Position numbers and translations under genes: made by a program
Shown: piece by piece, positions 1-64,000 of the stretch
Layout of the letters: the number at the start of each line of letters is the position of its first letter
How positions within the stretch are numbered: position 1 is the stretch's first letter
The notes under the pieces: generated by a model
The model's input: only the letters and a program-made list of their open reading frames with translations
Told to the model about the DNA's origin: nothing
Database searches by the model: none
Source of the DNA: an uncultured Chloroflexia bacterium
GTDB lineage: Bacteria > Chloroflexota > Limnocylindria > Limnocylindrales > CSP1-4
Assembly: GCA_963788235.1 (NCBI GenBank)
Contig: CAWBFV010000004.1
Span: 89,030 to 153,029, forward strand
Direction of reading: 5' to 3'
DNA: 64,000 nt

Positions 1-7
1 ACGGTCG

Positions 8-937
8 GTGATCGGCCCGATCGAGCAGCCGCACAGCCGGCCGTGGTCGACCACGTTGCGCATTCCCACCGATCGCGGCGTCGTCTGGGCCAAGGCCAGC
101 GGACCCGGGACGGCCCATGAGGGGCCGCTGCTGCAGGCCTTCGTCGAGTGGAACGTGCCGTTCGTGCTCGCGCCGCTCGGCGTGGATGTTGGACGCCGCT
201 TGCTGTTGCTGCCCGATGGCGGGACCACCCTTCGTCGCACGCGGCCCGACGACAAGGGTGACCAGGATCTCGGCGCGTGGGAACGCGTGCTCGCCGACTA
301 CGCGACGCTGCAGCGGGCCGTGGAGCCACGAGCCGGCGAGCTGCTCCGGCTCGGTGTCCCGGACGGACGTCCGGAGGTCCTCCAAGCGACGCTGGCGCGG
401 CTCGTGGCGGACGACGCGATCTGGGCCCGCGTCGACGCCACCGAGTTGGATACTGCGGCGGCCGCACGCGAACGCCTTCGCGGGCTCGGACCGTGGGTAG
501 AGCGGCGGGCCGGGGTCCTGTCCGGATCCGGGATCGCGGTCACGATCCAGCACGACGACCTGCACAGCAACAACGTGTTCGCCGGAGCCGACGGGTATCG
601 CTTCTTCGATTGGGGCGATTCGGTCGTCGCCCACCCGTTCGGCACGCTGCTTGGGACGCTGAACTCGGTCGCGTACCACCTCGGGATCGAGCCCGGCGCG
701 CTGGAGCTGCGGCGACTGCGCGATGCCTACCTCGAGGCATGGACCGACGTCCTGCCACGCGCCGCGTTGGACGAGGTGCTCGAAGGCGCCCTCGATCTCG
801 GCCGGATCGGCAAGGCCGCGGCGTGGGATCGGGCGCTGATGGGTCTCGAGACCGCCGAGATGGACGGCCACGGCGACGCGCCGGCGGCCTGGCTGATGGA
901 CCTCGACCAGCACCTGGAGGGACGCGGCGCGCCCTGA
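8..937 (+). CDS. Phosphotransferase (APH / choline-kinase-like) family protein; true 5' end may lie outside the window
   Basis: ORF 8..937. Catalytic-loop motif HDDLHSNNVF followed by FDWGDS, typical of aminoglycoside/homoserine-kinase-type phosphotransferases. Confidence 0.65.
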   Translation: MIGPIEQPHSRPWSTTLRIPTDRGVVWAKASGPGTAHEGPLLQAFVEWNVPFVLAPLGVDVGRRLLLLPDGGTTLRRTRPDDKGDQDLGAWERVLADYATLQRAVEPRAGELLRLGVPDGRPEVLQATLARLVADDAIWARVDATELDTAAAARERLRGLGPWVERRAGVLSGSGIAVTIQHDDLHSNNVFAGADGYRFFDWGDSVVAHPFGTLLGTLNSVAYHLGIEPGALELRRLRDAYLEAWTDVLPRAALDEVLEGALDLGRIGKAAAWDRALMGLETAEMDGHGDAPAAWLMDLDQHLEGRGAP

Positions 938-964
938 GCTCTGACGCGGCGCCACCGTGCGCCC

Positions 965-1010
965 GTGCATGGTCATGCACTGGTGCATCAATGGTGCAGT
1001 TTGATTATTG
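965..1010 (+). promoter_or_regulatory. Candidate operator/promoter element upstream of RND module 1
   Basis: Inverted repeat GTGCAT-GGTC-ATGCAC (965-980), followed by two more GGTGCA repeats and GGTGCAGTTTGATTATTG (993-1010). A near-identical block GGTGCATTTTGAGTATGG occurs on the minus strand at ~15997-16014, upstream of paralogous module 2. Confidence 0.3.
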
Positions 1011-1149
1011 CGGCGTGCCAGCGGCCGCGGATGATGCGGTCACAGCCTCCCGTGAACGGGCGTGGTTCGCCGTCGAACGCCGCCCGTGTTGAGGGGTCCG
1101 TCGAAGGCCGCGGCTTGTGGGAGCCGCCGATACGGGAAGAGGCGACTGG

Positions 1150-4100
1150 ATGGGCGTGATCGGCGCATGGAGCCTGCGCTATGGGCTCCTGGTCCTCGGC
1201 ATCGCCGCGGTGGCGATCCTGTTCGGCTACACGCAGCTCGGCCGCGCGTCGGTCGATACCCTGCCCGAGTTCGGGCCGACCTATGTCGAGGTCCAGACGG
1301 AGGCGCTCGGCCTGTCGGCTGAGGAAGTCGAACAGCTCATCACCGTCCCGCTCGAGGCCGACCTCCTCCACGGGGTGCCGTTCCTCGACGAGATCCACTC
1401 GCAATCGGTCGCGGGCCTGTCGTCGATCGTCATGTTCTTCGACCAGGGAACCGACGTCCTGCGCGCCCGCCAGGTCGTGGCCGAGCGTCTGACCCAGGCC
1501 CACGCCTTGCCGAACGTCTCCAAGTCGCCGGCCATGCTCCAACCGCTCTCATCGACCAGCCGCGTCCTCATGGTCGGCCTTTCGTCGAAGGACGTCTCGC
1601 TGATCGACATGTCGGTCCTCGCGCGGTGGACGATCCGGCCACGGCTACTGAGCGTTCCCGGCGTCGCCAATGTCGCGATCTGGGGCCAGCGTGAGCGCCA
1701 GCTCCAGGTGCAGGTGGATCCGGATCGGATGACCCAGCACGGCGTCTCGCTGAGCGCCGTGATCGAGACGACCGGCAACGCGCTGTGGGTCTCGCCGCTC
1801 ACGTTCCTGGATGCATCGACGCCGGGCACGGGCGGGTTCATCGACACGCCGAACCAGCGCCTCGGCATCCAGCACGAGTTCCCGATCCGCTCCCCGGAAG
1901 ATCTCGCGGAGGTCGCGATCGTGCGCGATCGCGTGACACCCGGAGCGCAGACCACGCTTGGTGACGTGGCGACGATCGTCGAGGATCATCAGCCGCTGAT
2001 CGGCGACGGCGTGGTCGAGGATGGACCGGGGCTCGTCCTCGTGATCGAGAAGTTTCCTGACGCAAACACGCTCGAGGTGACGAGGAACGTCGAAGACGCG
2101 CTCACCGCCCTGCAGCCAGGCTTGACGGGCATCACCGTCGACACATCGCTGTTCCGCCCGGCCGACTATCTCGAGTCGTCGGTGGCGAACGTGGCGCTGG
2201 CGCTGCTCCTCTCGCTGGCGCTCGTCGTGATCGCGATCGGTGTCGTGCTCAACCACTGGCGCGCGGCGGTCATCAGCCTCGTCGTGATCCCGTTGTCGCT
2301 GGCGGCCGCGGGGATCGTGCTCACGCTGCTCGGGGCCACGTTCAACGCGATCGTCGTCGCGGGTCTGGTCCTGGCCATCGGGATCGTCGTCGACGACGCG
2401 GTGCAGGCCTACGCGGCGGTCGAGGAACGAGCTCGACAGCGCCGTCCGGAGGATCGGGAGCGCTCCAGCGTGGAACTGATCCTTCAGGCGACGCTGGACG
2501 CGCGCGGATCCGCGTTCTACGCCATGGCGATCGTCGGGTGCGCGATCGCGCCGCTGTTCTTCGCCGGCGGCGTCCTCGGCACGTTCGCTCCGTCGATGGC
2601 GATCGCCTTCGTGGCGGCCTCCCTGACCTCGCTGCTCGTCTCGATCACCGTCGCTCCCGTGCTGTGCAACCTGTTGCGCACGGATCCCAGCAAGCTGCAG
2701 CGCGGTTCTTCGCTCGGCCGCCGGTTGCGCACCGAGTACGCCCGCGCCTTGCCGCGCGTGCTCGATCGCGATCGGCCGGCGATCCTCGCGGGCGGCGCCG
2801 CGGCCATCGCCGTCGTCGTCCTGATCGGGATAGCGGTGGTGCCCCAGGTCGCCCAGGCGCCCTTGCCCGCGTTCCGTGACCCAGACCTGCTGATCCATTG
2901 GGATGCGGCGCTCGGGACGTCGAGAGCGGAGATGGACCGGATCGTCGGACGCGTCGGCAGCGAGCTACGCGCCGTTCCGGGCGTCCGCGACGTCGGGGGC
3001 CACGTCGGCCGCGCGATCCTCGCCGACCAGATCGTCGGGGTCGACTCCGGCGAGATCTGGCTCGCCCTCGATCCTGGCGCCGACTACGATCGAACCATCG
3101 ACGATGTCCAGCGCGTCGTCAGCGGCTATCCGGGTCTCCACACCGAACTGCGCACGTACGCGTCGGATCGCGTCACCACGATCCTCCCGTCGTCGACCTC
3201 CGATCTCGTCGTCCGTGTCTACGGCCAGCGACTCGACCTGCTCCGGCAACAGGCCGAGGCCGTTCGACAGGCGGTGTCCGGCGTTCCCGACGTCGCCGCG
3301 GCCGAGATCCGCGACGAGGCCGAGGAGCCGACCGTCAAGATCCAGGTCGACATCGCCAACGCCCAGCGGTACGGACTCAAGCCGGGCGACGTGCGGCGGA
3401 GCGCGACCACGATGCTGTCCGGGATCGTGGTCGGGAGCCTGTTCGAGGACCAGAAGGTCTTCGACGTCGTCGTCTGGAGCGAGCCAGCCGTCCGCAAGGA
3501 CCTGGCGACGATCAACGACCTGATGATCGATCGCCCGACCGGCGGGCAGGTCCGACTTGGCGACGTTGCCAGCGTCACGATCGCGCCGACCCCGGCGGTC
3601 GTTCGTCGAGAGGGCGTATTCCGCTACATGGACGTCGCCGCGGACATCCGCGGCAGCGACCTGGCGGGGGCGGCCCACGCGATCCAGGCGGCGATCAAGT
3701 CCGTGCCGATGCCGCTCGAGTATCGCGCCGAGGTGCTCGGCGACTACGCCACCCGCCTCGCGACCCAGGCTCGGCTTCTGACGGCCGGCGTCGCGGTCGC
3801 GATCCTGATCCTCCTGCTGTTGCAGGCGGCCTTCGGGAGCTGGCGGCTCGCGGCGCTCATCTTCGTGACGCTGCCCGCGGCGATCCTCGGTGGGGCGCTG
3901 GCCGCGGAGGCCGCCGGCGGGCTCTCGCTCGGCACGATCCTCGGGTTCTTCACGGTGCTGGCCATCACCGCCCGGAGCGGGATCCTCCTCGTCCGGGAGT
4001 TCCAGCGGCTCGAGCGGACCGGCGAGCTGACGGGACGCGCGCTGATCCTCCACGCCGCGTCGGAGCGGCTGGTGCCACTGCTGGCCACGGTCATCGCGAC

Positions 4101-4321
4101 GATGGCCGCGTTCGTCCCGTTCCTCGTCCTCGGCGACCGCCCGGGGTACGAGGTGATCCGGCCGATGGCGGTCGTGATCATCGGCGGTCTCGTGACGTCC
4201 ACGCTGCTGGTGCTCTTCCTCGTCCCGGCGATCTACCAGCGTGTCGTGTCGAGCCCGCGAGGCGTCGATGGAGACCGAGCCCAGCACCGAGGCCTCGAGC
4301 CTCGAGCCGTCGACGGCGTAG
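1150..4321 (+). CDS. RND efflux permease, CzcA/CusA-like (module 1, subunit A); C-terminal ~20 codons need a +1 frame correction
   Basis: ORF 1117..4578. Start moved to ATG 1150, which has a GGGAAGAGG RBS and aligns with MMRSVVAWSLRY of the paralog. N-terminal block VDTLPEFGPTYVEVQTEALGLSAEEVEQLITVPLE is typical of HME-type RND pumps. As sequenced, the frame runs into the next gene. Shifting frame near ~4255 gives the tail SPEASMETEPSTEASSLEPSTA-stop (TAG 4319-4321), similar to the paralog tail PEPESEGQTQVEQPSLSPA. Confidence 0.85.
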
Positions 4322-4332
4322 GAGACGACGTC

Positions 4333-4779
4333 ATGCGCAGGCTGAACCGCTGGTCGATCCTCGTCCTGACCGTCGTCAGCGGTCTCGTCGCCGCCTGTGC
4401 CCCGCCGGCCGCGGAGCCGGCCGGCGAGGAAGGGCCGGCGACTCGTCGAGGACATCGCCGGCTCCGACGTCAAGCGCTTGACGCTGACGGAGGATGCGGC
4501 CGAACGGATCGGCATCGAGATGGTCCCCGTCGCCAGCGCATCGGGCGGCGCACACGATCGTGCCCTCGAGCACGGTGATCTATGACGCCGCGCGGCCAGA
4601 CGTGGGTGTACACGAGCCCGGAGACCGACGTGTTCGTCCGGGCGCCGGTCACGCTCATCGACATCGATGGCGGCTACGAGGCACTGCTCTCCGACGGACC
4701 GCCGATCGACACCGAGGTCGTGACCGTCGGCGTCGCCGAGCTGTACGGCTCGGAGCTTGGCGTCGGGGATCCCGAGTGA
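4333..4779 (+). pseudogene. Small lipoprotein (mini periplasmic-adaptor-like) of RND module 1, broken by three frame shifts as sequenced
   Basis: ATG 4333 after a GGAG RBS. Signal peptide plus lipobox: MRRLNRWSILVLTVVSGLVAAC. The rest of the protein is recovered in three other frame segments: [35 protein letters not shown] / [15 protein letters not shown] / [61 protein letters not shown]. These are collinear with the intact paralog at 12086..12520. Confidence 0.75.
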
Positions 4780-4802
4780 CCAGCCGCGCCGGCCGCCTGA
4801 CG

Positions 4803-7800
4803 ATGCTCCGCAGGATCGTCTCCTCGAGTCTGCGCTTCCGGTTCCTCGTCGTCGCGATCGCGGCCGGGACGATCTTCTTCGGCGCCGACGAGCTGCGCAG
4901 TGCACCCGTCGACGTGTTCCCCGAGTTCGCGCCGCCGCGCGTCGAGGTCCAGACGGCGGCCCTCGGCCTGTCCGCGTCCGACGTCGAGTCGTTCGTCACC
5001 GTCCCGCTCGAGCAGGCGGTCGCGGGCATCGAAGGTCTCGATATCCTCCGCTCGAAATCCGTTCCCCAGCTGTCCCAGATCGAGCTGATCTTCAAGCCCG
5101 GGACCGACGTGATGAAGTCACGCCAGCTGGTGCAGGAACGGATCGAGAGCGTCACGCCGTCGCTGCCCACCTGGGCGGCACCGCCGTTCATGATGCCGCC
5201 GCTGTCGGCGACGAGCCGCGTGATGAAGATCGGCATGTCGTCGTCGTCCATGTCGGTCATGGACATGTCGCTGATCACCTATTGGACGATCCGGTCCCGG
5301 CTGCTGAGCGTGCCGGGCGTGGCCAACATCCCGATCTGGGGCGAGCAGCTCAACCAGCTGCACGTCGAGGTCGTGCCCGACAAGATGGTGGCCAAGGGCG
5401 TCACCCTCGATGCGGTCATGGAGGGCACCGCGGACGCCCTCGACGCCGGCATCCTGCAGTTCTCGGAAGCGCACGTGATCGGGACGGGCGGCTTCCTGGA
5501 GACGGCGAACCAGCGTTTCTCGATCCAGCACGTCCCGTCCGTCGTGACGCCCGACGACCTGCGCAAGGTCGTGCTCGTCGGTCAGAACGGCAAGCTGATC
5601 CCACTCGGGGACATCGCCGAGGTCGTCAAGGATCACCAGCCGCTCTTCGGCGATGCGGTCGTCAACGACGGCCCCGGCCTGCTGCTCGTGGTCGAGAAGT
5701 TCCCGTGGGCGAACACGCTTGACGTGACCCGCGGCGTCGAGCAGGCGCTCGAGGAGCTGAAGCCCGGTCTGCCCGGGATCAAGTTCGATACGACGATCTT
5801 CCGGCCGGCGTCGTTCATCGAGGTCGCCCTCGGGAACCTGTCGCTCGCGCTGGCCCTCGGCTGCCTCCTGGTCGTCCTGGTCCTGCTGGCGTTCCTCTTC
5901 GAGTGGCGGACCGCGCTGATCAGCCTCATCGCGATCCCCCTGTCGCTGCTGGCCGCAGGGCTGGTGCTCCACGCACGTGGGACGACGATCAACACGATGA
6001 TCCTCGCCGGGCTGGTGATCTCGGTCGGGGTCGTGGTCGACGACGCGATCATCGACGTCGAGAACATCGTGCGGCGACTGCGCCAGCATCGGCTCAGCGG
6101 GAGCGACAAGTCGACGGCGCTCGTGATCCTCGAATCGTCGCTGGAAGTGCGCAGCGCGATCATCTACGCGACCCTGATCGACGTCGTTGCGATCACCCCG
6201 GTCCTGTTCATCCAGGGTGTCTCCGGAGCGTTCTTCCAGCCGCTGATCATCTCGTACGGACTGGCCGTCCTGGCATCGATGCTGGTCGCCCTCACCGTCA
6301 CGCCGGCGCTGGCCCTGATCCTCCTCCACGGGTCCGCGATCGAGCGGCGCGAATCACCGTTGGCGCGCCGCCTGCAGCAGGCGTATGCGGCGGTCCTCTC
6401 GCGGGTGGTCAGGTCCGCACGGCCGGCCTTCGCGGCGGTCGCGGCCATCGCCGTCACCGGCATCATCGTCGCGCCGCAGCTCGGCCAGTCGCTGTTCCCT
6501 GAATTCAAGGAGCGCGACTTCCTGATGCACTGGATCACGACCCCGGGCACGTCGCTGCCGGAGGAGAACCGGATCATCCTCGCGGCCAGTCGCGACCTGC
6601 GGGCGATCCCCGGCGTGCGCAATTTCGGCGCGCACATCGGCCAGGCGCTGCTCGGCGAGGAGATCGCCGGAGTCGACTTCGGCGAGAACTGGATCAGCGT
6701 CGACCCGAACGCCGACTACGAGTCGACGCTCGAGCAGGTCGAGGAGGTGGCCGCGTCCTACACGGGGCTGTTCCGGAACGTCGAGACGTATCTCAACGAA
6801 CGGATCGACGAGGTCCTGACCGGATCCAGCGACCAGGTCTCCGTGCGGATCTACGGCCCTGACCTCAAGGAGCTCCAGCGCCTCGCCGACGAGGTCGAAT
6901 CATCGATCGCGAAGATCGACGGCATCGTCGACGTCCACCGCGACCTCCAGACCGACATCCCGCAGATCGAGGTCGTGGTCGATCTCCAGACCGCGCAGGC
7001 CTACGGCATCAAGCCCGGCGATGTCCGGCGGGCCGCGGCGACGCTCGTGTCGAGCGAAGAGGTCGGTGACATCTTCAGCGAGGGCAAGGCCTACGACGTG
7101 CACGTCTGGAGCACGCCCGCGACGCGCGAAAGCGTGAGCGACATCGAGAAGTTGCTCATCGACACGCCGGTCAAGGGGCCCGTGCCGCTCAGCGAGCTTG
7201 CGAGCGTCAAGGTCGTTCCGACGCCGAACCGGATCAACCACGAGAACCTGGCCCGGCTGATCACCGTCGGCGCCAACGTCGACGAGCGCGATCTCGGCGG
7301 GGCCGTCCGCGACATCGAGGCCGCCGTCGGGGACATCGAGTTCCCGCAGGGCTACCACCCCGAGTTCCTGGGCGAGTTCGCCGAGCGCCAGTCGGCCCAG
7401 AACAACCTGCTGCTGTTCGCGATCGCGGCCGCGATCGGCGTGCTGCTCCTCCTGCAGGCGGCGTTCGGGAACAGTCGCCTCGCGATCCTGTCCTTCCTCA
7501 CCCTGCCCTCGGCGCTGGTCGGCGGCGTGCTGGCCGCGTACGTCGGCGGAGGGACGCTGTCGCTCGGCTCGTTGATCGGGTTCTTCACCGTCCTGGGCAT
7601 CGCCGCGCGCAACGGGATCATGATGATCAACCACTTCCAGCACCTCGAGCGGGTCGAGGGCGAGCCATTCGGCCCCGGTCTCGTGGTGCGTGGCGCGCGA
7701 GAGCGACTCTCGCCGATCCTCATGACGGCGCTGGCCACCGGCCTGGCGCTCATCCCGCTGGTCCTCGCGGGCGATCTGCCCGGTGCGGAGATCGAGCACC

Positions 7801-7934
7801 CGATGGCGATCGTGATCCTCGGCGGCCTCGTCACTTCGACGCTGCTCAACCTGTTCATCGTGCCGTCGCTGTATCTCCGCTTCGGACGGAGCGCGAAGGT
7901 CCCGGGCACAGGAGCCGTAGCTACCGCTACCTGA
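4803..7934 (+). CDS. RND efflux permease, CzcA/CusA-like (module 1, subunit B)
   Basis: ORF 4494..7934. Start at ATG 4803 ([16 protein letters not shown]) aligns with the paralog start MMRLIVRSSLRYRYLV. An alternative GTG at 4776 overlaps the upstream stop as GTGA. RND hallmarks are present along the full length. Confidence 0.9.
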
Positions 7935-8056
7935 ACCGGTCGACGCTGAGCTCCTGTCGGGCTTCGTCCCAGACTGTGACGACGATGTCAGATGAGATCG
8001 CGCAACTCCAAGCCAGCGCCATCACTCGTGACGGTCGCGAATGCGTCTCGGAAACG

Positions 8057-8500
8057 ATGAGTAACAAGTCCGACCGCCCGCGGCTGCCAACGCTACGGAT
8101 CGCCGCTTTCGTGGCTGTTGTCGTTGGGTCGGTGGGCGCCTGCCGACCTTTGCCCATGCAGGAAGTCAACTTGGCCCGCACCACATGGGCTCTCGCGTCG
8201 ATCGATGGTCAGCCGGTAGAGGTCGAAAGCCCGCCCACGATCACATTCCACGATCTCAACAGCGTGACCATGGCGAGCGCCTGCGAGACCTTCAGCGCCG
8301 CGCTCGCGATGGAGACCGATAGCGACGGCCTCAGTTTTGGCGAGCCGGTCAGCCGAAGCACGCACCCATGCGACGCGGACGTCAAAGCTCAGGACGGGCC
8401 GCTCACCGAGGCCATCCTCGACACGGAGACGTGGAAGGTTGTCAACCATCAGAGCATCGAGCTGACAGGCTCCCATGTGCTCCTGCTGGGGCGCATGTAG
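8057..8500 (+). CDS. META (HslJ-like) domain lipoprotein
   Basis: ORF 7976..8500. Internal ATG 8057 gives a signal peptide plus lipobox (AAFVAVVVGSVGAC). WALASIDGQPV ... ASACETFSA ... THPCD pattern is typical of META domains. Confidence 0.6.
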   Translation: MSNKSDRPRLPTLRIAAFVAVVVGSVGACRPLPMQEVNLARTTWALASIDGQPVEVESPPTITFHDLNSVTMASACETFSAALAMETDSDGLSFGEPVSRSTHPCDADVKAQDGPLTEAILDTETWKVVNHQSIELTGSHVLLLGRM

Positions 8501-8902
8501 CAGCCTCGCCCAGCGCCGGGTTCGTCCTCTTTGTGGAGAACGGGATGATCGCCACGCTCGAAGCGTTCACCTACGGCGAGGCGTGGCCCGACTCAGTCGG
8601 GAACTACACGATCACGTCGCCGTAGAGGGCTGCGTGCCCTCATTGAGGGGCTCCGACAGGCCGGCGGGGGCGCCACGCAACCTGCTGGATATCCCTGGTA
8701 CGCATGGCTTGGAGGCGACGGGGTCGCGATCAGGTCCCCGAGGGCCGACTTGCCTGCTGGCTATTCGCCTCGCGGATGCCTAATACGACATTGTGACGTG
8801 CGGCTCGCACGCTATGCGCCTCACGAATAGGCAGCAGGCGAGGCAGCGGGGCGACGGGGTCCCGCCGCGAGAACCGAGGTGTCCCCCCAGCGCTGTGGGC
8901 AG

Positions 8903-11900
8903 TCAGCCCGCTACGGCCGGCGCGACCTCCTGAGCCGCGGTCGCCCGTCCACCCCGGTTCCCGAACCGGAGGTAGAGCGACGGCACGATCAGCAGATTGA
9001 GCAGGGTCGACGTCAGCAGGCCGCCCAGGATCACGATCGCCATCGGGTGCTCGATCTCGTGCCCGGGCAGGTCACCCGCGATCGCCAGCGGCACCAGCGC
9101 AAGACCCGTGGCCAGCGCCGTCATGAGGATCGGCGACAGTCGCTCGCGAGCGCCGCGCAGGACCAAACCGACGCCGAACGGCTCGCCCTCGACCCGCTCG
9201 AGGTGCTGGAAGTGGTTGATCATCATGATCCCGTTCCGTGCCGCGATGCCCAGCACCGTGAAGAACCCGACGAGCGAGCCCAGCGACAGCACGCCGCCGG
9301 TCAGCCACGCCGCCAGGACCCCGCCGACCAGCGCCGACGGCAGCGTCAGGAACGCCAGCAGCGCGAGCCGGGTGTCGTTGAACGAGGCCTGCAGCAGCAG
9401 GAAGATGCCGACCAGGGCGGCCAGCGCGAAGAGCATCAGCCGATCGGTCGCGGCCTGCCGCTCGGCGTACTCGCCCAACAGCTCGGGGTGATAGCCCTCG
9501 TCGAAGTTCATGGCATCGACGGCGGCCTGCACGTCACGCACCACCGACCCGAGGTCTCGGCCGGTCACGTTGGCATCGACGTCGATCCGCCGAGTGAGGT
9601 TCTCGTGGGTGACGCTGTTCGGGGCCGGCCCGACCTTCACGCTGGCGAGCTCGCCCAGCGGCACCTTGCCCCGGGTCGGTGTGTCGATCGGCAGCTGCTC
9701 GATGTCGCTCAGGTTCTGGCGGACCTCGGGCGTCGTCCAGACATGAACGTCGTAGGCTGCGCCGCCGAAAAAGACGTCACCGACCTCCTCGCTCGACAAC
9801 ATGACCGAGGCGGCACGACGGACATCGCCTGGCTTGATCCCGTAGGCCTGGGCCTTGGCCAAGTCGACCTCGATCTGCACCTGGGCGATCTCGGTCTGGA
9901 GTTGGCGATGGACGTCCTTGGTCCCGGGGATGCCTTTAAGGACCTCCTCAAGCTCCTTGGCTTTTGCGTCGAGCACGCCGAGATCGGGTCCGAAGATGCG
10001 CACGACGATGGCGTCGCTCGATCCCAGTCAGGACCTCTCGGATCCGCTCCTTCAGGTACGTTTGGACATCGCGCCGCAGACCCGGGTAGCCATCGACCAC
10101 CTTCTGGATCGCGGCATGCGTGTCCTCGTAGTCGACATCGGGCGAGACCGAGATCCAGTTCTCGCCGAAATCGATGCCGACGACCTCGTCGGCCAGCAGC
10201 GCCTGGCCGATGTGCGAGCCACAGTTCTGGACGCCCGGGATCGAGCGGAGCTCGACGCACGCAGCAGTCGAGACCCGGACCTCCTCGGGGTGGGAGGTGC
10301 CCGGTGCCGTAACCCAGTGCATGAGGAAGTCGCGTTCCTTGAAGTCCGGTAGCAGCGACTGGCCAAGCTGCGACCCCACGACGACCCCCACGACGCTGAT
10401 GCCCGCGACCATGGCGAACGCCGGTCGCGCGGAGCCGATGATCCGCGCCAGGACCGCCTGGTAGCGCTCCTGGAGCACGCGGGCGATCGGTGACGAGCGG
10501 CGCTCGACCTTCGCATTGCGCAGCAGGAGGTAGGCCATCGCCGGCGTCACCGTGAGGGCGACCAGCAGCGATGCGAGCACGGCCAGGCCATACGAGATGG
10601 CGAGTGGCTGGAAGAACGCGCCCGACAGGCCTTGGATGAAGAACACCGGAACGATCGCGACGACGTCGATCAGCGTCGCGTAGATGATCGCGCTGCGGAC
10701 TTCGAGCGACGACTCGAGCACGATCGACCACGTCGACCGAGCCGTGCCCTCGAGCCGGTTCTGGCGTAGCCGTCTGACGATGTTCTCGATGTCGATGATC
10801 GCGTCATCGACGACCACCCCGACGGAGATCACCAGTCCCGCCAGCACCATCGTGTTGACGGTCGTGCCCCGCAGCTGGAGGACCAGTGCGGCGGCCATCA
10901 GCGACAGCGGGATCGCGACGAGGCTGATCAATGCCGTGCGCCAGTCGAAGAGGAACAGGATCAGGATCGCGAAGACCAGCACGGATCCCGAGCAGCAGCG
11001 CGCGTGACAGGTTCTCGAGCGCGACATCGATGAACGTCGCGGGTCGGAAGATCGTCGTGTCGACTTCGATCCCCTGGAGGCCCGGGCGCATCTCGTCGAT
11101 GGCCGCCTCCACGCCGCGCGTCACCTGGAGCGTGTTCGCCCACGGGAACTTCTCGACGATGAGCATGATCCCCGGGCCATCGTTGATGACCGCGTCACCG
11201 AACAGCGGCTGGTGGTCCAGGACGATGTCGGCGACCTCGGGGAGCCGGACCGTCCGGCCGTCCGCCGCCGTGAGCGTCACGTTGTCGAGCGCCGAAGGCT
11301 CGACGACCGACGGGACGTGCTCGATCACGAGCCGCTGGTTCACGGTGTCGACGTAGCCGCCGGTCCCGATCGTGTTCCCGGTCGAGAACATCAGCAGGGA
11401 GGCGTCGACCGCCTGCGCGGTCGCTTCCATCACGTCGTCGAGCGCGATCCCGTAGCGGGCGAGCTGCTCAGGCTTGACCTGGACCTGGAACTGGTTGAGC
11501 CGCTCGCCCCAGATCGCGACGTTCGCTACGCCCTCGACGCTGAGGAGGCGCGATCGGATGTTCCAGTACGCGGTCTTGGACAGGTCGAACATGTCGACGG
11601 TGTCCGACGAGATGCCGATCTTCATGACGCGGCTCGTCGCGGACAGCGGCTGCAGCATGAACGGTGGGGCCGCCCACGTCGGCAGCGACGGCGTCACCAC
11701 CTGGATCCGTTCGGCCACGAGCTGACGGGCGTGGAGCAGGTCCGTGCCCGGCTTGAAGATGAGCAGGATCGACGAGAGCTGTTCGACCGACTTCGAGCGC
11801 AGCACGTCGAGCCCCTCGACGCCGGCGAGGGCCTGCTCGAGCGGGACCGTGATGAGCTCCTCGACCTCGGTGGTCGACATCCCGATCGCGATCGTCTGGA

Positions 11901-12045
11901 TCTCGACGCGCGGCGGGGCGAATTCGGGGAAGACGTCGACCGGGACGTTCTGGAGCCGGAAGAGCCCGATCGCCATCATCGCGGCGGCTGCCGCGAGCAC
12001 CAGATAGCGATAGCGCAGGCTCGATCGGACGATCAAGCGCATCAT
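8903..12045 (-). pseudogene. RND efflux permease, CzcA/CusA-like (module 2, subunit B), split into three frames as sequenced
   Basis: ORFs 10804..12045, 9948..11027 and 8903..10003 are collinear with the 4803..7934 protein. Junctions fall at ~10988 ([10 protein letters not shown] | [16 protein letters not shown]) and ~10024 (EVLTG | [14 protein letters not shown]). Each is explained by one extra base in a GGG run next to GATC. Confidence 0.85.
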
Positions 12046-12085
12046 CAGTCGATACCCCTCGCCTCAGGTCGTGATCGATCGCCGA

Positions 12086-12520
12086 TCAGTGTCCGCCGCC
12101 GACTCCGGTCTCGACGCCCCACAGCTCGGCGGCGCCGACCGTCACGACCTTCGTGCCGGGATCCGGTCCCTCGTCGAGGTACGCGACCCCGTCGGCGACG
12201 TGGTCGACGGCCACCTCGGTGCGCACGAACTCGAGGCCAGCCGGGTTCGTGTACGTCCAGGTCAGGCCCTTCTTGTCGTAGAGGATCGCCGCGTACGGCA
12301 CGGTCATCGCGCCGCCGCTCGACGCGACCTCGGTGGTCGCGACGCCCAGGCGCTGGGCGGCATGCTCCGAGAGCGTCAGCTTCTTGAGCTCGCTGCCCTC
12401 GATCTTGTCCACCGTCACGGCGGCCTCGGCGGCCGGTGGCTTGGCGGCGGAACCACACGCGGTGACCGCCAGCGTCACGAGCATCAGGACGCCCAGCGCC
12501 CCGGCGATCCTGGTCTTCAT
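12086..12520 (-). CDS. Small lipoprotein (mini periplasmic-adaptor-like) of RND module 2
   Basis: Internal ATG 12520 after a GAGGAG RBS. MKTRIAGALGVLMLVTLAVTAC gives a signal peptide plus lipobox. 144 aa. The C-terminal DGVAYLDEGPDPGTKVVTVGAAELWG resembles the C-terminal barrel segment of membrane-fusion proteins. Confidence 0.7.
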   Translation of the reverse strand: MKTRIAGALGVLMLVTLAVTACGSAAKPPAAEAAVTVDKIEGSELKKLTLSEHAAQRLGVATTEVASSGGAMTVPYAAILYDKKGLTWTYTNPAGLEFVRTEVAVDHVADGVAYLDEGPDPGTKVVTVGAAELWGVETGVGGGH

Positions 12521-12594
12521 CCCTCGACTCCTCGAAGCTCGATGTCGATGCGTTCGGTTGATGGGTGCGCGGTCGGTGGGCTGCATCAGGCCGC

Positions 12595-15500
12595 TCACGC
12601 CGGGCTCAAGCTGGGCTGCTCGACCTGCGTCTGACCCTCGGACTCGGGCTCCGGGCTCGGGCCGGTGCCGAAGACCACGACGGGGACGACGAACAGGGCG
12701 AAGATCGTGGAGGTGACGAGGCCGCCGAGGACCACGGCCGCCATGGGCCGGAGGATCTCCAAGCCGGCGCCGCCACCAAGGACGACCAACGGTGCGGCCA
12801 CCAGGGCGATCACCGCAGCGCTGATGAGGAGCGGTGCGAACCGCGCCTGGGCGCCCCCGAGGATGAGATCCGGATCGAAATTGGCGCCGGGCTCGTGCTC
12901 GAGACGCTGGTACTGATCGACGATGAGGATCCCGTGGCGCACGGCGAAGGCGAACACGACGATCAGCCCGCCGATCACCCCGATGGACAGCGATCCACCC
13001 AGCAACCACACGACCACGAAGGCACCGAGCAGAGCCGCCGGGAGCGTGACGAGCAGGCCAGCGGCGCGACGCCAGCTGGAGAACGCGGCCTGGAGCAGCA
13101 ACAGCACGCCGATGAGCACGCCGACGGTCACCGCGATCAGGCGATACAGCAGCGCCTGGCGCTCGGCGGCGCTGCCGAGGATCTCAGCCCGGTATTCGAA
13201 GGGGAACGAGATCCCCGCGACCGCGCCGTGGACGTCCGACATGACGCTATTGAGATCCCGACCGCTGACGGTGGCGCCGATGTCCATGTAGCGGAAGACA
13301 CCCTCGCGTTGCACGACCGACGCCGATGGGGCGATGTCCACCTTGGCGACCTGCGAGAGCGGCACGTAGCCGCCTCCGTCGGTCTGGATCGGGAGGTTGC
13401 GGACGGCATCGAGGCTGCCCCGGATCTCGGGCGCGCCCCAGACGATGACCTGGAAGACCTTCTGCTCCTCGAAGATGAGGCCGACCTCCAGGCCGGACAG
13501 GAGCGTGGTCGTGGCGCGTCGCACGTCGCCCGGCTTGAGGCCGAGTCGCTCCGCGGCGGGCAGGTCGACCTCGATCTGCAGGGTCGGCTGGTCGACCTGG
13601 GTCTCCAATGCGACGGCGGTCAGGCCGTTGACGCCGGACAGGGCGGCCGACACCTCGTCCGCCTTCTGGCGGATCGTGGCCTGGTCCTGGCCGTACACGC
13701 GGACGACGACGTCACGCTGGGGGGTGTCGAGGACCGCGTCGATGCGATCGTTGGTGTAGGTGCCGACGCGCAGGGCCAGCCCCGGATATCCGGCGACGAC
13801 GTTCTCGACCGCGCTCCGCGTCGTGGCGTAGTCGGCGTTGCGATCGATGGTCACCCAGATCGCCCCCGAGTCGGTCCCGACGACCTGGTCCGAGGTCACG
13901 GCTCGACCGACGTGTCCGCCGACATTGCTGACGCCGGGCACCGAGCGCAGCTCGGCGCCGGCACGTGCAGCGATGCGGTGCAGCGCCTCGGCTGACGTCC
14001 CTGGGGCAGCCTCGACAGCGACGATCAGGTCGCGCTCCTTGAACTGGGGCATGAAGCCGCCGTCGGCCTGACCGGCGATGGTGAGTCCGGCAGCCGCGAC
14101 CACCGCGACCGTGACCACGGCGCCGGCCGCGAAGATCGCGCGGCTTCGGGTGAGCGCCGCCGCCAGCGCGGACCGATAGGTGCCGGCGAGCCGCCGCGAC
14201 GCGCCGCCGACCCGCTGCGGGCGCTGGGCCTGCGGGAGCAGCAGCGATGCGAGGGCCGGGGTCAGCGTCAGGGCGACCACCAGGCCCACCAGGCTCGCGA
14301 CCGCGTAGGCGATGAGCATCGGCGGGAGGAACGACCCCGCGACACCGGTGAGCAACAGCAACGGCAGGATCGCCAGGGCGACGATCAACCAGGTGTAGAT
14401 GGCGGCACCGCGCGTCGCGGCGACCGCCTCGATGATGATCCAGCGTGGCGACCGGCCGGTATCGTTCTCCGCGGGTTGGCGGAGGCGGCGCACGATCGAT
14501 TCGGTCCCGACGATCGCGTCATCGATGACGATCAAGGCCGCGATCGCCAGCCCGGCGATCGTGATCGCATTCGCCGTCGCGGCCATGACGTACAGCACGA
14601 CCACGGCGGCGATCACCGTCATCACGATCGACACGAGCGCGATCACGGCGGGCCGCCAGCCGCGCAGGAAGACGAACAGCGCGAGCGCCGCGAGCAGGAG
14701 CGCGGCAAGGATCGCGATCGAGACGTTCGAGGCGGCTTCCTCGATGAACGTCGCCGGTCGGAAGACCCTCGTGTCGACGGTGATGCCGGCCATGCCGGGG
14801 GCCAGGGCGGCCATCGCCTTCTCGACGGCGCGGGTCACGTCGGCGGTGTCGGCGTTCGGGAACTTCTCGACGACGAGCATCAGCCCCGAGCCATCGCCGA
14901 CGACCGCGTCGCCGATCAGTGGCTGGTGATCCTCGATCACCGTCGCGACGTCACCGAGCGTGACCAGGCGCCCGCCCGTGTCATCTGGTTGGAAGGCGAT
15001 CGACGCGAGATCCTCCGGTGTCCGCACCGGGAAGATGTGGTGGACGCCGAGCCGCTGGTTGGGCGTGTCGATGAACCCGCCGGTCCCTGGTGTCGAGGCG
15101 TCCAGGAACGTGAGCGGCGAGACCCACAGGGAATTGCCGGTGGTCTCGATCACCTGTTGGAGCGTCACGCGCTGGGACTGGAGCTTGGCGGGATCGACCA
15201 GGACCTGGAGCTGGCGGTCGCGCATGCCCCAGATCGCCACGTTGGCGACCCCTGGCACGCTCATCAGCCGCGGCCGGATCGTCCACTGGGCGAGCACGGA
15301 CATGTCGATCATCGGCACGTCCTTGGAGGCGAGCGAGATCATCATCAGCCGGCTCGTCGACGACAACGGCTGGATCATCGTGGGCGGTCGTGAGACGTGC
15401 GGCAGCGCATGGGCCTGGGTCAGCCGTTCGGCGACGACCTGGCGCGCGCGGAAGACATCGGTCCCGGGCTCGAACAGCATCACGATCGAGGACAGCCCGG

Positions 15501-15765
15501 CCACGGACTGCGAGTGGATCTCGTCGAGGAAGGCCACGCCCTGGAGCAGGTCCGCCTCGAGCGGCACCGTGATCAGCTGCTCGACTTCGTCGGCCGACAG
15601 GCCGAGCGCCTCGGTCTGGACCTCGACGTACGTCGGGGCGAACTCGGGCACGGCCGTGACCGAGAGATTCGGCAGCTGGGTCGCGCCGAACAGGATGATG
15701 GCTCCGCTGATACCGAGCATCAACAGCCGGTAGCGCAGGCTCCAGGCAACGACCGACCGCATCAT
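12595..15765 (-). CDS. RND efflux permease, CzcA/CusA-like (module 2, subunit A)
   Basis: ORF 12595..15855. Start at ATG 15765 (MMRSVVAWSLRY) after a GGAGGG RBS. About three-quarters identical to the 1150.. protein over the N-terminal ~190 aa that I aligned by eye. Confidence 0.9.
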   Translation of the reverse strand: MMRSVVAWSLRYRLLMLGISGAIILFGATQLPNLSVTAVPEFAPTYVEVQTEALGLSADEVEQLITVPLEADLLQGVAFLDEIHSQSVAGLSSIVMLFEPGTDVFRARQVVAERLTQAHALPHVSRPPTMIQPLSSTSRLMMISLASKDVPMIDMSVLAQWTIRPRLMSVPGVANVAIWGMRDRQLQVLVDPAKLQSQRVTLQQVIETTGNSLWVSPLTFLDASTPGTGGFIDTPNQRLGVHHIFPVRTPEDLASIAFQPDDTGGRLVTLGDVATVIEDHQPLIGDAVVGDGSGLMLVVEKFPNADTADVTRAVEKAMAALAPGMAGITVDTRVFRPATFIEEAASNVSIAILAALLLAALALFVFLRGWRPAVIALVSIVMTVIAAVVVLYVMAATANAITIAGLAIAALIVIDDAIVGTESIVRRLRQPAENDTGRSPRWIIIEAVAATRGAAIYTWLIVALAILPLLLLTGVAGSFLPPMLIAYAVASLVGLVVALTLTPALASLLLPQAQRPQRVGGASRRLAGTYRSALAAALTRSRAIFAAGAVVTVAVVAAAGLTIAGQADGGFMPQFKERDLIVAVEAAPGTSAEALHRIAARAGAELRSVPGVSNVGGHVGRAVTSDQVVGTDSGAIWVTIDRNADYATTRSAVENVVAGYPGLALRVGTYTNDRIDAVLDTPQRDVVVRVYGQDQATIRQKADEVSAALSGVNGLTAVALETQVDQPTLQIEVDLPAAERLGLKPGDVRRATTTLLSGLEVGLIFEEQKVFQVIVWGAPEIRGSLDAVRNLPIQTDGGGYVPLSQVAKVDIAPSASVVQREGVFRYMDIGATVSGRDLNSVMSDVHGAVAGISFPFEYRAEILGSAAERQALLYRLIAVTVGVLIGVLLLLQAAFSSWRRAAGLLVTLPAALLGAFVVVWLLGGSLSIGVIGGLIVVFAFAVRHGILIVDQYQRLEHEPGANFDPDLILGGAQARFAPLLISAAVIALVAAPLVVLGGGAGLEILRPMAAVVLGGLVTSTIFALFVVPVVVFGTGPSPEPESEGQTQVEQPSLSPA

Positions 15766-15943
15766 CGACGGGACCCTCCGAGGACAGTGGTGTGGGTGCG
15801 CATCCGTGGATGTCGTCTGGGGCGGGTGATCGGCACGCGAACGACCCCCGGACACGACAGTCCGACGCGGGCGTTGGCGGCAAGCCCCTCCGACATGGCC
15901 CCCCAGCCCGGTACGGGTACGGCGGCTCCCCCCGCCGACGGCG

Positions 15944-15964
15944 CCGAAGGCAAGGGCTTCGGCC
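15944..15964 (-). terminator. GC-rich hairpin between the response regulator gene and RND module 2 (possible terminator/attenuator)
   Basis: GCCGAAG-7 nt-CTTCGGC perfect 7-bp stem. No U-tract. Confidence 0.25.
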
Positions 15965-16049
15965 CTCCGAATCTAGGTTTTGGGGTCAGCGCGCGCCCAT
16001 ACTCAAAATGCACCACCGTGCGCGCGGCGCGTGACCAATCGACGTCGGA

Positions 16050-16784
16050 CTAGTCGTCGGTGACGAGGCCGCTCCGGATGGCGTAGCGAGTGAGCGCGTT
16101 GTTGCCACGAAGGCCGAGCTTCTCCGAGACGTTGGCGATGTGCCGGCGGACGGTGTGGACGCTGATCCCGAGCATCGTGCCGATCTCGGACGGCGCGTGG
16201 CCGGACGCCACGAGCCGGAGGATCTCGCGTTCGCGGGCGCTCAAGGGTCCGCTGCGGTACCAGCGGATCGAGTCCTCCACCACCGCGCCCGTGACGCTGC
16301 TGTGCAGGTACCGCTGACCGCGAGCGACCGCACGGATCGCTGCATACAGCTCTTCGAGGTGCGCACCCTTGACCAGGTAGCCCGACGCGCCGGCAGCGAG
16401 CGCCTGGCGCACGGTCTCCGGATCACTGTGCATGGTCAGGATGATCACCCGCAGCCCCGGTTGGATCGCGGGGAGTGATTCGAGCAGCGGCAGCGCGTCG
16501 CCCTCGGGCAGCGTGAGGTCGAGCAGCAGCACGTCGGGCTTCGTCGTCGCGACGAGCTCGAGCGCACCGGCACGGCTGGCCGCCTCACCCACGATCTCGA
16601 AGCCCTCGGCGCCGGCGAGCGCGAGCCGCAGCCCCTCGCGGACGAGGTGGTGGTCCTCGACGAGCGCGACGCGGATCGGACCCGGGCGAGCGGACGGTCG
16701 GGATCTCGCCGCGTCATCACGCGGGCGCGGCGACGCCGGAAAGCCGTCCCGTCCCTCATGGTCCGCGGCGCTGATGATGTCCAT
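16050..16784 (-). CDS. Two-component response regulator, NarL/FixJ (LuxR-type HTH) family
   Basis: Receiver domain (VALVEDHHLVREGL ... DVLLLDLTLPEGD ... ILTMHSD). C-terminal LuxR HTH (LSAREREILRLVASGHAPSEIGTMLGISVHTVRRHIANVSEKLG). Confidence 0.9.
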   Translation of the reverse strand: MDIISAADHEGRDGFPASPRPRDDAARSRPSARPGPIRVALVEDHHLVREGLRLALAGAEGFEIVGEAASRAGALELVATTKPDVLLLDLTLPEGDALPLLESLPAIQPGLRVIILTMHSDPETVRQALAAGASGYLVKGAHLEELYAAIRAVARGQRYLHSSVTGAVVEDSIRWYRSGPLSAREREILRLVASGHAPSEIGTMLGISVHTVRRHIANVSEKLGLRGNNALTRYAIRSGLVTDD

Positions 16785-17860
16785 CAGACGGTCGACTTGA
16801 CGTCGGCGAGGGCGGTCGCCGTCGTACGGCGCGCTCGACCTCTGGGTGGTGTGGGGATGATGAGCGACACGATGGTGCCGCTGCCTGGGCTCGAAAGGAG
16901 GTCCAGCTGTGCGTGCAAGATGCTGGCTCGCTCATCCATGCCCGGAAGCCCGAGCCCCTGACCCCTGTCGAGCGGATCGAGCCCTCGTCCGTTGTCACCG
17001 ACCTCGAGCTGGATGTTGCCTCGCCCAACGCGGGCAGCGATCCAGATCAGCGACGCCCCGCTGTGCCGCGCCGCGTTGCTGATCGCCTCCTGGACGATGC
17101 GGAACGTGTCGATCTCGGTCTCCGGTTCCAGCATGCCGGGTGGCAGGATCGTCGGGTGGAACCGGACGTCGACCGGTACACCGGCTCCCCGGGCAAGGTT
17201 CACGAGGGCGGCACCGAGCCCGATCTCATGGATCCTGGCCGGCCGTAACTGGGCCGCAACGTCGCGTGCCTCCTCGAGCGCCGCGGACGCCAGGGTCTGC
17301 GCGCGACTGATCGACGATCTGGCGAGCTCCGAAGGCGGGTTCGGGCCGGACCACAGCTCTGCCTCTGCAGCGTCGAGCGTCAGGATCACCGCGGTCAACG
17401 TCTGGCCGACGCCATCATGGAGATTGCGCGCCAGCCGACCGCGCTCCTGCTCCTGGGCCGTCAACAGCCGTTCGCTGGCCTCCCGATAGAGGGCCGCGTA
17501 CCGTCTCGCCGACGTGCCGATCCGGTCGGCGAGGAACGCGACGATGAGCCCGATCCCGACCATGAGCGGCCACTCGGCGTAGTCGTAGAAGTCGAGCGGC
17601 TCGGGCTCCAGCGGGTTGCCGACACCGATGGCGGCGATCGAGTAGACGAACGCAGCCGTACCGACGAGCGCGATCCGAATCACCGCTGCGGTAAACCGGT
17701 AGATGAACGCGCCGATGCCGATGACGACCAGCAGCGCCTGCGCGAGGATCTCGTAGTCTGCGATCCGCGCGAACGTCGCCAGGGCGAGGCCGAGCGTGAC
17801 GCCATCGACCAGACGGCGCATGCCTACCGCACCCATGCCCATGGGCCCCACAACAGCCAT
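16784..17860 (-). CDS. Sensor histidine kinase, HisKA_3 (NarX/DesK-like) family
   Basis: C-terminal 358 aa of ORF 16784..19150, starting at ATG 17860. N-terminal TM segments, H-box ERGRLARNLHDGVGQTL, and HATPase_c (VQEAISNAARHSGAS ... VGDNGRGL ... GLGLPGMDERA). The stop overlaps the regulator start by 1 nt. Confidence 0.85.
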   Translation of the reverse strand: MAVVGPMGMGAVGMRRLVDGVTLGLALATFARIADYEILAQALLVVIGIGAFIYRFTAAVIRIALVGTAAFVYSIAAIGVGNPLEPEPLDFYDYAEWPLMVGIGLIVAFLADRIGTSARRYAALYREASERLLTAQEQERGRLARNLHDGVGQTLTAVILTLDAAEAELWSGPNPPSELARSSISRAQTLASAALEEARDVAAQLRPARIHEIGLGAALVNLARGAGVPVDVRFHPTILPPGMLEPETEIDTFRIVQEAISNAARHSGASLIWIAARVGRGNIQLEVGDNGRGLDPLDRGQGLGLPGMDERASILHAQLDLLSSPGSGTIVSLIIPTPPRGRARRTTATALADVKSTV

Positions 17861-17945
17861 GTGCTGGTTCCCAACCCCCCAAGACGGTCCGGCGATCAGC
17901 CTCTGTGCGCGACGCTCGACGACGAAAGGACTATAGGAGCGCGGG

Positions 17946-17961
17946 ACTATCCGCGGATAGT
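17946..17961. promoter_or_regulatory. Perfect 16-bp palindrome (7-2-7 layout) upstream of the histidine kinase/regulator operon
   Basis: ACTATCC-GC-GGATAGT at 17946-17961, ~85-100 nt upstream of ATG 17860. An extra GGACTAT half-site lies at 17928-17934. Confidence 0.35.
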
Positions 17962-18033
17962 GTTCCGGTGCGTCGACGCACCGTCTTCGATCGGTGCGAT
18001 CGCCAGCTGAGCGACGATCCAGCGCCGCTCGGG

Positions 18034-18846
18034 CTACTCGATGACGAGCCCGGACGGGACGTCGCTGGCAACGGGCGGGTAGGCCGGCTTCAGGCCGGCG
18101 ATCGTGTCGGCGAGGATGGACGCCACCGCCAGATTGCGGAACCACTTGCGGTTGGCCGGGATGACGTACCACGGCGCGGCGGCGGTCGATGTCTTCGACA
18201 GCGCGTCGTCGAACGCGGCCTGGTAGTCGTCCCACAGCTTGCGTTCCTCGAGGTCGCCCATCGCGAACTTCCAGCGCTTCGTCGGGTCGTCGTAGCGCGC
18301 CTGGAAGCGGTCTCGCTGCTCGTCCTTGTCGATCGCGAGGAAGAACTTGACGAGCGTCGTCCCGTTGTCGGTCAGGTGCTGCTCGAAGGCGTTGATCTGG
18401 TCGTATCGCTTCGACCACACTCGCTTGGGCACGATGTCGTGCACGCGGACGACGAGCACGTCTTCGTAGTGCGAGCGGTTGAAGATGCCGATCTCGCCCT
18501 TGCGTGGCACGGCCCGATGGACCCGCCACAGGTAATCGTGCGCGAGCTCCTCGGTGCTCGGCACCTTGAACGCGGTCACCGGGCAACCCTGCGGGTTGAA
18601 GGCCTCCATGACCTTGTTGATCGTGCCGTCCTTGCCCGCCGCGTCGATGCCCTGCAGCACGACCAGCACGGATCGCTTGCCCTCGGCCCAGAACCGGTCC
18701 TGCAGCGCCGCCAACCGGTCGAGCTGTTTCGCCGTCTCGGGTTCGGCCCCGGCCTTGTCCCAACCCAGCGTCGCGCCGTGATCGCGGCCCTCGAGGCGGA
18801 TGCGCGTCCCGGGTTTCACGCGAAGGGCGGCTCGGAAATCGGTCAT
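18034..18846 (-). CDS. ppk2: Polyphosphate kinase 2 family (polyphosphate:nucleotide phosphotransferase)
   Basis: Start at ATG 18846 (MTDFRAAL). Walker-A-like GIDAAGKDG, then YLWRVHRAVPRKGEIGIFNRSHYEDVL and PWYVIPANRKWFRN, all PPK2 hallmarks. Confidence 0.85.
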   Translation of the reverse strand: MTDFRAALRVKPGTRIRLEGRDHGATLGWDKAGAEPETAKQLDRLAALQDRFWAEGKRSVLVVLQGIDAAGKDGTINKVMEAFNPQGCPVTAFKVPSTEELAHDYLWRVHRAVPRKGEIGIFNRSHYEDVLVVRVHDIVPKRVWSKRYDQINAFEQHLTDNGTTLVKFFLAIDKDEQRDRFQARYDDPTKRWKFAMGDLEERKLWDDYQAAFDDALSKTSTAAAPWYVIPANRKWFRNLAVASILADTIAGLKPAYPPVASDVPSGLVIE

Positions 18847-18965
18847 CGAGCGTATCGTCGCACGGCTGTTTGGCGTACGACGGGTTTCGTCGCAGACGGC
18901 CGATCGTGAGTCGCCGCAGTACCATCGCGGCATCGCAACCAGATCCCACGCGCAGGAGCGCCTCG

Positions 18966-20411
18966 ATGACCGTCGCCACCGGCACCAAACCGCATCCGAT
19001 CTTCCTGGCCGGTCGCTGGGTCGACTCGCCCGACGTGCTCGAGGTCGCCAACCCGGCCGACCCGGAGCATCCCGCGGGCGCCACGTACCAGGCGACCCCC
19101 GAGCAGTACGACGAGGCGGTCGACGCCGCGGTCGCCGCGTTCGACGTCACTCGTAAGCTGCCCGCCTACGAGCGTGGCCGCATCCTTCGCGAGATCTCGG
19201 CCGGGATCAAGTCGCGTCGCGAGGAGCTCGGCAAGCTGATCGCGCTCGAGGCGGGCAAGCCGATCCGCGACGCGCTGGTCGAGGTGGACCGTGCCGTCCT
19301 GACGTTCCGCCTCGGCGCCGAGGAGGCGGAGCGCATGACCGGCGAGCTGATCCCGCTCGACCTCATGCCGGCATCGAAGGACCGGGTCGGCATCACGCGG
19401 CGGTTCCCGATCGGACCGATCGCCGCGATCTCGCCGTTCAACTTCCCGCTCAACCTCGCGGCGCACAAGCTGTCGCCGGCGATCGCCAGCGGCAACCCGA
19501 TCGTCCTCAAGCCGCCGTCCAAGGACCCGCTGACGATGCTGACGGTCGCCGAGATCGTCGAGGCGGCCGGGGTGCCGACGGGCGCGGTGAGCATCCTGCC
19601 CATGACCCGCGAACTCGGCGACCGGATGGTCGCGGACGAGCGGTTCAAGCTGCTCACGTTCACCGGCTCGCCGTCGGTCGGCTGGCGGATGAAGGAACGC
19701 GCGGGCAAGAAGAAGGTCGTGCTGGAGCTCGGCGGCAATGCCGGGGTCATCGTGGACAAGACCGCGAACCTCGACTGGGCCGTCAAGCGGACCCTGGTCG
19801 GGGCCTACGCCTACGCGGGCCAGGTGTGCATCAGCGTCCAGCGCATGTTCGTCCACGAGGCGATCTGGGACGCGTTCATGGACAAGTTCCTGGCGGGCGT
19901 CGCGGCGCTGAAGGTCGGCGATCCGCTCGATCCGACGACCGACGTCGGCCCGATGGTCGACGAGCACCAGGCCAGCCGCACCCAGCGCTGGGTCGACGAG
20001 GCGGTCGCGATGGGTGGCACGGTCCTCGCCGGCGGCAAGGCCAACGGCACGTTCTTTCCGCCGACCGTCCTGACCGACGTCCCGGTCGCGGCGCAGGTCT
20101 GCAGCAACGAGGCCTTCGCCCCGCTGGTCGTAGCCTTCCCGTTCGCCGACATGTCCGACGCCATCACCCGCGTCAACGACTCGATGTTCGGGCTGCAGAC
20201 CGGCGTCTTCACCAACGACCTGGCCGGGGCGTGGCAGTCGTTCAACGAGCTCGAGGTCGGCGGGGTCATCGTCAACGACATCCCGACATACCGCATCGAT
20301 CACATGCCGTACGGCGGCGTCAAGGACTCGGGGCAGGGCCGCGAGGGGCTGCGCTGGGCGATCGAGGACATGACGGAGATCCGCATCATGGTGCTCGCCC
20401 AGCCCTCCTGA
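18966..20411 (+). CDS. NAD(P)-dependent aldehyde dehydrogenase
   Basis: Start at ATG 18966. FNFPLNL, the catalytic Glu block LELGGNAGVIV and the catalytic Cys block GQVCISVQR. Confidence 0.85.
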   Translation: MTVATGTKPHPIFLAGRWVDSPDVLEVANPADPEHPAGATYQATPEQYDEAVDAAVAAFDVTRKLPAYERGRILREISAGIKSRREELGKLIALEAGKPIRDALVEVDRAVLTFRLGAEEAERMTGELIPLDLMPASKDRVGITRRFPIGPIAAISPFNFPLNLAAHKLSPAIASGNPIVLKPPSKDPLTMLTVAEIVEAAGVPTGAVSILPMTRELGDRMVADERFKLLTFTGSPSVGWRMKERAGKKKVVLELGGNAGVIVDKTANLDWAVKRTLVGAYAYAGQVCISVQRMFVHEAIWDAFMDKFLAGVAALKVGDPLDPTTDVGPMVDEHQASRTQRWVDEAVAMGGTVLAGGKANGTFFPPTVLTDVPVAAQVCSNEAFAPLVVAFPFADMSDAITRVNDSMFGLQTGVFTNDLAGAWQSFNELEVGGVIVNDIPTYRIDHMPYGGVKDSGQGREGLRWAIEDMTEIRIMVLAQPS

Positions 20412-20420
20412 GGCGACGGA

Positions 20421-21713
20421 TCAGCCGAGCTCGCGCTCGAGCCGTGCCAGTCGATCGAGAGGTGCCACGAGGTTCCGCTCGACCCAAGCCTCGTGCTCGG
20501 TGGGGCGGCTGCCGCGGTCCAGCGAGGCGGCGATGCGACTCGCCCACCAGGCGGTGCCGATCGCGGCGAGCCCAGCCCGGTCCGGCAGCGACCGCCCTCG
20601 ACCCTCGAAATACGGCCGAAGGGCGTCGACCACGATCGGCGATGCCCAGAAGTCGCTGACCAGCAACGGCCCGATGTCGCGCTGCGATCTCGTGCGCTCA
20701 TCCGCCGCGAGCAGGTTCAGCAGATCGGCCCCGGGGATGCCCGCGGGATGCCACGTATCCCAGTCGAAGAGGCCGGACAGGCGCCCATCGACGACGAGCA
20801 TGTTGTTGAGCCACAGATCGCCGTGCACGAGCACCGACGGCATCCCCGCCGACCAGCGCTCGACCGAATTGCTGACCCCCTCGAGCGCGTCGGCGTGCTC
20901 GGGGAACGCGAGCGCCACGTCAGCGAGCTGGTCGGCGACGGCGAGCCCCGGTGACGGGTCCTCGGGGAGGTGCAGCAGCAACCCCGTGACCTCCTGGACC
21001 AGCCCAGAAGTCAACCGCAGCGTGTGACGCCCGGGGAGCAGCGTCTCGGTCGCCCACCGGGCACCGGCCGTCGTCCCGATCGCGATCGGTCGCGGCACGA
21101 ACGGGACCCCGGCTGCCTCGAGGGCGACGAGTGCCGCGTAGCCACGGTGCTCCGCCTTCGGGTGACCAAGTCGCGCGACCCGGAGCTCCGCGGACATCCC
21201 GTCGTGCAGCGGGATCGTGGCCAGGGCCGAGCCGTCGCCGCTCGGACGCAACGCCGATTCGAGGGCGATCCCGCCGGCCTCCGCCACGACCGCCTCGATC
21301 ACCCGGGTCGGGCGATCGCCGCGGACGAGCTCGGCCAGCACGCCGCTGAGGATCGCGGCCCGGATCGGTCCGCGCAGCCGGCCGGGTCGGCGGACCGCCG
21401 GCAATCGATGGAGCTCGGCCAGCTTCAGGTCGCCGGGCGGTGCGGCACGAAGCGCCGCGATCGTCACCTCGCGCGCGATGGCGCCCGGTACGAGGCCCAT
21501 CGACGGCCGCGCGTTCCGGGCGATGCGGCCCCAGAGCACGACGTCGACGCCATCGGGCGCGGTCGGCGGGCTCCAGATCCCGCTCGCTTCCTGGATCGCC
21601 GTCGGCACCTGCGGGTCGGCCGGACCGAACAGGAACGCGGTCGAGCCGAAGACGTCGGGGAGCCGCCGTCGGGCGGACGAGCGGGGATCGGTGGCGCGTC
21701 TGGCTCGGCTCAT
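20421..21713 (-). CDS. Phosphotransferase (APH-like) family protein
   Basis: Start at ATG 21713 overlaps the flippase stop as ATGA. Motifs VLVHGDLWLNNMLV and LFDWDTW. Confidence 0.6.
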   Translation of the reverse strand: MSRARRATDPRSSARRRLPDVFGSTAFLFGPADPQVPTAIQEASGIWSPPTAPDGVDVVLWGRIARNARPSMGLVPGAIAREVTIAALRAAPPGDLKLAELHRLPAVRRPGRLRGPIRAAILSGVLAELVRGDRPTRVIEAVVAEAGGIALESALRPSGDGSALATIPLHDGMSAELRVARLGHPKAEHRGYAALVALEAAGVPFVPRPIAIGTTAGARWATETLLPGRHTLRLTSGLVQEVTGLLLHLPEDPSPGLAVADQLADVALAFPEHADALEGVSNSVERWSAGMPSVLVHGDLWLNNMLVVDGRLSGLFDWDTWHPAGIPGADLLNLLAADERTRSQRDIGPLLVSDFWASPIVVDALRPYFEGRGRSLPDRAGLAAIGTAWWASRIAASLDRGSRPTEHEAWVERNLVAPLDRLARLERELG

Positions 21714-23351
21714 GGGGCTGCAGTCTCGCCGAAGATCCGCCGCATGATCGGGAATCGCCCAAGCTCGGGGTAGGTCTCGAGGATCCGCATGTCGTGGCGG
21801 TTGAGCCCGAGCACCCCGAGCGAGACCACGCCCGTCAGCACGAACGCAACCGCAAACGGCGGATGTACGAGCAGGTTGACCACGAGCAGCCCGAGCGCTG
21901 CGACGATGATCGACACATATGCCCGCAGGTAGCGGCGATCGAACGCGGCGACGGTGGTGCGCGTTCGCAGGCCCCACTGGTACAGGATGTTCTGGACCAC
22001 CAGCGTCGCGGTCGTGCCGATCGCGGCGCCGAGCGCGCCGAACTGCGGGATGAGCGCCAGGCTCACCAGGATGCTGAACACCGCCGTGCCCAGGTCGGTC
22101 GTGACCATGTAGCGGACCCGACCGAACACGCGCAGCAGCAGCGAGTTGAAGCCGACCGACCCGTTCGCGTAATAGCCGATCGCCAGGATGCTCAGGACGA
22201 CCCCGGCATTGCGGTATTGGTCACCGAACAGCACCACCGCGAGCTGCTCGCCGAAGGCCACGCACAGGGCGAAGAGTGGGAAGGTCAGGATCGCGATCCA
22301 GACCGCGGTCTGCCAGTAGAGGTCGTCGAGCGCCTGGCGGTCGTCGCGCGCATAGAGGCGCGAGGCCCCGGGCGTGAAGATGAACCGGAAGCTCGTGGCG
22401 ACGAACAGGTTCTGGATCGCCAGCGGCAGCACCGCCCGGAACTCGGCCACCTCCTCGGTGGTCCTGAACACCTCGATCAGGACGACCGTCAGCGAGCCGC
22501 GCAGGACGAAGACGAGATCGGACGCGAGCAAGCGGGATGCTGAACGTGAAGATCTCCCTGGCGGGGAGGTGGAGTGCCTCGCGTCGGAGATGGCGCAGCA
22601 GCCCCTGCTTTGCGAGCAGCCGGAGCAGCACGATCGAATAGATCAGGATCCCGACCGCTGCGGCGATGACGTACCCGAACGCGAGGATCGGCGCGCCGTT
22701 GCTGCTCCAGACGATCGCCACGACGATGCTCAGCTGCAGCACGGGCGCGAAGACGTAGCGCCGGAAGAAGATCGAGCGGGCCGACCCGAACGTGGCGAAG
22801 AGCGCCACGAGCACCGCGTCGAGCGCCTGGAGCGGGGCGAGCACGATCATGATCAGGAGCACGGTCAACGCCAGCGGGTCGTCGAAGAAGCCGGTGAGCA
22901 GGCCCTGGAACGCGAACGTGCCGATCGTGAGCGCGAAGCCGATCGAGACGACGGTCAGCAGGACGACCGCGATCGATCCCCACATCCGGCCGTAGTCGCC
23001 GCGCTCCTGGTAGATCGGCGCGAACCGGCCGATCGTTCGCTCCATGCCGAGCAGGCAGATGGTCGTCCCGATGGCCACGATCGAGAGCGCCAGCGCGAAG
23101 GCGCCGTAGTCGGTCTTCGTGAGATGGCGGACGATCAGGACCTGGGAGACGAAATCCAGGCCCAGCCCGAGCATCCGACCGACCAGGAGCAGGCTCGAGC
23201 CGCGGATCTGCTTGATGTTCGCCGCGCGCCCTTCCTCCGGGGAGGGCGCGGCGCCCTGATCGCGAGCGACGGCATCGGCGATCGGTTCGCCCTCGAGTCG
23301 CTCCAGGGTCTCATCACTCGACGACACGCACCCCTCCGTCGACGTCCCCAT
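21710..23351 (-). pseudogene. Polysaccharide flippase (Wzx / MOP superfamily), one frame shift as sequenced
   Basis: ORF 22221..23519 (from ATG 23351) and ORF 21710..22531 are collinear multi-TM halves. Junction EIFTFSIP | LLASDLVFVL lies at ~22530 and is explained by one extra base. Confidence 0.7.
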
Positions 23352-23545
23352 CGGCCACTCGGTCGTCCGTTCACCCGTCGGACCGGTCGTCCGGCCGCTG
23401 GGTCGATCCGGAGCGGCCACGACGATACCCGAAGGGCGTGGTCCACGCGTGCGGCGGTGCCCTTGCCGAGATCCTTGCCAGAACGACGTCCCGTGGCCCG
23501 CGACGATGCGCCGAGGCAACCGGGGCCGTGCGCCATCCTTCCGGC

Positions 23546-24721
23546 GTGGACCTCACGTTGACGCCCGGCCAGCTGGAGCTCCAGGACCGGGCGCGTCGGT
23601 TCGCGCGCGAGGTCCTGCAGCCGCTCGAGATCGAGTTCGAGACGTCGGGTGGCCGCATCGAGCCGGCCGTCGCTCGCGACGTCAAGGCGGCGGCGATCGA
23701 CGCCAACCTGCACGGCGGCAGCTTCCCGAGGGACCTCGGAGGCCAGGGCTGGACGCTCCTCGAGCAGGTGCTGGTGCACGAACAGCTTGGGCAGGTGACG
23801 GGCGGGCTGTGGGGGTTGATCCCGGGTGGCTACAACGCGCTGGTCCACTGCGACGAGGAGCAGCGTCACCGCTACCTCGAGCCGAGCCTGCGTGGCGAGC
23901 GAAACGGCAGCTACGCGATCACCGAAGCGGGTGCCGGTTCGGATGCCCGTGCCCTCGCGGCGACCGCCGAGGAGGACCCCGCGACGGGCGACTACATCCT
24001 CAACGGCGAGAAGTGGTTCGTGACCGGTCCGCCGGACACCGACTTCATGATCTTCCACTGCAACGTGGTCCACGGCGACACGCGCGAGCCCACGCTGTTC
24101 CTGGTCGACTACGACACCCCCGGTCTGACCAAGCAGCACGACCCCGACTACATGCACACGTTCGCCGATCGCCATCCGCAGTTCGTCCTCGACGACGTCC
24201 GTGTCCCGGCGAGCGCGATCCTCGGGGAGGTCGGGGGCGCCGACGAGCTCACCAACGAGTGGTTCGTCGAGGAGCGCGTCCACATCGGGGCTCGCTGCAG
24301 CGGCGCGATGGAGCGGCTGCTGACCGACGCGGTCGCCTGGGCGACCGACCGCCGGCAGTTCGGGGAGCGCATCTTCGACTTCCAGGGGGTGTCGTTCCCA
24401 CTCGCCGACTCGGCCGCCGACGCGGCGGCCGCCCGACTGCTCACCCGTGAGGCGGCGGTCCTCGCCGACACGGGCGCCGATCCCAAGGTCGTCCACGCCA
24501 AGGCGTCACTCGCGAAGCTGTTCGCCTCGGAGGCGGCGTTCCGGTGCGCCGATCGCGTGGTCCAGGTATTCGGCGGGCGCGGCTACATGCGCGAAACCGC
24601 GGCCGAGCGGTTCTTCCGGGAGCTGCGCGTCGACCGGATCTGGGAAGGCACGTCCGAGATCCAGCGGCTGATCATCGCGCGGGCACTCGAGAAGCGCGGC
24701 GTCGGGCGGGTCGTCGGATGA
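23546..24721 (+). CDS. Acyl-CoA dehydrogenase
   Basis: ORF 23438..24721, probable GTG start at 23546. YAITEAGAGSD and the C-terminal GGRGY ... RVDRIWEGTSEIQRLIIAR are typical of ACADs. Confidence 0.85.
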   Translation: MDLTLTPGQLELQDRARRFAREVLQPLEIEFETSGGRIEPAVARDVKAAAIDANLHGGSFPRDLGGQGWTLLEQVLVHEQLGQVTGGLWGLIPGGYNALVHCDEEQRHRYLEPSLRGERNGSYAITEAGAGSDARALAATAEEDPATGDYILNGEKWFVTGPPDTDFMIFHCNVVHGDTREPTLFLVDYDTPGLTKQHDPDYMHTFADRHPQFVLDDVRVPASAILGEVGGADELTNEWFVEERVHIGARCSGAMERLLTDAVAWATDRRQFGERIFDFQGVSFPLADSAADAAAARLLTREAAVLADTGADPKVVHAKASLAKLFASEAAFRCADRVVQVFGGRGYMRETAAERFFRELRVDRIWEGTSEIQRLIIARALEKRGVGRVVG

Positions 24722-26943
24722 CCGAGACCACCTCGACGACGGCGCGGCCGACGACGATCGACCTGCGTCCGGTCTTCGAGCCCCGCTCGATCGCGGTCGT
24801 CGGGGCGTCGACGCGCAGCTGGATCGCCGGCACCGTCCGCGACAACCTGGCCCAGATGGGCAGCCCGACGCGCTGCCATTTCGTGAACCCGAAGTACGAC
24901 GAGCTGCTCGGCCAGCCGTGCTATCCGTCGCTCGATGCGCTCCCCGAGCGCCCGGACATCGCGCTCGTGGCGCTCAACCCGTTGCGAGCCGGGCTCGTGA
25001 CGCAGGCGGCCGCGGACGCGGGCATCCCGGCGGTGATCATCCCCGGGGGCGGCGTGGTCGAAGGTGGCGCGGCCGCGGCCGCGATGCAGGCCGAGGTGGC
25101 CGACATCGCCCGCCGGCACGGCATGGCGCTGGTCGGGCCGAACTGCATGGGCGTCATCGACCTGACCGTCAACTCGGCGACGTACATCGGCGACGTGTCG
25201 CCGTACCTGCCACGGGGCGGTGTGGCGGGCATCGCCCAGTCGGGGTCGGTGACCGATGCCTTCGTCCAGTCGGGCTCGCGCGTCGGCTTCAGCCGGATCA
25301 TCAGCTGCGGGTCGGAGGTCATCCTCGACGTCTGCGACTACCTCGCGTACTGCCTCGACGATCCCGAGACGACATCCGTGATCCTGTTCCTCGAGGGGTT
25401 CCGCCGGCCGGAGCGGTTCCTCGCGCTCGCCGACCGTGCGCTCGAGCTCGGCAAGCCGATCATGGTCGTGAAGGTCGGCCAGAGCGAGCAGGCGCGCGAG
25501 GCCGCGATCGCCCATTCGGGGTCGCTGGCGGGCGAGGCGCGGGTCACGGAAGCGGCCCTCGACGCCGCCGGGGTGATCCGCTGCGCCGACCTGGACGAGC
25601 TCCTCGAGACCGCCGAGCTGGTCGAGGGCGTGCGCCGGACCGGGCGCTCGATCGGCCGCGGGCGGACGGGTGTGGTCACCGTCAGCACGGGCGAGGCCTC
25701 GCTGATCGCCGACCTCGCGCCGTCGGTGGGTCTCGATCTGCCGCCGATCCCGCCGGCTGCCCGAGCACGGATCCTCGAGGCCTTGCCGACGATGGGCTTC
25801 ATCGCCAATCCGCTCGATCCGTGGGGCGCGGCCGATGCCACCACCGCGTATGGAGCGGTATTCGAGGCGATGGCCGAATCGGGCGCGTACGACGTGCTCG
25901 TCCAGGTCCACGATTTCCCGTACAAATCGATGGCGGCGGAGGTCGCGACGGCCGACGAGGTGACCCGCGCACTCCTCGACGCGACGCGGGATCGACCGTG
26001 GCTGCTCCCCGTCTACGTGTCGTTGACATCCGGTGAGCCGCCGCCCGAGACCAAGGCCGTCTTGGACACCGACGGGGGAGGGGCGCCGCTCCTGCGCGGG
26101 GCTCGCGAGGCGTTCACGGCGATCGGTGCGCTGGCACGATGGACGCGCCTTCGCGACCGTCGCGGCGCCGACGGGCCGTGGCGCGCGGGATGGCCGGCGA
26201 TGGCGGCGGATCGGACGGCGTTCGGGCTGGACGCGCAGGCAACCGGCGCTCGGGAGGACCGCCGGGGCACCGTCCGCGCCCTCCCGGAACGTGAGAGCCT
26301 CGACCTGCTTCGTTCCGCCGGGATCGCGGTCACGCCGGCCATCGCAGTGCGCGATGCCGACGCGGCCGTCGAGGCGGCACGCCCGTTGGGTGGCCATGCC
26401 GTGGTCCTGAAGATCGATGCCGTCGATCTGCCGCACAAGAGCGACCTCGGGCTCGTGCGGACGGGCCTGTGCGGCGACGAGGAGGTCCGCGTGGCAGCCA
26501 TGGAGCTGCTGGCGACTGCCACGCGCCATGGGATCGACGCGCGCGGACTGCTCGTGGAGCCGATGGCCGACGCCGGCGTCGAGCTGATCGTCGGGATCCG
26601 CCGCGACCCTTCGTTCGGACCGTGCGTCGTCGTCGGACTCGGTGGTGTCCTGACCGAGGTGCTCGATGACGTGGCGATCCGGCTCGCGCCGGTCACCCCG
26701 GCCGCGGCCGTCGCGATGCTCGACGACCTGCGCGGCGCTCGGGTCCTCGACGGGGTTCGCGGAGCGTCGCCGATCGATCGGCTCGCCGTCGCGTCATTGA
26801 TCGCCGAACTGTCGCGGCTCGCCGTCGAGCGCCACGACCTGCTCGAGGTCGATCTCAACCCGGTCATCGCATCGAGCGACGGGGCAGTGGCCGTCGACGC
26901 GCTGGTCGTGCTCGCCGGTCCGCCCGCCACCGGGGCCGCCTGA
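24718..26943 (+). CDS. ADP-forming acyl/acetyl-CoA synthetase (CoA-binding + ligase-CoA + ATP-grasp domains)
   Basis: ATG 24718 overlaps the ACAD stop (ATGA). PRSIAVVGAS CoA-binding start, GPNCMGV, and a C-terminal ATP-grasp_5-like region. Confidence 0.75.
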   Translation: MTETTSTTARPTTIDLRPVFEPRSIAVVGASTRSWIAGTVRDNLAQMGSPTRCHFVNPKYDELLGQPCYPSLDALPERPDIALVALNPLRAGLVTQAAADAGIPAVIIPGGGVVEGGAAAAAMQAEVADIARRHGMALVGPNCMGVIDLTVNSATYIGDVSPYLPRGGVAGIAQSGSVTDAFVQSGSRVGFSRIISCGSEVILDVCDYLAYCLDDPETTSVILFLEGFRRPERFLALADRALELGKPIMVVKVGQSEQAREAAIAHSGSLAGEARVTEAALDAAGVIRCADLDELLETAELVEGVRRTGRSIGRGRTGVVTVSTGEASLIADLAPSVGLDLPPIPPAARARILEALPTMGFIANPLDPWGAADATTAYGAVFEAMAESGAYDVLVQVHDFPYKSMAAEVATADEVTRALLDATRDRPWLLPVYVSLTSGEPPPETKAVLDTDGGGAPLLRGAREAFTAIGALARWTRLRDRRGADGPWRAGWPAMAADRTAFGLDAQATGAREDRRGTVRALPERESLDLLRSAGIAVTPAIAVRDADAAVEAARPLGGHAVVLKIDAVDLPHKSDLGLVRTGLCGDEEVRVAAMELLATATRHGIDARGLLVEPMADAGVELIVGIRRDPSFGPCVVVGLGGVLTEVLDDVAIRLAPVTPAAAVAMLDDLRGARVLDGVRGASPIDRLAVASLIAELSRLAVERHDLLEVDLNPVIASSDGAVAVDALVVLAGPPATGAA

Positions 26944-27800
26944 TGGCGGGCGCGGCCTCGGCCGACGAACCGGTCCTGCGGACGGAGCGCAGGCCTTGGG
27001 GCGTCCGCATCATCATGGATCGACCGGCGAAGCTGAACGCCCTCGACAGCCGGCTCGTGGCGGCGTTGATCGCGGCCCTCGATGCCGCCGAAGCGGACGA
27101 CGAGGTCCGGGTGATCGCCCTGTCCGGAGCGGGTCGTGCGTTCTGCGCCGGCTACGACCTGACCGAGGAGGCGGAGTCGTCGATCGGTGGGCCCGTCGTC
27201 TGGCGCGAGCTGCTGGCCGCCGACGTCGCGATGACGCTGCGGTTCCTCGACTCGCCAAAGCCCGTGATCGCGCAGATCCACGGCTACGCGCTGGCCGGCG
27301 GGCTCGAGCTGGCGATGGCCTGCGACCTCGTCGTGGCGGCCGAGGGCACGATGGTCGGGGAACCCGAGATCCGCTACGGGTCGGCGCCGGTGACGCTGCT
27401 GATGCCGTATCTCGTCGGGCAGAAGGCGACCCGGGAGCTGCTGCTCACCGGCGACCTGATCGATGCCGAGGAGGCCCGCCGGATCGGCATCGTCAATCGC
27501 GTGGTCCCCGCCGACCGGCTCGACGCCGAAGTGGACGCGCTGGCCGATCGCCTGGCGCGGACCCCGCCCGAGGTGATGGGGCCGACCAAGCGGATGCTCA
27601 ACCGGGCGATGGACGCGGCTGGTTTCCGACTTGCCGTCGAAGCCGGCCTCGACCTCGGCGCGATCATCAACGCCGCCGACACGCCCGAACAGCGCGAATG
27701 GGACGCGATCGTCAAGCGGGACGGGCTCAAGGCGGCCCTGGCCTGGCGGGATGCGCGGTACGACGAGCGCCTGGCCGAGCGAGGTAAGCGGACCAAGTAG
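26943..27800 (+). CDS. Enoyl-CoA hydratase/isomerase (crotonase) family
   Basis: RVIALSGAGRAFCAGYDL, HGYALAGGLELAMACD. Confidence 0.85.
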   Translation: MAGAASADEPVLRTERRPWGVRIIMDRPAKLNALDSRLVAALIAALDAAEADDEVRVIALSGAGRAFCAGYDLTEEAESSIGGPVVWRELLAADVAMTLRFLDSPKPVIAQIHGYALAGGLELAMACDLVVAAEGTMVGEPEIRYGSAPVTLLMPYLVGQKATRELLLTGDLIDAEEARRIGIVNRVVPADRLDAEVDALADRLARTPPEVMGPTKRMLNRAMDAAGFRLAVEAGLDLGAIINAADTPEQREWDAIVKRDGLKAALAWRDARYDERLAERGKRTK

Positions 27801-27824
27801 GGCCGGGCGCTGGAACTGCGCGTC

Positions 27825-27867
27825 GCGTGACGTCCACCCGTAAGGGGGGTCCGAGCGGACGTCACGC
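27825..27867. terminator. Bidirectional hairpin between convergent genes
   Basis: GCGTGACGTCC ... GGACGTCACGC perfect 11-bp stem, with an inner ACCC/GGGT stem. Lies between stops 27800 (+) and 27889 (-). Confidence 0.45.
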
Positions 27868-27888
27868 CGACGCATGGGGATAGCTACA

Positions 27889-29733
27889 TCAGCTGGGGTT
27901 CAGCACGTACAGGTTGTCGATCGCGACGGTCGGGTGACCGCGGGTCCCCAACGCCTTGATGGTGATGGTGTGCGAGCCGTCGGCGAGGTTCCGCGCGAAC
28001 AGCACGCGTCTCGCCTGGAATGTGGATCGATAGGTGTTGATGGTCGCGACGTAGGCGCCGTCGATGTAGACCTTCGCCCCTCCGCGAGTCGGTCCCACTG
28101 GGCCGACCCAGGCGACGCTCGATCCCGAGAAGCCCATCGTGGTGGTCGGCCCGTTCCGGTTCGTCGAGTGGAGGTACCCGCTGAGATAGCTCGAGCTCGA
28201 CACCCTCGACCACGTGCCGCTCCAATGCATCAGCGAGGATCCGTCGGAGATCGATGACGCGCGGGTCGTGGAGGAGTAGGCCCACGCGCCGACCCGTCCG
28301 GAGCGATCGACCGCGCGAACGCGGAATCGATCGTAGGTCGATGCGCGCAACGTCGCGCGGAACGAGGTCGCTGTCGAGGACGACAGCCGGCGCGTGAAGA
28401 ACGACCCGGAGCCGACCTGCAGCTGCAGGTCATATCGTCGGACCCCGTTCAGGCTCGACTTGAGGCTCCACGACACGTAGACCGGCACACCGGAGCTCGG
28501 TACGCCGGACGTCGTCGTCAGGCGGATGCTCGGGGCGTTCACGACCGGCGGGTCGCCAGGCGGTGGCGGGGAGGAGGATCCGCCACCGCTGCTGGCGCCG
28601 CTGCCGTACAGCCAGTCCGTGAAGCCGATCGCTCGGCCCGCGCCGGCGCTCGCTGTCGGGATGTTGGTGCCGTACCGAAGGTTCAGGAGCCACGGCATCT
28701 GCCGGGAGGCCTTGGTCCGATTCCAGCCGGTGCCGCCGCTCGCGGCTGACCGGGTGACGACGCCGGCCATCCGCTTGAGCGCGTCGTTCGACCAGTTCCA
28801 CGCGTCGCTGTACCCGTTCTGGTAGAGCAGCTCCACCTGCAGGCCGAGGCCCTGGATCGAGTCCAGCTGATACGCGATGCCGGTGCTGCCGGGAGGCCAT
28901 TGGAGGGCCCCGCCGCGACTGATGTCCGCCACCACGGCCCCGTCGACGTTGACTCCCCTCCGCTCGCATGCCGGGTTGACCGGCGTGTATGTCGACGCGC
29001 TGCCGGTGCAGCTCCACGAGATCGCCGAGGACGAGATGTTGGTCTCGAACCCGGCGTACGCGGCGCGGTCGCCGAGGAAACCACGCGTGATGCGCGAGGC
29101 CTGCGAGAGGTCGCTGGTATCGCCGAGGTACAGGCTCGCCGCGATCCGCGCCGCACCGGCATACGCGCCCCAGTTGTTCGCGGAATCGTGCTGGGTGCGC
29201 TCGAGCGAGTTCCAGATCGAATGGCCACCGATGACCTTGGTTCGGATCGCCGACAGCCAGCTCCGGAACGTCGTGTCGTTGCTGCCCGAGAGACCGGCGA
29301 AGTCGGCGGCGAGGACATACGCGGCCAGCTGACGACCGAGCGCGAGCGTCGCGTTGTTGCAGCCGACACGCTGCGTCCCGATCGCTGCCATCACCCCGGA
29401 TCGAGCCTTGGTCCCGAACCGCGCATCGCCGGTTCGCGCGTAGACGAGCGCGGCAGCGAGCGTGCGCAGGTGGTGATCGTTGTCCTGGTCGCAGAGGTTC
29501 GGGGTCCCGTCGGCACCGGCAGCCAATTCGCGCATGTTCGTCCACGCGGTCCCGCTGACCGGGCGGGCCATGAGCGCCGAGCGCGACATCAGGAGGTAGT
29601 CGGTCGCTGCGTCAGCGCGGGCGGGAACGAGCGCGATCGGAAGGGCGAGGGCGGTGGCCACGAGCAGGGCCACGAGACGGGTCCTGGGGGAGGCGTGAGA
29701 CGTCCACTGGACGCCGGTTCCAACCGGCCGCAT
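27889..29733 (-). CDS. Secreted alginate-lyase-fold (PF05426-like) protein with C-terminal FN3-like and beta-sandwich domains (paralog 1)
   Basis: ATG 29733 after an AGGAG RBS. Signal peptide ... ALVPARADA. Conserved blocks DYLLMSRSAL, ALVYARTGD, ATLALGRQLAAYVLAADF, HDSANNWGAYAGAARIAASLYLGD, IGFTDWLYG. The C-terminal WSGTWSRVSSSSYL ... AKVYIDG module resembles a carbohydrate-binding module. Confidence 0.6.
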   Translation of the reverse strand: MRPVGTGVQWTSHASPRTRLVALLVATALALPIALVPARADAATDYLLMSRSALMARPVSGTAWTNMRELAAGADGTPNLCDQDNDHHLRTLAAALVYARTGDARFGTKARSGVMAAIGTQRVGCNNATLALGRQLAAYVLAADFAGLSGSNDTTFRSWLSAIRTKVIGGHSIWNSLERTQHDSANNWGAYAGAARIAASLYLGDTSDLSQASRITRGFLGDRAAYAGFETNISSSAISWSCTGSASTYTPVNPACERRGVNVDGAVVADISRGGALQWPPGSTGIAYQLDSIQGLGLQVELLYQNGYSDAWNWSNDALKRMAGVVTRSAASGGTGWNRTKASRQMPWLLNLRYGTNIPTASAGAGRAIGFTDWLYGSGASSGGGSSSPPPPGDPPVVNAPSIRLTTTSGVPSSGVPVYVSWSLKSSLNGVRRYDLQLQVGSGSFFTRRLSSSTATSFRATLRASTYDRFRVRAVDRSGRVGAWAYSSTTRASSISDGSSLMHWSGTWSRVSSSSYLSGYLHSTNRNGPTTTMGFSGSSVAWVGPVGPTRGGAKVYIDGAYVATINTYRSTFQARRVLFARNLADGSHTITIKALGTRGHPTVAIDNLYVLNPS

Positions 29734-29955
29734 GTCGCTCCTTTCTACCTGGACGCCGCATGACGAATGCGACGAACGAAAGGTGACCCCCTTCGACGGG
29801 CGAACGGGCGTGACAGTAGGGTCGCGTGACGGCCGCGGTGAGCGCGGGTGGGGACCATCCCCGGACGACCCTGGGTTGCGTAGTTTGCGCCCTTTGCGCC
29901 TCGATGTCACGCCTGTTTCGGACGTTGCCCGCAGGACCCGTAGACTGCACCGTCG

Positions 29956-31239
29956 ATGTCGATCCCAGAGACACCACCGACACCCGCGATCCCGCCGACG
30001 CCCGCGACATCACGCCGCCGCACCGGGCGCTGGCTCGCCCTCGCGGCGGTGCTCGGCGCGGTGGTCGGCGTCGGCCTTGCCCTGCGTCCTGCGGCGCCGG
30101 TGCCGTCTCCCTCTCCGTCCCCGTCGAGCGCCGCCGTGCCGACGCCGTCGGGCTCCGGTGGCGCACCGGCTTCCCCAACGCCCAGCGCCGCACCCACGGT
30201 GCCCGCGAGCCCGACGTTGTCGCCCCCACCGCCGCGAGCACCGGGCGATTACCTCCTCCTGACGCGCGCCGAGCTGATGGCCCTGCCGACCAGCGGACCG
30301 GCCTGGGACGCGCTGCTGGGCTTCGCCGACGGCGACTACGGGGTGGCCAATCTGTCGGACCAGGACTCCCACCACGACGTCAGCACGTTCGGGGCGGCGC
30401 TGGTCTACGCGCGCACCGGGAATGCCACCTATCGAGAGCGAGCACGCGACGGGGTCATGGCCGCGATCGGCACCGAACGCGAGGGCGCGACCAATTCGAT
30501 CCTTGCCCTTGGTCGCCAGCTCGGCGCCTACGTCCTCGCGGCCGACCTGATCGACCTGTCGGGTGACGACGATGCGCGGTTCCGGGAGTGGCTGACCGAC
30601 ATCCGGACGCGAACGCTCGGCGGGCACGGCCGCTGGGTCAGCCTGATCGGCACCCACGAGGACTCCGCCAACAACTGGGGGGCCTTCGCGGGGGCCTCGC
30701 GCATCGCCGCGGGGCTCTACCTCGGCGATACCGCCGACGTCGCCAAGGCCGCCCAGGTCCTCCGCGGCTTCCTGGGCGACAAGGCCGCGTGGGACCGCTT
30801 CCAGCCGGTCGAGGGCAGCGCCTCGTGGGCCTGCGAGCCCAAGTCGTACGTGCCGTTGAACCCGCCATGCGTCCGCGACGGGATCGACCTCGACGGCGCG
30901 ATCGTGCGCGACATCGACCGCGGCGGGAATCGCAAATGGCCGCCCGGACGGGATGGCGTCGCCTATACGCTCGAGGCGCTCCAGGGGCTGTCCGTCCAGG
31001 CGGAGCTGCTCACCGAGAACGGCTGGGGCGACGCCTGGCATTGGTCGGATGACGCGCTCCGCCGCGCCGCGGATCTCGTCACGAGATCGGGCTCGGCCGG
31101 GGGTCGGACCTGGAACCGCTCCGAGGTCAGCTACCACCTGCCCTGGCTGTTCAACGCCCGCTACGGCCTCGACCTCCCGACCCGACCGGCGGGCCAGGGC
31201 CGGATCTTCGGCTATACGGACTGGCTGTACGGCGGCTGA
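29956..31239 (+). CDS. Secreted/anchored alginate-lyase-fold protein (paralog 2)
   Basis: ORF 29956..31239. N-terminal TM segment plus Pro/Ser linker. Same conserved blocks: DYLLLTRAEL, ALVYARTGN, ILALGRQLGAYVLAADL, EDSANNWGAFAGASRIAAGLYLGD, FGYTDWLYGG. Confidence 0.6.
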   Translation: MSIPETPPTPAIPPTPATSRRRTGRWLALAAVLGAVVGVGLALRPAAPVPSPSPSPSSAAVPTPSGSGGAPASPTPSAAPTVPASPTLSPPPPRAPGDYLLLTRAELMALPTSGPAWDALLGFADGDYGVANLSDQDSHHDVSTFGAALVYARTGNATYRERARDGVMAAIGTEREGATNSILALGRQLGAYVLAADLIDLSGDDDARFREWLTDIRTRTLGGHGRWVSLIGTHEDSANNWGAFAGASRIAAGLYLGDTADVAKAAQVLRGFLGDKAAWDRFQPVEGSASWACEPKSYVPLNPPCVRDGIDLDGAIVRDIDRGGNRKWPPGRDGVAYTLEALQGLSVQAELLTENGWGDAWHWSDDALRRAADLVTRSGSAGGRTWNRSEVSYHLPWLFNARYGLDLPTRPAGQGRIFGYTDWLYGG

Positions 31240-31514
31240 TCGGTACGGAAGGGCCGGTCGGTAGGGTGGGGTCCGCTGCGGTCCTGACCTGATCGGCCGT
31301 GGCGCCGACGCACCACTCGGACTCGATCCCCGGCCGCCGCTCGGCGCCCAGCGGGACCATCGACCGATTGCCCTCGTTCGACCCAACCCCCAAGGTAGTC
31401 CAGACCAAGGATGCGGTGGATCTGCCCCCCAGCGGGACGATCCGTCTCGACCATCGGCGCCGCACGAACGCCGCGGCCGCCCCCGTCACCGTCAGCACCC
31501 CCACTGACAGGACC

Positions 31515-31605
31515 GCCGAAAACCGAACAGGCAAACCCGTCGCGAGGCGGGGACGCAAAACCACGGGCCTGGATCCCCAGGTAGCCGGGTTGCCGAAGTC
31601 GCATC
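31515..31605 (+). promoter_or_regulatory. c-di-GMP-I (GEMM-I) riboswitch aptamer
   Basis: ACAGGCAAACC-CGUC-GCGA-GGCG-GGGACGCAAAACC-ACGGGCCUGG..CCAGGUAGCCGGGUUGCCGAAG (core 31527-31598). It reproduces in order the invariant GEMM-I blocks, including a GNRA-capped hairpin. Located ~90 nt upstream of GTG 31688. Confidence 0.8.
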
Positions 31606-31687
31606 GCGCGGCCGGTCGCCTCCGCCATGCGACCGCGCGGTCTTCCGACGCTGTCCCGGCTGCGAACCAGCCGACAGGGAGGTCGTC

Positions 31688-33610
31688 GTGCGGAACATCG
31701 CCATCGCGGACCGCAAGGATTGGGTCGTCAACCAGCGGGCGGCCCCGCCGCCACGGCGCCCCTCGAAGATCCGCGACTGGCTCGCCACCCTGCCGATCAT
31801 CCTGCTGATCCCGGCCCTCGCCGTGCCCATCCTCATGACCGCGGCCGGCGGCACGTCCCTCAAGATCTCGCCGGAGGCGCCCGGTCCCGGGCAGAAGTTC
31901 ACGATCGTCGGCGAAGGGTTCGACCGCAACGAGGAGGGCTCGCTCGTCTGGTTGTCGGACGACGCCGCCCCGACGGGCGACGCCCAGGGTGCCGCGGCAC
32001 CGACGGTCGGGCGCCCGATCAAGACCTTCAAGACCAATTCCCGCGGCCGGTTCACGGTCAGGGTCACCCTGCCCCGCTCGTTCGCGATCGGCAACTACGA
32101 GCTCGCCGCCCTGGGAGCGGACGGGACCGTGCGCGCCGTGATCACGATCGAGGTGGCAAAGCGACTGGTCGTGGTGCCGCCGTCGAACGACACGCCGAAG
32201 AACACGCCCAAGCCGATCCGCGTCGTCAAGCCAAAGGCCGCGAAGCCGACGCCGAAGCCGACGGCAGCCCCTACGGCGGAACCGACCGCGGCGCGAACTG
32301 CCGAGCCGACGCCGGCACCGACCCCGACCCCCACGCCGGCAGCCGCGGCGACGCCTGCCCCGACGCCGGTGGCGACGCCTGCCCCGACGCCGGTCGCGAC
32401 GCCTGCCGCGACACCGGTCGCGGCGACCCCGACACCGACGCCGGCAGCGACCGCCTCGCCGACGCCGACCCCGAGCCCGACCGCATCTCCGACCCCGACG
32501 CCGACCGCGTCGCCGACGCCGAGTCCGACGCCATCGCCGACCCCGAGCCCAACGCCCACGCCCAGCCCGACGCCGTCACCGACGCCCACACCCCCACCGA
32601 CCCCGGTCCCGACGGGTCCCGCGCCGCTGCCGACACTGGCCGCGCCCGCGCTCGGCATCATCGCCTCGCAGTCAGAGATCCAGCGCCTGCCGGCGGGCGG
32701 CGCCGCCTGGAACGGGCTCAAGAGCACGGCCGACGGTGTCCTCGGCACGCCGAACATCTCCAACCAGGACGACAACACCGACCAGGTGGTCCTCGCCCGC
32801 GCGCTGGCCTATTCGCGCACCGGTAGCCTCGCCTATCGCTCGACGGTCGCGACGGCGATCAAGCAGGCGGTCGGCACCGAGGTCGGTGGGCGGACGCTCG
32901 CCCTCGGTCGCAACCTGCCGGCCTACGTGCTGTCCGCGGACCTGATCTCGTTCAAGACGTACGACCCGGCCTTCGACTCGAACGTGTTCCGACCGTGGCT
33001 GCGCTCACTGCTGACCGAGGTGCTCGACGGGAAGACCCTGCGCCAGACGCACGAGCAGCGACCGAACAACTGGGGCACCCATGCCGGTGCCGCCCGGGCG
33101 GCGATCGCCGCCTATCTCGGTGATACCGCGGAGATGGCCCGCACCGCGCAGGTGTTCCGCGGCTGGCTCGGTGACCGGACCGCGTACGCCGGCTTCATCT
33201 ACGGCGACCTGAGCTGGCAGTGCGACGCGGCCAAGCCCGTCGGCATCAACCCGACCGGCTGCACGAAGGGCGGCGTCGTGATCGATGGCGCCCTCCCCGA
33301 GGAGATGCGTCGCGGCGGCGCGTTCCAGTGGCCGCCTGTGGCGACCGGGTACGCCTGGGAGGCCCTGCAGGGTGCCGTCCTGCAGGCCGAGATCCTGCGC
33401 GTCGCCGGCTACGACTCGTGGAACTGGTCAGACAAGGCCATGCTTCGCGCCGTGCGCTTCCTGTACGGCCGGGCCGGCTGGGCCGCCGAGGGTGACGACG
33501 AGTGGCAGCCCTGGCTGATCGACAAGCGCTACGGGACGGCCTATCGCGGCCCGGCGCCCGCCCGGACCGGCAAGAACTACGGCTACACCGACTGGCTGAA
33601 CGCTCCCTGA
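31688..33610 (+). CDS. Secreted Ig-like (IPT-type) domain + Pro/Thr linker + alginate-lyase-fold protein (paralog 3)
   Basis: GTG 31688 after a GGGAGG RBS. N-terminal TM/signal, [12 protein letters not shown] Ig-like segment, ~125-aa PT-rich linker. Lyase-fold blocks [56 protein letters not shown]. Confidence 0.6.
32245..32615 (+). repeat. Low-complexity Pro/Thr/Ala/Ser-coding linker with short tandem repeats
   Basis: Encodes [14 protein letters not shown] ... [24 protein letters not shown] ... [32 protein letters not shown]. Includes near-identical 24-nt units (gcgacgcctgccccgacgccggt x2). Confidence 0.9.
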
Positions 33611-33611
33611 C

Positions 33612-35216
33612 CTAGGCGTCGCGCGGCGACGCCGGTACGCGGCTGCCGTTCGCAGGTCGCCCGTTCATGGCGGGTCGCGACGTCCCGTTCGCGGGCCGGC
33701 CGTTGCCGTGGCTCGCCTCGCCGCCGTCGCCCGAGGCGACCTCGCGGACCGTGATGAGCGCGGCCGCCGCGGCGATCGCCAGCATGAGCCAGTAGAACCG
33801 GGCGAACGAGAGGTGCAGGAAGATCCCGGTGACGTAGTAGGTCAGCAACGCGAGCAGGAACGGCGTCGCGAGCCGCTCGAGATCGGGCCGGCGAGTGAGC
33901 GATAGCCGTCTCGCGACCAGCAGCATCCTGACGGTCAGGAAGGCGATGATCAGGAACACCGCCAAGCCGACGACGCCGAGCTCCGCGCCCACGCCCAGGT
34001 AGAGGTTGTGGGCCTCGCGCTGCGCGTTCTTGACGAGGATGCCCACGACCTCGGCGTAGTGCTCGTAGTAGACCGGGAACATGTCGGGTCCGACCCCGAA
34101 CACCGGGTGGTCGACCATCACGAGCCCTGCCGCCAGGGTCTCGGTCGCGCGGCTGAGGAGCGAGTTGTCGACCCCGCTCGTGCTCCCGCCCTCGCTCAAC
34201 GACCCGATCGCGGCAAGTGACGACACGCGGCTCGCGTACTGCGGGAATGCCACGAACATCAGCGCCAGGGCGACCAGGATCGCGACGATGTGGCGGAACT
34301 GGACCAGCCGGAGCGCCATGAGCGCGAGGATCAGGACGCCGAGGCCGACCGCCGCCCCGCGCGAGAACGTGAACGCCACAGCGAGTGTGATCAGCGCGGT
34401 GCTCACACCGGCGATGCCCCGGAGCAGCAGCGAGCGTTCGTCGATGAACCGGAAGATCCCGAGCGGCACCAGCATCAACATGACCTGCGCGAACCGATTG
34501 GTCTCGCCGATCGAACCGGCCAGGCGGGGCTGGACGACGTCGCCGGTCAGCGTCGAGACGCCGGTGCTGACGGCCGCGCTCGTCGCCTGGGCGAACCCGA
34601 AGTAGTTGTTGCCGTAGGTCGACGTGACCACCTGGATGACGGACAGGGCGCTCACGACCGCTCCGGCGCCGATCAACGCCCAGGTCGTGGCCCGCAGCAT
34701 GTCGGGCGTGCGGATCACGTTGAGGAGCAGGAAGTACAGCCCGATCCCCTCGATGAGGAAGACCGTGATCGCGTCCCACGTCGTCGTCAGGTCCGTGGAG
34801 AGCAACGCCGAGATGAGGTTGATGAGCAGGAACACGAACATCCACCCGAGCACCGGAGGGGCCACGATCGGGAGACGGCGGACGATCAGATCGCGGGCCA
34901 GCGGCACCACGAGGAGGAGGGGCACGACGGCCGCGACGAAGAAGGGGACGCCGTGGAACTGGACCAGGACGACCGCCGCGTTGCTGTACAGGATGCCAAC
35001 GGCCGCGAGCGTCGCGATGTCTGGGCGGATGATCATCGCGGTCGCCAGCAACACGATGCTCGCCCCGGCGACGGCAAGGATCGGCGCGTCAGCCGACAGG
35101 ATCCCGGCGAGCACGGCCCCGCCGACGACCAGCGTCGCCAGGGCGATCGCGCCGGCCTGATCGCCGCTGCGCGCACCTCTCCGCCGTCGGTCGACCGAGA
35201 CGCCGGGTGCGCTCAC
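33612..35216 (-). CDS. O-antigen ligase / Wzy-like polysaccharide polymerase family membrane protein
   Basis: GTG 35216 overlaps the upstream stop as GTGA. About 10+ TM segments, with the Wzy_C-like block AFTFSRGAAVGLGVLILALMAL. Confidence 0.65.
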   Translation of the reverse strand: MSAPGVSVDRRRRGARSGDQAGAIALATLVVGGAVLAGILSADAPILAVAGASIVLLATAMIIRPDIATLAAVGILYSNAAVVLVQFHGVPFFVAAVVPLLLVVPLARDLIVRRLPIVAPPVLGWMFVFLLINLISALLSTDLTTTWDAITVFLIEGIGLYFLLLNVIRTPDMLRATTWALIGAGAVVSALSVIQVVTSTYGNNYFGFAQATSAAVSTGVSTLTGDVVQPRLAGSIGETNRFAQVMLMLVPLGIFRFIDERSLLLRGIAGVSTALITLAVAFTFSRGAAVGLGVLILALMALRLVQFRHIVAILVALALMFVAFPQYASRVSSLAAIGSLSEGGSTSGVDNSLLSRATETLAAGLVMVDHPVFGVGPDMFPVYYEHYAEVVGILVKNAQREAHNLYLGVGAELGVVGLAVFLIIAFLTVRMLLVARRLSLTRRPDLERLATPFLLALLTYYVTGIFLHLSFARFYWLMLAIAAAAALITVREVASGDGGEASHGNGRPANGTSRPAMNGRPANGSRVPASPRDA

Positions 35217-36403
35217 GTGCCCACGTCCCGTCGCACGGGCTGCCAGCGATCGATGCGCCGGCCGCGCAGGAGGTTCCACGCGGCGTGCAGCGACGCGATG
35301 TTCACGAGCAGGAAGAACGCCGGGATCGCAAACCACGGCCGCCGCCCGGCCGGCCGATCGCGCAGGAACAGGCCGACGATCCCGAGCCCGTAGACGAGCA
35401 GCTGGCCGACGAGCGCGATCCGATAGATGGGTCCCGCGTCCCACAGGAAGAGGCTGGTCACGAGGACGACCAGCAGCGGGATCGCCATCAGGCGACGCAG
35501 CACCTTGTGGGTCAGCAGCTGGAGGGCGTAGAAGCCGTACCGGCGGGGGTCGAGCAAGCCCCTGGCGAATGCGACGCCACGGAGGCCGCGGGTCATGATC
35601 CTGACCTTGCGCCCGTACTCGCGGCCGCTCGAACCGGCGACCGGCTCGTACGCCACGGCTCGCGGTTCGAACACCAGCCGTCGACCCGCGGCGATCACCC
35701 GGGTCGAGGTCGTGAAGTCGTCGGTGACCCCGTCAGGCACCGCGCCGAAGAGCTCGCGGCGGATCGCGTACATCGCCCCGGTCGCGGAGATCACGCTGCC
35801 GCCGAGGCTCTCGGCATCCTTGACCAGTCGATCGAAGTCCCAGTAACTCCGCTCCCCGACGCCGATCGCGGTCGCCGCTCCCGGGTCGGCGGGTCCGATG
35901 CCGGCCGAGGCCTTGAGATAGACCTGGTTGCCGGCGACGCCCCCGACCTCGGGATCCGCGAACGAGCGAACCAGGACGCGGATGGCATCGGTCGCATAGG
36001 CCGTATTGGCGTCGGAGAAGACCAGGATCTCGCCCCTTGACGCGTCCACCGCGCTGTTGAGGGCCGTGGCCTTGCCGGTCCGTGGCAGATCGAGGACGCG
36101 GATCCGCGGATCCTCGCGGCGTTGCGCCTCTGCGACCGTGGCATCGGTCGAGCCGTCCGAGGCGATCACCGCCTCGAATCGGTCGCTCGGGTAGTCGAGC
36201 CCGAGGAGGTTGTCGACGCGCGCGCCGATCGATTCCGCCTCGTTGTGCGCGGCGATGATCACGCTCACCGACGGCGTGATGTCGGCGGTCCGATGCGGCC
36301 GCGGTCGAAGCCGGGCGCGGAGCAGCACCAGCAGGGGGAACCCGACGTAGGTGTAGGCCACGAGCGCCGTCGCGAGCCAGAACAGCACGGCCATGAGCGT
36401 CAT
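35213..36403 (-). CDS. Glycosyltransferase family 2 (membrane-associated)
   Basis: ATG 36403 overlaps the upstream stop (ATGA). VSVIIAAHNEAESI, IASDGSTD, FSDANT, C-terminal TM helices. Confidence 0.85.
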   Translation of the reverse strand: MTLMAVLFWLATALVAYTYVGFPLLVLLRARLRPRPHRTADITPSVSVIIAAHNEAESIGARVDNLLGLDYPSDRFEAVIASDGSTDATVAEAQRREDPRIRVLDLPRTGKATALNSAVDASRGEILVFSDANTAYATDAIRVLVRSFADPEVGGVAGNQVYLKASAGIGPADPGAATAIGVGERSYWDFDRLVKDAESLGGSVISATGAMYAIRRELFGAVPDGVTDDFTTSTRVIAAGRRLVFEPRAVAYEPVAGSSGREYGRKVRIMTRGLRGVAFARGLLDPRRYGFYALQLLTHKVLRRLMAIPLLVVLVTSLFLWDAGPIYRIALVGQLLVYGLGIVGLFLRDRPAGRRPWFAIPAFFLLVNIASLHAAWNLLRGRRIDRWQPVRRDVGT

Positions 36404-37686
36404 GCCGCGGCCCGCTCGGGATCGTGCCGCTTGCCCGACGCGGCGAACCGGGCGGCCAGCTGTGCCGCGTTGCGGTCGACGTCGAACTCGCGCAGCACGG
36501 TCGCTCGCCCCGCCGCGCCGAGCCGCGCGCGCAGCGCAGGGTCGGCGGCGAGCCGGGCGAGGGCGTCCGCCAGCGCCACCGCGTCGCCGGGCGCGACCAG
36601 CAGCCCGTCGACGCCATCGGTGACGAGCTCCGGGATACCGGAAAGGCGTGACGCGACGACCGGCAGGCCGGCGGCCATCGCCTCCATGAGCACGACCGGG
36701 ATGCCTTCGCGCTTCCCGCCGCGGGTCGGGACACTCGGGGCCGCGAGCACGTCGGCATCGGCGAGCTCGGCGGCAACCGCGTCGCTCGTCATGCGCCCGG
36801 CGAGCGTCACCCGGCCCGCCAGACCGTGCTCCGCGATGCGAGCCGACAGCGCATCCCGGTCGGGGCCGTCCCCGATGAACCGGCACGTGACGTCGACGCC
36901 GCGCTCGACCAAGAGCTGGCACGCATCGATCAGGTGCGCCTGGCCCTTGACCTCGTGGAGCGTCCCGACCGCGACGATCCGCAACGGCCCGTCGATCGCC
37001 CGCTCGACCGGGCTGAACGCCGCCGGATCGACGCCGCAGTGGATGACGTCGACCTTCCCGCTGGCGGGCGCGCCGGCGGTCGACTCGATCAGCGCCTGGT
37101 TGTCGCGCGAGATCGTGACGACGAAGGCGGCCTCCGCCACTTTGGTCGCGAGCATCGTTCGATCGACGTGGAGGTCGGAGCCGTGCGCCGTGAAGCTGTA
37201 CGGGATGCCCACGAGGCGATGGATGAGCCAGCCCGCCAGCGCGGGGTGGTTGGCGAAATGGCAGTGCACGTGGACGACGCCTTCGTCGACCATCGCCAGC
37301 GAGCTGTGGACGGTCTTCGGGAAGATGCCGATCCCACCGAGCAGGAAGTTCGGGCTCCGCCACGTCCCGCGGACCATGTCGAGGAGCGCCCGGACATAGC
37401 GCCGTCGCCGGCGAGGATCGCGCAGGAACGTCCACTGGCTGCGCAGGATCGGGAGCGACAGGAAGGGCAGATAGTGCGCCCGCTCCACCCACCGTTCGGC
37501 CGCCGGCTGTACCGGCTCGCCGGTCTGGCGCAGGAGCGGGTGGAGCTCGACGCGGACCCCGGCGCGGTCCATCGCCTCGAGCTCGGCGAGGATGAACGTC
37601 TCGGTGAGCTTCGGGAAGCGCGACATCACGTAGGCGACGGTCAGCGGCTCCGACCGCGCCTCGGCCCCAGCGGTTCGACGCGTCAT
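36400..37686 (-). CDS. Glycosyltransferase family 4 (GT-B, Glycos_transf_1)
   Basis: ATG 37686 overlaps the galE stop (ATGA). EGIPVVLMEAMAAGLPVVASRLSGIPELV E-x7-E motif. Confidence 0.85.
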   Translation of the reverse strand: MTRRTAGAEARSEPLTVAYVMSRFPKLTETFILAELEAMDRAGVRVELHPLLRQTGEPVQPAAERWVERAHYLPFLSLPILRSQWTFLRDPRRRRRYVRALLDMVRGTWRSPNFLLGGIGIFPKTVHSSLAMVDEGVVHVHCHFANHPALAGWLIHRLVGIPYSFTAHGSDLHVDRTMLATKVAEAAFVVTISRDNQALIESTAGAPASGKVDVIHCGVDPAAFSPVERAIDGPLRIVAVGTLHEVKGQAHLIDACQLLVERGVDVTCRFIGDGPDRDALSARIAEHGLAGRVTLAGRMTSDAVAAELADADVLAAPSVPTRGGKREGIPVVLMEAMAAGLPVVASRLSGIPELVTDGVDGLLVAPGDAVALADALARLAADPALRARLGAAGRATVLREFDVDRNAAQLAARFAASGKRHDPERAAA

Positions 37687-38681
37687 GCCGCCGCCTCGGC
37701 GTAGCCCTCGGGATGGCGGGAATGCCACGCCCACGCGGTCCGGACGATGTCGTCGAGGGTCCGGGTGGCCCGCCAGTCGAGCGTGGCCTCGGCCCGGGTC
37801 GTATCGGCCCAGATCGCCGACGGATCGCCCTCCCGCCGCGGCGCGGCCTCGGTCCGGATCGGTCGACCGGTGATGCGCCGCGCCGCGTCGATGACCTCGA
37901 GCACCGACGCCCCGACGCCGGTCCCGACGTTGACCGTCAGCGACTCGCTGTCGTCGCCGTCGATCGCCTCGAGGGCACAGCGGTGGGCCTCGGCCAGGTC
38001 GCTCACGTGGATGTAGTCGCGGATCGCCGATCCGTCGGGGGTCGGGTGGTCGGTCCCGAAGACCCGGATCGCCGGCAGCCGGCCGGCCGCCGCGCGCATC
38101 ACGACCGGGATGAGGTTCGGGGCGTCGGTCCAGTCCTCGCCGTGCGACCCATCCTCGGCGGCGCCGGCCGCGTTGAAGTAGCGCAATACCGCGGATCGGA
38201 TGCCGTGCGCCGCCTCGAACCAGGGCAGCAGACGCTCGGAGGCGAGCTTGCTCTCGCCGTAGGGGTTCATCGGGTGGACGGCGGCTCGTTCATCGACCGG
38301 TGAGCGATCGGGCGTGCCGTACACCGCGCAGGACGACGAGAACACGAAGCGACGGACATCGGTCCTGGCCATGGCCCGGAGCACGGACAGCGTCCCCCCG
38401 ACGTTCACGTCGAAGTACGAGCCCGGGTCGGCGACCGATTCCTCCACCGATTTGAGCGCCGCGAAGTGGACCACGGCCTCGATCCGCCCGCGCCGCAGGG
38501 TCGTCGCCACGAGGTCGAGATCGCGCACGTCACCCACGACGAGCGGGATCGAGCCGACCGCTTCGCGATGACCTCGTCGAAGGTCATCGAGGACGGTCAC
38601 CTCGTGGCCGACGGCGGCGAGTCGCCGGGCGGTCTCGGAGCCGATGTACCCCGCGCCACCCGTGACCAGGATGCGCACCAT
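37683..38681 (-). CDS. galE: UDP-glucose 4-epimerase
   Basis: MVRILVTGGAGYIGS Rossmann start, SSSCAVYG, catalytic YGESKLASE, RYFNAAGA, IRDYIHVSDLAEAH. Confidence 0.85.
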   Translation of the reverse strand: MVRILVTGGAGYIGSETARRLAAVGHEVTVLDDLRRGHREAVGSIPLVVGDVRDLDLVATTLRRGRIEAVVHFAALKSVEESVADPGSYFDVNVGGTLSVLRAMARTDVRRFVFSSSCAVYGTPDRSPVDERAAVHPMNPYGESKLASERLLPWFEAAHGIRSAVLRYFNAAGAAEDGSHGEDWTDAPNLIPVVMRAAAGRLPAIRVFGTDHPTPDGSAIRDYIHVSDLAEAHRCALEAIDGDDSESLTVNVGTGVGASVLEVIDAARRITGRPIRTEAAPRREGDPSAIWADTTRAEATLDWRATRTLDDIVRTAWAWHSRHPEGYAEAAA

Positions 38682-38704
38682 GTCGTGACGCCGAGATCCG
38701 GCCG

Positions 38705-40274
38705 TCAGACGCTGGGCCGATCGGGCTGATTGCGCCGACGCGGCGAGCGGGTCGTTGGTGGCGTTGGCTCGGGTTCGTCGTCATCGAGCCCGATGTCGTC
38801 GTCGGCCTCGGATCGCCGGCCCTGATCGCGGATGACATCCCGAAGCGGCTCCCGGTACGTCTCGCGGAAGGGTCCGCCGTAGGTCTCGCGAACCGGTTCG
38901 GGTCGGAATGGCTCGCGGAACGGCTCGCGCGGCGTCTCCTGGAAGACCGGGCGAGCCGGTTCCGGCGGGGTGCCCTGCTTGCCGCGACGGATCGCGCGCT
39001 TGCGCTCGACCAGCACGGTCCCGACCTTGTCGACGCCGACGAGCCTGAGGCTCTCGGCCGCGTACTCGACATCGTCACGGCGCGACTGGTCGCGCGCGGC
39101 GACGATGATCGTGCTGTCGGCCGCCTGGCCCCAGGCCAGTGCCCCCGCGGACAAGTGCAACGGGCCCGTGCTCACGACGACGAGATCGACCGACTGCTCG
39201 AGCGTCTCGAGGATCGTGCGGGCGCGGGCGACGTCGACGCCGTCTTGGTCGAGCGTGGCCCCGCGCGGCAGCACGCGCAGCGTGGACGAGATGCGCACCA
39301 GGCGCTGGTTGGGGTCGATCGATGCGTTGCCGGTCAGATCGGACAGCCCGGGCCGCTCGAGGAGCCCGAAGATCCTGGTCGCCGACAGGTCGCTCGCGTC
39401 GGCATCGACGAGGACGACCTGGCGTCCGCCGCGGGCGGTGATCGCCGCGAGGTTGGCCGCGACCTGGCTGCTCGTGCCGTCCGACGAGGTGCCGACGACG
39501 ACGATCGAGCGGGCGGTCTTGCCCGCCTCCCCGAACGTCGATTTGGCGACGACCAGCCGGTACGCGGCGGCGGCCGCCGAATTCGGGGGCTTGATCGATC
39601 AACCCGCGCGTGCTCGACGGCTGCGCCCGGGAGGCCTCGACCTTGCCGAGGAACGGCAGGCCGGTGAGGCGCTCGAGCTCATCCTCGGAGCGGACGGCGG
39701 CGCTCAGGTACTCGACGAGCATCACCAGCACCATCGCCCCGATCAGGGCGGCGAGCGCGGCGAGCGCGACGATCAGCGACTTCTGGGGCGCGACGGGCTG
39801 GTCGAGCGGCGGGTGGATCGCGAAATCGACGGGCTGCAGCCGGCCTTCGGGCCGATCGATGCCGCGGGATGCCAGCTGGGTGATCTCGTCGCCGAGCTTG
39901 TTGGCGAGGTTCGCCGCCATCCGCGCGTCGGTGTCCTGGACGCGGATCGTCAGCAACCGAGTCGTGTCGTTGGCCGTGACCCGGGTCGCGAGCCGCAGGT
40001 CCTGCGGCGTCAGCGTCGAGCCGGCCTCCTGGATGGCCGAGGCCAGCAGTGGAGTCGTGGTGACAAGACCGGCGTAGGTCTGGACCATCGCGCCCGCCGC
40101 GCGGAGCGTATCGACGTCGGTGTTGTACGGACCGACGAGGAGCTGGGTCTCCGCCTCATAGGTCGCCGGGATCTGCGATGCGACCACGTAGCCGGAGATC
40201 GCGGCGACCCAGGTCGCCACCAGCAAGGTCCACCACCACCGTCGCGCGACCGCGAGGTAGCCAGAAAGTTCCAC
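38705..40274 (-). pseudogene. Wzz chain-length-determinant / BY-kinase-like fusion, one frame shift as sequenced; kinase P-loop non-canonical
   Basis: GTG 40274 after an AAGGGGG RBS (alternative ATG 40340). Wzz domain with two TM segments. Frame changes at the CCCCC run at ~39590. It continues as ...SIVVVGTSSDGTSSQVAANLAAITARGGRQVVLVDADASD ... DLVVVSTGP ... into ORF 38705..39298. The tail has REPF/RETY repeats. Confidence 0.7.
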
Positions 40275-40431
40275 ACGACCCCCTTGGGACGGTCCCCCAA
40301 TGCCAACAACGGGCTGTTCCGGGTAAGGATAGTGGTTCATCGTCCGGAGGGGACCGGGCATGTTGCCGCGGGGCACCATCCGTCGGCCATCGTCGAACAC
40401 CTCGATCGGCGCTGGACGATACGATCGATCG

Positions 40432-41646
40432 ATGGACGGCGGACTGCCCCCACGGGTGACGCCGACGTCGAGCGCGCCTCCGGAGTCAGGCTCGCCGGTC
40501 GCAGCGAGCGGTGGCCGGCGTCCCCGACGCTCGAGATCGATCGCGATCGCGGCGATCGGCCTGCTCGTCGTCGCGCTGGTCGTGGGTCTCGTCGTCGCCG
40601 GGCGCGGCCTGCTGTCGCGACACCCGTCGATCGAGCTCGGTGCGCGGTCGCCGGGCTACCTCGCGTCCGTCGCCGAGTTGCAGGATCGCGCGCGGCGGGC
40701 GGCGTCAGGCGAAGAGCCGTATGCCTCGGCCGTCGCCGACCTGGTCGACTTCGCGACGGCGACCGTGAAACGCCCGCCACGGCCCGAGGAGCCGTTGCAG
40801 ATCGACGGGACGGAGGGTCCGTTCGTGGACGATTCCGCGGCGGCCTACGGGCTCGCCCTGGCGTGGGTGGTCACGGGGGACGACGCATACGCAGCGGCCT
40901 CGGCCGGGTACATCGACGCCTGGGTCCGCACGACCAGGACGACGGTCGGCACGTGCCCGGACGACGGCCGATGCCAGACATCGCTGATCATCGGCCGGAC
41001 GGCGCCCGGGTTCATCTTCGCCGCGGACCTTCTGGCGGGCAGCGACGCCTTCAAGCCCGAGGACGCGGCTGCGTTCCGCGAGTGGCTCCGAGCGGTGATC
41101 CTGCCCGCCGCGTCGGAGCTGCCGAACAACTGGGGCGACGCCGGCACGTTCCTGCGCGTCGCCGCGACCGACTACCTGGGCGACATGGACGGGCTGCGCG
41201 CCGCGATCGAGCGGTGGTACGTGCAGCAGGACCGGATCGCCGCTGATGGGCACATCCCCGAGGAGACCCGACGTGACACCTCGGGCATGTCGTACACGCA
41301 GGAGGCACTGCAGTACAAGGTCGGTGCCGCCGTCATCGTCGGCCGCTACGGCGTGGACCTGTGGCCCTATCGCGGTGAGGGCGGGGCGACGCTCGAGGAC
41401 GCGATCGACTACATGGCCGCGTACTGGTCCAGGCCCGAGGCGTGGCCGTGGGATCCAAACGTGGAGCGCCCATCGACCGGGCCGTTCTGGGAGATCGCGT
41501 TCCAGCGGTCTCGCGATCCGGCATTCGTGCCGATCATCGAGGAGCGCCGGCCGTTCGGCAGCCAGGGACACTCGGCATTGCGCTGGACGACATTGACCAA
41601 CGGGATATCGCTGGACGAGCGCCCGACCGAGGCGCCGCCGTCGTGA
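40432..41646 (+). CDS. Membrane-anchored alginate-lyase-fold protein (paralog 4, more divergent)
   Basis: ORF 40360..41646, ATG 40432. N-terminal TM (IAIAAIGLLVVALVVGLVVAG). YGLALAWVVTGDDAY, LIIGRTAPGFIFAADLL, LPNNWGDAGTFLRVAATDYLGD. Confidence 0.55.
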   Translation: MDGGLPPRVTPTSSAPPESGSPVAASGGRRPRRSRSIAIAAIGLLVVALVVGLVVAGRGLLSRHPSIELGARSPGYLASVAELQDRARRAASGEEPYASAVADLVDFATATVKRPPRPEEPLQIDGTEGPFVDDSAAAYGLALAWVVTGDDAYAAASAGYIDAWVRTTRTTVGTCPDDGRCQTSLIIGRTAPGFIFAADLLAGSDAFKPEDAAAFREWLRAVILPAASELPNNWGDAGTFLRVAATDYLGDMDGLRAAIERWYVQQDRIAADGHIPEETRRDTSGMSYTQEALQYKVGAAVIVGRYGVDLWPYRGEGGATLEDAIDYMAAYWSRPEAWPWDPNVERPSTGPFWEIAFQRSRDPAFVPIIEERRPFGSQGHSALRWTTLTNGISLDERPTEAPPS

Positions 41647-41919
41647 TCAGCGGCGGGCGAGCCGGTAGCTCATGCCCAGGACGAGCGCCCCGCTGATCAA
41701 TACCACCGTGAGGATCCACAGGGGTCGTTCGAGGTTGTCGGGGACGAGGTCCATGCGCTCGATGACGACGAGCGTCACGCCGATCGCGGCGGGAATGATC
41801 CCGAGGAGGACGCGGCCGACGGGGTGATCCGAGGCCGCGCGGTCGGCGTACTGCGACACGATGTGCGCGACGGCGACGAGGATCCCCGTCGCGATGAGGA
41901 TCAGCTCGATGCTCTGCAC
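41647..41919 (-). CDS. Small hypothetical membrane protein (3 predicted TM segments)
   Basis: ORF 41647..41919, hydrophobic segments. Lies directly downstream of the giant surface-protein gene. Confidence 0.4.
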   Translation of the reverse strand: MQSIELILIATGILVAVAHIVSQYADRAASDHPVGRVLLGIIPAAIGVTLVVIERMDLVPDNLERPLWILTVVLISGALVLGMSYRLARR

Positions 41920-41976
41920 GCCGCCATCCTATCGGCTCGCGCGGACACGCTGGTCACGACTCCCCCCACGTACCTT

Positions 41977-44900
41977 TCAGTTGGTCGTCACGACGAGTTC
42001 CGGAGGGTGGGCACCCTCCGAGCTATCGAAGAAGGAGCTATTCGTCGAGGTCGTCTTGATCGCGAACGCCACGTTGCCGACGTTGCCGTTCACCGGCGAG
42101 CCGACCAATGTGATCTCGATCCAGGCCCCGGCCACGGTCGTCGCCCCGGCCGAACCGAACGAGCTCCCGAGGGCCGGCGCGGCGTTGGCCCCACCCCAGG
42201 TGATCGTCGCCTCATTCCAGGCCGTCGACGTCCCGTAGACCGTCCCCGAGTCGGTGCTTACGTCGGTGATCCACAGGCGGAGCTTGACGCTGGCGACCGT
42301 GCCGGTCATGCCGGTCACGTTGAACTTCAGGTAGTCGCGATAGGTTGGCAGCGTGCCGCCGGCCGTCTCCTCGCGGAGCTGCAAGGTGGTCAGTGCGCCG
42401 TAGTTGGTGGTCGGCGACGTCGACTTGACGTGGGCGTCATCCGTTGCGATGAAGGTGAACGTGCCGCCGGCCGGGGCGTTCACGGTCAACGTCGCCGTCT
42501 TCGCCGTCGAGTCCGTCGTGCCGTCATTGACCTTGTAGGTGAACGAGTCGGGACCGCTGAATCCGGTTGTCGGCGTGTAGGTGACCGAGGCGGTGTCGGT
42601 GTTCGGGTTACCCGCGGTGCACGGGTTGTTGCTGATCGATCCGAGCGAGCCGTGGCTCGGCGGGTCCACGATCGAGAACGTCAGCTGGCACGTCTCGGCG
42701 TCGCTCCCGGAGAGGGCCACGTTGACGGCCTGGTTGAACGGCGTGGTCGCGCTCGTCGTATTGGCGGTCGGCGCGGTGTTCGGCGGTGGCGTGTTGTTGG
42801 TCACGCCCAATGGCGCGAACGCCGCGTCGGATTGCCCGCGGCGTCCTGGATCCATGGCGCGCTGCCAGGCTTGGTGTACGCGACCGTGACGGTCTGCCCG
42901 ATGGTCACCGGGGTGGCCAGCGTTAGCGTCGCGGTTGTGCCCGAGGGCGACCGACGGTGTTGACCGTGCGAGGGCTGCCAGCGACCTGGACGTTGAACGC
43001 CGAGCCGCGGGCACCGAGCCGGCGTCCAGGGCTTCGTCGAAGCTGATCACCAGCGTCGTGCCATTCACGGCCGCCGTCGTCGTGTCGGCGCCGTCGTGTC
43101 GACGGCGGCGTGTTGTTGGTCACGCCCAAGGCCGTGAACGTGGCCGTCGGATTGCCGGCGACGTCCCGCAGCCACGGCGCGCTACCCGGCTTGGTGTACG
43201 TGACGGTCACGGTCTGGCCGTTCGTTACCGGTGTTGCCAGCGTCAGCGTCGCCGCCGAGCCCGACAGCGAGACGTTGTTGACGGCTCTGTTGGTGGTGTT
43301 GACTTGCACGTCGAAGGCCGACGTGGCCGGTGTCGAGGTCCCATCGAGCGCCTCGTCGAAGTTGATCAAGAGCGTCGAGCCGTTCACGGTCGCCGAAGTC
43401 GGTGACGGCGCGGTCGTGTCGGCCGGCGGCGTGTTGTTGGTCACCGGGTTCGGCCCGAACGTGGCCGTCGGATTGGTCGCGACGTCCTGCAGCCAGGGCG
43501 GGCTGCCAGGCTTGGTGTAGGCGACCGTGACGGTCTGCCCGTTGGTCACCGGTGTGGTCAGGGTAAGGGTCGCCGTCGTGCCCGAGAGCGACACGTTGTT
43601 GACGGTGTCCGCGCTCGCGTTGACTTGCACGTCGAACGCGGAGCCCGCCGGCGTCGACGCCGGATCGAGCGCCTCGTTGAAGTTGATCACCAGCGTCGAG
43701 CCGTTGACCGTCGAAGTCGTGGGTGACGGTGCCGTCGTGTCGGCCGGCTGGCGTGTTGTTGGTGACGGCTGCAGCCGTGAAGTTCGCGGCATCGTTGCCG
43801 GCGACGTCCTGCACTGGGTTCGTGGCCGGCGCGGTGTAGGCCACGGTCACGGTGTCGGTGGCGACGACCGGGGAGGCAAGCGTCAGCGTCACCGACGAGC
43901 CCGACACGCCGACGATCGTCACCGAACGTGAGACGTTGTTCACCTGGACGTCGTACGCCGAGGGGAGCGGGTGCCGAGCTCGGAGTCGAGCGGCTCGTCG
44001 TAGCCGATCACCAGCGTCGAGCCGTTGACCGCGGCCGACGTCTTGGTGGGCGCCGTCGTGTCGGACGGAGCGGTCGTGGTCACGACGAGCTCCGGCGGGT
44101 GGGCACCCTCCGAGCTGTCGAAGATCGAGCTGTTCGTCGACGTCGTCTTGAGCGCGAACGCGACATTGCCGATGTTGCCGGTGACCGGCGACCCGACCAG
44201 GGGGATCTCGATCCAGGTCCCGGCGGTCGTCGTCGCTCCTGCGGAGCCGAACGAGGAGCCGAGCGCCGGAGCGCCATTCCAGACGATCGAGGCTTCGCTC
44301 CAGGACGTGGTCGTCCCGAAGACCGTGCCCGAGTCCGGGCTCACGTCGGTGATCCACAGGCGCAGCTTCACCGCGGTCACGCTCGAGCCGGTCATCCCGG
44401 TCACGTTGAACTTCAGGTAGTCGCGGTAGGTGACGCCCGGTGACGCCTCCTCGCGGAGCTGCAGCGTCGGGAGGGCCCCGTAATTGGTCGTTGGCGATGT
44501 CGACTTGACCTGGGCGTCCTCGGTCGCCTGGAAGGTGAACGTGCCACCGCCACCGCCACCGGTCGGCGTGACGGTCAGCGTGGCCGTCGCGGGCGTGGAG
44601 TCGGCCGTGCCGTCGTTGACCTTGTACGTGAACGAGTCCGGACCGTTGTAGCCACTCGTCGGCGTGTAGGTCACGGTCGCGGAGTCGTTGTTCGGGATGC
44701 CGGTGGTGCAGGTCGGGCTGCTGATCGACCCAAGCGTCCCGTGCGCCGGGCTCGCGACGATCGAGAAGGTGAGCTCACAGGTCTCCGGGTCGCTGCCGGA
44801 GAGGGGCACGGAGACCGGCGCGTTCTGCGGGGTCGTGGCGCTGGTGGCGTTCGCCGTCGGCGGCGTGTTCGTCGGCGGCGCGCCGCTGAGGACGTCGGCG

Positions 44901-46152
44901 TGCCAGTAGTTGCGGGTCGTGTCGTTGTAGCCCATCACGATCAGCCCCGTGGACGCCGTGATGTTCTGCTTCGTGCTCGTCGGGTTGTTGATCTTGAGGG
45001 CGCTCGCGTCCTTGATCACCACCGTGCCCGCGCCGCCGTCGAAGGCGATCGAGCCGATCGGGGACGTGTGCTGGTTGATGGTCCCGCCCGATCCGCCCGA
45101 CGTGGCGAAGACACGCAGGAGGCCATTGGTCTCGTCGATCTCGAGGATCGGCCTGGTCTGATCGAATGACGACGCCGAGACGAGGTGGTTCGCCCAGGTC
45201 CCGTTCGTCGCCCGATCGAGCAGCACGATCAGCGGGCTCGACCCGGCGTTGTCGAGGCTCGTCTTGACGACCGCGTAGACCTTGCCGCTCGCGTCGGTCT
45301 TGAGGTTCGAATGGTCGTCAGCAAGGTTGGTGCCGGTGTAGGCCGTCTCGATCGCCCAACCGGTCGTGTCGGCGGTGCCATCGGTGTGGACGGCGAAGAA
45401 GTCGGCGTCGGGGTTCGCGTTCTGGTTGCTCCAGAAGATGCCGATCTTGCCGCCGAACGCGATGATCGACGAGATGTCGTCGGTGTTGGCGGTCGCGGCC
45501 CCGGGCAGCAGGAACGGTGTTCCCCAGGCGTCGTTGGTGGTGGTGCGGTTGACCCAGATCTGGCCGCTCTGTTCCCAGGTCGCCCACAGCTTGCCGGTCG
45601 AGTCCTTGGCGATGACCAGGGTCTCGCTCCGGACCGAGTTGATGGTCTTCGGGAAGCCCGAGTCGACGGTATACGTGTCGTTCGACGTGTTGTAGCTGTA
45701 GCGGTAGAGGCGCGACGTCCCGCTCCCGTCGGTCTCGTTGAAGTTGTGCGACGCGACGTAGAGCTTGCCTGCAATCCCGTCCCACAGGACGTCCGCCCGG
45801 GTACTGCCTCGATCGTCGAGCCGCGTATTGGTGCGGCTCCACGTCTCGGTCGCCTGGTTCAGCTTCCAGATGTAGAAGTCGCTGGTGCCGGTATCCCACA
45901 AGCTGGCCCACCAGGACCCGTCGTTGAACCACAGCTTCGATTCGGGCTTGGAGCCGCTCGGGGCCGAGCCAGCACTCGGAAGGCCGGTGCTGCCGCCGCC
46001 GCCACTCGGGCCCTCGAAGCCGACGTCACCGGGATCGGCAGACGCCGCGGCCGGGATCGCCATCAACAGGCCGATGGCCACGGCCATCGCGGCGATCCAT
46101 CGGAGGCTTCGGGTGGGCAGGCGTCGCGACTGGGCGACTGGCAGGCTGGACA
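41977..46152 (-). pseudogene. Giant secreted surface protein: signal peptide + propeller-like domain + (Ig-like + DNRLRE/CBM96-like) + four SwmB-type Ig repeats + second (Ig-like + DNRLRE/CBM96-like) module; multiple frame shifts as sequenced
   Basis: ORFs 43940..46522, 43182..44357 (middle part), 42923..43792 and 41977..43068 are collinear. Probable GTG start at 46152 (SRRLPTRSLRWIAAMAVAIGLLMAIPAAASA); alternative ATG 46218. Repeats of DTTAP..VNGSTLVI.FDEALD...SAFDVQVN...TLTLATPV..GQTVTVTYTKP....VTNNTPP. Ig block TYTPTSGYNGPDSFTYKVNDGTADS. DNRLRE-like block VKSTSPTTNYGALPTLQLREE ... YLKFNVTGMTG ... KLRLWITDVS. Confidence 0.7.
42800..44065 (-). repeat. Four tandem ~300-320-nt coding repeats (SwmB/Ig-like domains) inside the giant surface-protein gene
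   Basis: Repeat starts (DTTAP...) at ~44062, ~43745, ~43440 and ~43110. The last copy shows at least five frame changes within ~300 nt. Confidence 0.75.
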
Positions 46153-46353
46153 CGCGCTCGGAACTCCCCCACACCGACACGGACCGCTCGTCACCGGTCC
46201 TTTCGGCGCAAGGGCGCATCCTACACCCCTGAACTTTCGGTGAGCATTGCAGGGTCCGGGGGCGGTGCGTCGTTGCACCACAAAGCGCCCGCGCCCGGCG
46301 CGCACTTGATACTGTCCAGCGGCCCACCCGTGCCCACGGCGCGGACCTTCGCG

Positions 46354-47517
46354 ATGCTGACCGAGCAGCAGGGAGTCGATGACCCAGACCCTCCCGTGCG
46401 GGGCGCGTTGATCGTGCGCGCCCCGGCGGACTTCGATCTTCACGGACTGGCCGGCGTGCGCGTCGTCGACGGCGACGATGCCGACGTCGCCGCCGTGGCG
46501 GCGCAGCTCGGCCCGCTGCCACGCCGGCTCGATCGGGAGCCGGACATCGTCATCCGCTTCGTCGACCGGATCGAGCACGCCTCGCGTCTTCGCTATCTGG
46601 GCGCTCGTGACGCCGGCTGGACCGACGACGGCTTCTTCGTGCTCCGGAGCCGCAAGCAGCCCGTGGTCGTGCGGCTGCCGATGGACCGCATCGGCGGGAC
46701 CTGCGAGATCGTGGCGGAACGCGGCGTACCCGCGATCCCGTTCCTCATCGCGGTGCTCAACCTGACCGTGCTCGGCAACGGTGCCCTGCCGCTCCACGCG
46801 GCCGCGTTCGAGCTCGACGGCGTCGGCACGCTGGTCACCGGCTGGTCCAAGGGCGGCAAGACCGAGCTGCTGATGGCCGCGGTCGGGGCCGGCGCCCGGT
46901 ACATCGGCGACGAGTGGGTCTATCTCACGACCGACGGCACCATGCGCGGCATCCCCGAACCGATCCGCCTGTGGGACTGGCACCTCGACCAGCTGCCGTC
47001 CGCTCGCGCGCGCCTGGGCCTGGGCGATCGGGTCAAGCTCCGGGGCATCCCCGCCCTGCGGCGCGTCGACCGCGCGACCCCACGCCGGCTGCGTCGGTTC
47101 CCACCCAACCGCTTGCTCCATCGCGCGATGCCGATCCTCGAGGGCCAGCTCCACGTCGACATGCCGCCCGAGCGGCTGTTCGGCCCGCTCGGGGCGCTGA
47201 TCGGCAGCGTCGATCGAATCCTGTTCGTGGTGAGTGCCGCGGGACCCGAGACCACCGTCGAGCCGATCGAGGCCGCGGACGTCGCTCGCCGCATGGCCGC
47301 ATCGCTCGCGTACGAACGCAACGATCTGCAGCTCCTCTGGCACCAGGCACGGTTCACGGACCCCGACCTGCGCAACGAGCACCTCGAGACCTCCGAGACG
47401 CGCCAGCGGGACCTCCTCGAGCGGATCCTTGCCGGGCGCCCGGCGTGGGTCGTCACCCATCCCTATCCGGTCGATCTCGCCGCCTTGTTCGAGTCGGTGA
47501 GGCCGGTCCTCCGGTGA
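46354..47517 (+). CDS. HPr-kinase/phosphorylase-like (HprK-related) P-loop protein
   Basis: ORF 46240..47517, ATG 46354. LHAAAFELDGVGTLVTGWSKGGKTELLMA matches the HprK C-terminal catalytic-domain P-loop (G-x-S-x-x-G-K-T). Confidence 0.6.
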   Translation: MLTEQQGVDDPDPPVRGALIVRAPADFDLHGLAGVRVVDGDDADVAAVAAQLGPLPRRLDREPDIVIRFVDRIEHASRLRYLGARDAGWTDDGFFVLRSRKQPVVVRLPMDRIGGTCEIVAERGVPAIPFLIAVLNLTVLGNGALPLHAAAFELDGVGTLVTGWSKGGKTELLMAAVGAGARYIGDEWVYLTTDGTMRGIPEPIRLWDWHLDQLPSARARLGLGDRVKLRGIPALRRVDRATPRRLRRFPPNRLLHRAMPILEGQLHVDMPPERLFGPLGALIGSVDRILFVVSAAGPETTVEPIEAADVARRMAASLAYERNDLQLLWHQARFTDPDLRNEHLETSETRQRDLLERILAGRPAWVVTHPYPVDLAALFESVRPVLR

Positions 47518-47524
47518 GGCCCCG

Positions 47525-48214
47525 ATGACGACGGTCGCATTGATCGGCGCGGACGGGGCAGGGAAGACCACGGTCGCCCGGCGCCTCGCGGACCTGCTGC
47601 CGGTACCGGTGCGCTACCTGTACATGGGCGTCAGCGCCGACTCCAGCAACGTGGCGCTGCCGACGACCCGGATCGCCCGCCGGATCAAGCGCGCGCTCGG
47701 TGCGGCCCCCGATACCGCCGGGCCGCCGTCCCACGGGCCGCGCAAGCCACGATCGAGATCGTTCCTCAAGCGTCGGGTCGCCGATGGCCGCGCCGCGCTC
47801 CGTCTCGGCAACCGGTTCGCCGAGGAGTGGTACCGCCAATGGCTGGCCTGGCGCTGGCAGCGCGCCGGCGCGGTGGTGGTGTTCGACCGCCACTTCTTCG
47901 TCGACTACCACGCCTATGACCTGACCGGGGCCGATCGGTCCTGGTCGCAGCGACTGCACGGCGCGGTGCTCGGGCGGCTGTACCCGCGCCCCGATCTGGT
48001 CGTGTACCTGGACGCGCCGGGGGCCGTCCTGCTCGCGCGCAAGGGCGAGGGCTCGGTCGACGCCCTCGAACGTCGGCGCGACGAATACCGGGCGATCGCC
48101 CCGCTGGTCCCGGCGTTCGTCGAGGTCGATGCCACCCAGCCGGTCGACGCGGTGGCGACCCAGGTCGCCGAGGCGATCCAGGCCCGTCTCGGCAAGGCGC
48201 GTCCGGGTGGCTGA
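47525..48214 (+). CDS. P-loop NTPase, nucleoside/nucleotide-kinase-like
   Basis: Walker A ALIGADGAGKTT, FDRHFF, LVVYLDAP. Fold is similar to dTMP/dNK-type kinases. Confidence 0.55.
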   Translation: MTTVALIGADGAGKTTVARRLADLLPVPVRYLYMGVSADSSNVALPTTRIARRIKRALGAAPDTAGPPSHGPRKPRSRSFLKRRVADGRAALRLGNRFAEEWYRQWLAWRWQRAGAVVVFDRHFFVDYHAYDLTGADRSWSQRLHGAVLGRLYPRPDLVVYLDAPGAVLLARKGEGSVDALERRRDEYRAIAPLVPAFVEVDATQPVDAVATQVAEAIQARLGKARPGG

Positions 48215-49430
48215 CCGCCGGCACGTCCTGGTGACCGACGCGAGTCGGGGGAGCGCGGTCGCCTTCATCCGCTCGCTCGGGCAGCGCGGCTGGCGCGTCA
48301 CGGCCGCCGACTTCGACCCGGCGAGCGCCGGGTTCCGGTCTCGCTACACGACCAGGCGGCTCCTGTATCCGAGACCGACCGACCACCCGGACGCCGTCGT
48401 CGAGGCGATCCTCGAAGCGGTCGCACGCGACGGCATCGACCTGGTCATCCCGGTCACCGACGAGGTCGGGCTGCCGCTGGCCGACGCGCGGGCGTCGTTC
48501 GAGGGCATCACCACGCTGGCCCTGCCCGAGCCCGAGGCGCTGGCGATGGCGCACGACAAGGGGGCGACGATCGCGCTGGCCGAGCGCCTGGGCGTCCCGA
48601 TCCCGGCGACTCGCTCCGTGCCGGCAGGCGGCGATGCGCTCGGGGCGGCGGCTGCCCTCGGCTATCCGGTCGTCGTGAAGCCCACCGTCTCGCGCGCGCT
48701 CCTCGTCGACGGGACGATCGGCTCGTACGCCGTTGCCTACGCCGCGGATCCCGACGAGCTTCGCCGGCGGATGGAGGCGATCGGCTCGACGTCCGTGCTG
48801 CTCCAACGCTGGCTGCCGGGCGTCGGGCTCGGCGTCGAGCTGCTGATGGACCGTGGACGGCCGATCGCGGCCTTCCAGCACCGCCGGCTCCGCGAGTCGC
48901 CACCGACCGGCGGCGCGAGCGCGCTCCGGGAGAGCGTCGATCTCGATCGTGATCTCTACGATCGTGCGGTGCAGATGCTCGGCGCCCTGCGCTGGACCGG
49001 TCTCGCGATGGTCGAATTCCGCCGAGGTCCCGATGGCATCGGCCATCTCATGGAGATCAACGGCCGCGTGTGGGGCTCGTTGCCGCTCGCCGTTCGTGCC
49101 GGGATGGATTTCCCGGGGCGCCTCGCGGACCTGTTGCTCGAGGACCGGCCGGCGGCCCCGCCGCCGGTCGCGACCGACTACCGCCGCGGCGTGCGATCCC
49201 GGAACCTTCGTCTCGAGCTCGGCTGGATCGGGGCGGTGCTTGTCGGCCGCCGTCGGTATCCATACCTGCCCTGGCCCGGGCGGTCGGCCTCGCTGGGGGC
49301 GATGGCCAGCCTGCTCGACCCGCGCATCGGCGACGACCTGATGTCGCGCTCCGATCCCGGACCCGGCGTCGCACAGCTCGGCTCGATCGCGCGCGACGTG
49401 CTCCGACGACGCGGAGCGCGGCGTGGCTAA
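48207..49430 (+). CDS. ATP-grasp domain protein (carboxylate-amine/thiol ligase type)
   Basis: GTG 48207 gives an 8-nt overlap with the upstream gene. DKGATIALAERLGVPIP, YPVVVKP, LLQRWLPG, GLAMVEFRRGPDGIGHLMEINGRVWGS. Confidence 0.7.
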   Translation: MADRRHVLVTDASRGSAVAFIRSLGQRGWRVTAADFDPASAGFRSRYTTRRLLYPRPTDHPDAVVEAILEAVARDGIDLVIPVTDEVGLPLADARASFEGITTLALPEPEALAMAHDKGATIALAERLGVPIPATRSVPAGGDALGAAAALGYPVVVKPTVSRALLVDGTIGSYAVAYAADPDELRRRMEAIGSTSVLLQRWLPGVGLGVELLMDRGRPIAAFQHRRLRESPPTGGASALRESVDLDRDLYDRAVQMLGALRWTGLAMVEFRRGPDGIGHLMEINGRVWGSLPLAVRAGMDFPGRLADLLLEDRPAAPPPVATDYRRGVRSRNLRLELGWIGAVLVGRRRYPYLPWPGRSASLGAMASLLDPRIGDDLMSRSDPGPGVAQLGSIARDVLRRRGARRG

Positions 49431-50457
49431 CCCGATCCGGCGGCTCGTCGCGTCCGCGACGCGTGGGCCCGTCGCCGCGGCCGGCGTCGCCGCGGTCGAC
49501 CGCATCGCCCCCCGCCGCCGGGGCGTGCTGTCGATCCTGACCTACCACCGTGTCGACGAGCCGGCCGCGCGCCCGGACCTGCTGCCGAGCCTGATCTCGG
49601 CCTCCCCGGCAGCGTTCGCCGAGCAGATGGCGATGGTCGCGCGGGCATTCGACGTCGTGTCGCTGGGGGACGTGCTGGATGCGCTCGATCGCCCCGAGCG
49701 GCTGCCGCGGCGCGCGGTCCTGCTGACCTTCGACGACGGGTACCGCGATTTCCTCACCCACGCCTGGCCGGTGCTGCGCGCGGCGTCGTTGCCGGCCACG
49801 CTGTTCGTCCCGACGGCGTTCGCCGACGACCCGACGCGGTCGTTCTGGTGGGACCGGCTGTGGGCCGCGCTCGTCGGCACGAGCCGCCAGGAGCCGATCC
49901 CCACGCCGCTCGGCGCATTGCCCGTCGGTCGAGCACACGCGGCGACCACCGCATCGACGCTGCGGACCTGGCTCAAGGAGCTGGATCACGATGCTGCGAT
50001 GGCCGAGGTCGACGCGCTGGTCGGCGAGCTCGGCGAGCCGTCGCCGCCCGATCAGCCGGCGGTGCTCGGCTGGGAGGACCTGCGGCGGCTGGCCTCGGAC
50101 GGCGTCACGCTGGCGCCGCACACGCGCACGCATCCATTGCTCGACCGCGTGCCCCTCGAGCGGGCGGTCGACGAGATCGCGGGATCGCACGCCGACCTCG
50201 AACGGGAGCTCGGGGGGACCGCGTCGGTCCCGCGCGTGCTGGCCTACCCGAGCGGCGCGTACGGCGGGTCCGCGCCCGAGGCCGCCGAGCGCGCCGGGAT
50301 GCACCTCGCGATGACCACCGACCGCGGTGGCAACGATCTGCGACGTGCGGATCGATGGCGGCTCCGCCGCATCAACGTGGGTGGCCGCGCGAGCACCCCG
50401 CTGGTGCGCGCCCAGCTGGCGTGGGCGGGTGCGCTCGATGCGCGGGGGCGCCGCTAG
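49423..50457 (+). CDS. Polysaccharide deacetylase (NodB homology domain) family
   Basis: GTG 49423 gives an 8-nt overlap. ILTYHRV, LLTFDDGYRDF, HTRTHPLL. Confidence 0.75.
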   Translation: MANPIRRLVASATRGPVAAAGVAAVDRIAPRRRGVLSILTYHRVDEPAARPDLLPSLISASPAAFAEQMAMVARAFDVVSLGDVLDALDRPERLPRRAVLLTFDDGYRDFLTHAWPVLRAASLPATLFVPTAFADDPTRSFWWDRLWAALVGTSRQEPIPTPLGALPVGRAHAATTASTLRTWLKELDHDAAMAEVDALVGELGEPSPPDQPAVLGWEDLRRLASDGVTLAPHTRTHPLLDRVPLERAVDEIAGSHADLERELGGTASVPRVLAYPSGAYGGSAPEAAERAGMHLAMTTDRGGNDLRRADRWRLRRINVGGRASTPLVRAQLAWAGALDARGRR

Positions 50458-51637
50458 CGCAGGTCGGCCTCCCAGAGCTCGTCGCTGGCGCCCGCGGACG
50501 TCGCACCGCCGAAGAGCACCAGGCGCTCCCCGGCCGGATCGTCGACCAGCACGGCCCCGGTGCGTGGGTCCGGCGCCGTGCCTGTCGCCTGGGCCGGCTC
50601 GATGGCGCTCGCGCCCCCTGCGACCACCCCGATGTCGCCGAGCGGCGTGCCGCCCTCGTCGACGCCCCCGAAGAGGACCGCCTCGTCGGTGTGGATGGCG
50701 ATCGCCATGCCCGTGCGGGGCGACAGCCCTGCGTCAGCCCCGAGCTGGGACCAGGCGCCTGCGCCGTCCGTGCCCGTGCCGGTCGCCCACAGGTCTCCCG
50801 CGAAGGTGTCGCCGTTGCGGCCGCCGAACAGCACGAACCTGCCGGCCGCGTCGATCCAGCAGGCCTGGCCGGACCGCGCCGATGGTGGTGTCTTGGCGTC
50901 GAGGCTGCTCCATCGGTTGGCCTGGACCTCGTAGCGCCACGTATCGTCGAGCGGGCCTCCCGCGCCGAGGCCGTGGCTGACCCACAGCCGCCCGTCGGCC
51001 GCCGCGGCCGCACACGCCCCCGATCGGGCCGGCAGGGCAGGGCCGGCGGGGGACAGCGCGCGCCACGAGCCGTCGCTCGGGTCGAAGCGCCAGATGTCCG
51101 CGAGCGGCCGGCCGGAGCTATCCCTGCCGCCGACCACGACCACCCCGACGCCATCCACCCAGGCCGCGACGTGGCCGCTGCGCGCTGGCGGCTCATCGGA
51201 CGTGCCGACCACCGGCTCCCAGGAGTCGGCGGCGAGGTCGTACGCCCACAGATCCCCGAGCGTCGAGCCGGCGGCAGGCTCGCCGTCCGGACCGATGCCC
51301 CCGCTCGTCCCGCCGTACAGGTACGCGATCCCGGTGCCGGGATCGACCGTCCAGGTCGCCGCCTGTCGCGCCACCGGCGCGACCCCCTCTGACGCGAGGC
51401 GGGTCCACGTCACGGCGCGGCCGGTCGGCCCGTCGGTCGCGACCCCGCTGGCCCCGGGTGTCGTGCCGGGCGGAACGGACGCCCCACCGCTCCCTGGCGG
51501 CACGGATCGCGACGCTGCCGCTCCCGTGGCGGACGGCGTCGCGGGTGGCGGTCCGAGGCGCGACGACACGACGATCGCGAGACCCGCGACGAACACCATG
51601 ATCAGCGACACGAGGGCGACGCGCGCCGGAAGACTCA
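50454..51637 (-). CDS. Membrane-anchored Kelch-repeat beta-propeller protein
   Basis: ATG 51637 (MSLPARVALVSLIMVFVAGLAIVV). Repeated ...R.GH.....DG....GG......L.D.W.YD....W.. units. Confidence 0.6.
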
Positions 51638-51741
51638 TCCCGGCATCGTAGTGCCGAACCTCCGTCGTACACTCCCGCCGACCCATCTGGGTATGCCAGC
51701 CACGAACCAACCTGGGGGAGGAGGTCGCAACGAACGCGTCG

Positions 51742-53723
51742 ATGCGCCCCCGCCTCCTGCTGTCGCTTGCCGCGATCGTGGTGATCGGCATCCTGACGGT
51801 CGTCGTCGTCGCGACGACGTTGCCGCCGCCAACGCCGCCACCCAGCTCGCCCGGCCCATCCGGGGGACCGTCTCCGTCGCTGGGCACACAGCCCGGTGGG
51901 CCGGCGGCGATCACCTATCCCGATTTCATCGCCGATCGGGACATCGTGAAAGCACCGACCGCGAGCTCGGCACAGTCGAAGCTGTGGTACGCCCAGGGCA
52001 GTTGGTGGGGCGTGCTGTTCGCGCCGACGTCGAACCGACTCGATATCTACCGGCTCGATGCCACGACGCAGGTCTGGGCCGATACCGGCACGCTGGTCGA
52101 CGAGCGGGTCGCGGCGCGGAGTGACGTGCTGTGGGATGGGACCCACCTGTACATCGCGTCGGGCGGATCACGACCCTCGCCGTCGCACGCCATCCGCATG
52201 CGCCGCTTCTCGTACGACGAGAAGGGCAAGCGGTACGTGCTCGACGCCGGCTTCCCGATCACGATCAACCCGACCGGCGGCAGTCCCGTCGTCATCACCA
52301 AGGACTCGACCGGCGCGGTGTGGGCGACATTCGCCGTTGACGGCCGCGTGTGGGTCAGCCACACGCTCGACCACGACGCGCATTGGTCGAAGCCGGCGGC
52401 CTTGCCACCCAAGGAGGCGGTCGTCGACCCGACCGACGTCGCCGCCATCGCTGCATTCGGCCCCGGCAAGGTCGGGCTGGTGTGGTCGAACCAGCTCCAG
52501 GGTGCCGTCTATGCGAGCGTCCACGAGGATGGCGCGCCCGATGACGGATGGTCGGCGCCGGAGACCGTCGCAGTCGGGCAGCGGGGTCGACAACGAGATC
52601 TCGGTCGCGGCGATCCCGCTGGCCGGCGGCAGCGGATCCACGCTCGCGACCACCGTCTCGACGGCGCTCGACCAGGGCGGCGGCGTTCGCCAGCTCGACC
52701 CCCTGACGTTGCTCGCGATCCGCGATGCGTCGGGTGGCCTGGACGACGAACCTGATCGGCCTGGTCCGCGACCACCACGCGCGACCGGTGATCATGGTCG
52801 ATCCGGCGACGAGCACGGTGTACGTGGCCGCCACGTCCCCTGGCAACGGCGGGACGATCTTCTACAAGCGAGCAAGCCTCGACAGCCTCGAGTTCGACAC
52901 GGGTCGTGGGACGCCGCTGCTCAGCAGCACGACCGACGTCGAGATCGATGACGTCACCTCGACGAAGGGACCGATCTCCAAGGAGTCCGGCCTGGTCGCG
53001 CTCGCCGTCGATCGATCGACCGGGCGCTATTCGCACGTCGTGCTCGACATCGGCGGTGGGCCGCCGACCGCGGATCCCGCCGACCCCAAGCGTCCGACCA
53101 CGCCGACGCCGGCATCCGCCAAGACCACCACGTCGCTGCTCCGCGACGATTTCGAGGCCTGGGCGATCGGGCGGGCCGACGCCGGCTGGTACGTCCGCCC
53201 CGAGGATCCGCAGGGCAGGCTGTCGATCGTCGATGGCGGCACCGTGAAGCACGCGCTCCGGGTGCCATCGGCGCGGGGCGGGGTTCGGGCATGCCGCGAC
53301 ATCCCGCTGGTGCCCGGGACGCGCGTGACGGTGACCGCCCGCGTTCGCGTGTCGGCCATCGGCACCTCGGACGGTGTCCTCCTCTCGGCGCGCGGGAGCG
53401 GCGGGGAGGCCGGCAGCGTGCGGATCACGTCCCGCGGCGTGTTCGGCTGGTACGTTGGCGCGACGAAGGTTCGCTCGACCATCGTCGTCCGACGCGGGGC
53501 CAAGGCGTGGTACCGCGTATCGGCGACCTTCGACCAGGCCAAGCGGACCTACGACTTCCGGATCTGGAACGCAGCCAACAAGCCCGTCGCGGGACGCACC
53601 GGCCTGCGCTGGCGCACGAAGGGCGTCACGGCCATCGATTCCATCTGCATCGACACGGCCGCCACGCCGGCGGCACAGGTCATCGACATCGGAGAGGTGA
53701 GCGTGCAGGTCCCAGTCTCGTGA
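51742..53723 (+). pseudogene. Membrane-anchored propeller-like + LamG/jelly-roll-like protein, paralogous to the N-terminal domain of the giant surface protein; two frame shifts as sequenced
   Basis: ORF 51742..52755, a segment of ORF 52058..52951 and ORF 52725..53723 are collinear. SKLWYAQGSWWGVLF ... DVLWDGTHLYIAS ... ITKDSTGAVWATF parallels SKLWFNDGSWWASLW ... DVLWDGIAGKLYVAS ... IAKDSTGKLWATW. Junctions at ~52575 and ~52735. Confidence 0.65.
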
Positions 53724-54670
53724 AGATCGTCGTCACCGGCGCGGCCGGGTTCATCGGCTCGACGCTGGCCGAGGCGCTCGTCGCCGCCGGCCACGAGGTC
53801 GTCGGCCTCGACGCGTTCATCGACTACTACCCGCGCCCGATGAAGGAAGCGAACCTCGCCGGGTTGTCAGGCGCGAGCGGGTTCCACTTCGAGGAGCTCG
53901 ACCTGCGGACCGCCGAGCTGGACCGCTGGCTCGACGGCGCCGACGCGGTGATCCACGAGGCCGCGATGGCCGGGCTCATGCGCAGCTGGACGGATCTCGA
54001 GCTCTACGCGTCGTGCAACATCATCGCGACCAACCGCCTGATCGAGGCCGCGATGCGCACCGGCATCCGCAGGTTCGTGCTCGCGTCGACGTCGTCGGTC
54101 TACGGTCGCGAGGCGGTCGGCGACGAGGACAACCCGCTCGAGCCGTCATCGCCCTACGGCATCACCAAGCTCGCGGCCGAGAAGCTGGTGCTCGCCCACG
54201 CGGCCACGAGTGGCTTCCCGGGGACGATCATCCGCTACTTCTCGATCTACGGGCCCCGCCAGCGACCGGACATGGCCTACCACCGCTTCATCGAGGCGAT
54301 GCTCGACGGGAAGCCGATCACGGTCTTCGGCGACGGCGAGCAGACGCGCTCGAACACCTACGTCGACGACGCGGTCCGCGGCACGATGCTGGCGCTCGAG
54401 CGCGGGGCGGTCGGCGGCATCTACAACATCGGCGGCGGGAAGACGGTGACGCTCAACGAGGCGATCGGCCTCATCGCCGGCCATCTCGGCGTCGAGCCGG
54501 TGATCGAGCGCGAGCCGGCGCGACCCGGGGACCAGCGCCACACGAGCGCGGACATCGGCCGCGCACGCGCGGCCCTCGGATACGAACCGTCGGTCGAGCC
54601 TGACGACGGCCTCGCCCGCCAGGTCGCCTGGCACGTGGCGCGTCGAGCCGGGGCGGTCCGGGCCGGTTAG
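53720..54670 (+). CDS. NAD-dependent sugar-nucleotide epimerase/dehydratase (UDP-glucuronate 4-epimerase-like)
   Basis: GTG 53720 overlaps the upstream stop (GTGA). VKIVVTGAAGFIGS, STSSVYG, catalytic YGITKLAAE. Confidence 0.8.
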   Translation: MKIVVTGAAGFIGSTLAEALVAAGHEVVGLDAFIDYYPRPMKEANLAGLSGASGFHFEELDLRTAELDRWLDGADAVIHEAAMAGLMRSWTDLELYASCNIIATNRLIEAAMRTGIRRFVLASTSSVYGREAVGDEDNPLEPSSPYGITKLAAEKLVLAHAATSGFPGTIIRYFSIYGPRQRPDMAYHRFIEAMLDGKPITVFGDGEQTRSNTYVDDAVRGTMLALERGAVGGIYNIGGGKTVTLNEAIGLIAGHLGVEPVIEREPARPGDQRHTSADIGRARAALGYEPSVEPDDGLARQVAWHVARRAGAVRAG

Positions 54671-55296
54671 ACCCCCGAGCCCTTGAAGACCGCCAGGGCG
54701 GTCTCGGCCATCAGCTTGAGGTCGTACAGCGTCGAGCGGCGCTCCATGTACTCGATATCGAGTCGAAGCCGCTCATCGAACGTCATCGTGCCGCGGCCCT
54801 TGACCTGCCACAGGCCGGTGATGCCCGGCACGACCTCGAGCCGCTCGGAGTGCCACAGGTCGTAGGTGCTCGCCGCGAACGAGGTCGGTCGCGGCCCGAC
54901 GATCGACATCTCGCCGCGGATCACGTTGAGGATCTGCGGCAGCTCGTCGAGGCTGGTCTTGCGCAGGAACTTGCCGACCTTCGTGACGCGCGGGTCGTTC
55001 GGGATCTTGAAGTCGGGTGCCGGAAGGATGTTGAGGTGCTGCAGGGACGCCTTCAGCTCCTCGGCGTTCTGGACCATCGTGCGGAACTTGAACATCGGGA
55101 AGCGCACGCCGTGCTGACCCGTCCGCTGCTGCGCGAACAGGATCGGGCCCGGCGATTCGAGCCGGATGAGGAGCGCGCAGAGCAGTCCGACCGGTAGGAG
55201 CACCGGTAGCGCGATCAGGCACACGCCGAGATCGATCAGACGCTTGGTCGCGGCGTACCCTCGGGGCGTCCGTGGGCGCCCGAGCGATCGGGTCAT
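54667..55296 (-). CDS. Undecaprenyl-phosphate sugar phosphotransferase (bacterial sugar transferase, priming enzyme)
   Basis: KRLIDL ... PILFAQQRTG ... FKFRTM ... DELPQILNVIRGEMSIVGPRP. Confidence 0.85.
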   Translation of the reverse strand: MTRSLGRPRTPRGYAATKRLIDLGVCLIALPVLLPVGLLCALLIRLESPGPILFAQQRTGQHGVRFPMFKFRTMVQNAEELKASLQHLNILPAPDFKIPNDPRVTKVGKFLRKTSLDELPQILNVIRGEMSIVGPRPTSFAASTYDLWHSERLEVVPGITGLWQVKGRGTMTFDERLRLDIEYMERRSTLYDLKLMAETALAVFKGSGV

Positions 55297-55940
55297 GATC
55301 CGGCGGCGGTGTCGCCGACGGTCTGCTCGGCGACGGCTTCGTCGGCGTCGCCCATCGTGGCCCGGATCGGGATCGGGACCTCACCCAGCGCGGCGCCGTG
55401 GACGGCGGCGATGATCGCGCCGCTGGTCAGGCCGTCATCGGGGAAGGTCGCGGCGCGGACGTCCGCCGGCAGGAGGGCCGGCGCGACCGCGCGGATCCGC
55501 GAGAGGAGAACATCCGCCGCGGCGCGCGGCGACTCGGGCAGCAGGACGTAGACGCTGCCATCGTCGACCCAGGTGCGATCGACCAGGCGCAGATGCGCGG
55601 CGATCTCTTCCGACCGCCCACCAAGGGTGGCGTCATCAGCGCCCGGATCGGCCACGGGGATGCGCAGGATCGTCAGCGCCTTGACACCACGACGTGCGCG
55701 GCGCATCTCCCGGCGGAACTCGGCCCAGCCGGTTTCGGCGCTCGTGAGCGGGGCCGACTCCGCCTCGGGCGGAGCGGTGAGCAGGACGATGACCAGCGCG
55801 ACGATGCCCAGCGCACCGACCCAGAAGCCAAGGGTCGGGGCGAGCAGCAGGCCGTCACGCGCGGCCTCGAGACCGATCCCGGCCCCGGCGAGGGCCGCGA
55901 TCAGCGCGACGATGAGATGGTGGCGTCGTGCGACGGTCAT
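55293..55940 (-). CDS. Membrane protein with degenerate GGDEF-like domain retaining an RxxD I-site (possible c-di-GMP receptor)
   Basis: ATG 55940 overlaps the ugd stop (ATGA). Two TM segments. ALTILRIPVAD ... AAHLRLVDRTWVDDGSVYVLLPES aligns to the GGDEF-domain pattern R-x-x-D-(5 aa)-GG[DE]EF-x-LLPET, with DGSVY in place of GGDEF. Confidence 0.4.
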   Translation of the reverse strand: MTVARRHHLIVALIAALAGAGIGLEAARDGLLLAPTLGFWVGALGIVALVIVLLTAPPEAESAPLTSAETGWAEFRREMRRARRGVKALTILRIPVADPGADDATLGGRSEEIAAHLRLVDRTWVDDGSVYVLLPESPRAAADVLLSRIRAVAPALLPADVRAATFPDDGLTSGAIIAAVHGAALGEVPIPIRATMGDADEAVAEQTVGDTAAGS

Positions 55941-57325
55941 CCCTCGCCCCACTGCAGGACGCGGACGCCCGATCCGGCGAGCGCGGCCTCTGTCGCGCCG
56001 TCGGGGACGATCGTCCCGCGACCGAAGGATGAGTAGGCGAACCCGGCGGCCGCCAGGCGCTCGCCCGACAGCACGTTCCGGCCATCGATGAGGACGCGCC
56101 GGCTCATCGTCGCCCCGGCGGCTGCCCAGTCGAGCTCGACGAACTCGGGCCATTCGGTGACGAGGATCGCGGCATCGGCGTCGGCGATCGCGTCGCCGGC
56201 TGCGTGCACGACCTCGAGGCCGGGGACGAGGGTCGCGGAGCGCTCTCGGGCGGTGGGCATCGGGTCGTAGGCGACCACGGAGGCGCCCTGCTCGATCAGC
56301 TCGGCGGCGATCGTCAGCGCAGGTGCGTCGCGCAGGTCATCGGTGTCGGGCTTGAAGGTCAGGCCGAGCAGCGCGATGCGTCGACCTCGGACCGTGCCTT
56401 CCAGCAGGCTGGCGGCCCGCTCGACGACCTGGGTGCGGCGCCGGTGGTTGACCTCGTCGACCGCGCTCAGCAACGGCGTATCGACGCCGGCCTGGGCCGC
56501 GGTCCGGATGGTCATCGAGACCTGGTTCGGCAGGCACGAGCCTCCGAAGCCGACCCCGGCCTTCAGGAACGAGCCACCGATGCGGCTGTCGTAGGACATC
56601 CCGTCGACGACCGTCGCGACATCGGCGCCGAACGCGTCGCAGATCTCCGCGAGCTCGTTGGCGAAGCTGATCTTCGTCGCGAGGAAGAGGTTCGCGCCGA
56701 GCTTCGTGATCGCGGCGTCGATCGCACCCATGACCACGATCGGCGCTGCGGCCGTGTGGTAGAGCTCGCGCAGGGCGGACTCGCCGTGACCGTCGGGGTC
56801 ACTGACGACACCGAGCACGATGCGATCGGGCTGCTGGTAGTCGCGTACCGCGCGACCTTCCCGGGTGAACTCGGGATTGAGCATCACGGGGATCGGGCTG
56901 CGACCGTGGGCGGCTCGACGGCTCGCGACGAGCGCGGGCAGCTGCCGGATGAAGTCGGGCGGAAGCGTCGAGCGGACGACGAGCGTCGAGGTGTCGGGCA
57001 TCGCGGGCACGATGTCGGCGAGGGCGCCGCGGACCGTGTCGGTCTGCCAGCCACCGTTGCCATCGTGGGTACCGACCGCGACCACGACCATGTCGGCCGA
57101 CGCGGACGCGGCCTTCAGGTCGTCGGTGAAGGTCAGCTTGCCGCGCGCGATGCCATCCGCGACCAGTTCAGGAAGTCGCGGCTCGTGGAACGGGATCCGT
57201 CCCTCACGCAGGGCCCCGAGCCGTCTCGGATCGGCGTCGACGCCGACTACGTCATGGTCCCACTCGGCCAGGCAGGCACCCGTCACGAGACCGACGTAGC
57301 CCAAACCGACTACGGTCACACGCAT
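55937..57325 (-). CDS. ugd: UDP-glucose 6-dehydrogenase
   Basis: MRVTVVGLGYVGLVTGACLA, GFGGSCLPNQV catalytic Cys block, FKPDTDDLRDAPA. Confidence 0.9.
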   Translation of the reverse strand: MRVTVVGLGYVGLVTGACLAEWDHDVVGVDADPRRLGALREGRIPFHEPRLPELVADGIARGKLTFTDDLKAASASADMVVVAVGTHDGNGGWQTDTVRGALADIVPAMPDTSTLVVRSTLPPDFIRQLPALVASRRAAHGRSPIPVMLNPEFTREGRAVRDYQQPDRIVLGVVSDPDGHGESALRELYHTAAAPIVVMGAIDAAITKLGANLFLATKISFANELAEICDAFGADVATVVDGMSYDSRIGGSFLKAGVGFGGSCLPNQVSMTIRTAAQAGVDTPLLSAVDEVNHRRRTQVVERAASLLEGTVRGRRIALLGLTFKPDTDDLRDAPALTIAAELIEQGASVVAYDPMPTARERSATLVPGLEVVHAAGDAIADADAAILVTEWPEFVELDWAAAGATMSRRVLIDGRNVLSGERLAAAGFAYSSFGRGTIVPDGATEAALAGSGVRVLQWGEG

Positions 57326-57656
57326 TCTGTATCTCCCCCTTGCGCTGAACCCCCGTTCAGCTCGCCGCGACGGCCTCGACCTTCCCCAGTAGGTGGCCTA
57401 GATCCGAACGTCGGGACGCCAGATACCCAGCGGCCCTGAATAAGTCCCCGTCGACCGAAAGTACCGGTCTCTGTTGCCCCTATCGTAAGGCCCCGACCTC
57501 TCAAATACACTTAAAAAGTTCAGCGAGAGATGGCACTGAGCATGTTCGCGGCGGTGTGGGGGACGCACTTCTGGTGCGTGCCCGCACCAATCGGGCGCCA
57601 TCAGTACTAGGCTCGTCGCTCGGCTCCCAACGGCTGGTCGGGCTACCTCGGGTAGC

Positions 57657-58559
57657 ATGGCGCGACTCGGTCGAACGGCATCGGAGGGAAGCGTGTCGGG
57701 CGTTCTCGGGGATCTACCCATCGCCCTGCTCCTGGTGGTCGGCATCTGTGCGCCGGTCACGGGCTGGTTCGCGAGGCGTCGGTATCGGAGCCCGGTCGTC
57801 TGGTTCGCGCTCGCCGCCCTGACCGGACCGATCGCCACGATCCTCCTGGCCGTGGCACCCCCGGGCCGTTGTCCCAACTGTGAGGCGCCCGTCGTGGGTT
57901 GGCCGATCTCCTGCGACCGCTGCCACGCCCGGCTGCGCGACGGCGCGATGCTGACCGCGCCCGCGGCGCCGGCCCGTCAGCCGGCCCGTCAGCTCGCTCC
58001 ACAGTCCGCGCAGCCATGGGCGCACACTCTCCCGGCCGACCACCCGGCGACCGCCTCGATCCTGGAGCGGGCCGCGATCGTCGCGCCACCGACGCCGATC
58101 GATGCCGCTCGCGCCGGACACCGCCGCGACGCGCGGCCGACGTCGCTCGGCACGCGCCCGGGCAGCGCGGCGGCACTGTCGGTGGCGCCTCCCGTCATCA
58201 CGGCATCGGCGTACCAGATCGCGACCGGCCCGACCGAGCAGCGGACCGGTGACGTGCTCTCGACTGGCGTGTACATCTCGGGCAACGCGGGTCTCGAGAT
58301 CGGCGCGTGCTACGCGATCGCGCGCAGCGACAACCTGCTGCGCGTGTTCGGCCCGGTCGACGCGGGACAGCTCACGATCCGCCACGAGGGGCTGATCAGC
58401 GACTTCGAAGTGACCGCGATGGACGACCGCGTGATCATCGCCGGGCGTGAAGGCCGGTCCACGGTCGCGATCGTCTTCCGCACGATCGGCGGCATGCGCG
58501 CCGAGCAGCTCGAGGAGGCCCTCAGCCCATCGATCGCCGGGTTCGGCGGTCGGGGGTGA
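57657..58559 (+). CDS. Hypothetical membrane protein with zinc-ribbon (CPNC...CDRC) and C-terminal beta-rich domain
   Basis: ORF 57657..58559. Two TM segments, then GRCPNCEAPVVGWPISCDRCHARL. Confidence 0.45.
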   Translation: MARLGRTASEGSVSGVLGDLPIALLLVVGICAPVTGWFARRRYRSPVVWFALAALTGPIATILLAVAPPGRCPNCEAPVVGWPISCDRCHARLRDGAMLTAPAAPARQPARQLAPQSAQPWAHTLPADHPATASILERAAIVAPPTPIDAARAGHRRDARPTSLGTRPGSAAALSVAPPVITASAYQIATGPTEQRTGDVLSTGVYISGNAGLEIGACYAIARSDNLLRVFGPVDAGQLTIRHEGLISDFEVTAMDDRVIIAGREGRSTVAIVFRTIGGMRAEQLEEALSPSIAGFGGRG

Positions 58560-59771
58560 GCGAGACGGCGGCACCGATCCCCGAGACCAGCGGGCAGGGG
58601 ATCCAGGGAGGACGCGGCCCGGCACCGGAGATCGTGGGCGCCGCGCTTGCCGTCGTCGTCCTCGCCGTGATCGGGACGTCGATCCTGGCGGGCGCCGGAC
58701 GACCGGCCATCACGACTCCCACGCCGTCACCCGTCGCGTCACAGCCGGTGTGGTGGTGGTACCGACCGTCGCCCCGCCGGTCGATCCCAGCGTGGTCGCC
58801 TTGCTCGGATCGTTGAATCAGCAGATCGCGGCGACGGGGGAGGCCCTCCAGAAGGAGGTCGACCGCGCCACGCTCCGAACAGCCGACGTGCGCTCCCTGA
58901 TCCAGCAGCTGAACGCGAAGATCGCGCTCGGTGCAGAGCTCGTGGCGAAGCTCGGTGGCTTCCTCGGACCCGACGAGCCGGGTGGTCGCCTGGCCGCGCT
59001 CTACGACGCGATGGGTGCGACCGCGTCGGACACGCTCGGCGCCTCGCTCCAAAACGCAGCGGCCTATCGAGCCGGGGCGGGCGCACTCATCAAGCAGATC
59101 AACCAGATCCCCGCGCTGCAGAAGGCCATCGAGGACCTGCTGATCGTCGCGCCGAGCCCCACACCCGCCCCGAGCCCCAGCCCGCCCCCGCCGAGCGCAA
59201 CGCCGCCACCCGCGACACCGACCCCGCCGCCTGCCACGCCGTCGCCCACGAGTGCCGGAGCCTTCGGGATCGGGCGCATCGGCGTCGCCGTCGCCGTCGA
59301 TCGTGCTGGGTGCGGAGCAGCTCACGAATGCGGACTTCGAAGACGGGGTTGCGCCGCCGTGGACCCTGCTGGTCGCCACCGGCTCCAGTGCGACGCCCAC
59401 CGCGGACACAGCGGCTCCGGCCAGCGGCAAGACTCGCGGCTCGAGTCGACATCACGACGGGCAGCACCGCCTACGGCGGGATCTCGCTGCAGCAGGGCGG
59501 CCTGCACATCGAAGCAGGCGGCGTCTACGTGATCAGCCTGTCCACGCGCGCAGCGGCGGCTCGCGAGGTCCGCGTGCGGATCACCTCGAGCATCGGCGAT
59601 TCATATCTGACTCGCGTCCTGACGACTGGTGTGGCCTGGACGAAGTCGTCGATCACGTTCACGGCCCCCGTCACGGACCCGGACGCGGTCCTGGCGATCG
59701 ACTTCGGCCGCTGGGATCAGACCACCTGGATCGACGCGGTCTCGTTCCGCGGGTCGATCGCGGGGCCCTAG
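58556..59771 (+). pseudogene. Membrane-anchored coiled-coil + Pro-rich linker + CBM4/9-like carbohydrate-binding protein; about three frame shifts as sequenced
   Basis: GTG 58556 (GTGA overlap). TM segment IVGAALAVVVLAVIGTSILAG. Continues in ORF 58447..59532 (VALLGSLNQQIAATGEALQKEV ...), then ORF 59252 (LTNADFEDGVAPPW), then ORF 59310 (VDITTGSTAYGGISLQQ ... WIDAVSFRG), with stop at 59771. Confidence 0.5.
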
Positions 59772-59879
59772 CCGGCCTTCCCCGGGACGGGCCGACCGGA
59801 TGGGACGAGGCCGGGGGGCGACCCGTGGCGACCGCGGCGTCCGCGCTGAGCGCGAGCGGCCTGATTCGGGTCGAAATGT

Positions 59880-60163
59880 TGCATCTGATGCTGCATCCGC
59901 GGTTCGACGTTGCATCCAATGCACGTAACGTCGCCGGAGCCCCGTCGACGGCCCCGAATTCGTGCGTCCGATGCACGATTTCGAGCTACCAGGCCCTCTG
60001 GCGGACGTCTCCTGCGCCAAAGACGACATCAGATGCACGAAATCGACGCGAATCGGGGCAAGGCGGTAGCCCTGGGCGACGGTACGTGCATCTGATGCAA
60101 CGCGGTGGCGGGACGGGGCAAGGCGGTAGCCCTGGGCGACGGTACGTGCATCTGATGCAACGG
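59880..60163. repeat. Intergenic array of six palindromic TGCATC-N-GATGCA sites; the last two sit in perfect 49-bp direct repeats (period 60 bp)
   Basis: Sites at 59880, 59911, 59963, 60025, 60087 and 60147. Perfect copies cggggcaaggcggtagccctgggcgacggtacgtgcatctgatgcaacg at 60054-60102 and 60114-60162. Confidence 0.85.
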
Positions 60164-60180
60164 GGCCGGGTCGCACCGGA

Positions 60181-60916
60181 CTAGCCGCCGATCGATCCGC
60201 CCGGCGCCGGCGAATGCACCGTGACCCCGCCGAGACCCCGCTCCGCCAGCGCGGATCGAAGCTGGTCTGGCGTCCCGGCCAGGACCGGGAACGTGCCGTA
60301 GTGCATCGGCACGACGTCGCCGACGCCGAGGTACTCGACCGCCAACGCCGCCGCCACGAGGATCCATCGTGAAATGTCCGCCGATCGGCAGCATCGCGAG
60401 ATCGGGGCGGTGGAGATCGCGGATCAGCCGCATGTCGCTGTACACCTGCGTGTCGCCCGCGAAGTAGATCCGGAACCCGTCCTCGAGCTCGATCACGAAG
60501 CCGACCGGGTCGCCGAGGTACAGCGTGGTTTCCCCGGCCGCGTTCCAGTCGCCCGCCGAGTGATCAGCCCCGACCATCACCACGCGCAGGCCGGCCGCCT
60601 CGACGGTCCCGCCCTTGTTCATCCCGATGACCCCCTCGTCACCGGCCGGCAGGCGTCGCGGCAGCCACAGGCTCAGCTCGTGGATGCACGGCCACACGGG
60701 TCGCAGGCGGCTCTTGATCGAGAGCGCGTCGCCGAAATGATCGAAATGGCCGTGGCTGACCAGCAGCAGGTCGCACCGATCGACGGCGTCGGCCTTGATC
60801 GGGCTGTTCGGGTTCTCGAAGTACGGGTCGAGGATGATCGTCCGCCCGCCGGCGGTATCGATACGGAAGCACGAGTGGCCGTACCACGTGATGCGGGTGC
60901 CGCTGGGAAGGGACAT
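60181..60916 (-). pseudogene. MBL-fold metal-dependent hydrolase (UPF0173-like), one frame shift as sequenced
   Basis: ITWYGHSCFRI, LLVSHGHFDH. After GGHFTMDP at ~60360 the frame changes. The shifted frame reads VAAALAVEYLGVGDVVPMHYGTFPVLAGTPDQLRSALAERGLGGVTVHSPAPGGSIGG-stop (60181-60183). Confidence 0.7.
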
Positions 60917-60971
60917 GCCGGCTACCTCCTTGTCGTCGATGTCGATGCTAGCCCGCGGCTACACTCGCCAC

Positions 60972-61811
60972 GTGTCGGCGACCCAGATCGCGCAGAACCT
61001 CGCCTTCATCAATTGGACGGTGCTGACCGGCCTCGCCTTCGGCACGTATGCGGCACTCATCCTGCTCCGCCGGCGCTCGACGGCGACGGGCGGCTACCTC
61101 GGGTTCGCGACGGTCTGCGCCATCGGCTTCGGGATCCTCGCCTGGCTGAGTGACGGCGCCCTGCCGGCTTCGCAGGGCGCGTCGGCGATCGCGCTCGACC
61201 CCTCCTTCGACATGCCGCGCCGCCTCGGACTCGCGGCGTTCTGCGTCCTGGCCGTCGCCGGTCTCGTCGTGCGTCGCGTCCGCCCGGCTGCCGCCCCCGT
61301 CGTGGAGGCCGGTGCGCTCGGCGCAGCGGCGGTCACGCTGGTGGCCGGGGCGCTCGGCTGGGGCGGCGGCGCAGTGGGTGCCGCGGCGCTCCTCGTCGAG
61401 CTCGCGGTGCTGTTCGCGGCGACCGGCGGCGTGTTCGCGGCGATGATCCTCGGGCACTGGTATCTCGTGACGCCGAAGCTCCCCGAGGCCCCGCTGATCC
61501 TGCTGGCACGGGTGCTGTTCGCGGTCATCGGGATCCAGGTCGTGCTGTTCGTGGCCTGGATCGCGACCGGTGCCGGCCCGGCACGTGGCGCACCGTTCAG
61601 CGCCCTCAGCGGTCCGTGGGCCCTGTTCGTCTGGCTTCGCCTGATCGTCGGGCTGCTGTTCCCGCTGATCGTCTCGTGGTTGGCGATCCAGACGGCACGG
61701 ACGCGGTCGATGGAGTCGGCGACCGGGCTCCTGTACATCAACGTCGGCACGATCGCGGCCGGCACGATCCTGGCTGCCGGGCTGTACTTCGGCGCCGGAC
61801 TGCTCGTTTGA
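60972..61811 (+). CDS. Hypothetical polytopic membrane protein
   Basis: ORF 60795..61811, probable GTG start at 60972. About 8 hydrophobic helices. No family recognised. Confidence 0.45.
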   Translation: MSATQIAQNLAFINWTVLTGLAFGTYAALILLRRRSTATGGYLGFATVCAIGFGILAWLSDGALPASQGASAIALDPSFDMPRRLGLAAFCVLAVAGLVVRRVRPAAAPVVEAGALGAAAVTLVAGALGWGGGAVGAAALLVELAVLFAATGGVFAAMILGHWYLVTPKLPEAPLILLARVLFAVIGIQVVLFVAWIATGAGPARGAPFSALSGPWALFVWLRLIVGLLFPLIVSWLAIQTARTRSMESATGLLYINVGTIAAGTILAAGLYFGAGLLV

Positions 61812-61839
61812 CCCGCACGCACGGAGGGACACGACACCG

Positions 61840-62508
61840 ATGAAGGGCGACCGCGGCTGGATCCCCGGCGAAGCCGACCTCGACTGGATCGAATCGATCG
61901 CCCGGCCGCTCTCGAGGGCCGAGGAGGCGATCGAGGCAGCCGCCCGCGATCCGCGCGTCCCGATCGTCGACCGCGATGCCGGTCGGGTGCTGTCCGTGCT
62001 GGCCGGCGGGCGCCGGCGGATCGTCGAGGTCGGCACGGCGTACGGGTACTCGACCTTGTGGCTGGCGCTCGGGCAGCCGGCCGACGGCCACATCGTCACG
62101 ATCGATCCCGACCGTGAGCGGACCGACCTCGCCCGCGGCTGGTGGCGCGACGCCGGCATCGCCGACGAGCGCATCACGGTCCTCAACGCCAAGGCGCTCG
62201 AGGCGTTCGAGTCCGCGGATCCGGCCCTGGCTGGCCCGTTCGATCTCGCGTTCATCGACGCGCTCAAACCGGAGTACTGGGCCTACCTCGAGGCGCTGAC
62301 CGCCGGCCGCCTCGCCCCGGGTGCGTTGGTCCTCGCCGACAACGTGCTGTGGAGCGGTCGCGTCTCGGGCGCGCGACCGGCCGACGGCGAGGACGCGAAC
62401 ACCGCCGCGCTGCGCTCGTTCTCGGAGCGCGTGCTTGGCGACGAACGGTTCACCGCCACGATCCTGCCGGTCGGCGACGGGCTCCTCGCCGCGACCTGGC
62501 GCGGCTGA
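61840..62508 (+). CDS. Class I SAM-dependent O-methyltransferase (caffeoyl-CoA OMT-like, PF01596)
   Basis: RIVEVGTAYGYSTLWLA, FDLAFIDALKPEY, LVLADNVLWSGRV. Confidence 0.8.
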   Translation: MKGDRGWIPGEADLDWIESIARPLSRAEEAIEAAARDPRVPIVDRDAGRVLSVLAGGRRRIVEVGTAYGYSTLWLALGQPADGHIVTIDPDRERTDLARGWWRDAGIADERITVLNAKALEAFESADPALAGPFDLAFIDALKPEYWAYLEALTAGRLAPGALVLADNVLWSGRVSGARPADGEDANTAALRSFSERVLGDERFTATILPVGDGLLAATWRG

Positions 62509-62525
62509 GCCGCTTGGCTGCGGCG

Positions 62526-63284
62526 ATGCGGGTCCGTGTCCGGCTGTTCGCGATGCAGCGCGAGCTCGCCGGCACGCGCGAGCACGCGCTGGACCTCGCC
62601 GATGGAGCGACGGTGGCCGATGCCTGGGACGGGCTGGTCGCCGCGTTCCCGGTCCTCGCCCCGGGTCGCGAATCCGTCCGGTTCGCCCGGAACGGCGCCT
62701 ATGCCGACGCCGCCACGACGCTCGCCGAGGGCGACGAGGTGGCGATGATCCCGCCGGTCTCCGGGGGCTCGGCAGGCACCGGCGTCGAGTCGGCCCGGAT
62801 CCTCGAGTTACGGGCCGACCCGTTCGATACCGCGATCCTCGCCGAGCTGACCGATCGGCTGGCGACGCCCGAAGACGGAGCGGCGGTCGGCTTCCTCGGT
62901 CGGACGCGGGTCACGCCCGGGACGCCCGCCCCGGGACAGGAAGCTGCCGCGGAACGCCACGCCGGCCGGTCGGTCGAGTCGCTCGACTACGAGGCCCACG
63001 AATCGATGGCTCTCGCGGTGCTCGGCGAGATCGCCGACGAGATCGCCGCCCGCTTCGGGGTCGATCGTCTGGCGATCGTGCATCGGACCGGGGAGGTGCC
63101 GCTCGGCGAGGCCTCGGTGGCGGTCGTGGCGGTCAGCCCGCACCGTGACGCGGCGTTCGATGCCGCCCGCTACGCGATCGACGAGACCAAGGCGCGGGCA
63201 CCGATCTGGAAGGCCGAGCAATTCGTCGACGGGCACGTCTGGGTCGGCGAGACGGCACGCAGCGGACCACGGGAGGGATCGTGA
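62526..63284 (+). CDS. Molybdopterin synthase MoaD-MoaE fusion protein
   Basis: ATG 62526. N-terminal ThiS/MoaD fold ending ...DEVAMIPPVSGG, followed by a MoaE-like domain (LAIVHRTGEVPLGEASVAVVAVSPHRDAAFDAARYAIDETKARAPIWK). Confidence 0.75.
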   Translation: MRVRVRLFAMQRELAGTREHALDLADGATVADAWDGLVAAFPVLAPGRESVRFARNGAYADAATTLAEGDEVAMIPPVSGGSAGTGVESARILELRADPFDTAILAELTDRLATPEDGAAVGFLGRTRVTPGTPAPGQEAAAERHAGRSVESLDYEAHESMALAVLGEIADEIAARFGVDRLAIVHRTGEVPLGEASVAVVAVSPHRDAAFDAARYAIDETKARAPIWKAEQFVDGHVWVGETARSGPREGS

Positions 63285-64000
63285 GGGTCTACATCAGCGT
63301 CGACATGGAGGGGATCGCGGGCATCAACCACCCCGATCCCACCGACCCGGCCGACCGCCGATACCCGGTGTCGGTCGACCTGATGGTCGGCGAGACCAAC
63401 GCGGCGATCGAAGGCGCGCTGGCCGCCGGCGCGACCGACATCCTCGTCAACGACAGCCACTGGAACATGTACAACCTGCTGCCGGCCGACCTGCATCCGA
63501 AGGCGCGGGTGCTCCAGGGCCAGAAGGCCTGGTCGATGGTCGCCGGCGCCCAGCGAGGCGCCGACGGCAAACCCGCGTTCGATGTCGCGCTGTTCGTCGG
63601 CTATCACACGCGGGCGGGCCACCCGAAGGGCACGATCGCCCATACCTACTCCGGCTCTCCGGTCGAGACGCGGCTGGCCGGTCGGCCGACCGGCGAGTAC
63701 GGGATGAACGCGCTGGCGCTCGGTGCGTGGGGCATCCCGGTCGGGCTCGTGGCGGGCGACGACGCGCTGGCCGAGGAGGTCGAGGGCTGGCTCCCCTGGA
63801 CCGAGCGGGTCGTCGTCAAGACCATCGATGGCGGTCGAAGCGCGATCTCGCCACACCCGTCGGTCGCGCGCGATCGGGTCCGCGAGGGCGCCGAGCGGGC
63901 GGTGCGTCGCGCGGCGGCCGGCGAGCTCAAGACGCTCGACCTGGACCCGCCGATCGCGATCGAGGTCGATTTCTCGCGCGGCGTGATCGCCGACCACGCC
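63281..64000 (+). CDS. dppA: D-aminopeptidase DppA (peptidase M55), 3' end outside the window
   Basis: GTG 63281 overlaps the upstream stop (GTGA). The open frame runs to the window end. VRVYISVDMEGIAGI, ILVNDSHWNM, VGYHTRAG. Confidence 0.75.
   Translation, partial: MRVYISVDMEGIAGINHPDPTDPADRRYPVSVDLMVGETNAAIEGALAAGATDILVNDSHWNMYNLLPADLHPKARVLQGQKAWSMVAGAQRGADGKPAFDVALFVGYHTRAGHPKGTIAHTYSGSPVETRLAGRPTGEYGMNALALGAWGIPVGLVAGDDALAEEVEGWLPWTERVVVKTIDGGRSAISPHPSVARDRVREGAERAVRRAAAGELKTLDLDPPIAIEVDFSRGVIADHA

Follow-up and report, generated by a model that had tools for sequence, protein, structure and literature searches.

A predicted class I c-di-GMP riboswitch in front of a polysaccharide-lyase-like gene in an exopolysaccharide locus of a probable Limnocylindria-like Chloroflexota bacterium

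For the Limnocylindria-like Chloroflexota, an uncultured lineage abundant in soil and freshwater, no signalling data exist to our knowledge, and the locus described here raises the question of whether c-di-GMP acts on exopolysaccharide (EPS) turnover in these bacteria through an RNA switch, a link that the locus makes testable. The window, by which we mean the whole 64-kb stretch of DNA that was analysed, had previously been read from its letters without database searches, and this sequence-only reading proposed a GEMM-I (c-di-GMP-I) riboswitch in front of a lyase-fold gene. We scanned both strands of the window with Infernal against all 4227 Rfam families at their gathering thresholds. The sole match above gathering score lies at 31521-31598 on the plus strand, with 68.8 bits and an E-value of 3.6e-14 (for the window and 4227 families), and it was recovered again in a permissive scan of 31300-31800; an origin of this match by chance is far beyond likelihood. 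The proposal was borne out by this match and by the canonical ligand-contact nucleotides described below, and the plus-strand letters that had been quoted for the element are present unchanged at 31528-31598.

The assignment to the GEMM-I class held. The top-scoring family is not RF01051, which the sequence-only reading had named for the check, but RF03167, "c-di-GMP-I-GGC" (68.8 bits against a cut-off of 59). One further family of the same clan, CL00126, also exceeds its own gathering score at the aptamer, and from the pattern in our control and orthologue scans this second family is almost certainly RF01051 (cut-off 35). We consider it very probable that 31522-31599 is a class I c-di-GMP riboswitch aptamer with a canonical pocket, a predicted binder of the ligand located in the 5' leader of the lyase-like gene. 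The element is a fresh example of a well-known kind of riboswitch, and the new details are its host lineage and its specific target. Its parts are as follows.

31522-31599, plus strand: complete c-di-GMP-I (GEMM-I) aptamer, from the P1 5' strand to the P1 3' strand, from the Rfam match and covariation in 41 relatives
31522-31525, plus strand: P1 5' strand, ACCG, with pairs A31522-U31599, C31523-G31598, C31524-G31595 and G31525-C31594
31526-31530, plus strand: J1/2 junction, AACAG, 5 nt, from column mapping to the Rfam consensus
31531-31556, plus strand: P2 hairpin, from the Rfam alignment and the 41-sequence alignment, fitting the published GEMM description (PMC1950547)
31557-31558, plus strand: linker AA; A31557 corresponds to Vc2 A47, a column that is G in the RF03167 consensus
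31559-31591, plus strand: P3 hairpin, short and without a tetraloop receptor, five of its pairs with compensatory changes
31592-31593, plus strand: GC joining P3 to the P1 3' strand; C31593 corresponds to Vc2 C92

In the published description of GEMM RNAs, P2 has stems of 2 and 6 bp, its internal loop is 3 nt long and its end loop is GNRA, the linker is AAA with only 2 exceptions in 322 examples, and GYRA loops occur where P3 lacks the receptor (PMC1950547). All of the hallmarks in that description (the 2- and 6-bp stems, the 3-nt internal loop, the GNRA loop and the AAA linker) were found in the window. The base of P2 consists of two pairs (G31531-C31556 and C31532-G31555), followed by a 3x3 internal loop (AAA opposite GAC, in which C31554 is the equivalent of Vc2 C44), a 6-bp stem (31536-31541 with 31546-31551) and a GCGA tetraloop (31542-31545); the GCGA-capped hairpin noticed in the sequence-only reading is thus present, as CCCGUC/GGCGGG at 31536-31551. 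The AAA linker between the hairpins is A31557-A31559. In P3, A31563 is bulged and the 3' side carries the bulge A31583-G31584, whose G is the equivalent of Vc2 G83, and A31596 and A31597 are bulged on the 3' side of P1.

We take position p of the model to be Vc2 position p+10. A47, the first A of the AAA linker, intercalates between the bases of the ligand. The numbering agrees with published work at one point, where model position C34 becomes C44, the base of the interhelix pair (PMC4744006). Class I c-di-GMP riboswitches contact their ligand through G20, A47 and C92 (PMC4744006, PMC5888326): G20 of Vc2 pairs with G-alpha of the ligand (PMC5888326), and C92 forms a Watson-Crick pair with G-beta (PMC5888326, PMC4744006). 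By column mapping, the triad in the window is the canonical one, G31530 (directly 5' of the first G-C pair in P2), A31557 and C31593. The nucleotides of the C44-G83 interhelix pair are likewise present as C31554 and G31584 in a check at the sequence level, and inspection of the aligned rows showed that the G83-equivalent column is G in 41 of 41.

To place these features in a family of relatives, we combined the window with syntenic orthologues, metagenome contigs and two Actinoplanes genomes into an alignment of 41 distinct aptamers; the metagenome scan used the lineage-specific pattern AACAGGCAMACCC...GGGGNCGCAAARCCACGG and returned 66 contigs. RNAalifold on the 41 aptamers finds both P2 and P3 and shows compensation in 8 of 19 pairs, and P1 was added by hand from the sequences before covariation was tested over the full structure. 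In that test, 95.6% of the cells in the 41 relatives are in standard pairs, compared with 23-44% in controls that displace the 3' partners by 1-3 columns, and double-sided changes occur in 10 of 24 pairs; in 500 shuffles the observed values were never attained. P2 is paired throughout (100%, with double changes in 3 pairs), P3 in 96.3% (5 covarying pairs) and P1 in 84.8% (2 covarying pairs). The two outer pairs of P1 exchange among CG, AU, UA and GC, with 18 and 13 double changes, and the two inner pairs are conserved in 38-39 of the 41 sequences. The predicted aptamer fold is supported by this covariation, which is also what the sequence-only reading had proposed to look for in P1, P2 and P3 among relatives. 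Within the internal loop of P2, we additionally observed a strict non-Watson-Crick covariation, A/A or A/G against C/C or C/U; the two positions are A31534 and A31553 in the window, and the combination A/C was not seen.

Compared with the c-di-GMP-I aptamers of RF01051, such as Vc2 and Vc1 of Vibrio cholerae and Bc1 and Bc2 of Bacillus, the element in the window shares the two hairpins closed by a short P1, the 2- and 6-bp P2 with its 3-nt internal loop and GNRA loop, the AAA linker, the equivalents of G20, A47 and C92, the C44-G83 nucleotides and the 5' regulatory position in front of a gene for a surface or secreted protein. It differs in a short, receptor-less P3 (typical with GYRA loops), in an 88-nt, GC-rich leader without a terminator between aptamer and gene start, in its host, probably a Limnocylindria-like member of the Chloroflexota, in the outcome of Rfam clan competition, which selects RF03167, and in a J1/2 (AACAG) of 5 nt where the consensus has 6 nt. 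Because J1/2 has 5 nt and not 6, the Infernal alignment is 1 nt off register at P1 and flags a non-canonical end pair. The 5-nt J1/2 is a minority form, found in 11 of 77 scorable canonical aptamers, and on these counts it is placed inside natural variation. The c-AMP-GMP (3'3'-cGAMP) riboswitches of Geobacter, or GEMM-Ib, are built on the same GEMM-I scaffold but carry A at the G20 position, and a G20A change confers cGAMP binding (PMC7288161); the window, with G31530 at this position, lacks this mark of the cGAMP switches.

The gene that this aptamer would control begins on the same strand 88 nt after the aptamer end, close to the distance of about 90 nt to GTG 31688 given in the sequence-only reading. 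Both lie in an intergenic region of 448 bp (31240-31687), between the stop codon of the open reading frame at 29956-31239 and GTG 31688. This gap had been described as 448 bp long and otherwise featureless; the length is correct, and the gap is not featureless, given a conserved motif at 31353-31396. The features around the aptamer are as follows.

31353-31396, plus strand: conserved upstream motif GGGACCATCGACCGATTGCCC-N17-CAAGGT with promoter-like geometry, from conservation in orthologous loci
31598-31639, plus strand: GC-rich leader hairpins I1 and I2, which exclude each other, from leader folding, with a switching role inferred
31677-31690, plus strand: Shine-Dalgarno (SD) sequence GGGAGG at 31677-31682, a 5-nt spacer and the start codon GTG at 31688-31690, from the sequence and conserved in orthologues
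31688-33610, plus strand: lyase-like gene, 640 aa, from Pfam, AlphaFold, Foldseek and homologue alignments

The upstream motif consists of TTGCCC (31368-31373), a 17-nt spacer and CAAGGT (31391-31396), and it is kept in position and sequence in seven lyase-associated loci, in one of which (L122) it lies about 12 nt before the aptamer. A sigma-70 consensus scan did not flag it. From its geometry and conservation, we infer that it may be the promoter of the lyase transcription unit. A second copy was sought in the 64-kb window and none was found, and with a single copy in the window a role as a repeated operator was rejected. In orthologues the SD sequence is kept, as are the start codon and the opening codons of the gene.

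The 640-aa protein starts with a hydrophobic anchor at its N-terminus, continues with a module that is weakly TIG-like and a long Pro/Thr-rich linker, and ends in a polysaccharide-lyase domain of the (alpha/alpha)-toroid type. This C-terminal domain matches the Pfam family Alginate_lyase (PF05426, E-value of 3e-14), and an AlphaFold (AF2) model of residues ~320-640, built with 32 homologues, reached a pLDDT of 94.1 and a pTM of 0.94. The best PDB folds found by Foldseek for this domain are the alginate lyases of families PL17, PL38 and PL5 together with other (alpha/alpha)-toroid polysaccharide lyases, at TM scores of 0.42-0.60 and 13-18% identity. No PDB relative was found by sequence, and an exact look-up of the 640-aa protein returned no identical record. 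The C-terminal domain has more than 2000 homologues, those with names coming from Chloroflexota and from Candidatus Limnocylindrales MAGs, and on this ground the window probably belongs to that lineage. A polysaccharide-lyase fold is supported for the predicted C-terminal domain, with alginate as a putative substrate only. The 171 N-terminal residues match no Pfam family; they align weakly (24% identity, pairwise E-value of 8e-6) with the N-terminus of another aptamer-controlled protein, where the aligned part is a Pfam TIG domain. An Ig domain in the lyase-like protein is therefore a suggestion that is plausible but weakly supported. For the exoprotein of Ig domain, PT-linker and lyase fold that had been described, this means that the linker, the lyase fold and the N-terminal hydrophobic segment were all found, and that the Ig domain was not found in Pfam and has a counterpart only in the weak TIG alignment. 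The protein is probably membrane-anchored or secreted, and its transcript looks monocistronic.

The lyase-like gene is one of three adjacent paralogues, the others lying at 29956-31239 on the plus strand (42% identical over the catalytic domain) and at 27889-29910 on the minus strand, and the riboswitch precedes only one of them. It singles this paralogue out as the one that would be wired to the second messenger. Genes for Wzy_C, GT2 and epimerase proteins follow on the other strand, neighbours that agree with the placing of the element inside an EPS island. The sequence-only reading had stressed that the target would be a degrading or remodelling enzyme and not a synthase. The lyase fold is in accord with this, and the pairing is less unusual than implied: a survey of GEMM regulons recorded 21 polysaccharide-degradation genes (PMC3766115), and a c-di-GMP riboswitch controls the matrix- or adhesin-cutting enzyme gene zmpI in C. 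difficile (PMC4744006). The pairing of GEMM RNAs with polysaccharide-degrading enzymes is already known. What the window has in common with these cases is a second messenger that would act via RNA on a secreted degradative enzyme rather than a synthase, and it differs from them in its target, a PF05426-type lyase-fold protein in a Wzy-dependent EPS locus.

Is the pairing of aptamer and gene conserved? The aptamer stands upstream of the same lyase-like orthologue in at least 17 further loci. Among syntenic loci retrieved through protein homologues, it scores best on RF03167 with 61-63.5 bits in three (L121, L122 and L124) and best on RF01051 with 44.6 bits in three others (L129-131), and it was found in front of a lyase orthologue in 11 more metagenome contigs. 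Across the lyase-associated loci retrieved with the lineage pattern, the distance from aptamer to start is 159-176 nt, for which the window gives 163 nt on the same measure. The loci with this pairing share synteny that includes Wzy, GT2 and GT4 genes, and they appear to be from Limnocylindria-like Chloroflexota. Control of the lyase orthologues by the riboswitch is not universal, because two loci (L125 and L126) have no aptamer anywhere in the locus and a third (L127) lacks one in front of its lyase gene. Elsewhere, aptamers of the same lineage precede genes for Big_7/fn3 and TIG surface proteins, a CHASE histidine kinase, a subtilase, a periplasmic binding protein and small unknown proteins, which is the typical GEMM set of environment and membrane functions (compare PMC1950547). 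A search for GGDEF/EAL motifs found none in the 64-kb window; in one orthologous locus a GGDEF-EAL protein is encoded nearby.

How ligand binding might be turned into a change of expression was approached through the leader. We hypothesize that c-di-GMP binding would lock the short P1 (31522-25 with 31594-99) and the docking of P2 with P3, that the locked P1 would alter the folding of the ~88-nt GC-rich leader between P1 and the GGGAGG SD and GTG, and that this refolding would set the expression of the lyase gene. Two leader hairpins, I1 (31598-31608 with 31623-31633) and I2 (31605-31614 with 31630-31639), are candidates for the refolding element, and the 5' arm of I1 shares G31598-U31599 with P1. 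A terminator scan found no intrinsic terminator in the leader, and no U-tract follows the hairpins (the window has GUCUUCC and orthologues have fewer U), and with no terminator-like site an intrinsic terminator was rejected as the expression platform. Folding of nine orthologous leaders under bound and free constraints gave no consistent change in the accessibility of the SD or the start codon.

Several more specific pairings were considered in these leaders and discarded. For an SD-sequestering helix, SD accessibility was not significantly below that of dinucleotide-shuffled leaders, and when the P1-3' tail was considered as an element masking the start or the SD, its duplex energies were no better than those of dinucleotide shuffles in 8 of 9 leaders. 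RNAalifold suggested that the P1 5' strand pairs with the start codon; this pairing shows no covariation, and 2 of 8 sequences disrupt it. A "P0" helix around the aptamer, present in the minimum free energy fold of the window, is not conserved in orthologues. RNAalifold found almost no covariation in the platform region as a whole, and the sequences of the hairpins are not conserved.

We give control at translation initiation an even chance, and favour it over attenuation or Rho-dependent control because the leader lacks an intrinsic terminator and keeps the start codon at a conserved distance. As to the sign of regulation, in group C, the relatives in front of TIG-protein genes, and in the Actinoplanes relatives the SD lies in or adjoins the P1 3' strand. 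Because these sister aptamers have this classic OFF design, and on the logic of dispersal, we lean slightly towards repression at high c-di-GMP; the matrix-cutting enzyme would then be made when c-di-GMP falls, which would fit dispersal.

The opposite sign comes just short of an even chance in our estimate. AlgL, PelA and PslG are maintenance or export-clearing enzymes of EPS synthesis, and an ON switch would co-induce the lyase with EPS synthesis at high c-di-GMP for a role that may be like theirs. The gene does stand inside an EPS locus beside Wzy and GT genes, and its leader is ~85 nt longer than in the P1-SD OFF design of the sisters, at a conserved length, and an inverting element would require such extra length. 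ON switches are moreover common among GEMM RNAs (PMC1950547; Bc2 in PMC4933901). Against this, no conserved anti-sequestor element was found, and the candidate pairings were no better than shuffles.

A transcriptional switch appears rather unlikely to us. Here the ligand would choose between I1 and I2 and so lead to premature termination before the lyase open reading frame, either intrinsic without a U-tract or Rho-dependent. Two exclusive hairpins directly 3' of P1, one of them sharing two nucleotides with it, are what such a switch could use, a GC-rich hairpin recurs at this position in orthologues, and terminators are used by many GEMM RNAs (PMC1950547). I1 overlaps P1 by no more than those 2 nt, however, and the missing terminator-like site and U-tract, together with hairpin sequences that are unconserved and show little covariation in RNAalifold, argue against such a switch.

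A bolder idea, which we hold to be improbable, concerns the lineage of aptamers with AACAG (the 5-nt J1/2 and the non-Watson-Crick pair in the P2 loop), widespread in soil Chloroflexota and Actinomycetota. This lineage would form a functionally distinct subclass of GEMM-I, perhaps with a shifted affinity or selectivity for cyclic dinucleotides, and in the Limnocylindria-like hosts it might control a "dispersal switch" based on a matrix lyase, via an unusual leader that is long and terminator-less.

That the aptamer is a decaying or non-regulatory relic, as the orthologous loci without it and the failure of leader folding to yield a switch mechanism might suggest, is extremely unlikely given that the pocket and tertiary-contact nucleotides are all intact, that P1, P2 and P3 are kept paired by compensatory changes in relatives, and that the spacing from aptamer to start codon is conserved, as is the upstream motif.

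The label of the top-scoring family invites a last reading, that of a true c-di-GMP-I-GGC variant (RF03167) with an altered pocket and a ligand other than c-di-GMP. The variant family reportedly originates from the variant-riboswitch survey of Weinberg et al. in 2017, and its name evidently lists G20, G47 and C92, to judge from the Rfam consensus. The element resembles the family in its short, high-GC, GYRA-loop sequence and structure and scores above the gathering cut-off with RF03167 on top, as do three of the orthologous aptamers. It differs at the defining column: the RF03167 consensus reads ...GGGACGC-G-AAgCc... and the window ...GGGACGC-A-AAACC..., the mismatch falling on the A47 column, where the variant has G and the window (31557) and every orthologue have A, which leaves the predicted pocket canonical. 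We therefore give this reading hardly any credence, and a control across other genomes points the same way. The control pattern, AGGCAAACC-N8-18-GGGACGC-R-AANCC, allowed A or G at column 47 and was applied to one genome per species; it gave at least 126 matches in at least 120 loci from many phyla, and among the matches listed column 47 is A in all and G in none. When 18 of these A-bearing aptamers were run against Rfam, RF03167 was the best family for 13 (60.9-78.1 bits), most of which come from Actinomycetota and Solirubrobacterales and have a short P3 and GYRA loops, and RF01051 was the best for the other 5, including those of Shewanella (83.2 bits) and Aneurinibacillus (89.7 bits), which are GAAA-plus-receptor forms. 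Because 13 of the 18 A-bearing controls also score best on RF03167, that label is no evidence for a variant ligand. Judged from these alignments, RF03167 wins the clan competition for the compact, high-GC, GYRA-loop form whatever the pocket nucleotide. This serves as an annotation warning, in that canonical-pocket GEMM-I aptamers of high-GC bacteria are often automatically labelled as the GGC variant by Rfam clan competition, and variant counts from automated scans are probably inflated. Among the control matches listed, a GYRA loop occurs with a receptor-less P3 in 62 of 65, and a GAAA loop with a UAA receptor-like element in 27 of 44.

The lyase-like gene downstream of the aptamer is one of three neighboring paralogous PF05426 genes in the window:

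27889-29910, minus strand, lyase-like gene (left paralogue)
29956-31239, plus strand, lyase-like gene (middle paralogue)
31688-33610, plus strand, lyase-like gene (right paralogue)

The catalytic domains of the middle and right paralogues are 42% identical, and of the three genes only the right one is preceded by the riboswitch; two of the three are retained in the syntenic loci L121 and L122. No GEMM aptamer was detected, even at E <= 1, in searches of the whole of two further orthologous loci (L125 and L126) or upstream of the lyase gene in a third (L127), and these aptamer-less orthologues lie in the same Wzy/GT2 (or other) context. The riboswitch has been gained or lost within this lyase gene family. 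Locus L127 does carry a different GEMM-I aptamer, of the CAGGGC type (4775-4856, minus strand; RF01051, 47.1 bits), located 5' of a 30-aa hydrophobic ORF (MKANLARFTTAIALLASIALSLGAGIRWEW) and adjoining genes that encode DUF5317 and GAF-GGDEF-EAL proteins.

Across orthologous lyase loci, a further element is kept 5' of the aptamer, and it occurs once within the window:

31353-31396, 21-nt motif GGGACCATCGACCGATTGCCC, then 17 nt, then CAAGGT

The spacing of the two boxes has a -35/-10-like geometry, and the distance from the CAAGGT box to the aptamer is ∼12 nt in L122 versus ∼120 nt in the other loci. On the 3' side, the lyase begins with an N-terminal module (window 31688-32200) composed of a short cytoplasmic tail, a hydrophobic anchor, and a TIG-like beta domain, similar to the N termini of unrelated proteins encoded downstream of the same aptamer lineage on metagenome contigs (L138, 4418-5821, minus strand; L163, L168, L173, and L174). 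The aptamer and this module may be traveling together.

Within the aptamer, the two nucleotides at the center of the 3x3 internal loop in P2 covary without Watson-Crick logic among the metagenome aptamers (loci L132 to L197):

31534 (position 14 of the Rfam model) and 31553 (position 33), which in our own numbering we take to be Vc2 A24 and A43

Although the search pattern permitted all eight combinations here, the 49 unique metagenome aptamers contained A/A (30), C/C (14), C/U (3), and A/G (2) and no others; the window aptamer is A/A. This restricted set suggests that the two nucleotides form an isosteric noncanonical pair.

In the Rfam scan, the variant family RF03167 (c-di-GMP-I-GGC) won clan competition for 13 of 18 aptamers bearing the canonical A47 (L003, L009, L013, L018, L029, L031, L037, L042, L079, L080, L086, L098, and L105), and RF03167 counts from automated scans of high-GC genomes are likely inflated.

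Tandem GEMM-I aptamers were present, among the matches listed, at L060 (1222-1578), L006 (1326-1596), L059, L076, and L119. A Desulfobulbaceae MAG has three copies at ∼161-nt spacing, and Dethiobacter, Omnitrophota, and Solirubrobacterales MAGs have two. Some Solirubrobacterales copies are identical and ∼800 nt apart, which suggests that they represent duplicated gene-leader units.
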